From assembly GCA_964270895.1 (NCBI GenBank), contig OZ185436.1: DNA of 64,000 bases. One strand, written 5' to 3'. Origin of the DNA: Podarcis filfolensis. Lineage: Eukaryota. The position numbers and the translations under genes were made by a program. The notes under the pieces were generated by a model. That model saw only the letters and a list, made by a program, of their open reading frames with translations, was not told where the DNA came from and did not search any database. This document shows, in pieces, positions 1 to 64,000 of the stretch; position 1 is the stretch's first letter; each line of letters opens with the position of its first letter.

Positions 1-456
1 TTGCCATCTTGCTGCTCATATTGTGCTGCCCTCAGTCATCATCTCCATTCTCCACCATCCCACCTTAAGCTCTCTCTTATTCTTTTGTCTTGTTTTTCCA
101 TCTCTTTCCATTTTTAAATAGGCTGTTAAGTTGCTTGCCTAGGAAGAGAGGTGATCCATTTGAACCACATCCTTCTCTCTTTCTCTCTCTCTCTCTCAAA
201 AAAAAGATGGGGGGAACCAGAGCCTTCATTTCATTTACAACACGGAGACCCTTTGAAGAGACTTCTTTTTCATAAGCCCGTTTGCCTGCTCGGTGCATCC
301 CGCAGGGACAAAGCAGCAGAAAGGGGGTCTCCTTCGCTCAGCTCGCCTGACCTACGACTCTCATTAAGAGAATCTTTTCAAACCAGACACTGCAAAAATG
401 TCTTGCTTGCGCCTCAGTTGCTTGGGGGAGGTGGAGGGGAGCTATTTGGAGAAGCT

Positions 457-470
457 GTCTCCATGGCAAC
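457..470. promoter_or_regulatory. RFX X-box-like motif
   Basis: GTCTCCATGGCAAC fits the RFX palindromic consensus GTYNCCATGGNAAC, in repeat-free sequence. Confidence 0.4.
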
Positions 471-2024
471 ACATATTCCCATCAGAAAATGTGCACAGGT
501 CACCTGTTTCTGTGAAAGTTTCTCTCTTGTTTTCTTTCCCTGTCTCTCCAACAGGTGCCAGGGGAGCAGATGCTGTTTGCCACAGGAGCCAGGAGGGGAT
601 GTGAGAACATCCCTGATTTGGGAGCAATGCCTCAGGAAAGCCATCCCCTCCCCCTCCCCCCCAACCCCAGCTGTGAAGTTGGCAAATGTCTACTCTGGTA
701 TGTGAACAGTAGCAAAATGCAGAGATCCCAGTGCTCCATATTGTGGGAGGGAAACAAGAACCTGACACTTCTGAGGGCTCAGGTGCAAACTTGAATGAAA
801 GGGGCAGCCAAGTGACAAGCCTGGTCTCCAGGTGCTATTCATGTCAAACCTGCCATTGTGAAAAGCAGTTCAAAGATATGGGAAGAAGAGGGAGTTTTAA
901 GAGAGGAGCATTGGCAGAATTGGCTTTGCAAGGAAACCAAGCCGTAGGTTTAGACAGTTCTGCTAAAATGGCTTTCACCCTCTTCCTCCAAGCAACAGAG
1001 ATGAGAACCACCTAGGGAAGTTTGAACAGTTTTTGCTTATTTGTGGTATATGGCTCGGGTGACTGCAAAAATTGCCCTCCTATAACATCCTAGATGTTCT
1101 TACACAAAATGGCACAAGGTGCATGGTACTGATAATGCATCATTTCCAGGGCTCCACAGCAGGCAAATCAGGGCCAGGAGATAGGCACACTGTTGATGTG
1201 GGCCTCAGTTCATGAAGGCTTATGCTATAATAAGCAAGTTCGCCTTTACGGTAGCACAAGACTCTATATTGCATTTGCCAGGATATTGGAATTAAAAAAT
1301 CTAGCAATGGAGCAATTCTGGGTGCACTTGCCTTGTGAGAGTCCTAGACTCAAGAAAAATGAAAAGGGAAGCAAGCAAGTAGGCAAAGAGGCCTGGATAA
1401 CTGTAAAACAAGGTCTTACCTAGGCTGAAAACAGGTCCCAAAAAGAAAACAAAAGTAGCCCAGATCAAGGCGCTCTTGCTATCATCTCTTGAAGAGATTC
1501 TAAACAGCTCTTTTTAATATTTATTCTCTTAGTTTAGTACTGAATTGTAAACTACCTCAAATGTCACAGCAGAAAGGCAGCATATCAAAGCAACTCCGAA
1601 AAGCCACAGTCTAATTTTGGAGAGTTACTGTAATATACAGTAGTGCCTAGACAAGTGTCACAGGTACTGGAAGTATGTAGCACACCCTTGGAAAGAACCT
1701 ATGGGCTTGTCAGGCCAACATGCCTGACCCCTCCTCAGTTCAGTAAGACAAAAGACAAAAACTACACCAAGGCACGTGGCAGGGTTGCATATGCACTTTC
1801 TCATACTTTATACTTGACTCAAGGACAAACTCTTGCCAGAAAGGCTGGCCACACTGGAGTTGAGAAACCGAAGACAGAAGTGCAGAAGACAGAAGGTTCT
1901 GATCTGTTGGCTAGTCTACAACAGATGACTAAGCTCCCATTATTTAATACCAGGTCTGTCCAACCCAGCTACTTCAAGCTCTCTAGCAATGACAGGAGGC
2001 CGTGTTGCACACCCCTATACCTTT

Positions 2025-2150
2025 ACATCTGAAGGCAGCCCTGATTAGGGAAGTTTTTAATGACTGATGTTTTAATGTATTTTTAATTTCTTGTTGGAAG
2101 CCACCCAGAGTGGCTGGGGTATAAGTAATAAATAATAAATAAATAAATAA
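2025..2150 (+). mobile_element. L2 LINE 3' end fragment with (AATA)n tail
   Basis: ACATCTGAAGGCAGCCCTG..GGAAGTTTTTAAT..GGAAGCCACCCAGAGTGGCTGGGG matches the 3' UTR of the L2 copy at 24 kb. Confidence 0.8.
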
Positions 2151-3436
2151 ATGGTTGAAAAGTGGTTGAAGCACACACTGATTGGATAGCTCACCAAACC
2201 AGGTCCAAACTTCAGGCTATTCAAACAACTGAGTCTATAGAGAATTAATTTTTTTAGGATTATGGTTCTAGGAGCCTCAGCAGCTAGAGACCTTGTATTT
2301 TTCCAGCTCAAGTCTTACATTCAGGAAATCAATAAAAGGTAAGGAAGAACATGCCTCTAAAAAGAATAGTTCTGATAGCAGTCCCTTAGTAATTAATCTG
2401 TGTTCTGCTCATTTGCCTCTGGTTTTGGTTAGAATCACAACTCTCAGATCCACAAGCACACACCTAACTGACTCTTTCTTCCTCATGTATTATCATTTCA
2501 AATTTCTGAATTTCAACTCCATATTTGTAAAAATGGAAAATCTTTTCTGTCTGCTTTGAGATTTACTTATAAATAGGGTCAACTGAAAGACCCCCAAACC
2601 TATAACTGACTAACCCTCTAATATGCCCCATAACCAAGTTACATTACCTCAATAACCTCATTCACAGAAACTTCATGACTGAAATCTGCAATAAAAATAT
2701 CCAGTTTCAAGTTCCCAAGAGAGGCACACACACAAAGCAATCATAAATTTGATGCACATTTGCCCAAGATTTCTATCTCACTAGGTTGAAAAAGAAAAGT
2801 TTCAACTTAGGATAAATCTCTGTTCTTCATTCAGTTTGAAAAACATAAGCACCAAGGATTTTGGATGTATTTATTTTTTAAACCAGAAAGGCAGCTCTCA
2901 TTAAAAAGCTACCAGGTGTTCCCAGCACTATCTGTAGCTCCTTTTTTAGCTTTAATGATTTCACTGCTTATGTTACAGATGCACTCTCCAGGACCTTTCC
3001 TGGAGCATCCAAATGTCATCTCTGCACCCTAAAGCAAGTGTAAATTTGGTAAATCTGATGTTGCTATTAAAAACGTAGACTTGCACATAAAGTGCACACT
3101 TAATAGCACTGCTTTCCTTACTCACTTTCTACTGCCCATATTATCAGCACAAGCTACAACAAGGCTTGTGCATTTACCCATAGTTAGGGCCAAAGGAAAC
3201 TAGTGTGCAAATGCTGAACAATTGGCATTTGCACACAGCCATTTATTATGGAAATGGCACTGCCCATAGACGCAAATTTAGGCAATACCATCCCCATGAA
3301 AATGCCATTCCACATTTTTTCTACCCTTTAATCCTGATTTACCATGGGTAGAGGGGGATGTTATTGCAGAAACATTAAATCTGGATTAAACGGGGGGGGG
3401 GATGTTGCATGTATATTCCTCAAAATATGCATGATA

Positions 3437-3481
<45 letters not shown>

Positions 3482-3600
3482 TATACTCCGCCCATCTGGC
3501 TGGGTTTCCCCAGCCACTCTGGGTGGCTTCCAAAAGAATATTAAAATACTGTGATACATCAAACATTAAAAGCTTCCCTAAACAGGGCTGCCTTCAGATG
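3437..3600 (-). mobile_element. L2 LINE 3' end with (AAT)n tail
   Basis: Reverse complement of the same L2 3' UTR and stem-loop; about 48-bp TTA microsatellite on the plus strand. Confidence 0.85.
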
Positions 3601-4282
3601 ATAGGCACTGAGGGCCCCTCCAGATGTCATTTTTTACTTCACATTCAATTATTATCTGTGTGCATGATGATATCAGGGCTATAATGCATGATCCCACTTT
3701 GAATAATATTTGCAGGTGCAAATGTTTTATGATGGTCACAGCACTTCATTTCCAATCAGTAAATATATCATAATCAGTGTTAGAAACTGGACTACAAAAG
3801 CTAGGAGCAACATTGCTCCTGGGACTTGGACTGTAGGCACAAAAACAGAATGTCTAGTTGCCACTTTTTTATTTATATAGAGATTTCTTTTTTAAAGACG
3901 CTACATGTTTTCTGTTTTAAAAACCAGATTTTGGCACAAATTTAATCCAGACATGTTGAGTAACATGAAAGAAATAATAGTTTAGCAGGAATTTGTTAAT
4001 ACAACTACGTGAGTGTCATAGCTACCTGGCAAGAGCAACAGGGAGAATCCCATAATGAAGGCTCTGTCATTTCCAACAGTCTATCCATCAATTTCCTTAC
4101 AGGAATATTTGTGGGAAACAACCTGCTATAGGAGATGCAAGAGATTCATCGCAAACAATGATAAGTTGGAGTGGGGAAGATGATACAACAGGAAGTACAA
4201 AGCACTGATGCTTCCTGGTGCCGTTGCAGGTCCTCTTTGAAGGCAGTTTAATATCCCCAGCCACATTATAAAGAAGGAAGTA

Positions 4283-4516
4283 TAGTGGTACCTCAGGTTA
4301 CAGACGCTTCAGGTTACAGACGCTTCAGGTTACAGACTCCACTAACCCAGAAATAGTACCTCGGGTTAAGAACTTTGCTTCAGGATGAGAACAGAAATCG
4401 CAGGGTGGTGGCAGCAGGAGGCCCCATTAGCTAAAGTGGTACCTCAGGTTAAGAATGGTTTCAGGTTAAGAACGGACCTCCAGAATGAATTAAGTTCTTA
4501 ACCCGAGGTACCACTG
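4283..4516. mobile_element. Tc1/mariner (Tigger/pogo-like) MITE
   Basis: TIRs (C/T)AGTGGTACCTC(A/G)GGTTA / TTAACCCGAGGTACCACTG, TA on both flanks, internal CAGGTTACAGACGCTT repeats. Confidence 0.85.
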
Positions 4517-6684
4517 TATTAGCACACAAGCATTGCTGTCCATGAATTCTTTAAAATGCCCAATTCAGCACAGAAAAATGTTGCTTTTAAAGAGGCAGGT
4601 GCAGATAGAGCCTTGAGAAAACATTTTGGAAGTGTAGCTAGGGGTTCAAGTCAGGCCAATTAAGAAAGGTGGGTGTTTTAAATGTTATCTTTTTATTTAA
4701 AATAAACAAAAATAATCCAGTAAGAACAAAAATGCAATCTGCTTTTTAAATCAACAGTGATGACTTAACATTCTAAGATTATCAGTTAATAATGGTTTAT
4801 ACAAATTGGTATAAATTAGGGAGAAAGGGAGGCAAGTACCAAACGACATCACCATCATGCTGAACATGTGGAAATGCCCTAGCTTACAATGAACACAGGA
4901 ATTCTGAAATTCATGATCAGTAATATTTCCCCCCACTGGAAAAACATAAGCTCTCTTTCTCCTAACAACATCATATATTGCAATCCATGGAGGTTTCCAA
5001 GTTTGACTGTTCTTTTGTTTTCTCCTCAAGATCGCCTGCATTCTAAGCAACATAGGGCAGGGTTGGGGAAGAGATAAAATTCCAGAGAATGGGGATGACC
5101 TACATGAAAACTGAATTGAATTGCACTGTCCTTTGGTCTTTAAACAGTCTCTCCCTTCTGAACTAAATAACACTCTTGCAGGTTACAGTATGTCCATTCA
5201 GCTAGCTTCCTTATCAGAGATGGGGAATAAACAAGATAACTGAATGGCAGTCTTTCCAAAGAGTGTTCTTTGCTGGCATGCAGTAGGGCAGGCAAAAAAG
5301 CACGTAAAGCTGTCAATTCTGATGAAGGAAAACTCTCACACAGGGTGCTAGGAAACAGCAGTACAAGAGTCAGATAAGATTTTAGGGATGTGTTTTTTAG
5401 AGTTAAAAGTTTGTGATAGGGAATTAGTTTGACAGGAGATGGGAATCAGTTGTGCTCTATTATATAGGAGAGGATACATGAATGGAAACATTTGTGATGT
5501 ACAAAACGTACATGAGAACCTAAACGCATTCCCTTCAAAATCACATTCCTGTGTTTTTTTTCTCTCTCTCTTCCTCTAGGCAAGACTGTTGCTGTGAAAT
5601 TGCCATGTCTCCTTTGTGCAATTTTATGGAGAGTCCAGACAACTTCATAAGCCAGTTGCAATCCTCCCATGTTTTCTTACCTTCCTCTACCTTTTTTTAA
5701 AATAAAATAAAAAACCCACAGAAAATCTGCTAAGGAGGGGAAGAACAGAATAGCAGTTCAATCTCTTTGCAGGTATGGATGGTAAAATGTGTGATGGAGG
5801 CAGAGTGAGAAGCAATGTTCCCGGGGGAGGTAGATGACATGTTGGGACAGCCTCTCCTCCTCAGCTGCTTGCCATGAATTTCTGGTTTCAGAGCTGTTTC
5901 ACATGCTGCACCATAAGTCCTTTTTCTCCTGATCTACCAGCTCTCTGCCTTAATTAATTGCTTCCTGTAATGAGGTTCCCTCAACCCACACAGTTCAAAT
6001 AGTTATTTAATTAGTAGATTACTTTGAAAACATTAGTGCTTACTTCCAAGTACAGATGTGCAGGTGTCTCTGGCTAAAACCCTATAAGGCTGCAATCCAT
6101 TAACCCTGGACTGCAGTCGGGCACAATTTGTTTTTAATGCAGTTATACTACAGTAGACAGACACAACTAAGAAGGAAAAATCAAGGCTATAAATTTTCGA
6201 TCCATATTGTAACACTGACTGGATCAGGATATCTGATTAGGTTCCATTGTGAAATTACGGTAACTACACTGGAAAAGGGCATTTCCAGGTGAAATCCATG
6301 GGACCTACAGTCCAATCCATAGTCATGTAAATGCAGAAGATAAGCTGCAACCCTCTTGCCCTGAGCTGCAGGCATTGTCTTTTTTAAAAAAAAAAATACA
6401 AGTTTTTAATTTTTTTCAATTGTACTGCTTCAGTAACTGCATACATGTACATAGGTACAAATACAAAATAAGGAGCTAAAATGGCACTGAGAAGCATCTG
6501 CTTCAAAATGTCAGAAGAGAAGTGACAAATGAGGGGAAAGGAGAGGAAACAACAATTCTCACAAAGCTTTGTCTTGCCCATAGTGCCATGCATATAGGCC
6601 CCAAAAAAGGATAGACCCCTGAAGTGTGGATGGCTAATGCAATCCTGCTTGCAGTTTACAGGACTAGAGGCCCTCCATCTATAA

Positions 6685-6978
6685 CAGTGGTTCTCAAAGG
6701 GGAGTGGATGGAATGGATGGCAAGTGTGGCAGAAAGATTCAAGAACAATCAAATAAACATTTCGGTACAGCATAGAATAGCACAGCACAGCATAGCATAC
6801 TTTCTGGATGTCCCAAGATAATATTATACAGTGGTTATGTTCTATGTTATAGATTAAGCACTGCTAGGAGTTTTTTTTTATTTTCCAATATATTTATTAT
6901 GAATAAAAAATTTGGTGTGGCATGAACAAATGTTTATTCTGAAAGCGTGGCCGAAAGAAATGAATTTGAGAAGCACTG
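6685..6978. mobile_element. hAT-Charlie-like MITE
   Basis: TIRs CAGTGGTTCTCAAA / TTTGAGAAGCACTG; 8-bp TSD ATCTATAA / ATCTAGAA (7/8, nTCTAGAn-like). Confidence 0.8.
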
Positions 6979-7971
6979 ATCTAGAAGCATCCACCCACCC
7001 ACCCACTCATTCATTCATACATACACACAAAATTGGCATTCTCTGAGGAAATATCTATGAGGCCAACAAACTTTTAGCTTCAAACATATTTAGCAAAAAA
7101 ATCATCCCAGTCCTTTGGGGATGGTAAGAAAGTGTCTTCCACTGGTACACATGAAGAAGATTACAAGCAAAAAAACCCCACATGTTTCCATCATAACAGT
7201 GAATATTTCAAAACCTTGTGTAGAACATTATACCAGGAATGGGGAAATAGATCTGATCTGTGGGCTGGACCCCTATCTCCCCAACATCCTCTGGGTCAAA
7301 GTTGACAAGTGGTAGAGCTGCCTACTTATCATCTGATGTCAGAATAATATCAGGTGACCCATGACATGGCACTTTAAAGTCTCCAATTGTTGAGTCTTCA
7401 AACCATTGTGCAGAGCTTCCTGCAAGTACAAATGATCAGTTGATTGTTAATGCTTACAGAGTGCCTGTACAACACTTTGAAGTCCTTAATATCAGATAAC
7501 AGTCAGGGCTGCAAAGTGCCATGCACAGCCCTCTGAAAGCACAGCCCATCAACAGTGATTGTGAAAAGAAAGGAAAAGCCATGCAGATCACTTATTGGCT
7601 CAGCCTTGACCTTACTGGACCTATTTCTGACATCATACATGACGTCAAGTTTACGGGAGGTGGGTATGGTTTCTCGTGGACAAAATGGAGAGGCCTGTCA
7701 GACCTAATTAGGCCCAACGGTCAAAGATTCCCCACCACTACTTCATACACTCCACTGATCCCGAAAGATAACTGGTGTCTTTGCAAAGTCTAAAGGAAAG
7801 ACGGTATCACAGGTAAATAATACGTAACAGCCAGCAACAGAAAAAGGATTCAGGCTGCATGATTAATTGGAAATATATAATATAAGATAATGTGTATCAC
7901 CTTCACAAGGCAAGGAGAGGGTTTTACCTAGCAGGCTTAAAACAGAAGACTTGTTACATAGGATCACTCAC

Positions 7972-8193
7972 CTTGATGTATACGTCAAGGGCTGTGTGGA
8001 CACGGTTCACTGCCAGATGGATGGACAGTGGAGTCGTGTAGGGAAAAGTTGCCATGACAACATGGCTAGGGGCTGGGAAGTTGATGATCTTGAAACCATA
8101 CTTCAGAAACATGCGCAGCACTTCCTCAGATGGCTTCTCTTCTCCTTCACTCAAGATGCTACCCACAAGATAGCGGCATTTCTCTGGATCCAC
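7972..8193 (-). CDS. TEX264: TEX264 second coding exon (74 codons, GyrI-like domain)
   Basis: VDPEKCRYLVGSILSEGEEKPSEEVLRMFLKYGFKIINFPAPSHVVMATFPYTTPLSIHLAVNRVHTALDVYIK continues the TEX264 sequence (..CRCAVGSILSEGEE...FGFKVFSFPAPSHVVTATFPYTT..). Acceptor TTTCTCTTTAAAG/GTG, donor AAG/GTGAGT, 222 nt, phase 0-0 and in frame with the previous exon. Confidence 0.97.
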
Positions 8194-8627
8194 CTTTAAA
8201 GAGAAATAAGGGCTGGCATTAGACAACAAAGGGCTTCAAAGGGCTCATGATACTGTGTTTAAAATAATGGAATAATACCAGTCTTATCATTCAGTGATCC
8301 TACCTATAGCTTAAGGCAGTGGTTCCCAAACAATGTTCTGGAGAGCCCTAGGGTTTCTCAGAAGCTTATTAGAAATGGCAAACATTTCCCAGCATGATAA
8401 CTTCCCTACCATTACTGACATTTATGTGCAGCCAAAGAAGAGCGCTGTACAAATTGACCCAGAGCCAAACAACACAGTTTTGAGAACCTTTAAGTCAAGA
8501 TGGGACTCTGGGTGGTTTATTAAATTGTGCATCCAATTGTCATATTTGCCTGAAAAGGGGGTTGTGGGGAAATTGCAGTCAAATATAAGTAGCAAGCTTA
8601 GGGCTAGTTAATACATGAAGGGGTTAA

Positions 8628-8981
8628 AGGTAAAGGTAAAGGGACCCCTGAACATTAGGTCCAGTCACGGATGACTCTGAGGTTGCGGCGCTCATCTCGC
8701 TTTATTGGCTGAGGGGGCCGGCGTACAGCTTCCAGGTCATGTGGCCAGCATGATTAAGCCGCTTCTGGCAAACCAGAGCAGCGCACGGAAATGCCGTTTA
8801 CCTTCCACCGGAGCGGTACTTATTTATCTACTTGCACTTTGATGTGCTTTCGAACTGCTAGGTTGGCAGGAGCAGGGACCGAGCAACGGGAGCTCACCCT
8901 GTCGCGGGAATTTAAACCACCGACCTTCTGATCGGAAAGTCCTAGGCTCTGTTGTTTAACCCACAGCGCCACCTGCATCCC
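8628..8981 (-). mobile_element. Full-length Sauria SINE
   Basis: tRNA-like head, recalled Sauria body, (ACCTTT)n tail; 15-bp TSD ACATGAAG(G/A)GGTTAA at 8613-8627 and 8982-8996. Confidence 0.92.
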
Positions 8982-9328
8982 ACATGAAGAGGTTAAGACC
9001 AGAGAATTATATTCCTAGACCCAGTTAGGTCATGGGCCCTTGTCTCCAGAGAAGTAAAGCTTCTTTGTTCATTTTCTTTCACTATGTGAGATAGGATGTG
9101 CCTGAGCTTACTCGCTACAAACTCAGATCATGTGCTTAGAGCTATTTCACTATATTTTGTATCCCACATTGCTGCTGCATAGAATAACTGTGCATAGAAT
9201 GACTCTGACGTTTGGAGTTTGTAAGTAAAGCATTTAAACTTACGAACAGTGTGGTCTGTTCACTGCAAGATGGGTAGAGAGGGGAAGCACTGTAAAAATT
9301 GTGAACCATCCAGAACAAATTTGGGGGG

Positions 9329-9462
9329 TTACAGATAGGTAGCCGTGTTGGTCTGCCATAGTCAAAACAAAAAAATTTTTTCCTTCCAGTAGCACCTTAA
9401 AGACCAACTAAGTTAGTTCTTGGTATGAGCTTTCGTGTGCATGCACACTTCTTCAGATACAC
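9329..9462 (-). mobile_element. Penelope-like element terminal (pLTR) fragment
   Basis: GTAGCCGTGTTGGTCTG...AGCACCTTAAAGACCAACTAAG...GAGCTTTCGTGTGCATGCACACTTCTTCAGATAC resembles the recalled reptile Penelope terminus and contains the hammerhead core. Confidence 0.7.
9423..9460 (-). ncRNA. Minimal type-I hammerhead ribozyme motif (Penelope-like element associated)
   Basis: Minus strand reads GUAU-CUGAAGA-A-GUGUGCAUGCACAC-GAAA-GC-UC-AUAC: stem I GUAU/AUAC, core CUGAnGA, self-complementary stem II, core GAAA, palindromic AGCU stem III, CUC cleavage triplet (cut between 9427 and 9426). Confidence 0.8.
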
Positions 9463-9557
9463 AGGGGGGGTGTATAGGGAGGTGTATAGGGAGGTGTATA
9501 GGGAGGTGTATAGGGAGATACACAGGGGGGGTGTATAGCGAGAGGAGAGGGAGGGGA
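9456..9557 (+). repeat. G-rich tandem repeat (12-bp unit GGAGGTGTATAG about x4, bracketed by a 22-bp direct repeat)
   Basis: GATACACAGGGGGGGTGTATAG at 9456-9477 and 9517-9538 with GGAGGTGTATAG units between; six or more G3+ runs. Confidence 0.9.
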
Positions 9558-9711
9558 AGTTCCACTGTGCAGTTGGAAGTCCTTGCTAAAATGGAACAAC
9601 TTTGTTGGATGCAACTCTATTCATTTAACATTGTGTGGTTTGGCCCTCAGTTTACGCAGGAATTTGGCAAAGGTTACCATAGTTGGTAACCTATGTGAAC
9701 TGAGATGGTGA

Positions 9712-9847
9712 CAAGGTTTCCCAAACTTGGGTCTTCAGCTGTTTTTGGACTATAACTCTCATCATCCCTAGCTAGCAGGACAAATGGTCGTGGATGATGG
9801 GAAATGTAGTCCAAAAACAGTTGGACACCCAAGTTTGGGAAACCCTG
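9712..9847. mobile_element. Palindromic hAT-like MITE
   Basis: TIRs CAAGGTTTCCCAAACTTGGG / CCCAAGTTTGGGAAACCCTG with the GACTATAACTCTCATCATCCC...GGGAAATGTAGTCC inner palindrome. Confidence 0.8.
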
Positions 9848-11646
9848 CCTTAGCAGATGCCAAGAGATTTATTGGCAAGACAAATCAATGTTAAAGGTCA
9901 CTCTGAAAGTTGGCATTTTGGAAACCACTGCTTTAAGAAAGCAAAAGTTATTCTTATTACATTTGTTCAATGCTTTTTACCATCAAAGCAACTTACAAAA
10001 GATCAAAATACAGAACTTCTGAAACATTTAAAAACCACAATGCAGAATAAAACATAATGATAAACACTTCAACAGAAATATCGAATTGAGTCTGAGGGAT
10101 GCTTCACATATTGCATTTTCACCATATACATGCTTCATGCTTGCTGTAAGTGAAAGGCAAGCAAAAGCAAATTAGTTGTTTTTACTGATGTTTGGTTCTT
10201 GAATACTGTCTAATATCCAATAAAAATTCAACCAGTAACTATATGACTAGTATTTATCACTATAGATTGGTTAATTGTGCCATATTACTGTTGCCCTCTG
10301 CTACACAAAAATAGCTTTTCACCAACATCATAGGAGGCACAGTCACACAGCTCACAGCCACTAAGTGGAAAAAGTAGGTCCAGCTCTCATTAGTACTGCA
10401 TTTAAAAAATGATTCTCAGAATAAAGATGGAAAGATCAACTTTAGGAATGTGGTAAAGATTACTCCAAACTTAATTTCAGCCTTGTATCTCCCTTGGAAC
10501 CCCAGAGCTGCAGTGAATAAGAAAACACATATAAGCATGTGCCGGGTGCCTTTCTTCAAATACTAATAATCACAACATAAGCAGCCAGGTACACCTGGGG
10601 TTAGGATTAGGAAAAAGGTTTCCAGCTTAGAAGGGATGTCAAAATAGGTTTGAGCGTTGTCACCACACATTTAGAGTATAGTCATGAAAATCATGTGTTT
10701 CCATGTTTCATTTGCTCATAGGTAATTTTACTGCAGAGTGGATGCTATTTGTCCCAGTTGTGGATTAGCAGATTCTCACAAGTAGCCACTGCATATGGAT
10801 TATATGTATTGAAAGGATTTCTGTGTAAACCTTATTTTTGGCGTAATGGAAGACAAAAGTCTATATAAGTTAAATGAATGTCTATGAATCCAAAAGGCTG
10901 GCAGTAGACTCTAGTCTGTCTTGACAAACAAACCAGACCAAACTTAAGGGTCAGATTATGAAATCTGAAAAATCTTTCTCATCTGAGCAACAGAGAGAAT
11001 AAGTGCCTCACAGCAACAACTATGCACAACATAGACATTATCTGGTGGAAGGCTTCATTGACTTCTGTAGTGGCTGATCTATTTGTTACTCAACAATGCC
11101 AATTGTAGGAAAGAGACCAATTAAAGCCAGTGCCAATTATCTGTCTATTATGAGTGAAGCAACAAGTGAGCAGCAGCAGCTGCTGCCACTGCCAATCCAA
11201 AGGTCTTACTGCTCTACCTGCTAGCCAAGGACCATGCTGTGACATTTTAAAAAAATATATGCAGACAGACTTTTAAGGAATCTGCCAGCTGAATATTAAA
11301 AACAAACCCCTGACATTCTCAGGGCCGTCATCCAGGCCAGCGCTGCCATTTCTGCTGCGTGCTGTGAATGAGTTTTCCTTTTCATTTTACTCATTCAATG
11401 ACAGGTATAGATCACCATGGTCTTGAAAGCATGTTTTAGATGTTTTTGATGCTTTCCTAAAGGCACTAAAGCCAAGCAAAAGGCCAGGCAGAGGAAGAAG
11501 ATGCTGTTTGCCAGAGACCAATTCTCCTTACTAAATATGGAAACGTGTGAGTCAAATCAGGTCCCCCTTTTCCCACATCAGTCATAAGTATGGAGTTAAA
11601 AAGACTGATAATGCAAAGGTACAGTTAAAATACGTGGGGAGGCTTT

Positions 11647-11767
11647 GGGTGGCATTCGACTAAGCCTTTCTCAGAACAGACCCATTAAAATTAATGACCA
11701 TAACTAAGATAGCTCTATTAATGTCCATAGGTCTACTCTGGGTAAAACTTAGATGAATAGCACAACT
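11647..11767. mobile_element. Degenerate palindromic squamate MITE
   Basis: ATTCGACTAAG..CAGAACAGACCCATT ... ATAGGTCTACTCTGGGTAAAACTTAGATGAAT inverted arms. Confidence 0.6.
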
Positions 11768-11943
11768 AATAATTACATACCAGAGACCTGCAAGAGGGAG
11801 AAGATAATATATCACATTTTGCCTTTTTTAACTTTCTCTCTCACACACTCAGGATGTTGAGGTCAAGCTGCTGATCATTTGCCCTTTCCCTTCCTTTTAA
11901 AACCTTCTACCCCCCCTTCCTTACAGGACATATGGGTACACTG

Positions 11944-12758
11944 AACATAAGAAGAGCCTGCAGAACCAGGCCAATAGCCCATCCAGTCTAGCATCCTGTT
12001 CTCAGTGGCTGAATGGTTGCCTCTGAGAAATCCACAAGTGGGATTAGAGTCCAAGAGCACTGTCCCTTCTGATGGTTTCCAGCAACTGGTATTCAGAAGC
12101 ATACTGCCTCTGACTGTGGAGCCAGAGCATAACCACCATGGCTAGTAGCCATTGATAGCTCTCTTCTCCATGAATTTGTCTAATCCTCTTTTAAAGCTGT
12201 TCAAGTTGGTGGCCATCACTGCTTCCTGTGGGAGTGTATTCTGTAGTTTAACTATGCGCTGCGTGAAGAAGCAGTTGCTTTTCGCTGACCCGAATCTTCC
12301 AACATTCAGCTTCACAAGTTCTATTGTTATGAGAGAGGGGAAAGAACTTTGCACTATCCACTTTCTTCATGCCATGAACAATTTCATGAGCTTCTCTCAT
12401 GTCACCTCTTATTCACCTTTTCTCTAAACCAAAGAGTGCCAAACACTGCAACCTTTCTTCACTGGGGAGTTGCTCCATTCCCTTGATCCCCTTTTCTGAA
12501 CTTTTTACAACTCTACAATAACTTTTTTGAGGTGAGGTGACCAAAACTGTGCACAATATTCCAAATGTGGTTGCACCATAGATTTGTATAACAGCGTTAT
12601 GATATGGCCACTTCAATTCCTTTCCTAATGATCCCTAGCATGGCATCTACCTTTCTCATGGCTGCTACATGTCAACATCTTCTATCTAGCTGTCTGCTAT
12701 GACCTCAAGGTCTGGTTCCTGGTCCATCACTGCCAGTTCAGACCCCATGAATACATAT
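11944..12758 (-). mobile_element. CR1 LINE 3' portion (degenerate RT C-terminus)
   Basis: Minus-strand peptides FFTQRIVKLQNTLPQEAVMATNLNSFKRGLDKFM and EERLQCLALFGLEKR are typical of the CR1 ORF2 end; CR1-type 3' UTR. Confidence 0.88.
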
Positions 12759-12764
12759 TTTTAG

Positions 12765-12856
12765 GATCCACCTTGTTTATGTGATTGTAAGTGTTTTAAT
12801 GTTGTAAACCACCCTGGGACCTTAAGGTGAAGGGCGAGTAAATAATAATAATAAAG
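12765..12856 (+). mobile_element. L2-type 3' end fragment
   Basis: TGTTGTAAACCACCCTGGGACCTTAAGGTGAAGGGCG + (AAT)n tail. Confidence 0.55.
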
Positions 12857-13014
12857 CCACCCACCATCTTCATTTTCTTACAGTTATCTATATAAATAAG
12901 CATATGCAAAGTTTCTGCAGCTTTGTGGTATGGGCTGGTGCCTTAAATCCTTTAAGTACCATACAGAGACACTCCTATAGAACAATATGCACATCCAGAA
13001 AAACTCACTCAAAA

Positions 13015-13258
13015 TCATGCTATCAGGCTTCAAGTTACAAGAAAGAAGATTCCAACTAAACTTCAGAAAGAACTTTCTGACAATAAGAGCTGTTTCACAG
13101 CTGAACAGACTCCCATGGAAGGTGGTGAACTTGGAGGCTTTTAAGCAGAGGTTGGATGGCCATCTGTCATGGATGCTTTAGTTGGGATTCCTGCATTGCA
13201 GGGAGTTGGACTAGATGACTCTCGGGGTCCTTCCCAACAGCAAATCTATGATTCCATA
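13015..13258 (+). mobile_element. CR1 LINE 3' end
   Basis: FKLQERRFQLNFRKNFLTIRAV..LEAFKQRLDGHLSWML followed by GGACTAGATGAC..TTCCCAAC..CTATGATTC terminus. Confidence 0.88.
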
Positions 13259-15151
13259 AGTCCCTTCTTATAGTAGATACCTGCCTAGCTTCAGTTGACT
13301 TCAGATGTTGTTCTTGTAAGAGATGGCAATACTTACAGTACACAAACTTTTGAACTGTAAAAAAAAGGGTAAGAATCACTCCTCTAAAGGAAGACTAGAA
13401 CAAGTAACCAGTACAGATTAGAATGTTATCTTCTGGATTACTGTTCAACCATCCAGACACTTTTAAAGCTGCTCCACATATTGCCTGTTACAGTAGCGTC
13501 TTTTCAAGAAAGGGTACACCTGGTTAAAGACACTCCAAGGTACCAGATGCCCAGAACAAACCCTAATCTGGCCTAGATATAAAATGCACTCCTTCACTCT
13601 ATTATATGAGCCAGACTGAACTGTGTTCCAACAATGCAGTCTACCAAAAGATATAGCAGGATGATACAATAAAACACTCAATAGTTTAGCAAGCTGAAAA
13701 GAAGAAGAAAAAATTGGTCTATTCAAAGGTAATTTAAAGATAAACATAACTTTTAAAGATCTGTGCTGTATTATTGCAGTTCCATTTTTCAGGACCAGTA
13801 TATTAAGAAGTGAAATAATGTCACCATAAACTACACTGTTACCCTGCATTTATAGATTAGAAAAGAAGGCTATTTATTCAGACATGCAAGATGGAAGTGG
13901 TAATAGCAAGAATGACATCCAGGCATTCTGTCACCCACTCAACAGATACACCTGCCTCTTATATCTGTACAGAAATATCCCCTTTGGCAATTTGTCAGAG
14001 TATGTATGTGAAAAATGAGTGGTTAAAGTATTCACCAAGGAGTCAAGCTTGAGGGAATCAGACAAAACAAACCATCCATTTGCTTCTGTAATCCTTCTAT
14101 AACCCTTATGAAACTGCTTAGTAGAAACACACCTCGCATCACTCATGCCAGAAAGGCAATCCAATCTAACTCTCATGAGCCATGGGAATAGTAGTCAGGG
14201 ATGTAGGGCTTAGAGGCATAGTAGAGTAACTTTAAAGCAGAGTAAATTGAAGTCTAACCAGAGGATTTGTCCAGCAGTAACCTAACCTGCAACCAATATG
14301 TATATAGTCCCAAAATATTTGGGGGCTTGGACACACACACACATTTATTATGTGTCTGCAGCAGTTTACATTCCCATTTAATTTGCATAGTTCACATGAC
14401 GGTTTCCCTCTGTAAATTCAGGTTCACCCGATATGGGGATAATCCAATCAGTTGGGAGCCACTGGGCTCCAAGGCACTTCACTCGACATGTCACAGACTA
14501 TTTGGTGTTTGGGGATGGGTGGATCAACGGTCACTTTCTGCCATTCCCCTTTCCATGTCTACTATGTCCACAATGCTTTCACTCTTTTTTGGGCTGTGCT
14601 TGTAACTATTTCCAGTGTGCTCCTGAACAAGGAATCCCACCCCCCCCTTTAATCCCTCAGATTTGCACAAAACCAGAAAACTGCACAAGCAAATCTTACA
14701 AAGTTACCCTGTTCGACATGAAACACTCCTACAGCAAGTAGCATATACCCTGCATCAAATTCTCAGAGAGCAACCCTACACACCAAGGTGTTTTACTTTC
14801 CAACTCAAAAGCTCTGTTCTCCTTTTCCATTTAACTGCAAAATTGGCACCAAACCTTCTCTGCCCCCAAACTGAGCTCTGCGGGCACTCCAAAATCTGAT
14901 GGATATTGTATTTCAAATGTTAGAGTGAGATTCTCAGCTGTCAGGAAAGCATCTCTGGTCATAAAGGACCACAGAGATTATTTTTGTTAGTGTTCCTGGC
15001 TGTCTCATCAGTTGGCCATTCACGCTGACCGAGATTGCCAAACTAATAACAACATTCACCTTGAAGTTCTTAACAGAAGCCAAAGTAGTTTAGCTTCAAA
15101 TACATTCAAGCTGCAGGTACAAGACACAAAAGCATGGATATGCTTATCACG

Positions 15152-15806
15152 CAATAAGAATAGCCTACTGGATCAAACCAACGGTCTGTCTAGTCCAGTA
15201 TACTCACAGTTGCCAGGTAGATGCCTGTGGGAAACCAGCAAGCGGAATATGAGCATAAGAGCATTCTCCCCTCCCATGGTTTCCAGCAACTGGTATTCAG
15301 AAGCACTGCTGCCTCCAAATGTGGCTGTAGAGAATAGTTATCATGGCTAGAAGCCATCTATTAGCCCTCTCCTCCATGAATTTGTTGAATCCTCTTTTAA
15401 AGCCATCCAAGTTGGTGGCCATCACTGCCTCCTAAGGGAGCCAGTTCCATAGCTGGACTATGCAAAGCGTGAAGAAGTACTTTCATTTATCTGTCCTGGA
15501 TCTTCCAGCATTCAGCTTCATGGGCTGTTCAAAGGTTCTAATGTTATGAGAGAAAGGGAAAAAAAGGTCTCTCTATACACTTTCTCCACACCATACATAA
15601 TTTCATAAACTTCCATTGTTTTGCCTCTTACTCACCTTTTCTGTAAACCAAAGAATCCCAAACGCTGCAACCTTTCTTCACAGTGGAGGTGTTTTATCCC
15701 TTTGATAATTTTGGCTGCCTTTTTCTGAACCTTTTCCAACTCTACAGTATCTTTTTTTGAGGTCAGGTGACCAGAACTGTACATAGCACTCCAAATGTGG
15801 TCTCAA
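15152..15806 (-). mobile_element. CR1 LINE 3' portion
   Basis: Same family as 11944-12758 (CCATGAATTTG..TCCTCTTTTAAAGCCATCCAAGTTGGTGGCCATCACTGC). Confidence 0.85.
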
Positions 15807-16344
15807 CAAAAATAGACTTTACATAAAGTTCTGTCCCTGCTGAGGTCTGCAGCGTGGTTCAAAGTATTTCCAAGTTACCAACATTCTCAAATTGTTAATG
15901 TACAAAACGCTGCTTGCTCAGTACACATTTTTAAACTGTTAGCATATCCTTTTCACAAAAAGGAAACATTTACACTTCCCATCAATGAAAGCCAATATAC
16001 TTTGATCAAACAAGAAGCGCAAAGGTCCAACTTCCAATGACTCTCTTCTAACCAATTCTATAAATCTTTGAGAAAGGACTGAATGTTTGCAAAGTGGATG
16101 CTGCTATTTGAACCACCCTTGACAGTATATGTGATTCTCCCAAATCACATTTGAAAGTGGTGTTATATTTCATAATTGTGGGGCGAATATAACTACGTTA
16201 GTCAAGTTTGCTGATTTTAATGAGTCTGCTCAGAGTATGACTTAGTTGCATCCTACCTCTGAGTGAAAACAGCCTCAATTTATAAATTCAAGAGCTATAT
16301 GTACAGTGTAGCTCATAGTCATAGCCTGCCTTAGGGGATGTGCT

Positions 16345-16475
16345 TTTTTATCCTCACAACAAATCTGTGAGCTGAGAGATGTTGAATGGCCCAAGCTCAC
16401 CCAAGAGCTTCACCACTGAGTGGGAATCTGAACCTAGGACTCCCAGTTCAAACCTCTACCACATAACACATTCCC
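16345..16475 (-). mobile_element. MIR-like CORE SINE fragment
   Basis: ATCCTCACAACAA..TGTGAG..GGCCCAAG.TCACCCAA..GAATCTGAACCTAGGACTCC. Confidence 0.55.
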
Positions 16476-16944
16476 TTAAGTTAGGCATGATGTGCCTGTT
16501 TGATGTAAAAAAACTAGAATATCTGCTTTTTGTGCAGATTTGCAGAAACTAAGGTCTCATCCACACTTCCACTTGCCCCGTTGCTTTCCCCCAGGAAAAC
16601 CCACTATTTACCACTGAATTGGAGTAAACGTCAATTGGGCTTTCTCTGTATTGGCATTTGCTTCAATTTAGTGTTAAAGTGCAGGTTATTCAGGGGGAAA
16701 CTGTGGAGCAAAGGCAAAACCACTTGGACCAGTGCCAAGAAAGCATAGGACAAGCGGAAAACCACCCAGACCCATGCTTTCTAAGCACAGGACAGGTGGA
16801 AGTGTAGACAAGCTCCAACTATGCCTGAGTTTGTCTCTTTAGAACAGCACCCAACTCTTCTCCTATAATTGTTTGTCTTTAAAAACATTAGCAATCTGTG
16901 CAGGGTTTAGAAGAGGAATTTCTCTAGTGCAGTGATAGCCAATG

Positions 16945-18270
16945 GACTACAACTCCCATCATCCCTGACCACTGGCCATGGTATCTGGGGCTGATGGCAG
17001 CTCAGAGTTCAATAACGTCTGGAGGACTGCAGAGTTTTGAAAAATTAAAAAATAGAGTGCGAGATTGGCTTCACTATTATCAGATAATGGAGGCATATAA
17101 TTTGGATAAAAAAATTGGCTTCCAGGTGGAAAAATCAAAATTGGAAACCGAACTGTTAGACTCCAAAACTAAGAATTTGTCAAGAATGTATAACTTGCTG
17201 TTGAAATGGAATACTCAGGATGAAATGGTGAAATCTGTTATGATTAAATGGGCACAAGATGTTGGACACAACATTATGATGGCTGACTGGGAACAGTTAT
17301 GGACCACAGGTATGAAGTTTACGGCATGTAATGCCTTAAGAGAGAATATAATGAAAATGATATACAGGTGGTACATGACACCAGTCAAGCTTGCGAAAAT
17401 CTATCGTTTGCCCGATAATAAATGTTGGAAATGTAAAGAGACCGAAGGTACATTCTTTCACCTTTGGTGGACATGCCCAAGGATTAAGGCTTTCTGGGAG
17501 ATGATCTATAACGAAATGAAAAAGGTATTTAAATATACCTTTCTGAAGAAACCAGAGGCCTTTCTCCTGGGCATGGTCGGCCAATTGGTGCCAAAGAAGG
17601 ATAGAACTTTCTTTATGTATGCTACAACAGCAGCAAGAATACTTATTGCAAAGTATTGGAAGACACAAGATCTACCCACCTTGGAAGAATGGCAGATGAA
17701 GGTGATGGACTACATGGAACTGGCAGAAATGACTGGCAGAATCCGAGACCAGGGAGAAGAGTTGGTGGAGGAAGATTGGAAGAAATTTAAAGACTATTTA
17801 CAGAAACATTGCAAGATTAATGAATGTTAGAATGATGTTGGAATGAATTTATGTGACTTTAGCAGAAATGTTATAAAGATTTAGGAAAAATTGACTGTTA
17901 ATTGGTGAAAGGAGGGAAAGTAAAGTTATATTAATTTCAAGATAAATTTACAGGACAAAAATTTGAAGAGGGAAAGGATTTGCTGAAATGGATAATTGAC
18001 TTAGAATACAAAAAGGGAGGTGTGAGGAGGTCAGGGAAATAAGTTAATGAAAGATCAGTAATGGGAAGATTGGCTGTATTTTTAATTGATTTTTCTTTTT
18101 TGCTTAACGGATTTCAATTCTCTGGGTTTTTTTCTTTTTGATTTTTTTCTTTTTTCTTTTTTGTATCTTATCTTTTCTTGTTTTTTCTTGATTTTTTTTG
18201 TTGTATTTTCAAAAACTTTAATAAATATCTTATAAAAAAAAATAATAACGTCTGGAGGGCACCACATTCT
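16945..18270. mobile_element. Short palindromic MITE split by the L1 insertion (16945-17025 plus 18244-18270)
   Basis: GGACTACAACTCCCATCATCCCTGACCACTGGCC...GGGGCTGATGG..AATAACGTCTGGAGGGCACCAC; same family core as 18642 and 48633. Confidence 0.7.
17026..18243 (+). mobile_element. 5'-truncated young L1 LINE (ORF2 C-terminus with CCHC knuckle, 3' UTR, polyA)
   Basis: Uninterrupted frame to stop at 17830 containing CWKC-KETEGTFF-H-LWWT-C (CX2CX8HX4C); T-rich 3' UTR, AATAAA at 18220-18225, A tail; perfect 15-bp TSD AATAACGTCTGGAGG at 17011-17025 and 18244-18258. Confidence 0.93.
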
Positions 18271-18641
18271 AGTGTTTCAGAGAATACTCTGGTTACAAAA
18301 ACAAGTACTGTTTGCTATATCCAAAAAGATGATGAATAGGAAGTATGAATGTTTATTACTTGAGCTAAAATCACTTGCGTCCCCTATGGGGGCTATAACA
18401 TACACCACTCAGTAGTTATAAAGAGAAACTCTAACACACATATACCCAGCAGAGGTTATATAGTTTTATTCCGCCCCCCTTTCCATTCACCTGTAGTCAC
18501 ACAACAGATTTGAGAAGAGGCAAATATGCTTTAAATCAGAGGTGGGAACCAGCCAGAATTCCCTGGAGGTAATCTGTTGGGGGCCACATGCCAACAGTGG
18601 GCATGGCCATCTGTTCTCACTTTCTCTTCCATAATCTCCCC

Positions 18642-18777
18642 CAGGCTTCCTCAGCCTCGGCCCTCCAGATGTTCTGAGACTACAATTCCCATCAACCCTG
18701 ACCACTGGTCCTGCTAACTAGGGATCATGGGAGTTGTAGGCCAAAAATATCTGGAGGGCCGAGGCTGAGGAAGCCTG
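18642..18777. mobile_element. Palindromic hAT-like MITE
   Basis: TIRs CAGGCTTCCTCAGCCTCGGCCCTCCAGAT / ATCTGGAGGGCCGAGGCTGAGGAAGCCTG; flanks ATCTCCCC / ATCTACCT. Confidence 0.85.
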
Positions 18778-19685
18778 ATCTACCTGCTTCTCTTGCTCTC
18801 TTTCTGAAATTTTGTCATCTATTATTTTGTGATGTCACATTCACCCTGAAAAGGGCATTTCTCTTCCTATCCATTCTTCCACCTCTGCAGTCTCACCTCA
18901 CAAAAACATGGCATGAGGTGAAGGTGAGTCCTCCAGAAAGCAAAAAATATCTATAGTGCCCAGAGAACCACATAAAACAAGGCCACAGGTGTCCAACTAC
19001 TGTTTTATATAGATAAGCTCCAACTTATATAACTATTAGACCTGTGGACTGTGGACTGACAGAAATAGAACAGAGCAGGAAGCACTCACAATTAAAAGGC
19101 TATAAAATGAAAAGAACAAATCCTTTGGGCTTGAACTATACAGCCACAGCTCTGTGGTTGGTGCCCAACAGTTCCCTATTGGGGGTTGTGCATACCGCAG
19201 AAACTGAAAAGAACAGAGTATCCTTGCACCATTCCTTGAGCCTTTGACTTCTCAAGCTTCTAGAGTTTTCCTTGCGTCAACTTCGGAAATAAATTGTATT
19301 AAAGAATAAATGTTGTCAATCCATAAAATGCCAGCCTTGAAGTGGTTCTCTTATGAAAATGCCCCAGACATCAGTATGTGGATCAAATGGAGTGAGAATT
19401 CCTGGGAGAAATGGTGCATTTAGCCAAGGTGGGTCTGGTTGTGTGTCTGAGGGCCCAAGCCCCATTTCCTCACAGCTTCAAGGATCCAGAGAGAGGGAGT
19501 TTGGGGCTTGAATCCCCATTCTGAGCTTCATTCCTTCCCCCTTTATGTCCTAGGTTAAATGCCCCCTTATTGCTTCAGCAAACCACTTTCTATTTTCCAG
19601 ATGTGGCTGCCTTGGACGCCTGCTTACATGCTACGTTCTGCAGTCAACATTCTTGGGCAGCATGAGCCCAATAGCCAGGGCCACA

Positions 19686-19752
19686 TTTAGAATCACAGAT
19701 TCATAGAGTTGGAAGGGATACCCAATGGTCATCTAGTCCAACCCCCTGCAAT
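19686..19752 (-). mobile_element. CR1 extreme 3' end
   Basis: AGAATCACAGATTCATAGAGTTGGAAGGGA..GGTCATCTAGTCCAACCCCCTGCAATG. Confidence 0.75.
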
Positions 19753-20844
19753 GGAGGAGGCGCTTTGGGGAGAGGGTGTTGGAGCTTTGGTCTTCAACCC
19801 TTACTGTTTGTTAGGCACAACTCGCCCCATTTCTCTTTTGCCTTTGAGTCATGCCTACAGACCAAATGGGGCACTTTGAGGTGTTTCCCACACAACTACT
19901 CAATATAACAAATGGAAATGCAAAGGCAAAACTCCTAACCATGTCTGAAGTCAGTTTGCAACCAATTAGAGCACAGAGCCTCTGCTTCAACAGACTTCAG
20001 GAAAATGCAGTGCTTTGTCTTTGTATTTGGCTGTTATTATCAAGGTCTAAAGAATTCCTCTGAGCTGTACCAACTACACCTGGGGAAATGAGGCCGGAGG
20101 CCCCAGGCAAACTATTCACTTAGTCACTTCAGAGTGATACTGCTCCTAGGAGCTCACCTATCTGTATTAAATGGGTTGACAAATGGCTTGAGGGAGCACC
20201 AAGGAGAAACAATGTTCACAGGATGAGTTCACATGTGAAAGAGGGAAAGATAGGGGAGACGCACACATTAGAAAGGAGTGTGTGGCCAACTGTGAAGACA
20301 GCCTGGGTAACAGAGGAGAACCAATTGTTCACACAAGCCGATCAAGGCAAGGATTTGCAGATCAATCTAGAAATGTACAGGGAGGGTGTTATGCAATCAC
20401 TTTAAGCAGTCATCCATCAAGCACCTGGCATTCCTTTCTCTCTCCCTCTCTGCCATTTACCACATCCGGGCAATCTGGCTTAATCTATAAATTAACAGAC
20501 AACACAGACAACATGCACTTTATGATAAACTGCTTCTCATGTCTGCTTCTATTTGCCTATGGCTGCCATTTCACTTTCTGTCCCTTGCCTGGGCATACTG
20601 TAGCTAGGATGTAGCAGCAAATTCCTGAAATCCCCTTGTATTTTAGAAGGGAGTAGAAGAAGCCCTCATTCATCCCAGTGCACCCCAAGACACAGATACT
20701 AAGTATAGCTTTTACTTTGTGGGTACTAGGACCTCTGATCAATCTCTAGACTTTGCAAACCCATCTTAGCCTGAGCTACCAATAAATAAAAAGTATTGGG
20801 CTCAGCATACATAGCCCAATAATTATGCATATAATTTATATAGC

Positions 20845-21215
20845 ATTTTTGCATGCTCAATAGCTCCATAATAATCTCACAACCTTTACTTTACAACAAC
20901 CCCGTATGATAAACGAATGTTATCCCCATATTGCAGGCTGGGGGAGAGGGGGGCTAAGGTTTTAATATACCGTATTTACATAAAACTAATGCGCCATTGA
21001 ATCTAATGCACACCTCAATTTTCCAAACCTTGAAACCAAAAAAGTATTTGCTGGCGCTGTCAAATCCAATGCACACACTAATTTCTGTGACGTAATTTGG
21101 CCAAAAAATGGTGTGCATTACATTCAAGTAAATATGGTAGTGGCTTGCCTAAGATCCAAGGTCAGTTCATGGATAAGATGACATTTAAACCTGTGACTCC
21201 CCAGCTAAACCACCT
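20845..21215 (-). mobile_element. MIR-like SINE interrupted by a Tc2-like MITE
   Basis: TTTACAACAACCCCGTATG..TTATCCCCATATTGCAG..GGCTAAGG [insert] GTGGCTTGCCTAAG..ATTTAAACCTG. Confidence 0.6.
20970..21137. mobile_element. Tc1/mariner Tc2-like MITE
   Basis: TIRs CCGTATTTAC / GTAAATATGG, TA on both sides. Confidence 0.8.
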
Positions 21216-21659
21216 CCCAACTCACAACCACCCTTCTACACCAAACTCGGCTTCAACTATCCTCTCTTAACACACTTCTACTGTGCAGAATATTTTGTTC
21301 TTCCCTGTCTTCACACCCACGCCACATAGATATGCACTTTGATGCTACAGCATGGGGTTTCCCTCCCCACCCACTGTGAAAAAGAAGTAAATAAACGGAC
21401 AGAAAAGTCTATTGGTAGAAACAATGATGTGCTCTGTAGAGGGAAGAAAAAATTATAACAGCACATTGCTGCCACCATGTGTCCATAATACAGCTTTCAA
21501 TGAAGCATTTTCTTACTGTCAGAAAACATGAATTCTATGCATACAAATCATAATCTGGTTATTAAACAGAACTCAGAAACTAATTATTAAACATTATTAG
21601 ATGCCATGCTAACTAGATTTAGAGTTCAACTGCAACTTACTTTTTTTATAATCACCCAT

Positions 21660-22310
21660 CATCAAGTAAATCATACAGCAATAAAATATAAAACAAGATT
21701 TATACCATAACCCTTTTCAGTGGATTTTAATCAATAAAAAAATGTATAATTCATTGCAATACAGCAGCAGATCAATACAAAACACCAGCACAAAACATTA
21801 AGATGTCCCAAAAGCCCAGGTGAATAAGACAGCCTTAAATTGAGGATAACTGAACCAACTCCAGGGGAAAGGAGTTTCACCAAATGGGCTAGTGCCACCA
21901 TAGAAAGGTCCCTCTCCCAAGTCCCCTGCACAATATACAATGCACATCATTGGGACCACAGAAAGGGCCTCCCTTTCACACCACCTGAAAGGCCTCAGCT
22001 GGCAGATATAGGAAGAGATTCTCCTTCAAGTATCTGGAACCCAAGACATTTAGGGTTTTATAAGTCAAAATCAACACCCCAAACTGGACTTGAAAACATA
22101 TCAAGCAGCCAACACAGATAATGTAGAGTTGGTGTAATGTGGCTCCAATTTGATGCACCATTTGGTTACCCTAGGAGCAACATTCTGTATCAACGACAGC
22201 TTCCAAATCATCTCCAAAGGTAGCCCTACATAGACTGAATTATAGTAAACCACACAGAAGATTTGGCTAGCAACAGACATTTCTGGCCATTGTGGCCACT
22301 TGGACCTCAA
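21660..22310 (-). mobile_element. Old L2 LINE fragment
   Basis: Degenerate RT C-terminal motifs on the minus strand (IQFGVLILTYKTLNVLGSRYLKE; LPLEMIWKLSLIQNVA) homologous to the 24-kb L2 ORF. Confidence 0.7.
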
Positions 22311-23132
22311 GTGATGGTGATGGATTCAGGAGTACCTTCAACAGGCCTGCAACCCCATCCACAATAGGCTGCCTCCCACTTCCCAAACACAAGAACCACC
22401 CACCAATAGTACATTTGTCTTGGCAGGATTTACAGCCACTGGTTCAGCACTTGCACAGTCACACCTGATTCAAGTGGTATGCAGAGAGAGAGCTGGTATC
22501 ATCCCATCCCATCCCATCCCATCCCATCACTCAGACCAAGAGACGCTCCTCTTCAAATACCTCCACTGGCTCCACCTTCTGCATCAAGCACAAATTCATT
22601 GATGCTATCTTTAAAGCACGTTGTAGTCTTATCCTACTCTATCTTTTAATCTTACTACTTTTCACTCAAGCATTCACATAAGCATCTCCTTGCTCACAAC
22701 AGCAACCCAGTAAGGAAGGCTAATTTTATTACGCTCATACTGCAGATGGGGAATTGTGGCTGACCACGGCTACTTGTTATGGGGAAGCATCACAGAGCAA
22801 CTAATGAAGTGGAGTGACATGTGAACATTTCAGCAAAAGCAGACATAGAGACAGTTGGAGAAGCTGCAAGAAAACGAGCACCTTATCCCCTCTATGTATG
22901 GGCTCATATTTTCTGTTTGAAAGATTATTATTTTTATTTAAATAATATTAATTAGAAAGCAGCAGAAACTGATCTATGCAGAGAGGACATTTTTTTTTCT
23001 TAAAAGAAAAGGCAGAAAAATAATGTCCAACAGGGAAGAGACATTATTTTGTTTGGCAAACACGTATGTGAATTTATTCAATATTACATTTCAGCTCTCG
23101 TAGCAAACACTACAGGATCAAAGTGATTCCTC

Positions 23133-23399
23133 AAGGCTTATCCACACGGTCCATGCTTTAAAGCTCCATGTCCATGCTCCAGAGCTTTCCCTACAAAATC
23201 CACTCTTTACCACTGAATCGGAGCAAACAGCAATCCACAGAAAATTTAAGTTGCTGTTTGTTGCACTTCAGTTTTTTAAAGAGTGGGTTTTCACAGGAAA
23301 AGCTCTGGGGTGAAGAAAAGAGCGCTTGGACATGGAGCCTTTAAAGCAGAGACCTCTGCCTGGAAAGCACAGGGCAACAGGAAAATGTGGGAAAGCCCT
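23133..23399. mobile_element. Long fold-back MITE (PIF/Harbinger-like ends, family uncertain)
   Basis: Ends AAGGCTTATCCACA / TGTGGGAAAGCCCT; multiple internal inverted arms (CTTTAAAGCTCCATGTCCA vs TGGACATGGAGCCTTTAAAG, etc.). Confidence 0.6.
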
Positions 23400-23972
23400 T
23401 AGTTTAGGAACTACAGCATATTCATTTCTCCACTAGGTGGTGACCAAGATCAACAATCAAGATCACAGAAACTTTATCGTAAGTTTATTTTTTTTTTTAT
23501 TTCATCTCTCCCAAAATGCTAGTTCTCTTTGCAAAAGTCCAAGCATATTATAAAAAAGTTACTTAGAGATGATTCTCACAGGTGCTCAATGCTTATTTTA
23601 CCCCCGTATGATTCCTGTGTTTTGCTTTCTTTCACAGTTATTAAAAATAGCACATATTCCCATGTGCCTCCCTCTATGGCACAGAGCTTCATGGGTAGCC
23701 CTGGAAACCCAGCTTACCCAAGAGCCTGCTCCAGAAGTGACAAAGAAGGCCCTGTTCTATCTTGAAGGTTTGCTCCTATTAAAGTCTATTCCTCAGGTCC
23801 AAGGGAGTGCCATTCAATCTCTTTTGGGGTAGCTGGACTAATGTCAAAAGTCAAATATAAAGTCTTTATGGTGTCATGGTCACCCCACTGGTCTTGGGAT
23901 GGAAGAAAGCAGATAACAATTCCTGGATTTGCAACTCTAGTCTCAGCTTCACTATAATGTAACGCTAAGGAG

Positions 23973-24846
23973 TGCCTGTGTGAGTGCCTGGAGGCAGTTG
24001 GAGGATGGATGGCGGCTAATGGATTGAGGTTGAATCCTGACAAGACAGAAGTACTGTTTTTGGGGGACAGGGGGCGGGCTGGTGTGGAGGACTCCCTGGT
24101 CCTGAATAGGGTAACTGTGCCCCTGAAGGACCAGGTGCGCAGCCTGGGAGTCATTTTGGACTCACAGCTGTCCATGGAGGCGCAGGTCAATTCTGTGTCC
24201 ATGGCAGCTGTCTACCAACTCCACCTGGTACGCAGGCTGAGACCCTACCTGCCCGCGGACTGTCTCGCCAGAGTGGTGCATGCTCTGGTTATCTCCCGCT
24301 TGGACTACTGCAATGCGCTCTACGTGGGGCTACCTTTGAAGGTGACTCGGAAACTACAACTAATCCAGAATGCGGCAGCTAGACTGGTGACTGGGGGCGG
24401 CCGCCGAGACCACATAACACCGGTCTTGAAAGACCTACATTGGCTCCCAGTACGTTTCCGAGCACAATTCAAAGTGCTGGTGTTGACCTTTAAAGCCCTA
24501 AACGGCCTCGGCCCAGTATACCTGAAGGAGCGTCTCCACCCCCATCGTTCTGCCCGGATGCTGAGGTCCAGCGCCGAGGGCCTTCTGGCGGTTCCCTCAT
24601 TGCGAGAAGCAAAGCTACAGGGAACCAGGCAGAGGGCCTTCTCGGTAGTGGCGCCTGCCCTGTGGAACGCCCTCCCATCAGATGTCAAAGCGATAAATAA
24701 CTACCTGACATTCAGAAGACATCTTAAGGCAGCCCTGTTCAGGGAAGTTTTTAATCTGTGATATTTTAGTGTATTTTTGGTTTTCTATGGAAGCCGCCCA
24801 GAGTGGCTGGGGAAACCCAGCCAGATGGGCGGGGTACAAATAATAA

Positions 24847-24892
<46 letters not shown>
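23973..24892 (+). mobile_element. 5'-truncated young L2 LINE with intact RT C-terminal frame (24009-24761) and (TTA)n tail
   Basis: LRLNPDKTEVL..VRSLGVILDSQL..SRLDYCNALYVGLP..KLQLIQNAAARLVTG..HITPVLKDLHWLPV are L2-clade ORF2 motifs; 3' stem-loop TGGCTGGG-GAAA-CCCAGCCA; possible 7-bp TSD TAAGGAG (23966-23972, 24893-24899). Confidence 0.93.
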
Positions 24893-24894
<2 letters not shown>

Positions 24895-25119
24895 AGGAGG
24901 AAAGCATAAAAAGAAACAGATTCCTGAATCTCACAGGTGACAAAGTCATTACATTGTTAACTACCCAAAACTATACTAATAATTCAGGCAACACCAATTA
25001 TTATTATAGGCTGGTTTAAGAGTGTGCAACCAACACTGTTGCCTAAAAGGGAAGGAGAGTTGCTTAGCAAGCTCCCAGAGTGGCTATAAACAATGGCATC
25101 TCCTGGGACACAGGCTTCA

Positions 25120-25655
25120 GAACTATGTACAAAATACCTTCTAGGGGGACAGTGGATATGGTCTTAACTGCTTGACAGTTTCAAGAAAAATGCAGAGAGC
25201 AAAATATATGGCATTTATTGACCTGACTAAGGCCTCAACACTGTAAATTGTACTGCCCTTTTGAAAATTGGCTGCCCAGATAAATTTGTTAACATCCTTT
25301 CGCTCCTCCACGATAATATAACAGCAACAATCACAGATAACAATGGCTCTCAAAGTGAACCATTCACAGTGGGATCAGGCATTAAACAGGGATGTATTAT
25401 CGCCACAACTCTATTTATTATCTTCATATCATGATCCTACACATTGTCGAAGGGAAACTCCCCACTGGGATAGAAATCATATATTGAACAGATGGAAAGC
25501 TCTTTAACTTGAGTAGGCTGAAAGTAAAGAGTAAGGTTACTATAACCTCCGTCACAGAGCTTCAATATGTTGAGGACAACGTAGTGTGCACACACAGAGG
25601 ATGACCTCCAAACCAACCTAAAAGCTTCACAGAAGCTCACGGAAAACTTGACCTA
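25120..25655 (+). mobile_element. Degenerate internal RT fragment of an RTE-clade LINE
   Basis: Nucleotide similarity to the minus-strand RTE at 59365-60704 (ATGGCATTTATTGACCTGACTAAGGCC..AAACAGGGATG..GAGCTTCAATATG); frameshifted. Confidence 0.85.
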
Positions 25656-25820
25656 TTAATTTGAGGCTATTCTATTGAATTTAAGTTACACATTAAAACA
25701 TATCTTACAGGAAGTCCCAGTATTCCTGGTCTGGTGCTTTAGGGTGACAACAGAAATTAAAAGCAGTGCCCCCAACATAAAAATACCATCTTCTGCAGGG
25801 TCTTGTATAACCCTCTAACT

Positions 25821-26041
25821 CAGGGGTCAGCAAACCTTTTCAGCAGGGGGCCTAACTATATTTTTTTGGCGTTGAGGATGAACAAATTCCTATGCCCCAC
25901 AAATAACCCAGAGATGCATTTTAAATAAAAGCACACATTCTACTCATGTAAAAACACGCTGATTCCCAGACCGTCCGCGGGCTGGATTGAGAAGACAATT
26001 GGGCTGCATCCAGCCCCCAGGCCTTAGTTTGCCTACCCATG
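25821..26041 (+). mobile_element. hAT-Charlie-like MITE
   Basis: Ends CAGGGGTCAGCAAACC / TTTGCCTACCCATG; TSD CTCTAACT / ATCTAACT (7/8); second copy at 38507. Confidence 0.88.
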
Positions 26042-27547
26042 ATCTAACTGTTCTGACCCAGAGGTGGGGAAATGTGGATATACACACATTGCCTCCCTTT
26101 TGGCCAAGTGTTCTCAACCAAGAAAATTGTTAATGTTTGCCTATTACAAAACCTCAGTATAAGCAGCCATCTGAAACAGTGAAGCAAGCATAGGGCAACT
26201 CACAATTTATTAAACAGAAGTTGTCACACATTGTTAGAAGGAAAGGTCACCTGCAACATTTTCTTTTCCATTTCCTGTTACAGTAGCAAATCACAGGCAA
26301 AATTGCCTTTAAAAAGCAAGTCACTAACTCACAGCCTAACAAATAATATCTGGCATCTACCACTGAAAAATTGATGGGTCCTAATCAGTTAAGTAAAAAG
26401 ACTGGGCTGCAGAGTTTCCAGTTCTAGTTAGACCCAAGAGAAAGCTTTAAAATATGGTTTTAAATAGCTCAATACTTAAATGGCTGCTGCAGTTCCAGTG
26501 AAGCAGCCATTTGTTGCCTGGTACAAGAGCCATCTTCCTCTTTCAATATGAGCAGGAGGCCCATTAAAATGGGCCAATCAGAAGACAGGGGCTGGGTGAT
26601 GCTGAGACCTGGTGTCAGCCCGGTCCACCCAGTTCTGATAAATTGGTGCAGCACCTTCCCTCGGTGCAGCTCCTTCCCTTGGTGCTGTAATAAGGTCTTC
26701 CCTGCCACGTAGCAAGGTGAGAAGGAGACAGGTGAAGGCAGGTACAGTGTCTGAATGGTGCAGCAAAACTGCTGAAAAGCCTGACCCTAGCAAGGGGGTG
26801 GAGACACAACTTGGACTCCACTTCGGACAACAGAATGTCTCTGCCCAGCACAGTCCTGTAACAACCTCAAGAATCTTGGATTCAATCCAAAATACATGGA
26901 GATGAGCAAACGCTCATTCATATACAGCTCCCACGTATATACGTTTCACCTGCAGTGGCACATTTCCACATGCTGCTGTCAAACTGGATGAGCAAATGGA
27001 GTTGAGGAACAGCACCACAGAGTCAAAATAAACAAGTTGAGAGATACTTGGCAATGTAGGGAATTAGGCACAATGGCATACTGATACATGTAAATTGCCC
27101 AAGGCAATTTCCCAAACCTGGAGCCACCCTGTCCAAAGGAGATATTCTGAAAATCAAAATTAAATGGGCTACATCTACTCTGGTGGGCCTGTTCCTCTGC
27201 CAGTAGGCACTAGCAGGCTTACCTAGCTACAGTGGCAGTGCTCTAAGCAACACTGAGCAGCTGGGTCTAGCTACCCTTTTTAATTTCCCCCACGGCCCCT
27301 GAGCAATGCTATGTTGAGGACATTGTGCGGAAATTAGAAGGATGGCGCAATTCAGTCACCAGCCCCTCCTCAGAACTAAGGGCCAGAAAAAATAAAATAT
27401 GGGGAGCACAATCCAGGCATCAGTTATGGGCCCTGGCAGCTGCCCAGGAGATCAAGTTACACAAAGCACACATTAATATGCAGCTCCATGGTAGGTTCAA
27501 TGTTATCACTATTCAAAAATGGCACATATCTGTAGCTACAAATTGGA

Positions 27548-27551
<4 letters not shown>

Positions 27552-27604
<53 letters not shown>
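27552..27604. repeat. (TC)n microsatellite
   Basis: About 26 perfect dinucleotide units. Confidence 0.97.
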
Positions 27605-27606
<2 letters not shown>

Positions 27607-27891
27607 AAGACTGTTTCAGAGAACATTATTGAGATAGGATATTGCAACAGCTTAAAACTAGTACTTCCAGAAGAGATCAACTACAGAAATACTTTTCCTC
27701 TTGAAAATGACACACCCAGCCAGCTTTTCAATCACCACCTGTCTATTGGAGAGCCTCCTTTTCCAAAAAGCCACATCCCATGGGCAGGAAGGGATGTTTT
27801 CATTGTCTTGTGAGAGAAGAGTCTATTTGTGAATCCTGTCAACATCAGGAATGTAGGTGCAGGTCATAACCATTGCAGCCTCTGCTAACAC

Positions 27892-28130
27892 TAGGGTTGC
27901 CATATTTCAAGAAGTAAATTTCCTGACACCCACAGCAAAGTTTAGCTTTTTTAAGGAAACCACCAAAATTGGGAAACCTAACCCCAAAAAGTGATTTTAA
28001 GCTTTTTGAGCTGTTTCCATTGCGTTTCCATACATCCGGGTTTCCCCGATTCAGCAAAATCCCCCCGCCGCCATTTTTAAACCTGAAAACCAGGACATGT
28101 CAGTAATTTTCCTGACGTATGGCAAGCCTA
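27892..28130. mobile_element. hAT MITE
   Basis: TIRs TAGGGTTGCCATA / TATGGCAAGCCTA; perfect 8-bp TSD GCTAACAC. Confidence 0.92.
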
Positions 28131-28311
28131 GCTAACACACACTACTCAACCCAGTGCCACACTGTTGTAAAATGGCTGTTCAAGTTGTAAAACATGGGCT
28201 ATGGTACCAAATATGAAAAATCTGGCCTGTAAGCAATTAAGGCCTTCAACAATGTCATGATATGGGTCTGCTCACCCAAGACATGTGATGCACAATCAGC
28301 CATGGAGGTAA

Positions 28312-28470
28312 AGGCCATGGCAGAGCAGATGCTTTGCATGCAGAAAGCCCCATGTTCACAACATCTCTGGACAGGGCTGAGAAGTCCCTGTCTGAAAGCT
28401 GAAGAGCCACTGTAATGTAAACACTATCGTAGATAGACCAATAGCCTGACTTTGTATAATGCAGCTTTCT
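28312..28470 (+). mobile_element. Degenerate squamate tRNA-derived SINE (Squam-type)
   Basis: CAGAGCAGATGCTTTGCATGCAGAA..CAGGGCTG..AGAGCCACTG..GACCAATAGCCTGAC..TATAATGCAGCTT. Confidence 0.7.
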
Positions 28471-28619
28471 TCTTTCCTTTGATTATTCCCAGGTACATCT
28501 TCCAATGGAAAACATATTATGTGAACCATATATACACCGAAACAGACAGCATACTACCATCAGCAACTATGACCACAATAGCTTTATGGTGATTTATCTG
28601 CTAGTACACATGCCCAGAA

Positions 28620-28939
28620 GAAGATCAAACCTATCCATTCTTAAGGAAATCAGCCCTGAGTACTCACTGGAAGGACAGATCGTGAAGCTGAGGCTCCAAT
28701 ACTTTGGCCACCTCATGAGAAGAGAAGACTCCCTGGAAAAGACCCTGATGTTGGGAAAGATTGAGGGCACAAGGAGAAGGGGACGACAGAGGACGAGATG
28801 GTTGGACAATGTTCTTGAAGCTACCAGCATGAGTTTGACCAAACTGCGGGAGGAAGTGGAAGACAGGAGCGCCTGGCATGCTCTGGTCCATGGGGTCACG
28901 AAGAGTCGGACACGACTAAACGACTAAACAACAACAACA
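28620..28939 (+). mobile_element. 5'-truncated BovB (RTE clade) LINE 3' end
   Basis: SILKEISPEYSLEGQIVKLRLQYFGHLMRREDSLEKTLMLGKIEG..HGVTKSRTRLND, (CAA)n tail, perfect 14-bp TSD ACACATGCCCAGAA (28606-28619, 28940-28953). Confidence 0.95.
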
Positions 28940-30224
28940 ACACATGCCCAGAAATGGTTGGCAGCATACACCCTGGCGCTCCTTGCAATCCTATCCCTGC
29001 CCTAAGTCTCTGGTCACAGATGAACCTATTCCCATATTTCAGAGTGTCTACAGCTGTGTTTTGCAGTACACAGGAGGTGTGTCTGCCCTTTGCATAGACA
29101 CCATGCATCCTGCCCTACCCTTCATGCATAACACATACCCTGTGACAGAGGATTAGTATATCCAAGGACAAGGAGGTCAGAAAGAGCTACTCCAAATTAC
29201 ACAAGTAAGTGCCAGTTGCAAATGTGGCACCAAGGTCTCTAAACTACCTTGCAGATTACAAGTGCTACATAAGCGATAAATATAGCAGCAGCGCTAAGTG
29301 TGTGCCTTGGAAGCAGAAGAAACGCTTGGGTTCCATTTATCAGCTGGCAACAATGCAAGTGTATCCACAAAGCCCTAATGCTGTTTGATCAGTTACCTAC
29401 CAGCCAACTATATGAGAAGCACAAAAAGCAATGTGTAATCCAATTCAAAATAAGCAGCTCAGCCCACCAAAGCAAACAGAAATTAGCCACAAGTATGGAT
29501 ACCTGCACATAGCCACCTCTCTTGCTTACTTTACATCCACCCTCAAGTCCCTATTTTCAATTCCCTGCTGCAACCAATTCCTTAAGCAAGCCTAAGCACC
29601 CGTAACTGAAACCACACATTTTCCCCCTTTGTACTCCACCCTTCTCTTTCCTCTGTTGTTTCCCTTGTATCCAAAATTTTCGATTGTAAGCTCCTTAGGG
29701 CAGGAAACTGTCCTTTTTTATTTGCAAACAGAGGTGGCTTTAGGGCAGCACAACCAGTCCCAATGCAGTGGGTGCATAGTCTAGGGGATGCCACAGGATG
29801 TCAGAACTATGATGTCTTGAATTCAGCAGAATGGGATGCTAGAGGCGGCAGGGCGGGCGAATTTGGGTCTCACAAGTCTGCCCCTGCTGTAAAGCATCAA
29901 GCACCCTGATGCTGCTCTATAAATAATAGGAGGAGGATGACTGGACCAGAACTAAAATCATGCAGTGCAAAAAGAGCTACCCTGAAACTCTCACATGCTT
30001 TGGCTCAATTGTGCCCAACTAACCTAAAAGCTACTCAGAGCTAATCACAGGGCCACATCAACTCTCCAAGCACAGCTGACAAGATCAAATTTGCACATCA
30101 CATCCTGCTGCATGCAGCTTGGTTTCTTGTCTTTTACTGGGAATAGAACCTGCAATTTGCCACAAGCCTGCTTACTTGGGGTTAGTAACAAACTGCACTT
30201 GAACAAGCACCCAAGTGCATTCTA

Positions 30225-30343
30225 CAGCGGTGGGTTTAGAGGAGCACAATTAGTTCAGCTGAATTGGGCACAGAGCCTTGGGGTGCCGAATTTTGGCACT
30301 GCACAGGGCACTGCTGAGATGTGAGACCCCAAGGTCTGCCACT
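30225..30343. mobile_element. Small hAT-like MITE
   Basis: Ends CAGCGGTGG / TCTGCCACT with 8-bp TSD GCATTCTA (30217-30224, 30344-30351). Confidence 0.7.
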
Positions 30344-31873
30344 GCATTCTAGAGCAGTCAAGAAGTGTGTGTGTGTCCTACTATATGAAACAACAGTGAA
30401 GTAGAACTTGGGAGAAGTCAGGAAACAGTGGTGCTTTGGGAGGCTAGAAAGGAAAGGAGAAAGATACTGAGGGCACCACCAGATTATAACAATTTTGGGA
30501 TGAGATTTAATCACATAAAAGCAAATTCAGAATGCACAATTATAATTGATTGGGAGGTGTTGCATTACAAACCCCCTTCTCCACCTGATGGGGCTTTTTG
30601 CAATAAGGAGAGTGATGAGAAAATACATTACAAAGTGTGGGGTGGCACTTGCTTTAACACCACATGATCAAACCTCCCCTTTCCAACGCCAAACAAATAA
30701 GAATAAATGCTCATTAAATAGCCAATGTCATCTACAGTAATCTCCCTACAAACAAATCAGGATGAATGCTCAATAAATAGGTCATCTGGAAGAGCCTTGG
30801 GACAATGGGATGTTTGTGAGGGACAAGATATTGTCCTCATTCCCGGAGGGTCACAATGTTCCTTTTTAACTTCCTGGCACACCCTCTGCTTTATCTGTTC
30901 TAATTTATAAGGGATGAAGTAAATTCAAGCCACCTCCTCAGTTGTATCATTTACTTACACTCAAATGAGGATGTTTTCTCCTCTAGACTGCTCAGTGCTG
31001 GGATAAGACTCCCCACTGTGGGCATAAAGCTGCCCAGTGTTGGGATAATAATGCTGAAAAGGCTCAATATACAGCTGACCTTATTATTTTAATAATATTT
31101 TTATTTTTAACCAGAAAACAATACATTAATTATAGAAATGTTAAGTGCTATTTTGTGCAAATTATTCCATACGCAGGGCTTTTTATATAATGTTCTTCAT
31201 TTGCTTTGCTTTGCTTTTCAGATTGAGGAACTAAGAAGTTTGTGGTGGTTTTGAAATCCATCATTTATCCCTTTCAGGAAAATGGAGCAATGCATGTCTG
31301 CACATACAATAATATAAGAATGTCATCACACTGTAATTTGCTTGGCCACAGACAGGTAGCACTGAAAAGTACAGAATCATGAGAAGCAGTGGGTGCGTGG
31401 CCCAGGCAAGCCACAGAAGAACAGTCAAAACAAGCTGCAGCTGCCACCTCAGTTTTGCTGGCTCCTCTGCCTGCCAAACCCTACCTCCGGGATCCAGATC
31501 CACAGGCTGGCCGATGCCACTACCGGCCACCATTGCTCTCCCTGTACAGCTTGAGGATTCACTGCTTCTGCCACCACCCAACCAATTATGATTAAAGGTT
31601 GGTCTGGCAGGAGCAGCAGCTCCGGAATAAGCAAGGTGACTAGAAGTGGCACCAACTGGCTGGATAATCTGCTGCTGTAACTGCCACTCACAAGGCTGGC
31701 CAGCAGTCACTTGATGTTGGATATGGGTACAAGCATACATGCAACTTCCTGCATAGGTATTAACTGCTTTTTGGCACATTTCAGCATGAAGAAGCCCAGT
31801 TATAAGGCAGGATGCTTTCCTCTAGGTTCCTATGGTCATTTGGATTGTTGTGAATACCTGCAGGTAACAGATA

Positions 31874-32233
31874 CCGTATTGGCCTGAATATAAGCCTCAC
31901 TTTTCCCCCAAATTCCGACTGTGAAAAATTAAAGTGTGGTTTATATTCGCGACCTTACGGTATGCAGACAGGAGCGTGGGGCAAACAGCGCCAGGAGAAC
32001 GGCAAAGTGGTGGCCACCCCATGTGTTGTCCCCCGTCCTCTCCCCCAAGGCCAGAAAGGGAGGGAGAGAAGAAGGGGCAAGGTTGGCGGCAACACAGCAC
32101 AGCTTCCCCCCTGCCCCAGTATGTAGCCAGGAGCAGCAGGGAATGGAGTGGCTTATATTGGGGTATTTTTTCCTTTTTTCCCTTCCCCCTCCCTCCAATT
32201 TTAAAGGTGCGGCTTATATTCGGGTCAATATGG
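31874..32233. mobile_element. Tc2-like MITE with an internal second right end (31945-31960)
   Basis: Left TIR CCGTATTGGCCTGAATATAAG; outer right TIR CTTATATTCGGGTCAATATGG; TA both sides; inner TTATATTCGCGACCTTACGG-TA. Confidence 0.8.
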
Positions 32234-33004
32234 TATACCTGTCTAGCACCAGGCATGCAGCATACCTCTCCTAGCATTTCCAAGAGGGCAGTAAAAGTAA
32301 TTCACCCCAAATTTAGAGAAGCTAAAATACTGTATTTTATTAGGACACATGGAGTTAGTGATTAAATTCAGTCTCATGATTTTGAAGTATGTATTATGGA
32401 CACTATTTTAGTAATCATTAGGATTTCCAGCCCATTTTACATTTTATGAAATGCCTTGTTGCCAGCCCGTAGAATAAATGAAGAACCAACATGCCAGCAG
32501 GGCACTCATTGTCCTGCCAGCTACTCAGGTTTCCCTTAAAACTGACAGCTGGAGGAAGGTGGGTGGCAGCTCTGCCAGCAGTTTCCAGTAGCCCTTCCAG
32601 TTGCTGTTTAAAACTCTGAAAGAAGCTGATTGGTGGCAGAGAAGGTGAGGCAATGCTTCCTAGAAGCCTAGCCAAGTCTGAGCTGGTCACTAAACTGGAA
32701 AAAGTCAGATCGGAATGGAATCAATTCACTTTCAAACCTGATAGCATTGCTTCAAATCTCCCTGAAAAGTTGCCAGAGAGGCACATGAACAAGGAGGAAG
32801 GGAAGAAAGCACCTAAAAGTCACTACAGTTTGTCCCTTCATACAAATCCATTAAGCAGCACCAATGGGGGGGGGGAGGGGGGAGGGAGATTAAGGGAGCT
32901 CTACCTCTCATTCAGTACAAGGGATAAAATTCCAGTTGATAGCATTGTTGAAGCTACAGCACTGATGGCAAGGAACACCACTCAATATCAGAGCACATGT
33001 TTTG

Positions 33005-33350
33005 CCTGCTGATAGCCACTGATAGCCTTATTCTCCAAGAGTTTGTCTAATTCCCCTTTTAAGCCATCCAAGTTGGTGAGCATTGCTTTCTCTTATGGGA
33101 GCAAATTCCATAACTTATGTGCTCTGTATCATGGGCATAGCTAGGGGGGTGGGCAGCTGCCCCCCACACACATAAAACCTGGCTATGTATAGCCCATGCT
33201 ATGTATAGTAGTACTTTTCTTTTGTCTGTCCTGATTTTCCAACATTCAGCTTCATTGGATGTCTCCAAGTTCTGAGTAAGGGATAAAAAAAAATCTCTCT
33301 CCATTTTTCTCTCCAACGTGTAAATTTTATATACTTCTATAATGTTCTCT
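33005..33350 (-). mobile_element. CR1 LINE fragment interrupted by a 69-bp MITE
   Basis: GATAGCCACTGATAGCC..TTTAAGCCATCCAAGTTGGT..CCAACATTCAGCTTCATTGG; same family as 11944. Confidence 0.75.
33130..33198. mobile_element. 69-bp hAT MITE
   Basis: Ends CATGGGCATAGCTAGG / CCTGGCTATG..GCCCATG; TSD CTCTGTAT / CTATGTAT (7/8). Confidence 0.7.
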
Positions 33351-33559
33351 CTTACTTCTTTCCAAACTACCTCTTTACTTACAAGAGGTCCAGAGGTGGC
33401 TGTCAGCCTCCTCCTGACTCTCACTGTTGCCTTTGTAGAACTCATCTGTGAAATAGATGGAAGAAAAAACAGAATTAATTAGTTCTTCCAACCATTTGCT
33501 CCAGCCCCTTCTACTGATGTCCTCCCTCCCTCCCAGTCCCAATTGACACCAGTCTCCAC

Positions 33560-33692
33560 TGCCCTGGATTCTCCAGGTAGCAGGGCTGGGAAAGGTCTCT
33601 GCCCAAGACATTAAAGAAATGTTGCCAGACAGTTTATACAGCACTAAATGGATGGATGCTATAACTCAGTATAAGGCAGCTTCATATGTTAT
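33560..33692 (+). mobile_element. Squam-type SINE 3' part
   Basis: TCTCCAGGTAGCAGGGCTGGGAAAG..ACTCAGTATAAGGCAGCTTCATATGTT. Confidence 0.6.
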
Positions 33693-33760
33693 AAACGAAG
33701 CAGATCAGTTTTTTATGGCAGACCACTGGGAGCTCCTTGTAAGCTCCATATAGTAAGTAT

Positions 33761-34075
33761 GGGATGCAAGTGGTGCTGTGGTCTAAACCTCAGAGCCTCT
33801 TGGGCTTTCTGCCAACCTAGCAATTCAAAAGCACACCAATGCAAGTAAATAAATAGGTACTGCTGCAGCAGGAAGGTAAACAGCATTTCTGTGTGCTCTG
33901 GCTTCCGTCATGGTGTTTCGTTATGGCAGAAGCGGTTTAGTCATGCTGGCCACGTGACCCAGAATGCTGTCTGTGGACAAATGCTGGCTCCCTCGGCCTG
34001 AAGTGATATGAGCACCGCACCCCATAGTCACCTTTGACTGGATTAACCGCCCAGGGGTCCTTTACCTTTTACCTT
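33761..34075 (+). mobile_element. Sauria SINE (older, internally deleted)
   Basis: GGGATGC..GTGGTGCTGTGGTCTAAAC head, body as at 8628, CCTTTACCTTTTACCTT tail. Confidence 0.88.
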
Positions 34076-34334
34076 GTAAGCACCTCTGAACTTTCCAAGA
34101 AAGAAAAGGATTAGCATGATAAATAAATTTTGTAATGGCTTTCGCTGCACAAATACCACAAAGAACAAATAACAACCTAAATAAACTCATTCTGTGGGAC
34201 AAAATGCAAAACAAATTTAGTTAAATCAACATACTTGTGGTTCTCAGGCAGGCACTTACCCAAACACTGAGCATACGAAGATGGGCTCAGCTTCAGCAAG
34301 ATGAGGAGCTTTTGCCACAATGGGCAACAGATTC

Positions 34335-34404
34335 TTACATTGCAGGGGGTTGGACTAGATGACCCTTGTGGTTCTTTCCAACTCTACAAATCTACGATTC
34401 TATG
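34335..34404 (+). mobile_element. CR1 extreme 3' end
   Basis: TTGCAGGGGGTTGGACTAGATGACC..TTCCAACTCTA..GATTCTATG. Confidence 0.75.
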
Positions 34405-35384
34405 TGTCACCTTCAGACGATACCCTAGCTCAGGTGGTAAACCTCTGGCATGAGTCCCAGCTCAGCCCACAAAGCTGTTTCCCTCAAACCACACACCCCT
34501 GCCCTACACCTGACATCAGGTGAGGGACAGGTAGAGATGCAGCTGCTAATGCAAAATTGGGAGCCTGAAAGTATGCTGCCAATTGTGCACTGGCAAGGGA
34601 GGCTTGTTGTCACTTCCAGTAAGCTGACTGGCAGTGAGAGCAAGCCAGCTGGGATTGGTTACCAAGTTCTGTATGGGACGCTCATTGGTGCAGCTGTCCC
34701 CTGCAGAAAGCAGAGCCTGAAGTCAGTGCTGGTCAGCTTGATTGGTGATGGTAACTTCAAGCCTTGCTTGGATTGTTTTTTTCTTGAAAAATAGGTGCTG
34801 GTGTCCTAGTGACATCAGGTAATTGACAGGTCGGTGGCTTTGCAAAGCCACAGCTGTGTTGACAACACCAACTTGCAAATGCTTTAAAGGTAGCGTTTAA
34901 AGGGTATTTGTCTTAAAGAACTTAGATCTGGAACTGGAAATCATACATTGCTGGATTTCAACTCCCCTCAGCCCTAAATAATATGGCCAATGGTCATGGA
35001 TGATTACCATGAAGCAAAACAAACCTGTTTTGACTTGTATGTAAAGAGCTGAAAATTTGAGTATTTCTTGATGATAATTATTTGAATATGAGCTGGACAC
35101 CATTTTATACTGCACATGTTGTAAATATGTCCTTGAGTGTTTTGCTAGGTTCTGTGTTTAGGGTATCTGTTTTGGCCACAGGGCATAAAACAAGTAAACC
35201 ATTTTCACTATCTTCATTGGGGACCTATTGCATCTTTCTATAAAACAAAAATATTACTTTTTAGTTGAAGGGTGTATATACTAATTTAACCCTCTATTTA
35301 AAAACAAATATGTAACTATATTAAAATGGGACTGTAGTGCAATAAAATTATGTTAGAATAACTCTGCTTAGTGCTATTTTATTA

Positions 35385-36068
35385 TTATTATTGAGGGGAA
35401 GTGCATGGAACAAGTCTTGGTGTTTCGATTTCTAGGAATGGAGTTGAGAGACGACCTAACCTGGGGAGAGAACAGCAAAGACCTGGTGAAGAGAGCACAG
35501 CAGAGGTTATATTTTCTGAGAATCCTCCGGAAAAACAATCTCTCAAAGGACCTGTTGATGGCATTTTACCATTGCACTGTGGAGAGCGTACTAACTTATG
35601 GTCTGTGTGTGTGGTTTGGGAGCTGCACGGCCAGGGAAAAAACAATGCTATCCAGGGTTGTAAAGACTGCAGAGAGAATTATTGGGTGCACTCTTCCCAC
35701 CTTAGATCAAATCTATGCTGCCAGGTGCCATAAGAAAGCGGTAGAGATAGCACATGATAGTACGCACCCCGGAAATCATTTCTTTCAGCTTCTGCCTTCT
35801 GGAAAAAGGTATAGGGTTATAAAGGCCAGGACTAACCGCCTGAGAAACACTTTCTACGCTAATGAAATTCTGGTTCTAAACGCAGCATAAGGGGTCTCTG
35901 TAGTATAGTGTATTTTAAAATGGGGTTTTAGAGTTTTTAGGCGTTTTTGAATGTGTTATGTAGTTTTGTAGTAGTTTTATGTAGTTTTGTGGTAGTTTTA
36001 TGTAGTTTTTCAATTTCATTGTTCCGCAAGGGACAATGACAATAAAGATATCGTAATCGTAATTGTAA
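35385..36068 (+). mobile_element. 5'-truncated Rex1/Babar-clade LINE (intact C-terminal ORF 35405-35890)
   Basis: FRFLGMELRDDLTW..KRAQQRLYFLRILRK..FYHCTVESVLTYGLCVWFGSCT..RVVKTAERIIG..HPGNHFFQLLPSGKRYR..RTNRLRNTFY matches recalled Rex1 ORF motifs; 3' stem-loop, AATAAA at 36041 and (TCGTAA)n tail. Confidence 0.88.
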
Positions 36069-36162
36069 TTTTTTCTAGAAAAAGAGGTGCCGGACCTCAC
36101 CATGAATGCCTGAGAGGTGCTAGAACTGAGTTCTGATGAGTTCCAGCTGAAAAAAAGGCCTG
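36069..36162 (-). mobile_element. Short lizard MITE (hAT-like)
   Basis: TTTTTCTAGAAAAAGAGGTGCCGGA..GAGGTGCTAGAACTGAGTTC..GAGTTCCAGCTGAAAAAAAGGCC with internal direct repeats. Confidence 0.6.
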
Positions 36163-36184
36163 ACTTTGAGTACCTATAAGACAC

Positions 36185-36363
36185 GCAACGGCATTTCCGT
36201 ATACTGCTCTGGTTCGCCAGAAGCGGCTTAGTCATTCTGGCCACATGACCCGGAAGCTATTCTGCAGACAAACGCTGGCTCCCTCGGCCTATAGAGCAAG
36301 ATGAGCGCCACAACCCCAGAGTTGTCCGTGACTGGACCTAACCGTCAGGGGTACCTTTACCTT
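36185..36363 (+). mobile_element. 5'-truncated Sauria SINE
   Basis: 3' half of the Sauria body, ACCTTT tail, 8-bp TSD TAAGACAC (36177-36184, 36364-36371). Confidence 0.9.
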
Positions 36364-36599
36364 TAAGACACTTTATTAATTTAGGTCCATGTAGCCAATC
36401 TTGCTTTTTTATAATGTCTGATGCACATTCCTGCAACTATCATTACCCTATAGAAAGACTTACGAGTCATCACTGAACCAAAGGCTAGTTTGATTTAGCT
36501 AATTTTAGATGCTCTAAATGTGGTTGCATTAAAAAAAAATATTTTCTCGCCTTGGGCAACTAATTTTGCCTTGAAGTGCAGCTGTAGTAATTCTACCGC

Positions 36600-36705
36600 T
36601 TTAATGTATTTAAATGTTTTAATGTATTTTTAATATTTTGTTGGAAGCCGCCCAGGGTGGCTGGGGAAACTCAACCAGATGGGCGGGGTATAAATAAATA
36701 CATCA

Positions 36706-36748
<43 letters not shown>
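36600..36748 (+). mobile_element. L2 3' end with (CAT)/(ATT)n tail
   Basis: GGAAGCCGCCCAGGGTGGCTGGGGAAACTCAACCAGATGGGCGGGGTATAAAT. Confidence 0.85.
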
Positions 36749-38506
36749 TGCTACAACCAAACACGTAAACACTCCCATCCCGCCCCACGCACAAATCAGG
36801 GTGTTACAAGCTACAAAGGTATAGACCTTTTAATGACTCCTTAGCAATGCTTCCATTAAACGTATTCTGCGTAAGGTGCCATTTAAATGGTCTCCTATAT
36901 TTAGGAGTTAAACTGCCTACCTCAGATCTCTTCTGCTTTACCAGATGTTGGAAACTAGTGGCACCAGGGATCTAGGAAGGCTACTAACTATGCACCAGTC
37001 AAAATATTTTCACCATCAGCTCTGCAATATAGCCATTGTCTCCAAAATAGGGGTTGTCATGGGCACAAGGTTGCACTTGAGATCTTTCCTAGTGCCCACA
37101 AAGCCTCTGAGCTCAGGGTGGTTATTTTTTATACCTAGAAAATAACAGAGCTGAAGGAAGAAGTTGAAAGTGACCCTCATCCTTAATGCCAATGTGCTGT
37201 TCTAGGCTCAGCTTAATTGTACTGGATCTGACTTCTGGCTGAAAAAAAGCCCTGCTTTTATCCAAGATCCCTTGGAAAAGTAAAGCATGTATACACGCAG
37301 TTTGCCTCTTTCTGTCTCGCGGGGGCAGGGGAAAAAAGAAAGAGAGAGAAGATGGGGAGGCAGGGAGGGAACCAAAGGGGGCGGTACCCACAGCACTAGC
37401 TCAAGAATCCAAATTTGCCCACAGGCTTTAAAAAGTTGGTAATCCCTGCTGTAAAACACTGCAGCTGGCTGTTTGCTAGCAGGGGGTCTATGGAAGGAAC
37501 AGATAGTGGAGAAATCACATGGGTAGCATCTACCAACATGTCACGTCCCTAGTATCTGTGTTCCCCCCACTCCCTTCAATAAATAACCCTCATACAGCCA
37601 TGGAGTAACTTTTGAAGCAATGCATACTCCCCTTCTGTTGTACTCACTATGCTCCTCCTATGCCAGCATTTAACAGCTGCACATATTTATATATATCTCT
37701 CTCTTGGCTTTAACAAAGCAACAGAAGAAGGAAATGGGTATAGCATACAGCAAGAGAATGAAGTGGGGAGAATGAGGGGCAAACAGTGGTAAAATGTCCC
37801 ACTCAGAACAATTGCTATTTTACTATGCAAGCGCATAAGCAGCATAATCAAGCCTATGTACAGTTAAGATTAGTTCATCTGTTGCCCCTGGACTCCACTC
37901 TCAGTTCCCATCACCATGCCTTCTATCTAGCTACTAGTCCAGGATCCTCATTATCAATCTACAGGTGCCGCTGTGAGGTACCAATTGGACCCATCTGTAA
38001 AAGCATCAATTATCCAGTTAGGAAACCAGCCTACAGAAGCAACACAATGCACCCATTCCCAGACACTGAGCAACTCTCAGCCCAGGCTTCCAGTAGATTG
38101 GGAAATCTACATATAAAGCCTTCTTAGATCAGAACACCACCACCCTTAGGTCATTCTCTGCAATGTATTGTGGGCAGCCCAGATCTTCCTCACTCAAGTC
38201 TGCCTACGCCATCTCCTTGGCCATCAGCTTTGTTCTGCCTAGCTGTTCTTCGCTGCTAATGTGGGCTGTCTCCTCATATATAAATCTGCTATAACCTTCA
38301 CATCATGGCAACTGCCTGTCCCCTGAAACTAACACAGTAGAGGAATACATCAATCCAACCCAAAATATCACTTCAGACCTACAGCAGTTGGGTAACAGCC
38401 TAAAGATGCTGTTCCTAACATCAAGTCAAACCACTATGCCTGAAGTTGAACTGTCAATTTTGCAGACTCCACATGGAGGCCAAAAAGAGGTGAACTTGTC
38501 CTAGAC

Positions 38507-38762
38507 CAGGGGCAGGCAACCTAAGGCCTGGGGGCTGGATGCAGCCCAATTGTCTTCTCAATCCAGCCCGCGGACGGTCTGGGAATCAGCGTGTTTTTAC
38601 ATGAGTAGAATGTGTGCTTTTATTTAAAATGCATCTCTGGGTTATTTGTGGGGCATAGAAATTCGTTCATCCCCCCCCCCAAAAAAAAATATAGTCCAGC
38701 CCACCACATGGTCTGAAGGACAGTGGACCAACCCACGGATGAAAAAGGTTGCTGACCCCTAG
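38507..38762 (-). mobile_element. hAT-Charlie-like MITE (copy of 25821 family)
   Basis: Long near-identical reverse-complement match to 25900-26040; flanks TCCTAGAC / TCCTACAC. Confidence 0.88.
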
Positions 38763-38931
38763 TCCTACACCCACCTGCATTGTCCCTGGCTAAGCTGGCA
38801 TTTGAGCCCCTACTTCCAAGATTCAAAGCTGAATGCTATCTGCTGGAGCACTTCAGCTCAGGAGTCTTTGTATTAGGCCTCCGTTTCTGTAAAAACTATA
38901 CAACTTAAAAGAGGGGCGCAATATTTTCTAG

Positions 38932-39108
38932 CAGTGGCTTAGCTCACACTCGCAGCTCTCTGCTCCTACCTGGCTCACTCACTCTCTTAGGGGGTAAGGG
39001 TTTCTTTAACTAATCTAGTGGAAGAGACTCGAGTGCAAAAATCCACGGGTTAGGGGGCGCAAATTACTTGCCTTGCCCCGGGTGCTGACAACCCATGCTA
39101 CGCCACTG
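38932..39108. mobile_element. hAT MITE
   Basis: TIRs CAGTGGCTTAGC / GCTACGCCACTG; perfect 8-bp TSD TTTTCTAG. Confidence 0.9.
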
Positions 39109-42100
39109 TTTTCTAGACAAAGCCAGAAATGCCCAGGCTCCTCTTAGAAGAACCTGCAGCTCTCCTTGCTGTCTACCAGAGCAATCCACCTGCAGGACAG
39201 GCTTGGAAACCTTAAACAAAAAGGGGGGCTTGCCCAGCAGCAGCCCTCCAAGACCCCAAAGCAGTCGTCTTAATGTAGAAATTTGAAAGTTATTTCACTG
39301 ACTCTTGCAGTGGCTCCGCCCACATTCAGCAATTACTGGGAATGTGTGTGCTCACGTTTAGAAAAAATAAGCCCACAACACACTGGAACGCAGATGTCTA
39401 ATGATAGGTTTCGACTTGGTGATCTCAGGCTGTGGGGAGTCTCTTTCTTAACTTTCCTCCACCCCTCCCTTGCAAATTAGTCCAGGCAGTCTATTAAATC
39501 ACTTTTTCCTAGCAACCCCTCTTAGACACATGTGCACGCATATACACAGGACAGAAGCCGTCTCAGTCTTTCCAACCCCTTCCTTATGCGATTCACAAAT
39601 CATGTGATTTGGGAGGATTCTTTTTTAAAAATTAAAAAATAAAACAGAAGGTTTTTATACCAAGGCTTCTCCCGCAGAGTCAAAAGCTTTTGATTTCTTT
39701 AGTTTGCAGGGCAAACTTTCTTCCCTTCATTCCCAACAAGACAGGATATCAGTCAGTTATTCTGCTGGAGCAATGCAAAGCAACCAGAGGAGAAACTGAC
39801 AAGAGGGCTTTTGGCTCAAGCTTTCCATGGCTGGAGAAGTAGAGCCTGACAAGCGTTACTCAGTCTAGCTTGGCTTGCCACATCCGTTGGCTGCAGGAGT
39901 TGTGGTGCTAGGCTTCAGTTAAAGCATTCCAGGGTGACTGCATAAGAGCCAAGGTCTACTGGAAATAAACTCTGCCAAGCATTTAGGATCTTCAGCAGCA
40001 GCCTGGGAGGCAGGCAGTTTTATTTGCTTCCCCCAGTTCACTGTGGCACAGACATATGTCAATGAGTCTACTCTGAGTAAAAACTAGTTGAAACCACCTG
40101 AAGTATTTGGGTTGCTTCTTCATTACCTAAAATCCCAAATCCTCTGCCAAATGAGAACAATGATGCCCCAGTTTGTAAGACTGTGATGAAAATACAATGG
40201 AAAAGGACTGCAAATACTGTCCTTTGCTGGCCAGTACTTGATGTTTGAACTGAAGCTGGAAGACCGACATCCAAATCCCTGTACAGTGGGTGGCCATGGA
40301 TAAGTCACTGCCCAACATATAACATGGAATTAATTCCCACTCAAGACTGTTTTGAAAATGAATGTGATGCGGAAATGCTGCCAACCAGCCTGAGACTTGG
40401 AGACAGGGTGAGATATAATAATAAACCGGAAGTCTGTTACCCAGTGGAAAACCTAGAACAGGACTATTTTATCTACTGACTAATGTGAATCATCCCCACT
40501 TTGTTGTCATTTTCAGGAGAAAGCAAAAGAGGAAGACCTTTGTCTGCAGTGCAAAGGACTCGGCGCAGTCCTGTCCTTGGGGACACTGTCCCATCTGCTT
40601 TGCAAATCTACAGAAATAGCAACAGTTGAGCACAGCTGTTCTTTATACCATAAAACCATCTTGGGAGCTCAAGTCTCTAGAAGTAAGTGAAGAACTCTTG
40701 GCCACCAATCAGGACAAGAGATCTCAAAGTATACCCATCATTAAACAAAATCAAGAGGGCATCCCTATATAGTACAGTTTTATACCAGTTTAACTGTCAT
40801 GGCTTCCGCCCTCCCCCCAAAATCCTGCAAATTAATGCTTGTTGAGGGTGCTGAGAATGATGTTTTGGATGGCCTTAACCCTCTTCTCCACACAGATTCC
40901 TGGAGACACACACATTGGCTCAGTGTGCACACAATACTAAGCCAAATCACAGCACAGCGCAAGTGCATAAGCAAGCAAATTTCCAGGAAGTAGATCACAG
41001 CCACTTCGCCCTACTCCAGTCCTGCTGCTCTTGACAACACACTAAGACAAACCACGGCTTAGCTCAAAGCAGAAGAACTGGAGAGGAACATGGAGGAACA
41101 TCTTCTCTCCAGGAATCCACATGTCCACACACTAAAGCCATGCTTTATCTTGGGATTATGTGCAAACAGGGTCATTTTTTGTTAAAGCTAGTTTAAGAAT
41201 GAGAAGACATACCCTAGGTCAGCCTTCCACAGCCTGGTACCCTTCAGATACTGCAAGCGCCCGTCAGTATCACCAATGGTCAGGAATTATGGGAATATGA
41301 GTCAAGGTCTGGAGAGCACCAGGCTGGTGAAAGGCAGATCTAGAGGATGCCAAACAATGCTCACAGGCTCCAATAATAGGATAACTTTATGGCCCTATAG
41401 CTTCATTTATGCATCCAAGACTAGCTTAGAAAGATTGCATCCCTCACCATGCAGGGAAACATATTGAAAGGAAAAATACCTCCGAATATACGGTAAACAT
41501 TTTACAAACTGTGAGCAAGCCATTTTTCAAATATTTGGAGAGGTTCAGGGAAGCAAACAGAGCTGTTTCTAGTGGGGTCTGTCCATCCATCAAGTGAGAC
41601 TGATATAAGCAGGAAATAATTTGTGTACTCCTTAACCAGACTGACAAAAGCAGAGGTTACCCAACACTTGGCACCATGGTGGAAATATTAGTCTGTCAAG
41701 ACCAATTCAGATTCAGGTCCTCTCACATTTAGCAGCAGAAAAGAAAGAAAAGACACAGGAGCCTGATCTGGTAGTTTTCCACTTCTCTGCCAATACAACA
41801 TACACTGATTCAGGGATATCTAGGACTCAGCAGAAAAATATCTCTACCAGCAGTCATAATGACTGCAAAGCTCACACACTGCTAAATTAGAACACTGGAT
41901 GGAAAACATCAGTAGTAGAGTGAGTATCAACCCTAATAGCTGCAGAACACTATACCTGTAGGAATGCTGATAAAACTATTTAACATAACTTTTGTAAACA
42001 GACAGGTACAGTAACTTAGTCATGTATGTGAAATCCTAAGAAATTTTGGAGGATGCTCCAAACCACAGAAAGATGAGCGTGTTTTTTAAAAAATGAAAGG

Positions 42101-42639
42101 AATTTTGCAGACACAGCTATAACAAATCTTTTATTATCTCAATGATGAAAATGAAACCCTGGAAATCAGCAACTCTGCAAAAGATTCCAGATATATATTC
42201 AGAGCTATTTTTTGTTTTATTTGTATACTATATGGTTTATGAATCTAACATGTAGTTAACAGTATTTGCTCTTGATTGCATTCCTACAATGAACATGTTT
42301 TTTGCTTTCTGCATTCTCAAAACTATATAACATGGTGTACCTGCAAAAAGCCACTGTAATTAACAATGTTTCCAGAGAACTGCCTATACTGCAGTGTGTG
42401 TTTATGTGGCACGAGTAGTCCAGGTCATTATGAAAATGATTATGCATACCAACTTTGTACCTGCAACCTCACTTCCCTCCTGCTATTGCTTAAAAACCAG
42501 CTATGGTCATTCCAACACTTGTTCCGGCCCTCCCCATCAGATGAAGAACTTGAACTCATAACTCCAGCTCTGCCAAATGCTTTAATTCTTAAATCAGATT
42601 GGGGCATGAGGTCCAGAGGATGGAAACATGGTAACAGAC

Positions 42640-43262
42640 CTATTCTGTGGTGGCTCCCTACTTGTGGAATGCTTTCCCTAGAGGCTCACTTGGTGCCTTC
42701 ATTACATATTTAGGCACCAGGTAAAAACATTTTCCTTTAACTAGACCTTTGGCTGATTAATGTTCTATGTCCTTTTAATTGTGCTTGTGGGAGGAGGGTT
42801 TATTAGTTTCTTGTTCTTGTTTTTATTATGTATTTTGTGTTCTCACAGCGGGTGGTGCTGTGGTCTAAACCACTGAGCTTGCCGATCATAAGGTCAGCGG
42901 TTCGAATCCGCAGGATGGGGTGAGCTCCCGTTGCTTGGTCCCAGCTCCTGCCCACCTAGCAGTTCGAAAGCACATCAAAATGCAAGTAGATAAATAGGTA
43001 CCGCTTCGGCAGGAAGGTAAACGGCGTTTTCGTGTGCTGCTCTGGTTCGCCAGAAGCAGCTTAGTCATGCTGGCCATATGACCCAGAAGCTGTCTGCAGA
43101 CAAACGCCGGCTCCCTCAGCCTATAGAGCAAGATGAGCACTGCAACCTCAGAGCTGTCCGTGACTGGACTTAATGATTAGGGGTCCCTTTACCTTTACCT
43201 TATTGTATTTTTATGTTGTGAACCACCCCACTATCTTTGGATAATAAATAAATAATACCTAT
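42640..43262 (+). mobile_element. Old L2 3' end interrupted by a Sauria SINE
   Basis: TTCTGTGGTGGCTCCC..TGTGGAATGCTTTCCC..AAAACATTTTCCTTT..[SINE]..TTTTATGTTGTGAACCACCC + AATA tail. Confidence 0.65.
42848..43201 (+). mobile_element. Near full-length Sauria SINE
   Basis: tRNA-like head with GGTTCGAATCC B-box, Sauria body, CCTTTACCTTTACCTT tail. Confidence 0.92.
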
Positions 43263-46200
43263 CTGCTTAAAGGAGCTTGAAACAAAATTGGCTTGCAGAC
43301 ACTTTAAGCTACATATGCAGACTCCTCTACATTGGTGTAACAACAGATGAACACTGGCAGATGACAGCAACACAGCTGAGATATTGAAGGCAGGTAACTT
43401 CATTTTTTGACCACAAAACTTACCGAATAACTAGAATGAGCAGATTACAAATTACAAATAATAATCCCTTATCACAAGGCCAAATCCCAAAAAAATTCCT
43501 CTGCCTCTACAAATGCTTTCAGGATAATACCTCAGCTTCAAAAATACACTGATGGTAGTGCCCAGTTAGAAGAGGCAGAAATTCAAATTTATATCATTTT
43601 AGCAACAACGGACCAGTCAAACTTGCTGCATTTGCAAAATAACCTCTAGTGGTGGAGGGAAGGGGGAAGAGTGCACAGGGTCTGGAAAAGAAGAGCAAAG
43701 ACCACGTGCAAGAGAAACTAGTGCTGTCCCAATCAGCTACTGTCTTAAAAGTGTTTAGAAACTCTTTCCGTGCAAGTTTCAATCAAACATTGGTTGAAGA
43801 TTAAGCATAATGGTCTTTTGCTTCCTGATTCCTTGACTTACACTGAATAACTATATTATTCCAGTAAGATAAAGAGATGCCAGAGATAGACACACACTTT
43901 TCACAGCAGGCAGGACTAATCTCTCTCTCTCTCTGTAAGTCCTTTGTATTTACAATACAAACAATGTGGTTAGTATGGAAGGTTATTTACGTCCCTTTGC
44001 TGCCTCCCCGACTCTCTTCTATATACAGATTCTTTTTGCTAAATGCGTTTCACCTTCTACTCTTGTGCAAGGAATCAAAAATATCCACAGCTGAGATCAC
44101 ACTTGAAAATGTCACAGAGAGATGGTCTCTGATAAAGAAGGCAGGAGCTGCAACAGAATACTGAGAACATTTATTTGAATGTTTTTGTTTAAAAGAAGGG
44201 AGATGTGCTACACTTAAGTGATGAAGTGATGAAGAAACCTTACGTTTCAAGGGATCCTTCAAAGGCCTCCAATAAAGTTTTTGAAGATGAAGAGAGATTT
44301 TAAACAGGTAACTATTGAAATAGTTAGCGGTAGTTTTATAAGGGCTATGGGATTTATACTGTTCCATTTATTTATTTATTTATGAAAAGTGGGAGGACGA
44401 ATACATGAATACATTTACAAAGTGACCCTATATAGGTCTACTCAAACCTAAGTCTTATGGCGTTAGATGAGTCTTTCTCTCAGGCAAGTAAGTACAGGGT
44501 TACAGCTTTAATTCATTAATTAAATAGTGTAAACTCTAAGTTCAACCGTGTCTCATTCTGTCCTGCAGGTATTTCAGTTTAGACACTGGAGACAGAATCT
44601 TCATTCCCCATGCAGAATCTCTAGAAACGCCAAAGAGCTGCCATGTTCTTCTTCTGAGTGTTAGAATTATAAATAAAGTAAGTAACTAAGTAACTAAGTA
44701 CACCACACCACATCACACCAAAACCAACAGAGTAAAAGTCTTACTTTTGGGGGCTGCCACAATTATAGAATGCTCTCATCCTTGAACTATAATTGGCACC
44801 AACTTTGATGCATTTCTAGCACAATAGAAATCTCACTTATTCCAACAGAAGCAGCGTAAATGTAACAGATTAAATCTCACGCTAGGGTCTGGGAGATCTC
44901 AATTCAAGTTCCCAGCCATGTATGCTGCCCTTTGGAAGAAAGGAGGACTGCAAATACCATTTTAAAAATTAAAAAAATATGAGAGGTTAATTGACTTGGC
45001 TGGATTTTCAAATGTTATTATTCCCGACTTCACTCTGGCATTATCTACTCCCTTTCAACATCATCATCATTCCTCTTCCTCCTCCTTGGTTTTAACTACT
45101 ATAAGGTACCCTCTCTTGCATTGCTCTGTGATGAAGGGCAGCTTAAAAATTATTTTTAATCTGCAAGTACCAGAAAAAGGGTAGGAAAAGCCAGAAGCAG
45201 ACATTTCATCATCTGAAATTACTTCAGATGGAATGACCTCTTGCTCACAATGGAATAACCAAAACTGGTTCAGCTAATAATTACTATTACCTGGAAAATG
45301 TGCTACACTGACAACTCCTCTATTTGCTCAGCCCTGTGTCCTTAGATCAATGCACTAGCAGAAAAACTCAACTGGTAGCTTCTCTGGCATACGTGCTTCT
45401 TCAAAGCTGTTGATCAGAAAATTACACAGGCTGTGCTAGTGTAACAGGAAGTGCTTATGCCACAAACAAGCGCACAACCCTATTTTTCTGACAACGTTGT
45501 GGTTGGTTTTGAAGTTTTTTGTTTGTTTTTTAATCAGGCTGTCAAAAGCCCAACTATAACAGATTGTTTCAACAGATGAATCCAGGTTTAGATACATTTT
45601 TCCTCTGTAAATACAATATGCAAAATAAAGAGTGCTCTTTAGGGGTGTATGCAAAGGTCTGTGTATCCCCAATGGGCCATTAGATTTTCCCTGCCATAGC
45701 AGCCACATACACTGCATTGCAGATGGCTGTTGAAACTCAGTCGTTGCAAAAGTCTTCTAAAGAAAATTCAAGGCCCTGCTTGACACAATAGCTGTGCAAT
45801 TTTCTGGATTGTGGCCAACATCAAAAGTCCGAAAAGAGAAGCTGAACACACAGCCCCTACAAGAAAAAAACCCCTCTTATATAAAGGTCTGGATAGTGAC
45901 ATGCAAGCTCTGTATTTTACTAAAACTGCCTGTAATATGTTCTTTTATGACAGCACCACTTCTCAGCACCTAGAGGACTAGGAAAATGAAAGAAATACAG
46001 TAGTATTCAGCCACCCATGGGAATACCCACTCCAAGATAATGAACCAATAAGCCAAATTGCTACTGTCTATGGTAATATTAGCATTTAAACACAATGGAA
46101 TATATAGATATGTATATAATAGTTCGCCTCTCTGATACTTGAGCAGACCATCTCTCCTTAGCTGCTTTCAAAAGATCCTGCACCCTTTTCCAAGTATTTT

Positions 46201-46652
46201 CACTTTACACCTTCTTCTTGCAAGAGGCTTTGTGCTTTTCACACAACAGGCAGAAATTCAGCAGGTGCAATATTTCCTACCCACCAAAAAATAAAGAAGC
46301 ATAAATATATTCAGATAAACACAATCTTCAACTATAAAACATATTGGTTTAAAAGCATAACCCCCAAATACAAAAATATAAATAATTCACTATACACAGT
46401 AATTAATAAAAATACAAAGCATCACATCTGTTTACAGGATCATGTCTGGTATGTAAGTTACAGCATATACAGTATGATCATAAAGGTAAATCACTGCAAG
46501 TTTACCACAAGGCTACTCAACTCATCCATTACATGAGTGTGCACATTATTATTCTTAAGTAAATTCCTATTCCTCATAGTGTACATTCCCAAAGTCTAAG
46601 ATCTACTTCAGATCTAACATATCAGAAAATAGATTTTCCTGGTACTCAAATA

Positions 46653-47938
46653 CAGTGGTGCCCCGCAAGACGAATGCCTCGCTAAACGAAAAACCCGCAA
46701 GACGAAAGGGTTTTCCGATTTTTTAGCGGCTTCGCAAGACGAATTTCCCTATGGGCTTGCTTCGCAAGATGAAAGCCCACAGGGAAATCTCCGGGGAGAG
46801 CGGGAAGCGCAGCGCGCCTTCTCCTCTGTTCCCGGACCTGTCCTGAAGGCTTGCGGTGGGAGGTCCGGGAACAGAGGAGAAGGCGCGCAGCGCTTCTCCT
46901 CTGTTCCCGAGGCTTGCGGTGGGAGGAGGGTTTTTCCTCCCCACCGCCAACATTCAGAACAGCATTCTGAATGTTGGCGGTGGGAAGGAAAACCCTCCTC
47001 CCACCGCAAGCCTTCAGGACAGGTCCGGGAACAGAGGGGAAGGTGCGCAGCGCTTCTCCTCTGTTCCCGACCTATCTTGAAGACTTGCGGTGGGAGGAAG
47101 GTTTTCCTCCCCACCGCCAACATTCAGAAGGCTGTTCTGAAGGCTGGCGGTGGGAAGAAAAGCCCTTCTCCCGCCGCCAGCCTTCAGAAGAGTTCCCCCA
47201 GGGCTGCCTAGGCTGCGGATAGCAGCCTGCTGCCCCGCGCGAGGGGCGCTCTGCGTCAGAGCGCCCCTCGCGCGGGGCAGCAGGCTGCTATCCGCAGCTT
47301 GGAGAGCCCTGCAGGGAACTCCTGCAGGGCTCCCCAAGCTGCAAATGTCCGCCCCGCGCGAGGAGCGCTCTGCTTAAGAGCGCCCCTCGTGTGGGGCAGC
47401 AGGCTGCTATCCGCAGCTTGGAGAGCCCTGCGGGGAAGTCCTGCAGGGCTGCCCAAGCTGCGAATGTCTGCCCCGCGCGAGGGGCGCTCTGAAGCAGAGC
47501 GCCCCTCGCGCGGGGCAGCAGGCTGCTATCCGCAGCTTGGAGAGCCCTGCAGGGAACTCCTGCAGGGCTCCCCAAGCTGCAAATGTCTGCCCCGCGCGAG
47601 GGGCGCTCTGCTTAAGAGCGCCCCTCGCGCGCGGCAGCAGGCTGCTATCCGCAGCCTAGGCAGCCCTGGGGGAACTCTTCTGAAGGCTGGCGGCGGGAGA
47701 AGGGCATTTCTTCCCACCGCCAGCCTTCAGAAGGCTGTTCTGAAGGCTGGCGGTGGGGAGAAAAGTCCTTCTCCCCCCGCCAGCCTTCAGAAGAGGTCCG
47801 GGGACAGGCGGTCTCCATAGGAACGCATTAATTGATTTTCAATGCATTCCTATGGGAAACCGTGCTTCGCAAGACGAAAAACTCGCAAGAAGAAAAAACT
47901 TGCGGAACGAATTAATTTCGTCTTGCGAGGCACCACTG
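46653..47938. mobile_element. 1286-bp non-autonomous Tc1/mariner (Tigger/pogo-like) element with CpG-rich palindromic interior
   Basis: TIRs CAGTGGTGCCCCGCAAGACGAA / TTCGTCTTGCGAGGCACCACTG, TA at 46651-52 and 47939-40, subterminal CGCAAGACGAA repeats, no transposase. Confidence 0.93.
47230..47660. repeat. Four about 120-bp GC-rich palindromic tandem units inside the MITE
   Basis: Unit core CTGCCCCGCGCGAGGGGCGCTCT-loop-AGAGCGCCCCTCGCGCGGGGCAG starting near 47230, 47350, 47469 and 47588. Confidence 0.92.
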
Positions 47939-47992
47939 TAATGATTGTGTTAACAGTGATGCAAACAAGAAGCAGCTCTCCCTGAGACTTAC

Positions 47993-48250
47993 CGTGTGAG
48001 GGCTGTCATAGTAGAGAGCAATGGAGCACAGCCTTGGAGAGATGCTGCAGCTCTCCGTAAACAGCCTTCCAGAGTCACCATAAGGCCCCACCTGGAATTT
48101 ATATGCCACAGTGATGCTGCCGAAGGGGGGCAAACCAGCACTCACAATCACTTCTGTGAAGAGCCCCGAATAAACAGCAAAGCCAAAGAGCGTCAACAGC
48201 AGAAGCGCAACCAGTGCAGCAAACAATCCAATGAGCAGCCAGTCTGCCAT
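47993..48250 (-). CDS. TEX264: TEX264 first coding exon (86 codons: N-terminal TM anchor plus start of GyrI-like domain)
   Basis: Translation MADWLLIGLFAALVALLLLTLFGFAVYSGLFTEVIVSAGLPPFGSITVAYKFQVGPYGDSGRLFTESCSISPRLCSIALYYDSPHT matches the recalled vertebrate TEX264 N-terminus (MSDLLLLGLIGG...TVAYKF..GLYGETGRLFTESCSISPKLRSIAVYYDNPH). ATG at 48250-48248; phase-0 donor ACG/GTAAGT at 47993/47992; 258 nt. An upstream polypyrimidine acceptor TTTTGTCCTCCTCTCTTGTCCTTAG puts the exon start at about 48281. Confidence 0.97.
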
Positions 48251-48632
48251 GACTCCAGGTGCCTCACACTGCAGGAATCAACTAAGGACAAGAGAGGAGG
48301 ACAAAAATTAGGTAATCATAATGCAAATGGATATTTCCTAGAGTAACAGATAAGTTTAGGGAAAGTTTTCCCAAAGAAAATATGACTCAGATCCACACTG
48401 CAAACCTTTGCATTTGCAAGGCAGTGTTGTAATGGAATTGTTCATGTTTACAGGTCACTGCTGTACTGAAATTATTTGCCACTGCTGCTCAAGGGACACA
48501 CTGCATAGAATAACATATTGTAAGTCACTTGTCTACAATGTACGCCTGTACTCCATGCAGCTGGGAAGCTCAATAAGGAGAATCTAAGTGATGTTTGAAA
48601 TGCATATGTGCACCAATCCAGATGCCATAGGT

Positions 48633-48768
48633 CAGGCTTCCTCAAGCTCGGCCCTCCAGATGTTTTTGGCCTACAACTCCCATGATCCCTAGCTAGCAGG
48701 ACCAGTGGTCAGGGATGCTGGGAACTGTAGTCTCAAAACATCTGGAGGGCCAAAGTTGAGGAAGCCTG
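48633..48768. mobile_element. Palindromic hAT-like MITE (family of 18642)
   Basis: TIRs CAGGCTTCCTCAA / TTGAGGAAGCCTG; flanks CCATAGGT / GCATAGGT. Confidence 0.88.
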
Positions 48769-51700
48769 GCATAGGTGCACCAATCCAGATAGCCATGCAC
48801 AGACAGTGAGTGTCAGATACATACACAATGTTTCTCTGACCCACAGAGTATTTCAAAAATACATTTTTGGTCCCTTTCACTGAATCCCAGCTTTTATGTC
48901 AGAACTGCCTTGACCTTATCCAACATCACTGTTCATTCTTGGTCAGTCTGCAATTGGCTTCAGCCTCAGCAGTCCCTAAAGGGGACCCAACAACCCCAGG
49001 CAAACTGCACACTGGGAACTCCTCATAGAATGTCAATCCCATATATGGAACTGGAACGGCCATGAGTTAAGAGAATTGTGTGTGCATGGGGTGATGGTAA
49101 AGGCAAAGGAAGACAGCTATCAGGGGCTTTTGGCACCTCCTTCACAATGTTCCACATATTCCCTTGCATCCCTAAACCTCCACCTAGTGTCCACTGTGTT
49201 TCACTTTCAGTCACCCCTCTTGCTGCTCATCTCCCTGTACTTTTATGCCTAATTCTCCTTTATCCATACAAGAAATTAGCACAGATAGCAGCATTTTCAT
49301 TTGGTGCTCTGCAGGTGCTCACCAAGTAAGAGTATCCAAAAATATTAGAAATAATGTGACCATCATTAATATGATCGCTTAGTCAATGGGAATAAAATGG
49401 AAGACAAAACTTTTTTCCTACATATCCTCTGTAAGCTCAAAGATGGAGGGAGGGAGGGAGGGAGGTGGAGAAAAGGGTGCCAAAACTGGTTCAGCAACAC
49501 TGAAGCCACTCTCACCAGAACAGTAAATGTATTGCACTGCTGGTTCATATGGCATGAACAGCTGCAGTAAAATGCAGTTGCTGAAAAAAAGGCAACATAA
49601 AATCAATCTGAGGATTCCGAGAAAAAAGGTCAGAAGTAGTGATTAATTATCAAGTGGGGGTGAGTGTTGTGTGCCTTGCAAGGAGGCAAAAACCAAGAAT
49701 ACCAGGCCAGGGGTGGGAGTGGGAGTAACATGGAATGACCCAAGTTGTTGTTTTTCCAAAATGGTCTTTATGAATCAGCTTTGATTTTTGAATTTAGATG
49801 TGGTCCTTTAACATAGAACCTACTTAGAAACAAATGAATTATACCTAAGCAACTGTTCATTCTGTTTGGCAATTAATAAAAACCACATCTTAGTATAAAC
49901 TGCAATGTGATCAGGCTACTATCCACCCTCGTGAGATCAGCAGAGAGCAAGGACAACTGTGGAAAAGAAATCTGATTTGCCCTTGAAAAATGTCACAGTT
50001 TATTTTATACTAGCATTTATAATATCTTACTGGAAAAGTATGTGCTGCCCGAATCTCTTCCCTTGGACTCAAATTCAAGCAGCTTGAGATACTTTCTTAC
50101 AGCTCCTGCAATGAACTTATTTGCTTCCTCATGAACTTAGCATTGCATTTCTAAAAAAGATTGTTTCCAGTCTCCATCATTTTTGTGGAAAGACTATTAG
50201 ATAGTATAGTTACTTATACCACAAAGCCTGTGATGCAAAAACTGTGATTATGTAAAATGTTGAAGACTTTGAACTGATGCAGACCCGGAGTGTATTCAAT
50301 ATTTGCTTTAGACTATCTAATTGTTACTGGAACACAGCAGGCATCTGTTTGGTGATCCTCTCGTTGTCTTTTAAGCCAGTGGGTAATGGACCCTTGCTAT
50401 GATGCATCTCAGTATACTACTCTTTTTCTCTTTAAATCGCCTTTGTCCTATCCTCTTCTCACTTAAAAGTTCCCATACTTGATAGCCTTAACATTTATTC
50501 AAAATGCTCCATGCGCCAACATTATTAGTATTAATTGCATCCTTGTAGTTCACCAGATTTCCAGAATAGTTACCATTGCTCAGCATAACTGCCTCCTACT
50601 ATTTAAGTGCATTTAACATTAAGTGAATTTGACCAGCTGAGTCTTGAACCACAAAGCAGGACATTTGTGATAAAAACATTATCTATTTCTTGTTTAAGAC
50701 ACAGAAATAAAGCTGACACTTGTCAGTCTCTTTTTAGGAACCATATAATTGGAACCAAAGCCCAAAATTTCCTCAAGGGAGATGCACTTTGTACAAACCT
50801 GAAAATCAGCAGTATAGGCAGTCTAGCAATAGCTCATTGTCTCTCCCAGGGATCTTTGATCCAGGATTTGTGCCTCTGAAAAAGAAGAAAATAAATTCTT
50901 ATTGAAGTGACCTATTTTCCCTAAATTGAAGTTCAGTAGGAGAGCACCATGGCCAGAAAACCTGCACTTCTTCCCCAATATGCACAAGGGGCACTGTGTC
51001 CAGAGTGGTTCCTAAACCTGTGGATCCTTTGCAATCCTAACATAGAGAAGTGGAAAACAATTTTCAGGAGGCAAATTGGTGGATAGGCATTTAACTGTTT
51101 CACTGCCCACCAATTATCTCCTGCAAGTGTCTTGTCATTGTTAAACCTCTTTCCCAACAAAGCTCCAAAACCCAAAGTAATTCCAACTTGAAGAAAAGTT
51201 GTATTAAATCCATGCATATTTCCAGTGCGAGCACCATAAGATTTCATGATTTTCATTTAAACTCCCACCCCACCCCCCACAGTGAAACTCTACATGGAGC
51301 CATGTGCTCAAGTCCAAGGAATAAGATCTGTACCAAGGCAGGCTGGCTTTGGAGCATTAGCATGAACCAGGGATGAGTAAGATGCAACTCCCAATGCCCA
51401 TCTGTGTTCAGGCCTCTATCTTCAGTGCACTGCTTTTATAAGAGTGAATATCTGAATACACCTCCCAACACTTATCCTGTTGAAACTAAATAACGCAGTG
51501 TGGACAGACAGAAACCACATTTAGTTATACAGTCAAGCAGAGTCCTAGCTACGGGGGGCGGGGGGGAATGCTAGCCTTTTTTTTTTTTTTTTGCCCCAGT
51601 TGAAGCCTCCAGAGGAGCGCCACCGAGGCTCCCAGCCTCTGTATGTGTACGCAAATGCGCTTCGGGGGTGCCAAACTGGGTATTTGACACAGGTGAAATA

Positions 51701-51909
51701 AAGCCGAGTTTCACGCCTGCAGCCAAGTGATAGACAAGGTTCCAGATCAAGCAAGTGATATGCACAGAAAAGACCATTTCCACGCACACACCTCCTCAGA
51801 TACAGCAGAGTAAGGAGCATGCAAAGAAAGAAATGGGAAAACAAGGGGAAATCTGCCCTGCCTCTCCTTCTTCCTCCCAAGCAAACAAACAAAAAACCCC
51901 ACATATGAG

Positions 51910-52020
51910 GCCCCACATTAGAACAAGAGTCCTCTGGATCAGACCAAACGCTTATCTAGTCTAGCATCCTGTTCCCCACAACGACCAACCAGATGCCTCT
52001 GGAAAGATCAAGATCTGAAC
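51910..52020 (-). mobile_element. CR1 3' UTR fragment
   Basis: TAGAACAAGAG..CTGGATCAGACCAA..ATCTAGTCTAGCATCCTGTT..CCAACCAGATGCCTCTGG. Confidence 0.65.
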
Positions 52021-52784
52021 ATTAAATGTAACAATAAGAAGGTAGCACAACTATAAACACAAGCATTTCATAGTGCAATTACAATAGTTGCAAGCGACAC
52101 TGTCAAAGTAAGGCTGAAATCTTATATGATATATACACTCACTTCTCCACAAATATGCACAGAACTAATATGTATGTATAACAAACTCATTTTCTTGTCT
52201 CTATCCAGTGGTTTCAGTAATTCAGAAACTTTTAATTCTGACAAGAAGTAAATGTGAAAATACTTAGCAACACTGAGGTTTTTGTTTTAACTTCTACATC
52301 AGTTTTTAAAAAGTTGAGGCTTTTTTGCACTGTGTATTTCCTGCAAAAAGAAAATGAGCACACACTAAATTCTCTAACATTCATAGCACAACTTTCTTTC
52401 AATAATTCCAGGAGGCTTACTTACACAGGGATCCCACAAGCAACCCCCACTTCTAGGCACCACCCAACCTTAGATCTGCTTAGCTTCACCAGGATTGCTT
52501 ACATTTTAATTTCTATGATGTAAGCCACTGTGGGTTGTCTTTGACAAGAATGGCAGGATACCATTTTAAATAAGCAAGTAAATAAGTTTAGTTTAAAGAC
52601 AGCATACCAGTAATTTGAGTTGCAGTTTAATTCCAATCTGATCCTGTTCTGTACAATTGTCACTGTTTAACTAGGAATAGGTTCTGCATTCCCTTTTAAT
52701 GGTGATAACAACAGCCAGTTCATCTCAGTTTAAACCTACATAAATGGATTTTAACCCTTCATGCTTTTATTTCTAATTCAGGGT

Positions 52785-52850
52785 GAAAAACCTAAGACAC
52801 TGATAATATATTCCCTAGAAAAACCTGAGACACTGATAATATATTCCCTA
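52785..52850. repeat. 33-bp tandem duplication
   Basis: GAAAAACCT(A/G)AGACACTGATAATATATTCCCTA x2. Confidence 0.9.
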
Positions 52851-53703
52851 GATACAACACATTCTACACAAACAAGAGAGAGAGAGAGAACTTACTCTAG
52901 AGAACTGATATAATCAAGGCTCCTGAATTCAGCGTTGTATGAAAAGCAGAAAATATCACCAAGTATTTAAGTTCAGTTGCTATTGTTAGCTACTGGAAAA
53001 TAAACCTGCTACACAATTACATTCATCCCTCTTCTCATAGAGCTGTTTGGTTTCTCCCAGCTGATCCTGTTTATTTCAGCTGTATTCTACTTCCTGGTTC
53101 ATGTGTACCAGCTTGATGAGATCACAGTGCTCGTGCACGCTCATAAAGCCAGCATGCACTTTTACAACAATTCCTTAAAGAACTAGGAATGGTTTAAACA
53201 AAACCTTTGGAACAGGATTTATTTAGAAGCAAGTATCTCTATGTGTCATCTTTGTGCTATGGAGCGGCGTGATCAAGAGCCCAAATATTTTTACCAGAGT
53301 CTTGCATGGAAAACTCAAACTCCACCTAGATGAACCATAATCCTCCATTTGTGACATCCATAGTGCTAATTGCCAAGACAGAAACAGATTGCTACAACTG
53401 CAAATAAAGACTAAAAAACCACAGTCAAATGAACCTTTGGGACTAGTCCACAATGTAATCAAAACAGCAGTACTGGTTATAAACCAGGTTATTAGCACTT
53501 GTCCACCCGGTTTTCCTAGCCAGCATAAACAGGGATTTTCCATTCAAATGTGATCTGTGAAAGCCAATGCACCTTCCCAAGGCCCTAAACTACTGGATAA
53601 TAGGGGAGTTGGAAGGGCATTTAAATCATGTTACATCAGCTAAACATTTCAAGCCACTTCCCAAGTATCAATCCCCCTGAACTGCCCAATCAGTGAGGAT
53701 GGG

Positions 53704-54177
53704 AGTACGTTTCCAAGCACAATTCAAAGTGTTGGTGTTGATCTCTAAAGCCCTAAACGGCCTTGGCACAGTACACCTGAAAGAGCGTCTCCACCCCCAT
53801 CGTTCTGCCCGGACACCGAGATCCAGCGCCAAGGGCCTTCTGGCAGTTCCCTCACTGTGAGAAGCCAAATTACAGGGAACCAGGCACAGGGCCTTCTCAG
53901 TAGTGGCACCCACCCTGTGGAACGCCCTCCCATCAGAGGTCAAAGAGATAAACAACTATATGACATTTAGAAAACATCCCATCAGAGGTCAAAGAGATAA
54001 ACAACTATATGACATTTAGAAAACATCTGAATGCAGCCCTGTTTTAGGGAAGTTTTTAATGACTGGTGTTTTAATATATTTTTCATCTTTGTTGGAAGCC
54101 GCCCAGAGTGGCTGGGGAAACCCAGCCAGATGGGCAGGCTATAATTAATTAATTAATTAATTAATTAATTAATTAAT
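53704..54177 (+). mobile_element. L2 3' portion with internal 49-bp tandem duplication and (AATT)n tail
   Basis: Collinear with 24450-24840; perfect duplication 53929-53977 / 53978-54026. Confidence 0.9.
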
Positions 54178-54922
54178 AATATCAATGGCAGACAGAGGCT
54201 CCCATCCTTGTCTTATAGCCAGGTGAAACACTCAGACTGTAAACAAAAACTTTGAGCCCACATCCTTCCAGAATATGATGCAAGAAGCTGAAAAATATAT
54301 TTAGTTTAAAAATGCTTGAGAGAAGAAAAATCAGTTGTATTAATGATGGAGAGCAAATCTTAATTAAATTCAGAGGGATTTACTTCCAAGTAAACATGCT
54401 TAAGATTGGGACACATGGCTGCAATCCTATGCATACTTCCAAGTATGCAAACAAATAAAAGATGAATTAATTAATGAAAATGCTAGGGTGGCAGTGAGGC
54501 AAGGATGTTAATTTCCTCACACACCCCAAGATTTGCTAGGTTTGCCATCTTTCTTTCAGTTTGGGGGGGGGGGGTTCTTGTGCCTTAGCTGTGCAACAAG
54601 CAAAAATTTAGCACTAAAAGCTGTACCTGCGATGCAGAGGCTCTGAAAGTTACCACTTAAATTGAATTGAAGTTGTACTTGTTACAGTTACTTTACATTA
54701 TCCTCCTATGCTTTTAACCATCAAGGAGTTTCAAACCAGTTACTGTATTGAGAGAAGCAAAAATGGGCAAACCTGAGAGCCTCATTTGCATGTCTATTGT
54801 TTATTTCTTCCCTAGATTCCACTTTAAACAGAAATTAAAGGATTGTTTGGGCTGGTGCTTTTCGTTTGCTAAAGAAAACCCTCATCCTACAGTATGATCT
54901 TGAGAGCCACTTAGAACAAGGC

Positions 54923-55144
54923 ATATTACTAATACTGTATTTACTGGACCAGATGTATAGCAGTTAGATGGTCCAGATGGTCTATAGCAGTTAGAAAAGG
55001 TGTGCTTCCCAAGATCTCTTATTATTGGGATCCAATAATACAGTATTACTAATACTGTACCAGATGTACGCACATGAAGCCTCCACTGGTCTATAGCAGT
55101 TAGAAAAGGTGTGCTTCCCAAGATCTCTTATTATTGGGATCCAA
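54923..55144. repeat. Mosaic local duplication with two identical 57-bp blocks and short hairpins
   Basis: GGTCTATAGCAGTTAGAAAAGGTGTGCTTCCCAAGATCTCTTATTATTGGGATCCAA at 54979-55035 and 55088-55144. Confidence 0.9.
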
Positions 55145-55579
55145 ACTATTCCCGTTTCCATTGCAATCCACCATACCCAGCTAGCGCCACATCCACATGG
55201 AGTGTTGGTTGCTTCTACTACAAATGTATTCCAGCCGGTTTTGCATCTCCCCACCCCCCACCTTTCCAGATTACTTTCCCCGTTCAGAAACAGAAGCTAT
55301 CATGTATTTGTTTGTATATGTGTAGCAGGTGTTAGTCATAGGGTTCGATAGGGAGCCCACTCTCTCCTCCACTAGGATCCACGCAAGACAATCTCCTCCA
55401 CTAAGACACACGCTGGTTTAATGTCCTCCTATCTTCCATGGTGTCACTTTCTTCCTCATCAATCCACTGACTGGCAGACTTCCCAAAAAAACCCCTTCGG
55501 TGCCAAGGATCAGCCCCTTCCACTCCTCCTTCAAAGGTTTCCACTCTCACCGCCCCCGACTCTTCCTCAAGATCTTCCA

Positions 55580-56330
55580 AGGGGTGTCAGCTAACATCGT
55601 GGGGATCCATTCTCGCGAATCCTCCTTCCCCCGCTCCGCCTCCCCCCCGCAGCAGCAATCCACTGCCGTCTATGGCACAGGAAACAGATTCCTTTGGGAT
55701 CTCCTCTGGTTTTCGGCCCCCTCCCTTCTTACGCCTCCCCCCCCACCCCACCCCAGACCGCGGAATCCAGTGACCGGGATCTCCTCAGTTCCAAACACCA
55801 CCTCCTCCCTGCGAGGCTCTCTCTGTTTCCCGCCCGCCCCCCCAACTCACACAGCAGCAGGAAGAGCGGAGCCGGCGCTCGGGACTCAACTGGCAGCTCC
55901 CGCCTCAGTCACGGGCTGAGGCTAAACCTCGGGGGCGCGCCTGGCTCGGCGGTTGGGAGGCGCGTCCTCGCCCCAATCCGGGAGCGCGCCGCGCCGGGCT
56001 CAGCCCCGCGGGATGGGGTGGAGCTCGACGTCGGCGGGAAGCCGCTGCCGCCAGTATGAGGGCAAGTGGCCTCAGCGCCACAGGGCGGGAAAGGGAAGCA
56101 GCCGCCGAGGAAGCGGCGTCGGCGGCGGTTCAGGGTGGCTACGTTGCTGAGAGAGCGCTTCCTCCGCCTGTTTTTATTAAAGGAGGTTGTTTTATAGCAG
56201 CCGCCTCACCGTCTCCAAGTACCTCGATTGTACGTGAGGGGAAATGGGCCGCCGTCAAGTTTCCACTTATATTTTATTTTATTTACCTCACAGTCGCCCT
56301 TTGCCTCTCAACCGCCTCAGACAGTAGGAA
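55580..56330. promoter_or_regulatory. CpG-island promoter of TEX264
   Basis: The only extended non-repeat GC/CpG-dense tract in the window, about 7.5 kb upstream of the first coding exon; GC boxes (GGGCGG), CCAAT near 55973, GGAAG ETS-like cores. Confidence 0.8.
55851..55960 (-). other. TEX264: Candidate non-coding first exon of TEX264 (5' boundary/TSS uncertain)
   Basis: Inside the CpG island; minus-strand donor CTGCTGT/GTGAGTTGGGGGGGCGGGCGGG at 55851/55850 followed by G-rich intronic sequence; no ATG in the segment. The coding exon starts with an acceptor, so an upstream exon is required. Confidence 0.55.
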
Positions 56331-57768
56331 ATTCAGCAGGTGTCGCCTTCCCACGTCTCTTCAGTTCTGCGCAAGGAAAAGCTTCGTTGGCTAATATATC
56401 CTCCTCTCAGGTAGCTGTTAAAAGAAGAGTAGGGGAGCCCTGACTAAGGAAAAGGCAGCTTTAAGCCTCTGGAGTCGCAACCTCAATCCAATTCAGAATA
56501 CAGTAGCTACCATTAAGTTTTGAGCCGGAGTCCTTGGCTTAACAAGCAGCAATTCAGCAAGTTCAGCTTTACCCATCCCTGCCACCCTGTTGAACAGTGC
56601 TGCTGCACCTGTAGGATTTCTGCTTGCCATGAGGCTCTTCAGGAACTTTGCCAGGAAAAGAAGGTTTAGGGCCTTATAGCAGAAGATTGAACCTAGCAGA
56701 TAGCAAACCAGTCTGGGGAGAAGAGAACAAGTACATTCAGGGTTGGTTCTCGTGCCCAGGCAGTCTAGACACTGTGTCAGCCCTAGGCAATTGCTAATTT
56801 GTGTGCTTACATATTTGCAAATTTAAAACTGAATTGCTTGCCTAAGCTAAAATAGCCTATCCAGTTGGAGAGTTCGCTTACAACTTGCCCTGATCCACAA
56901 CTTTGGATCAGTGTCAGTTTCTATATTTTTTTTAAATAATTTTTATTGAATGATTTTATGTTTCAAAAAACAATACAGCCATACAGTCAGTTTCTTAATT
57001 CCCTTGGAAAATACCTAGCTCGTGACCTTGACAAAGCCCAATGATCATTAGAAATGAATATTAAGTAGTGAGGAACACATCTTAGTGGAAAGAATTGTCT
57101 TGGGTGATAGATCCCAGAGAAGCACTGTGGGTTCCCAATAGAGAGGTGACAAGTTTTTTTGTGGGGAGGCACTTGTGCTTCTAAACAGAATAATTAATCT
57201 CAAATGATCTGGCTCTCCTAGGCAAATTAGTAACTATGAAACATGAGCTATTTGGATCCTCTAATCCAGCACTATCTACTCCGACCAGACATGGCTCTCT
57301 CAAGGCCTCATGTACACATTTTCCCTAATCCTACTATCTGAATTCCTTTTAACTAGAAACGCCAAAGAATGAACCTAGGATTTCTGGATAAAGAATGTGG
57401 GTCTACCACTGAGTTATATATACCTAGAAACTAAACCTTGAGTTTCACTTGTAACTGCCTTACTAGCAGAGAGAAATCACAACAATCCAGGATATTCCTG
57501 TATAGGACATAATCCCTCTCTGTTTCAAGCACGAAAATATATTACTTGAAAGGGGAATTAAAAAATTCAAAAAGAGTAGGTATATCATGATAGCTAAATG
57601 TTCAGAGGAAGCATGTCACAGAATATCAGTTGCTGGGTGACAGCAGCACATTGACAGCTGTTGGCCTCAAATCCTGATGGTATTTTCTGGACACATAGTT
57701 AACCTCTTTGGGGGGGGGGGGGAAGGATGCTAGACTAGGTAGAACTTCGTTCTGATCAAGCACTGCTC

Positions 57769-58443
57769 TTATTTGTTTATCCAATTTGTATCCTGCCCTT
57801 CCTCCTGGAGGAGACCAGGGTGGCAGACATATCTATAATTTAAGAATAAAATAAAGCATTCTAAAAACAGTTTTAAAAACTATAAAGACAGTTAAAAACA
57901 TTGTCTCAACCAGTGATTTCAAAGTTGCCAGAAACAGTATCTTCCAGCCACCAAAGGTTTGGGTAAATAGGAATGTTTTTAAATTCCTCCTCAAAGTCAG
58001 TAATGAGACAGACCCTTACTAAGGGAGGGCATTCACAAATGGGGAAGTGTCACTGAAAATGCCCTGTCATGGGTCAGTGCAACTAAGCATGGCCAACAAA
58101 CCCTCACCTGCTGACTGCAGTGTCTGAGATGGTTGATATTATGAAGGAGCTCTTTTGGGTCCCAAGCCATTTAGGACTTCACATGCTAGTACTAACACCT
58201 TGAATTGAGCCCAGTAGTTCATTGGCAGCCAATGCAGCATTTTCAGGACCAATTGCATGTAGTCCAATCAAACTGCCCCACTTGCCAGTTTAGTAGCTGC
58301 ATTCTGCACTAGCTGCAGCCTCTGGACCATGTTCAAGGGCAGCCCCACATACAGCACATTACAGTAATCCAGATGGGAGGTCACCAGAGCACAAGCAACA
58401 GGTTGTCCTGATCAAGGAGTGGCCATAACTGGAGAATCAGCCT
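57769..58443 (-). mobile_element. Old L2 LINE 3' portion
   Basis: Minus strand reads as degenerate ..LDYCNVLYVGLPLNMVQRLQLVQNAAT.. plus an L2-type 3' end. Confidence 0.75.
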
Positions 58444-59364
58444 AATTCTCTACTTTTGTCAATGGGTAATAAACAGTCACTATACTTCAGGAACTTCTAA
58501 GGTGAACTACTCCATTCTAGAGAGAGGAAAACTACATGTTAGCATTTATTTATTTATTGCTGCATTAAAGATACTGACCATTCCATTACCTGGAAACCTG
58601 TTTTCCCCTTCCAAATGGAATAAAATAAAATATGTTGACTCTAATTGGCAGCAAACTCTAGGCTTCAGGATCCTACACTGACATCTTCCACTACATTGCC
58701 CTACTTTTTTAATATTTTCTTTTTACAAACAATCCTTATTATAGTAGATCTTCCTCCTGCATAACATGAGCGCTTATCAATCATGATTCTTCATATGACT
58801 GCAAATTACATGGTGACGGGATATTACACTACTAATGATAGATTGGAATTAGTGTGAGATTGCTGCTTCAAGATGTTTTGATTATGATTATGATTAAATT
58901 TATCATGCACTCTTCCCTAGCAGGCCCCAGGGCAGCTTACAACGATTCAAAATTATGGAAGTTGTCTTGCTAGTGAAGTGTTATTTTGCTCATGCTTAGC
59001 CTCAGCAACTGTTTCAGCAGAATCCAGCATCTCTGGATCTGGACTAATTAATGCCCAGAGGAGATTATTATCTTGACTAATCTATATTAGACTATCAGGT
59101 GACACCAATTCATGTATAATTTTGTTTCACTGTCAGAGAACTATTGTTTATCATTGGATTTAGGTAGTGAATAGGTGAATAGGTGAAATCCCCCTAAAAT
59201 TTCCTTCTGCCAGGAAATATTTTTAAAGTGTGTCATGTAAACTGTCAGGATGCAAAAAATGGTTTTAGGTTTATGACTTTACATTCATACAAACTGCACA
59301 CACAAAAAACCACTTGGTCCAGAGATAAAATTCTGCAGAGAAGAACATTTAGTGCAAGATGAGT

Positions 59365-60761
59365 CTTCTTCTTTGGCGATCACTTGTAGCCGAGTAAGAT
59401 TGTCTTCAGTGAACACAGTCTTAACAGTGAGTCCGAAAGAGACTGTGGAGGACAATTCTGGATCCACACGTCCTTCCACAGTGGGGACATAGGTTTCCAT
59501 GCTTTCCTCTTAGCTTGTTTCTCCCTTGCGCCCTGAGTTTGAGTGTCTTCAAAGTCCACGATACCTTTGGTAAAGGCTGTTCTCCAATTGGAGTGCTCAC
59601 AGGCCAGTGTTTCCCAACTGTCAATGTTTATACTACTTTTTTTTAGATTTGCCTTGAGAGAGTCTTTAAACCTCTTTTGTTGACCACCAACATTACACTT
59701 TCCATTTTAAAGTTTGGAATAGAGTAGTTGCTTTGGAAGACGATAATCAGGCATCCGAACAACATGACCAGTCCAATGAAGTTGATGTTGAAGAATCGTT
59801 GCTTTGACACTGATCTTTGCTTCTTCCATTACACTGACATTAGTTCACTTGTCTTCCTAGGTGATATGTAAAAAATTTTGGAGACACTGTTGATGGAATC
59901 TTTTGAGGAGTTGGAGATGGTGTTTATAAGTGGTCCATGTTTCACAAGTATATAGTAAGTTTGGTAGTACAATATTTTTGTAAACAAGAATTTTGGTTTC
60001 CCTGTGAATGTCTCAGTCCTCAAACACTGTGCACTTCAATCGGGAGAAAGCTGCACTCAGAGCTCAGGCGATGCTGTATTTCAGTATCACTATTGGCTCT
60101 TGTGTAAAGCTAACTGCCCAGGTAGGAAAAATGATTGACATTTTCCAGTGCTGCACCATTAAGTTGGATCTGTGGCACTGCAGAGGGCTTGTTTTGTTCT
60201 TGTTGGTGCAGCACTTTGTTTTTTGGGATGTTGAGCAATTGGTCAAGCTTTTCATAAGCTGCAAAGCTTTTTAGGATGGTTTGGAGGTCACTGGACACAA
60301 CGTTGTCATCAGCATATTGAAGCTCTATGACGAAAGTTATGGTAACCTTACTCTTTGTTTTCAGCCTATTCAAGTTAAAGAGCTTGCCATCTGTTTGATA
60401 TATGATTTCTACCCCGGTGGGGAGTTTCCCTTCGGCAATGTGTATGATCATGTCAATGAAAATAATAAATAGAGTTGGGGCGATAGCACATCCTTGTTTG
60501 ACACCTGATCCCACTGTGAGCAGTTCGCTGTGAGAGCCATTGTTATCTGCGATTGTTGCTGTCATATTATCATGGAGGAGCCGAAGGAAGTTAATAAATT
60601 TATCTGGGCAGCCAACTTTCAGAAGGACAGTCCACAGGGCATTATGATTTACAGTGTCGAAGGCCTTAGTCAGGTCAATAAATGCCATATACAGGGATTG
60701 GTTTAGTTTTTTTCAGTAGATTTAGATAGCTAAAGCCCTATTCATCTTGAAAACCAACCCC
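59365..60761 (-). mobile_element. 5'-truncated RTE-clade LINE (non-BovB) with complex 5' junction
   Basis: AFIDLTKAFDTV..GVKQGC.IAPTLF..ELQYADD RT motifs (60110-60688), C-terminal CPHCGRTCGSRI.LHS..RTH zinc finger, (GAA)n tail, perfect 12-bp TSD TGCAAGATGAGT (59353-59364, 60762-60773). Confidence 0.92.
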
Positions 60762-61269
60762 TGCAAGATGAGTAGGGCTTTAGCTATCTAAATCCACTGA
60801 AAAAAGTAGTCCACAGATGGTGTAATGAAAATCACTGAACACTTTTCCTGTTCACCCATTAGCTTATATTCGCCTTTCAAACCATTGTCATTTAAATTAT
60901 TTTGTAATTGGACACAAAGTGAAAAGTACAGTACTAAAAACCTCAACCCCAACTCATTTGTCATTTGAACTTCCTGCCTGTTCATTGTTTACATGCCATG
61001 TTTTCTGTAATATGCATGTATCTGGTTTATCATGTGCATGCATTGTTTCTTCTTCATCTGGACAGTATTGGGCTCAGTACACAGGCCATTGCTGTTAGAA
61101 TCTGCTAATCCCCAACTTCCTTTCTGCAACATTGACAGGTTTCACCATTTTTTTGTGTCCTCTCAGCAGTAGTCACAATAGTTAGAGTACTATCCATGCT
61201 TCCCTATTATCATCTCAGTACCTACACTACTATTCAGCATCATTCTCCCAAGCCCCAAGCACTTGGTTC

Positions 61270-61620
61270 AACAACACTGTTTTGCTGCACAATTCAAAAG
61301 ACTATATTTAATCTTTAAAGCTCTAAATCATTTGGGTCCATGGTATCTCATGGAACACCTTGTCGTTTTATTTCCTTCTTTGATTTATGATCTGCCAAGA
61401 AGACTTTCTTGTATCCAGCTGCCTAAACACTGGCGGTGAAGTCTAGGGACATTCTAGGTTGTATCAGCCTGCTTTTGGAATTTCATTTTTTAGGAGATTC
61501 ACTTGACAGATCCTCTCTAACCCTTTAAAAACTAGTTAAAACTGACATATCATTACTTGATATAGGCATTACTGGTTCCTGTTGCAGTATTTTTATTGCT
61601 TTTGAGCAAAAATGATGCAA
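61270..61620 (+). mobile_element. Very old L2 3' portion
   Basis: GCACAATTCAAAA..ATCTTTAAAGCTCTAAATCATTTGGGTCCA..CTTTTGGAAT pattern. Confidence 0.5.
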
Positions 61621-61634
61621 AATTTTTATTTTTG

Positions 61635-61915
61635 TTAAAATTTCTGTACCACCCTTCATCCGAAGGTCACTGGGCATTTACAATATAAAAAACACAAAAA
61701 TACATACTATAATAAAAAATAAAAACAATAACCCCCACTCAGTTTAAAAGGCCATAGATTGTTTAATTAGCAAAAGGCCTGAGAGAAGAGAAATGTTTTT
61801 GCTGGTGCCTAGATATATGTAATAAAGGCAGGCGAGACTGCCTGGGGAGAGCATTAACAAGCAGGAAGCCACTGCAGAAAAGACCCATTTTTGTGCTGCT
61901 GCCCTCTGGACCTCT
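61635..61915 (-). mobile_element. L2 3' end (family of 42640)
   Basis: Reverse-complement similarity to 42640-42840. Confidence 0.55.
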
Positions 61916-61947
61916 TGCAAAAAAGGGGGGGGGGGCTTAGATGATGG

Positions 61948-62085
61948 CAAACCCTCCAAGTTTCCCTATTTTCCAGGGACATCCCTGATTTAGATAAGCC
62001 ATCCCAGTTTCTGATTTGAGCTCAGAATGTCCCACTTTTCCTTAGGAAGTACCTATTTTCACTGAAGAAATATTGGAGAGTATGG
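61948..62085 (-). mobile_element. Lizard MITE with AGGGACA-type internal repeats
   Basis: CCCTCCAAG..CCCTATTTTCCAGGGACATCCCTGATTT..ATGTCCCACTTTTCCTTAGGA..TTGGAGAGTATGG. Confidence 0.55.
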
Positions 62086-62828
62086 CATTGCCCCAGTGAA
62101 CAACCTAGCAACTGAATTCTATACCAGCTGAAGTTTTCAAACTGTCTTGAGTTTGGCAGATGAGGGATGGAGAGCTTTGTTCCTCATCCGAAGCATGTAT
62201 TTCTATGCCAGATGCAGTTGGGCAGGTACCAATAAAAGAATGGTGATCATAGAAAAGAATCCCATGTATCTTGAAAACTACTCAAAATATAGGAACACTC
62301 TGACCCCTTGTGGCTGAAGCTGTCCATTACAACTAGAAAAACAATATTGATACTGTAATACTTTGTGCATGGATATAGCAGAAGAAATAATAAAGAAAAC
62401 GCATAGATGTTTGAGGCCATGATAAACCACCAGAGTGACAATCAAATGAAAAAATGAGGATAGTCTCATTTTCAAATACTTCTATATTTGTATCACCAGT
62501 TTTGCTTTGGAAACATTTTCCTCCCATATATAATATGTTCTGTAATTATCACATATCAGGGCCTTGGAAAATGCTTATAAAGGTGCTTTACAAAATAGAC
62601 TGAAATCCTTTGCACAATCATTTGGGAATAAATCCCTTGAATTTAGAGGAGCTTAATTGGAACTCGACAGAAATATGGTCAAATTGAGACAGTTCAGCAA
62701 AGTGGTCATGTCAAGCAAAGGCATGTTTTTTGGTTATAATAATATTTATTTCAGTTTACTTACAGTGCATACATACCAACATATCATACTGTTTATCCAA
62801 TGCCAAGGCACTGATAGAAGATCCTAGT

Positions 62829-63326
62829 TGTCAGGAGTGAGCCAGCAGTAAACCACACTGTGCAAGTTGGACTCTTAATTAGCAAACACATGATCTGCGC
62901 AGGAGTGTAAGGTCTAATGAGTTCAATAAATCATCTCCAGCAGGTCTTCCCTCATGAAGCAGTCCCCACCTTCCCATAGCTGCCTAAGTCCCCTTCTCTC
63001 CAGGGTTTTTCCCCCAAGTAGTTGGAGGCAGTGTCTTCACATGGCTAATCTCTTCTCTTTTTATGCCTCTTCTGGTTCTGGCACAAAAAAGGATGAGGAG
63101 GCTTGTCACAGCAGAAGGAGGAGACTCCCATGACTCTTCACCAGCCTGACTCATCTCTGCTTCTTGACCTGCCTCCTCCCATTTTCCTTCTTCAGCTTCT
63201 GCCTCTGATTCTGGACTTCTCTCCACCACAGACTGCCACTCTCCCAGCTCACTAAGCCCTGTTACCTCTGGGCGCAGTACTCCCAGAGCTCATAAACTGC
63301 TTGCATTAATGAAATTCTCTGTCACA
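62829..63326 (-). mobile_element. Possible solo-LTR-like repeat
   Basis: 498 bp bounded by TG...CA (TGTGACA / CTGACA); purine-rich minus strand gives a spurious Glu-rich ORF; no matching TSD seen. Confidence 0.4.
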
Positions 63327-63740
63327 AAATGCACCTAGAACAATGGGAGTTTTGAATACTGCTTGGTGGTTCCCCAGCTGGTTTTTCTCATCATTCCTCT
63401 GCATCCAACCAGTCTGCATCTAACCACAAGTAGTTAAAATGAAAGTAGGGGATAGGAGAGCCATTTCCAGGAACTACATGCCATTTTCAAATCATAGCTA
63501 GGTTATCCACTATCAAACAATGAAAATGTAAGTCTGGAAATCAATTGCCTTCTGTATTCAGCTTTCATAAGTGCATAATTCAGCTCTTCAATTTCCCATC
63601 AGTTCAATTAAAAAATACCAGGGATGTTAAATCTTGATTCAGACTTTGGATAATTGTACAGTACTAACATAATGGGGGGGGGTGTGAAAGCATGTTGCAT
63701 TTGGTTTATTCATAATTGTTTGTTAAATTGACTACCACGA

Positions 63741-63812
63741 GACGGGAGTGCCTGGTGTGCTCTGGTTCATGGGGTCATAAAGAGTTAGACATGACTAAAC
63801 GACTAAACAAAA
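63741..63812 (+). mobile_element. BovB extreme 3' end
   Basis: GCCTGGTGTGCTCTGGTTCATGGGGTCATAAAGAGTTAGACATGACTAAACGACTAAACAA matches 28870-28935. Confidence 0.85.
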
Positions 63813-64000
63813 CCAACACCATGAGCAATGGCCAGGTTGCAGTTTCATGAAAGTTCCAGGAACAGAATTTGAATTTAGAACCTAGTTAGAAAACCAATTC
63901 ACCACAAGGTGTCATCAGATTTCAATGCATTTTTGTAGATTCCAAAGAACTGAGTAGAGGCTGGGAATGAGGAAGAGCAGATGGCTTGCTAACTAACAGC

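What the first reader, a model, noticed from the sequence alone, without database searches (positions are those of the whole stretch)
9423..9460. Intact minimal hammerhead ribozyme in sense orientation inside the TEX264 pre-mRNA
Seen: the minus strand, which is the TEX264 transcript strand, reads GUAU CUGAAGA A GUGUGCAUGCACAC GAA AGCU C/AUAC. All core nucleotides are present (CUGAnGA, GAAA, CUC triplet), with a 4-bp stem I, a fully self-complementary 14-nt stem II and a palindromic AGCU in place of stem III. Known: Penelope-like elements carry such minimal type-I hammerheads, which cleave as dimers through the palindromic stem III (Cervera and De la Pena 2014; Lunse et al. 2017). Inference: only one copy is visible here, so cleavage at 9427/9426, about 1.2 kb before the exon 8193 acceptor, would need a partner in trans (another nascent TEX264 RNA or any Penelope transcript). 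That would make it a possible TE-expression- or concentration-dependent cut site in a host intron. The ribozyme class is known; this host-gene context may not be described.
Basis: partly seen in the sequence, partly recalled or inferred. Interest (0 to 1): 0.72.

Follow-up and report, generated by a model that had tools for sequence, protein, structure and literature searches.

The report
Transposon hammerhead motif in TEX264 intron
The self-cleaving-RNA (hammerhead) motif is really there on the TEX264 transcript strand, but it is one ordinary solo copy of a very abundant 135-base Penelope-type lizard retroelement, is predicted to be folded shut here, and shows no sign of cutting the host RNA.

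Summary
The minus strand at 9460..9423 reads GUAU|CUGAAGA|A|GUGUG-CAUG-CACAC|GAA|A-GC-U|C^AUAC. It lies in sense orientation in the 39.8-kb first intron of TEX264, 1,233 nt upstream of the acceptor at 8194/8193.

It is not a chance motif. It heads a ~135-nt repeat unit (9463..9329) whose summed depth in three lacertid DNA data sets is about 5-6x10^4 times single-copy depth. It shows every published hallmark of Penelope-like-element minimal hammerheads and has the same layout as the Anolis Poseidon element.

The host-regulation idea is not supported:
- There is no second hammerhead core anywhere in the intron.
- In context, helix I forms with probability about 0.01, because five upstream AUACAC repeats capture its 5' strand.
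- The active double-hammerhead dimer (-11.1 kcal/mol) is less stable than two monomers (-13.6) and far less stable than a helix-II duplex dimer (-30.6).
- A stranded RNA run shows family reads equally on both strands and no pile-up of ends. Coverage of this intron itself was near zero.
- Published work reports low in vitro activity, or activity that needs the element's protein.

The scan has flagged the same kind of motif many times elsewhere in this genome (WDR20, EXT2 and PDE11A introns, among others). Verdict: an ordinary retroelement relic of low interest.

The parts
9423..9460 (-). Minimal type-I hammerhead motif. Helix I is GUAU/AUAC (4 bp). The core is CUGAAGA, followed by an unpaired A at 9449. 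Helix II is GUGUG/CACAC with a CAUG loop. Then come GAA, A15.1-G15.2-C16.2-U16.1 (palindromic AGCU) and C17. The predicted cut is between 9427 and 9426.
   Evidence: Read directly. It is the only hit of the descriptor in the window, with 0 hits in 300 shuffles. No Rfam hammerhead match.
9329..9463 (-). One unit of a very abundant short Penelope-type repeat, made of the hammerhead plus a ~95-nt tail. It is the only copy in the window.
   Evidence: Summed contig depth over 9363-9439 is 2.8M, 4.95M and 3.0M, against about 46, 100 and 51 in unique flanks. Depth drops to about 1e3 beyond 9517 and below 9285. Head-to-tail joints 9458/9464->9328 occur in other loci. No other copy in the window by blastn or nhmmer.
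9329..9422 (-). Tail of the unit. It has an 8-bp stem, GUUGGUCU (9408-9401) with AGACCAAC (9354-9347), enclosing an A6/T7 run, and an AC-rich 3' end. The unit ends 113 nt after the AUG in loop II (9442-9440). This resembles the Anolis Poseidon layout, where reverse transcription starts 111-118 nt after the AUG inside the hammerhead.
   Evidence: Fold. Layout compared by eye. The length of the A/T run varies among family copies (table 4, place 9376). The AUG frame stops after 9 codons (read).
9465..9543 (-). Local 12-nt tandem array (CCCTATACACCT on the minus strand, about 4.4 copies), plus a 27-nt duplication (9455-9481 and 9516-9542) that re-copies the first 9 nt of the unit. Its AUACAC repeats pair with the GUGUAU of helix I.
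   Evidence: Pairing probabilities. Low family depth there.
9464..9470 (-). C7 run directly upstream of the unit. Together with the C6 run at 9323-9328 it may be a target-site duplication (unproven).
   Evidence: Read. Tandem copies elsewhere carry only about 2 C at the junction (joints 9464->9328).
9323..9328 (-). C6 run directly downstream of the unit. It is the possible partner of the upstream C run.
7972..8193 (-). TEX264 coding exon 2 (residues 87-160), with the acceptor AG at 8195-8194.
   Evidence: RNA depth is about 9 in one direction only.
47993..48250 (-). TEX264 coding exon 1 (ATG at 48250, donor GT at 47992-47991). The intron that holds the motif spans 8194-47992 (39.8 kb).

Best explanation
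The motif is the family-inherited minimal hammerhead at the 5' end of a solo ~135-nt copy of a very abundant, non-coding Penelope-like-element (PLE) derivative. The copy inserted in sense orientation into TEX264 intron 1 of a lacertid lizard.

In the parent elements, the hammerhead lies at the junction between the pseudo-LTR and the ORF. The following ~110 nt carry the site where the PLE reverse transcriptase starts. A unit of 'hammerhead plus tail' is therefore what a minimal or strongly 5'-truncated PLE template leaves behind (inferred by analogy with Anolis Poseidon).

At this locus the motif is most likely inert:
- it has no partner in cis;
- its 4-bp helix I is out-competed by upstream AUACAC repeats created by a later local duplication;
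- the dimer that would build helix III is energetically unfavourable.

The intron is expected to be spliced out and degraded without measurable ribozyme cleavage. The motif is present because of transposition, not because the host uses it.
For: - All core and architectural features are read directly from the sequence. They match the published min-HHR hallmarks: an extra nucleotide between 9 and 10.1, G10.1-C11.1, palindromic 15.2-16.2 and a short helix I.
- The layout matches the Anolis Poseidon hammerhead, CUGAGGA-U-[6 bp helix II]-GAAA-CG-UC.
- The unit is multi-copy. Summed depth is about 5-6x10^4 times unique depth in three DNA data sets of three related organisms, and tandem joints occur elsewhere.
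- 82% of the laid RNA reads run on into unlike sequence, so they come from other loci.
- There is one copy in the window and no other hammerhead core on the transcript strand of the intron.
- Helix I probability is about 0.01 once 50 nt or more of flank is included. Its 5' strand pairs upstream with probability 0.77-0.99 per base (MFE).
- The double-hammerhead dimer scores -11.1 kcal/mol, against -13.6 for two monomers and -30.6 for the helix-II duplex dimer.
- Table 6 lists no place where molecules begin or end, at a family RNA depth of about 800.
- Literature: low in vitro activity even as dimers; protein-assisted cleavage and no RNA-seq ends at the Anolis site.
Against: - No cleavage assay was possible.
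- The RNA run had essentially no coverage of the unique intron, so locus-specific cleavage is untested. The run is also from a related organism, not the window's own.
- Ordinary RNA-seq would miss cleavage below about a fifth of molecules.
- Folding predictions ignore co-transcriptional kinetics, proteins and chaperones.
- The core is intact, and this copy appears to carry the family's majority letter at every position. No majority-variant row was listed for 9329-9463, but 245 rows were not shown.
- No PLE ORF was linked to this unit here. The assignment to PLEs rests on motif architecture and layout, not on an alignment.
- Presence or absence at the orthologous site in relatives was not resolved.
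Confidence: 0.87

Rival explanations
1. One reading: the solo hammerhead pairs through AGCU with a second nascent TEX264 RNA or with any Penelope transcript. It then cuts the pre-mRNA 1.2 kb upstream of the acceptor, so that TEX264 output depends on transposon expression or RNA concentration.
For: - The core is intact, AGCU is palindromic and the motif is on the sense strand.
- Family-derived RNA is far more abundant than TEX264 exon signal, at a depth of about 400 per strand against about 9, so potential partners exist.
- The dimer mode of PLE hammerheads is published.
Against: - Helix I is masked in context, and the productive dimer is less stable than two monomers and 19.5 kcal/mol weaker than the non-productive helix-II duplex.
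- Antisense family RNA is as abundant as sense RNA and would form duplexes with the motif.
- No ends pile up.
- Published activity is low or depends on the element's protein.
- Tens of thousands of equivalent copies exist, so this one has nothing special.
Confidence: 0.04
2. The copy is weakly competent. Where the PLE protein is expressed (for example in the germline), a small fraction of TEX264 pre-mRNAs is cut at 9427/9426 as a side effect, without any selected host function.
For: - The Anolis Poseidon hammerhead cleaves only when its protein is added.
- The motif here is intact and appears close to the family majority sequence.
Against: - Helix I is sequestered by the upstream repeats.
- The tail's reading frame is closed after 9 codons.
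- Whether the protein-binding region of Poseidon (the first 172 nt of its ORF) is functionally kept in this 113-nt tail is unknown.
- No ends are seen at family level.
Confidence: 0.08
3. A chance match to the hammerhead consensus in unique intron sequence.
For: The motif has few fixed letters. My rough estimate is a few chance descriptor hits per 1.4-Gb genome (an inference from the counts).
Against: - 0 hits in 300 shuffles of the window.
- The motif lies inside a unit with about 5x10^4-fold repeat depth, whose depth runs through the motif's 5' half.
- Other-locus contigs carry the same core letters (table 5c).
Confidence: 0.01

Closest known systems
Minimal hammerheads of Penelope-like elements (Cervera and De la Pena 2014, PMC4209133; Lunse, Weinberg and Breaker 2017, cited through PMC6765202)
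   Same: - The core boxes are the same, with an unpaired nucleotide between 9 and 10.1 and a G10.1-C11.1 pair.
- There is no real helix III; 15.2-16.2 is palindromic.
- Helix I is short at 4 bp, with no loop-loop contacts.
- It occurs mostly as dispersed single motifs in truncated elements, in families with very many copies.
   Different: Helix II is 5 bp with a 4-nt palindromic loop, so the whole 14 nt is self-complementary. The Schistosoma families described have 7-8 bp. This lacertid family is not named in the papers I could read, which mention turtles, snakes and Anolis.
Poseidon_Ac (PAc) of Anolis carolinensis and its hammerhead (PMC11167929)
   Same: - Same hammerhead architecture, with a 2-nt palindrome before UC.
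- An AUG lies inside the helix II region.
- The unit ends about 113 nt after that AUG. In PAc, reverse transcription starts 111-118 nt into the ORF, in an AC-rich stem-loop.
- A few short strings in the tail are shared by eye (GCUnCUGGAA, AUGGC...AC-rich).
   Different: - There is no ORF here: the frame stops after 9 codons, and no RT or endonuclease gene is adjacent.
- In PAc the AUG is formed by A9, the bulge and G10.1. Here it lies in loop II.
Non-LTR retrozymes (PMC7229834; bioRxiv 10.64898/2026.07.22.740005)
   Same: Both are short non-coding units with a type-I hammerhead and are derived from PLE pseudo-LTRs. They exist as monomers, dimers and multimers. Head-to-tail joints of this unit exist elsewhere in the genome.
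   Different: This locus holds one unit only, so it fails the tandem criterion for an active retrozyme. Circular RNA was not tested.
[quoted passage not shown]
   Same: A hammerhead in sense orientation in an intron of a protein-coding gene, thought to descend from retroelement ribozymes.
   Different: Those are canonical type-I ribozymes with helix III and tertiary contacts. They are single-copy and conserved across classes of amniotes. This one is a minimal motif in a high-copy repeat, with no evidence of conservation.

Membership tests
PLE minimal hammerhead (min-HHR) | Catalytic boxes CUGANGA, GAAA and U-H at the cleavage site, in type-I order | tested here: met
   CUGAAGA at 9456-9450, GAAA at 9434-9431, U16.1 C17 at 9428-9427.
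PLE minimal hammerhead (min-HHR) | [quoted passage not shown] | tested here: met
   A at 9449. The feature is listed in PMC4209133.
PLE minimal hammerhead (min-HHR) | A G10.1-C11.1 pair closing a longer than usual helix II | tested here: met
   G9448 pairs with C9435. Helix II is 5 bp plus a CAUG loop. This is longer than the canonical 4 bp but shorter than the 6-8 bp reported for fly and Schistosoma families.
PLE minimal hammerhead (min-HHR) | No stable helix III; palindromic 15.2-16.2, so that helix III forms only between two copies | tested here: met
   A-GC-U at 9431-9428. The evaluated double-hammerhead structure is possible but weak, at -11.1 kcal/mol.
PLE minimal hammerhead (min-HHR) | A short helix I (4-5 bp) without loop 1 contacts | tested here: met
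   GUAU/AUAC is 4 bp. In context its pairing probability is about 0.01.
PLE minimal hammerhead (min-HHR) | Belongs to a multi-copy family within one genome | tested here: met
   Depth is about 5-6x10^4 times unique depth in three DNA data sets, with tandem joints elsewhere.
PLE minimal hammerhead (min-HHR) | Physical link to a PLE (pseudo-LTR next to an RT/GIY-YIG ORF) for at least some family copies | not tested
   There is no PLE ORF next to this copy. Only the layout analogy with Poseidon_Ac is available.
PLE minimal hammerhead (min-HHR) | Self-cleavage at the predicted site | not testable with these tools
   There is only indirect evidence: no read-end pile-up at family level.
Rfam hammerhead families (Hammerhead_1 and relatives) | A covariance-model match | tested here: not met
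   No hammerhead hit at gathering score over the window or at E<=10 over 8000-11000.
Non-LTR retrozyme (active form) | At least two consecutive tandem units, each with a complete hammerhead | tested here: not met
   There is a single unit at this locus. The upstream array repeats only 9 nt of the unit.
Domesticated intronic hammerhead (RECK/CTCL/DTNB type) | A canonical helix III and helix I/II tertiary contacts | tested here: not met
   no helix III hairpin and no loop 1.
Domesticated intronic hammerhead (RECK/CTCL/DTNB type) | Conserved at the orthologous intron position across species | tested here: inconclusive
   Contigs of two relatives about 1% diverged stop at 9542 and 9526, at the edge of the tandem array. 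Neither a filled nor an empty site was shown (table 8).

The most novel reading that the evidence does not exclude
Sense-oriented intronic copies of this lacertid PLE unit, including the one in TEX264, might become real cut sites when PLE protein and PLE RNA are abundant, for example in the germline. Bursts of transposon activity would then lower the output of many host genes at once. My evidence makes this unlikely for this masked copy but does not exclude it for the family.
Probability: 0.03. Interest if true: 0.6.

Novelty: new member of a known kind. Interest (0 to 1): 0.12.

Why it matters
It matters little for TEX264. The result shows that an apparently perfect ribozyme in a host intron is what a genome holding tens of thousands of Penelope-type units is expected to contain.

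The family may be useful as a minimal template for Penelope reverse transcription, since it is a 135-nt 'hammerhead plus start-site' unit at very high copy number. A genome-wide test of orientation and core integrity in introns could show whether these weak ribozymes ever act on host transcripts.

Tried and rejected
- Rfam search at gathering score and at E<=10 found no hammerhead family. This is uninformative for minimal motifs.
- A search for other copies in the window by pattern, descriptor, blastn and nhmmer found none. A weak 18-nt similarity at 51787-51804 has no GAAA box or stems.
- A metagenome scan with a degenerate 17-mer from the tail gave 58 loci, all chance matches. The best two are AT-rich unrelated contigs.
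The orthologue comparison was therefore not done.
- The Lunse et al. 2017 paper is not held and is cited only through a review. The supplements of Cervera 2014 are not held.
- Pfam on the single exon gave no family. Gene identity rests on the named homologue.
- The isolated unit does not fold better than shuffles: z = 0.43, or -0.32 with the array. There is thus no thermodynamic evidence for a selected structure.
The comparison is by eye.

Full report
**What is in the sequence.** On the minus strand, 9460..9423 reads GUAU CUGAAGA A GUGUGCAUGCACAC GAAA GCUC AUAC. In hammerhead numbering:
- C3-A9 is CUGAAGA (9456-9450).
- One unpaired A follows (9449).
- G10.1 (9448) pairs with C11.1 (9435), closing a 5-bp helix II with a CAUG loop.
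- G12 A13 A14 A15.1 is GAAA (9434-9431).
- G15.2, C16.2, U16.1 and C17 occupy 9430-9427.
- Helix I is GUAU/AUAC (9460-9457 with 9426-9423).

The window has no N.

**Chance.** I wrote a descriptor with a helix I of at least 4 bp, CUGANGA, a 0-1 nt bulge, a G-C-closed helix II of at least 4 bp, GAAA, an optional palindromic insert, U-H, and the helix I partner strand. It finds this site alone in both strands of the window and nothing in 300 dinucleotide shuffles. The bare core boxes occur three times in the window. I estimate that requiring the stems leaves a few chance hits per 1.4-Gb genome; this is an inference. The motif alone would therefore not settle the matter across a whole-genome scan, but the context does.

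**Rfam.** No family reached gathering score over the window, and no hammerhead appeared even at E<=10 over 8000-11000. Curated hammerhead models expect helix III and loop contacts, which this class lacks.

**Gene context.**
- Translation of 7972-8193(-) hits a 327-aa protein at 97% identity over residues 87-160. Its sources name it 'Testis expressed 264, ER-phagy receptor' of Podarcis lilfordi.
- tblastn places residues 1-86 at 47993-48250(-), with ATG at 48250 and a GTAAGT donor at 47992.
- The motif therefore lies in a 39.8-kb first coding intron, 1,233 nt upstream of the acceptor AG at 8195-8194.
- A stranded RNA run covers the exon at depth about 9 with the first mate on the + strand only, which fits a minus-strand RNA.
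- The host is a lacertid-type lizard.

**It is a repeat unit.** I laid the contigs of three DNA data sets and one raw RNA run on 7900-10200 at 80% likeness.
- Organism A matches the window's unique flanks without a single difference, so it is the same species. Organisms B and G differ by about 1%.
- Unique bins have summed word depths of about 46, 100 and 51. The bin 9363-9439 has 2.8, 4.95 and 3.0 million.
- The neighbouring bins, each only partly inside the unit, have 0.6-1.3 million. Depth falls to about 1e3 at 9517-9593 and to 5e2-3e3 at 9055-9285.
- The tool warns that summed depth is not a copy number. As an order of magnitude it indicates tens of thousands of copies at 80% likeness or better.
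- Joints in other loci go from 9458/9464 back to 9328, which is a head-to-tail arrangement. The unit is therefore about 9463..9329 (135 nt), with the hammerhead at its 5' end.
- Contig letters at such joints repeat the same core and helix II letters (table 5c).
- No row with a majority 'other letter' was listed inside the unit, whereas such rows were listed for the neighbouring SINE-like and palindromic repeats. I infer, cautiously because 245 rows were not shown, that this copy carries the family's majority sequence and is probably young.
- The window holds no second copy.

**Which kind of element.** Cervera and De la Pena (PMC4209133) describe the min-HHRs of Penelope-like elements:
- helix I of 4-5 bp;
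- a long helix II;
- an unpaired nucleotide between 9 and 10.1;
- a conserved G10.1-C11.1 pair;
- palindromic 15.2-16.2 in place of helix III;
- thousands of copies per genome, mostly as single motifs in truncated elements, including in reptiles.

Every one of these sequence features is met here.

The Anolis Poseidon element, whose consensus is in the supplement of PMC11167929, reads CUGAGGA-U-[6-bp helix II]-GAAA-CG-UC at the junction between pseudo-LTR and ORF. That is the same architecture. There the ORF's AUG lies in the hammerhead, and reverse transcription starts 111-118 nt into the ORF in an AC-rich stem-loop, which defines the 3' end of genomic copies.

Here an AUG lies in loop II (9442-9440) and the unit ends 113 nt later, after an 8-bp stem (9408-9401 with 9354-9347) and an AC-rich stretch. 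The frame closes after 9 codons, so the unit is non-coding. I read it as a minimal 'hammerhead plus reverse-transcription start' template, meaning a non-autonomous or extremely 5'-truncated PLE derivative. It is akin to the monomers of non-LTR retrozymes that a 2026 preprint derives from PLE pseudo-LTRs.

This step is inference. No PLE ORF was linked to the family here, and I compared the two sequences only by eye.

**Local history.** C7 and C6 runs flank the unit and could be a target-site duplication. Upstream lies a 12-nt array of about 4.4 copies and a 27-nt duplication with 61-nt spacing that re-copies the first 9 nt of the unit. The array therefore grew after the insertion.

**Would it work here?**
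- The motif has no helix III of its own, and there is no other hammerhead core on the transcript strand of the whole intron.
- The 38-mer alone folds into helices I and II at -6.8 kcal/mol.
- The double-hammerhead dimer, in which helix III and both helices I form between two molecules, scores -11.1 kcal/mol. That is worse than two free monomers (-13.6), while the best homodimer (-30.6) is a 14-bp duplex of the helix II palindromes that leaves AGCU unpaired.
- With 20 nt of flank, the probability of helix I drops to 0.09. With 50-150 nt it is 0.01, because GUGUAU pairs with the upstream AUACAC repeats at probability 0.77-0.99 per base (MFE structures).
- These are equilibrium predictions without proteins.

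**RNA evidence.**
- The unique intron bins have depth 0 to 3, so cleavage of this particular pre-mRNA could not be tested.
- The unit itself has depth 413 and 404 on the two strands.
- 82% of the laid reads continue into unlike sequence, so these reads come from other loci in both orientations.
- The tool found no place where many molecules begin or end. Its threshold is a fifth of the local depth, so weak cleavage is not excluded.
- The run is from organism H, which shares the 8118 C variant with organism B. It is a relative, not the window's own species.

**Literature on activity.**
- A single Schistosoma min-HHR showed no cleavage. Dimeric and trimeric constructs showed low cleavage, mostly at non-physiological Mg2+.
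- The review PMC6765202 summarises the same and cites Lunse et al. for dimer cleavage.
- The Anolis Poseidon hammerhead cleaved only when the element's protein was added, and no public RNA-seq reads began or ended at its site.

**Host context.**
- Intronic hammerheads thought to be domesticated (RECK, CTCL, DTNB) are canonical, single-copy and conserved across amniotes (PMC6155905). This motif shares none of those properties.
- In Xenopus, 42-44% of retrozyme-family copies are intronic.
- With tens of thousands of units per genome, thousands of sense-strand intronic copies are expected (inference).
- The scan's own notes list the same kind of 38-letter motif in WDR20, EXT2, PDE11A and other introns of this genome. 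I treat those as leads. My depth, masking and dimer results at this locus agree with them.

**Not resolved.**
- Whether the orthologous site is filled in relatives is open. Their contigs stop at 9542 and 9526, at the edge of the array, and show neither a filled nor an empty site (table 8).
- A metagenome scan for the tail gave only chance hits.

**Verdict.** Origin from a Penelope-type element and the need for a partner are supported, but a regulatory cut site in TEX264 is not. This is an ordinary, probably young, solo copy of a known kind of retroelement ribozyme, and interest is low.

Noticed in passing
window 8627-8981 (minus strand): A SINE-like repeat about 355 nt long, with the highest depth in the stretch: up to 1.6e7 summed depth against 46 in unique sequence. 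It is also abundant in RNA on both strands. From memory it looks like the squamate Sauria SINE, but ARAGORN finds no tRNA in it. Tandem joints 8981->8627 occur in other loci.
   Followed up: partly
window 8981/9328 (joints seen in other loci): Several contigs in all three DNA data sets (5, 3 and 13) join the start of the SINE-like repeat (8981) directly to the 3' end of the Penelope-type unit (9328), in the same orientation. In this window the two are 346 nt apart. There may be a composite or preferentially adjacent arrangement elsewhere in the genome (table 5).
   Followed up: no
window 9712-9847: A 136-bp palindromic, MITE-like element with 56-nt arms (86% complementary, 24-nt spacer). It gives sub-threshold Rfam hits to the mir-609 and mir-5408 hairpin models, at 41 bits against gathering scores of 90-98. 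Its depth is about 1-2x10^4 times unique depth, and it is present in RNA on both strands.
   Followed up: partly
window 9092-9286: A low-copy repeat, with depth about 10-60 times unique depth and diverged contigs in all three DNA sets. One contig in each set skips 9089->9199, a 109-nt gap.
   Followed up: no
window 60110-60688 (minus strand): A 192-aa ORF with a reverse-transcriptase domain (Pfam RVT_1, E = 2.6e-13), about 12 kb upstream of the TEX264 start codon. The type of retroelement was not determined.
   Followed up: no
window 35405-35890 (plus strand): A 161-aa ORF inside the TEX264 intron that matches Pfam ALKBH8_N (PF09004, E = 4.9e-17). It is probably part of a retroelement ORF and not a host exon, but this was not checked.
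   Followed up: no
window 8118: An exon position where the window and organism A have G (+ strand), organism B and all 7 reads of the RNA run (organism H) have C, and organism G has A. This is a variable site in TEX264 exon 2 among close relatives (table 3).
   Followed up: no
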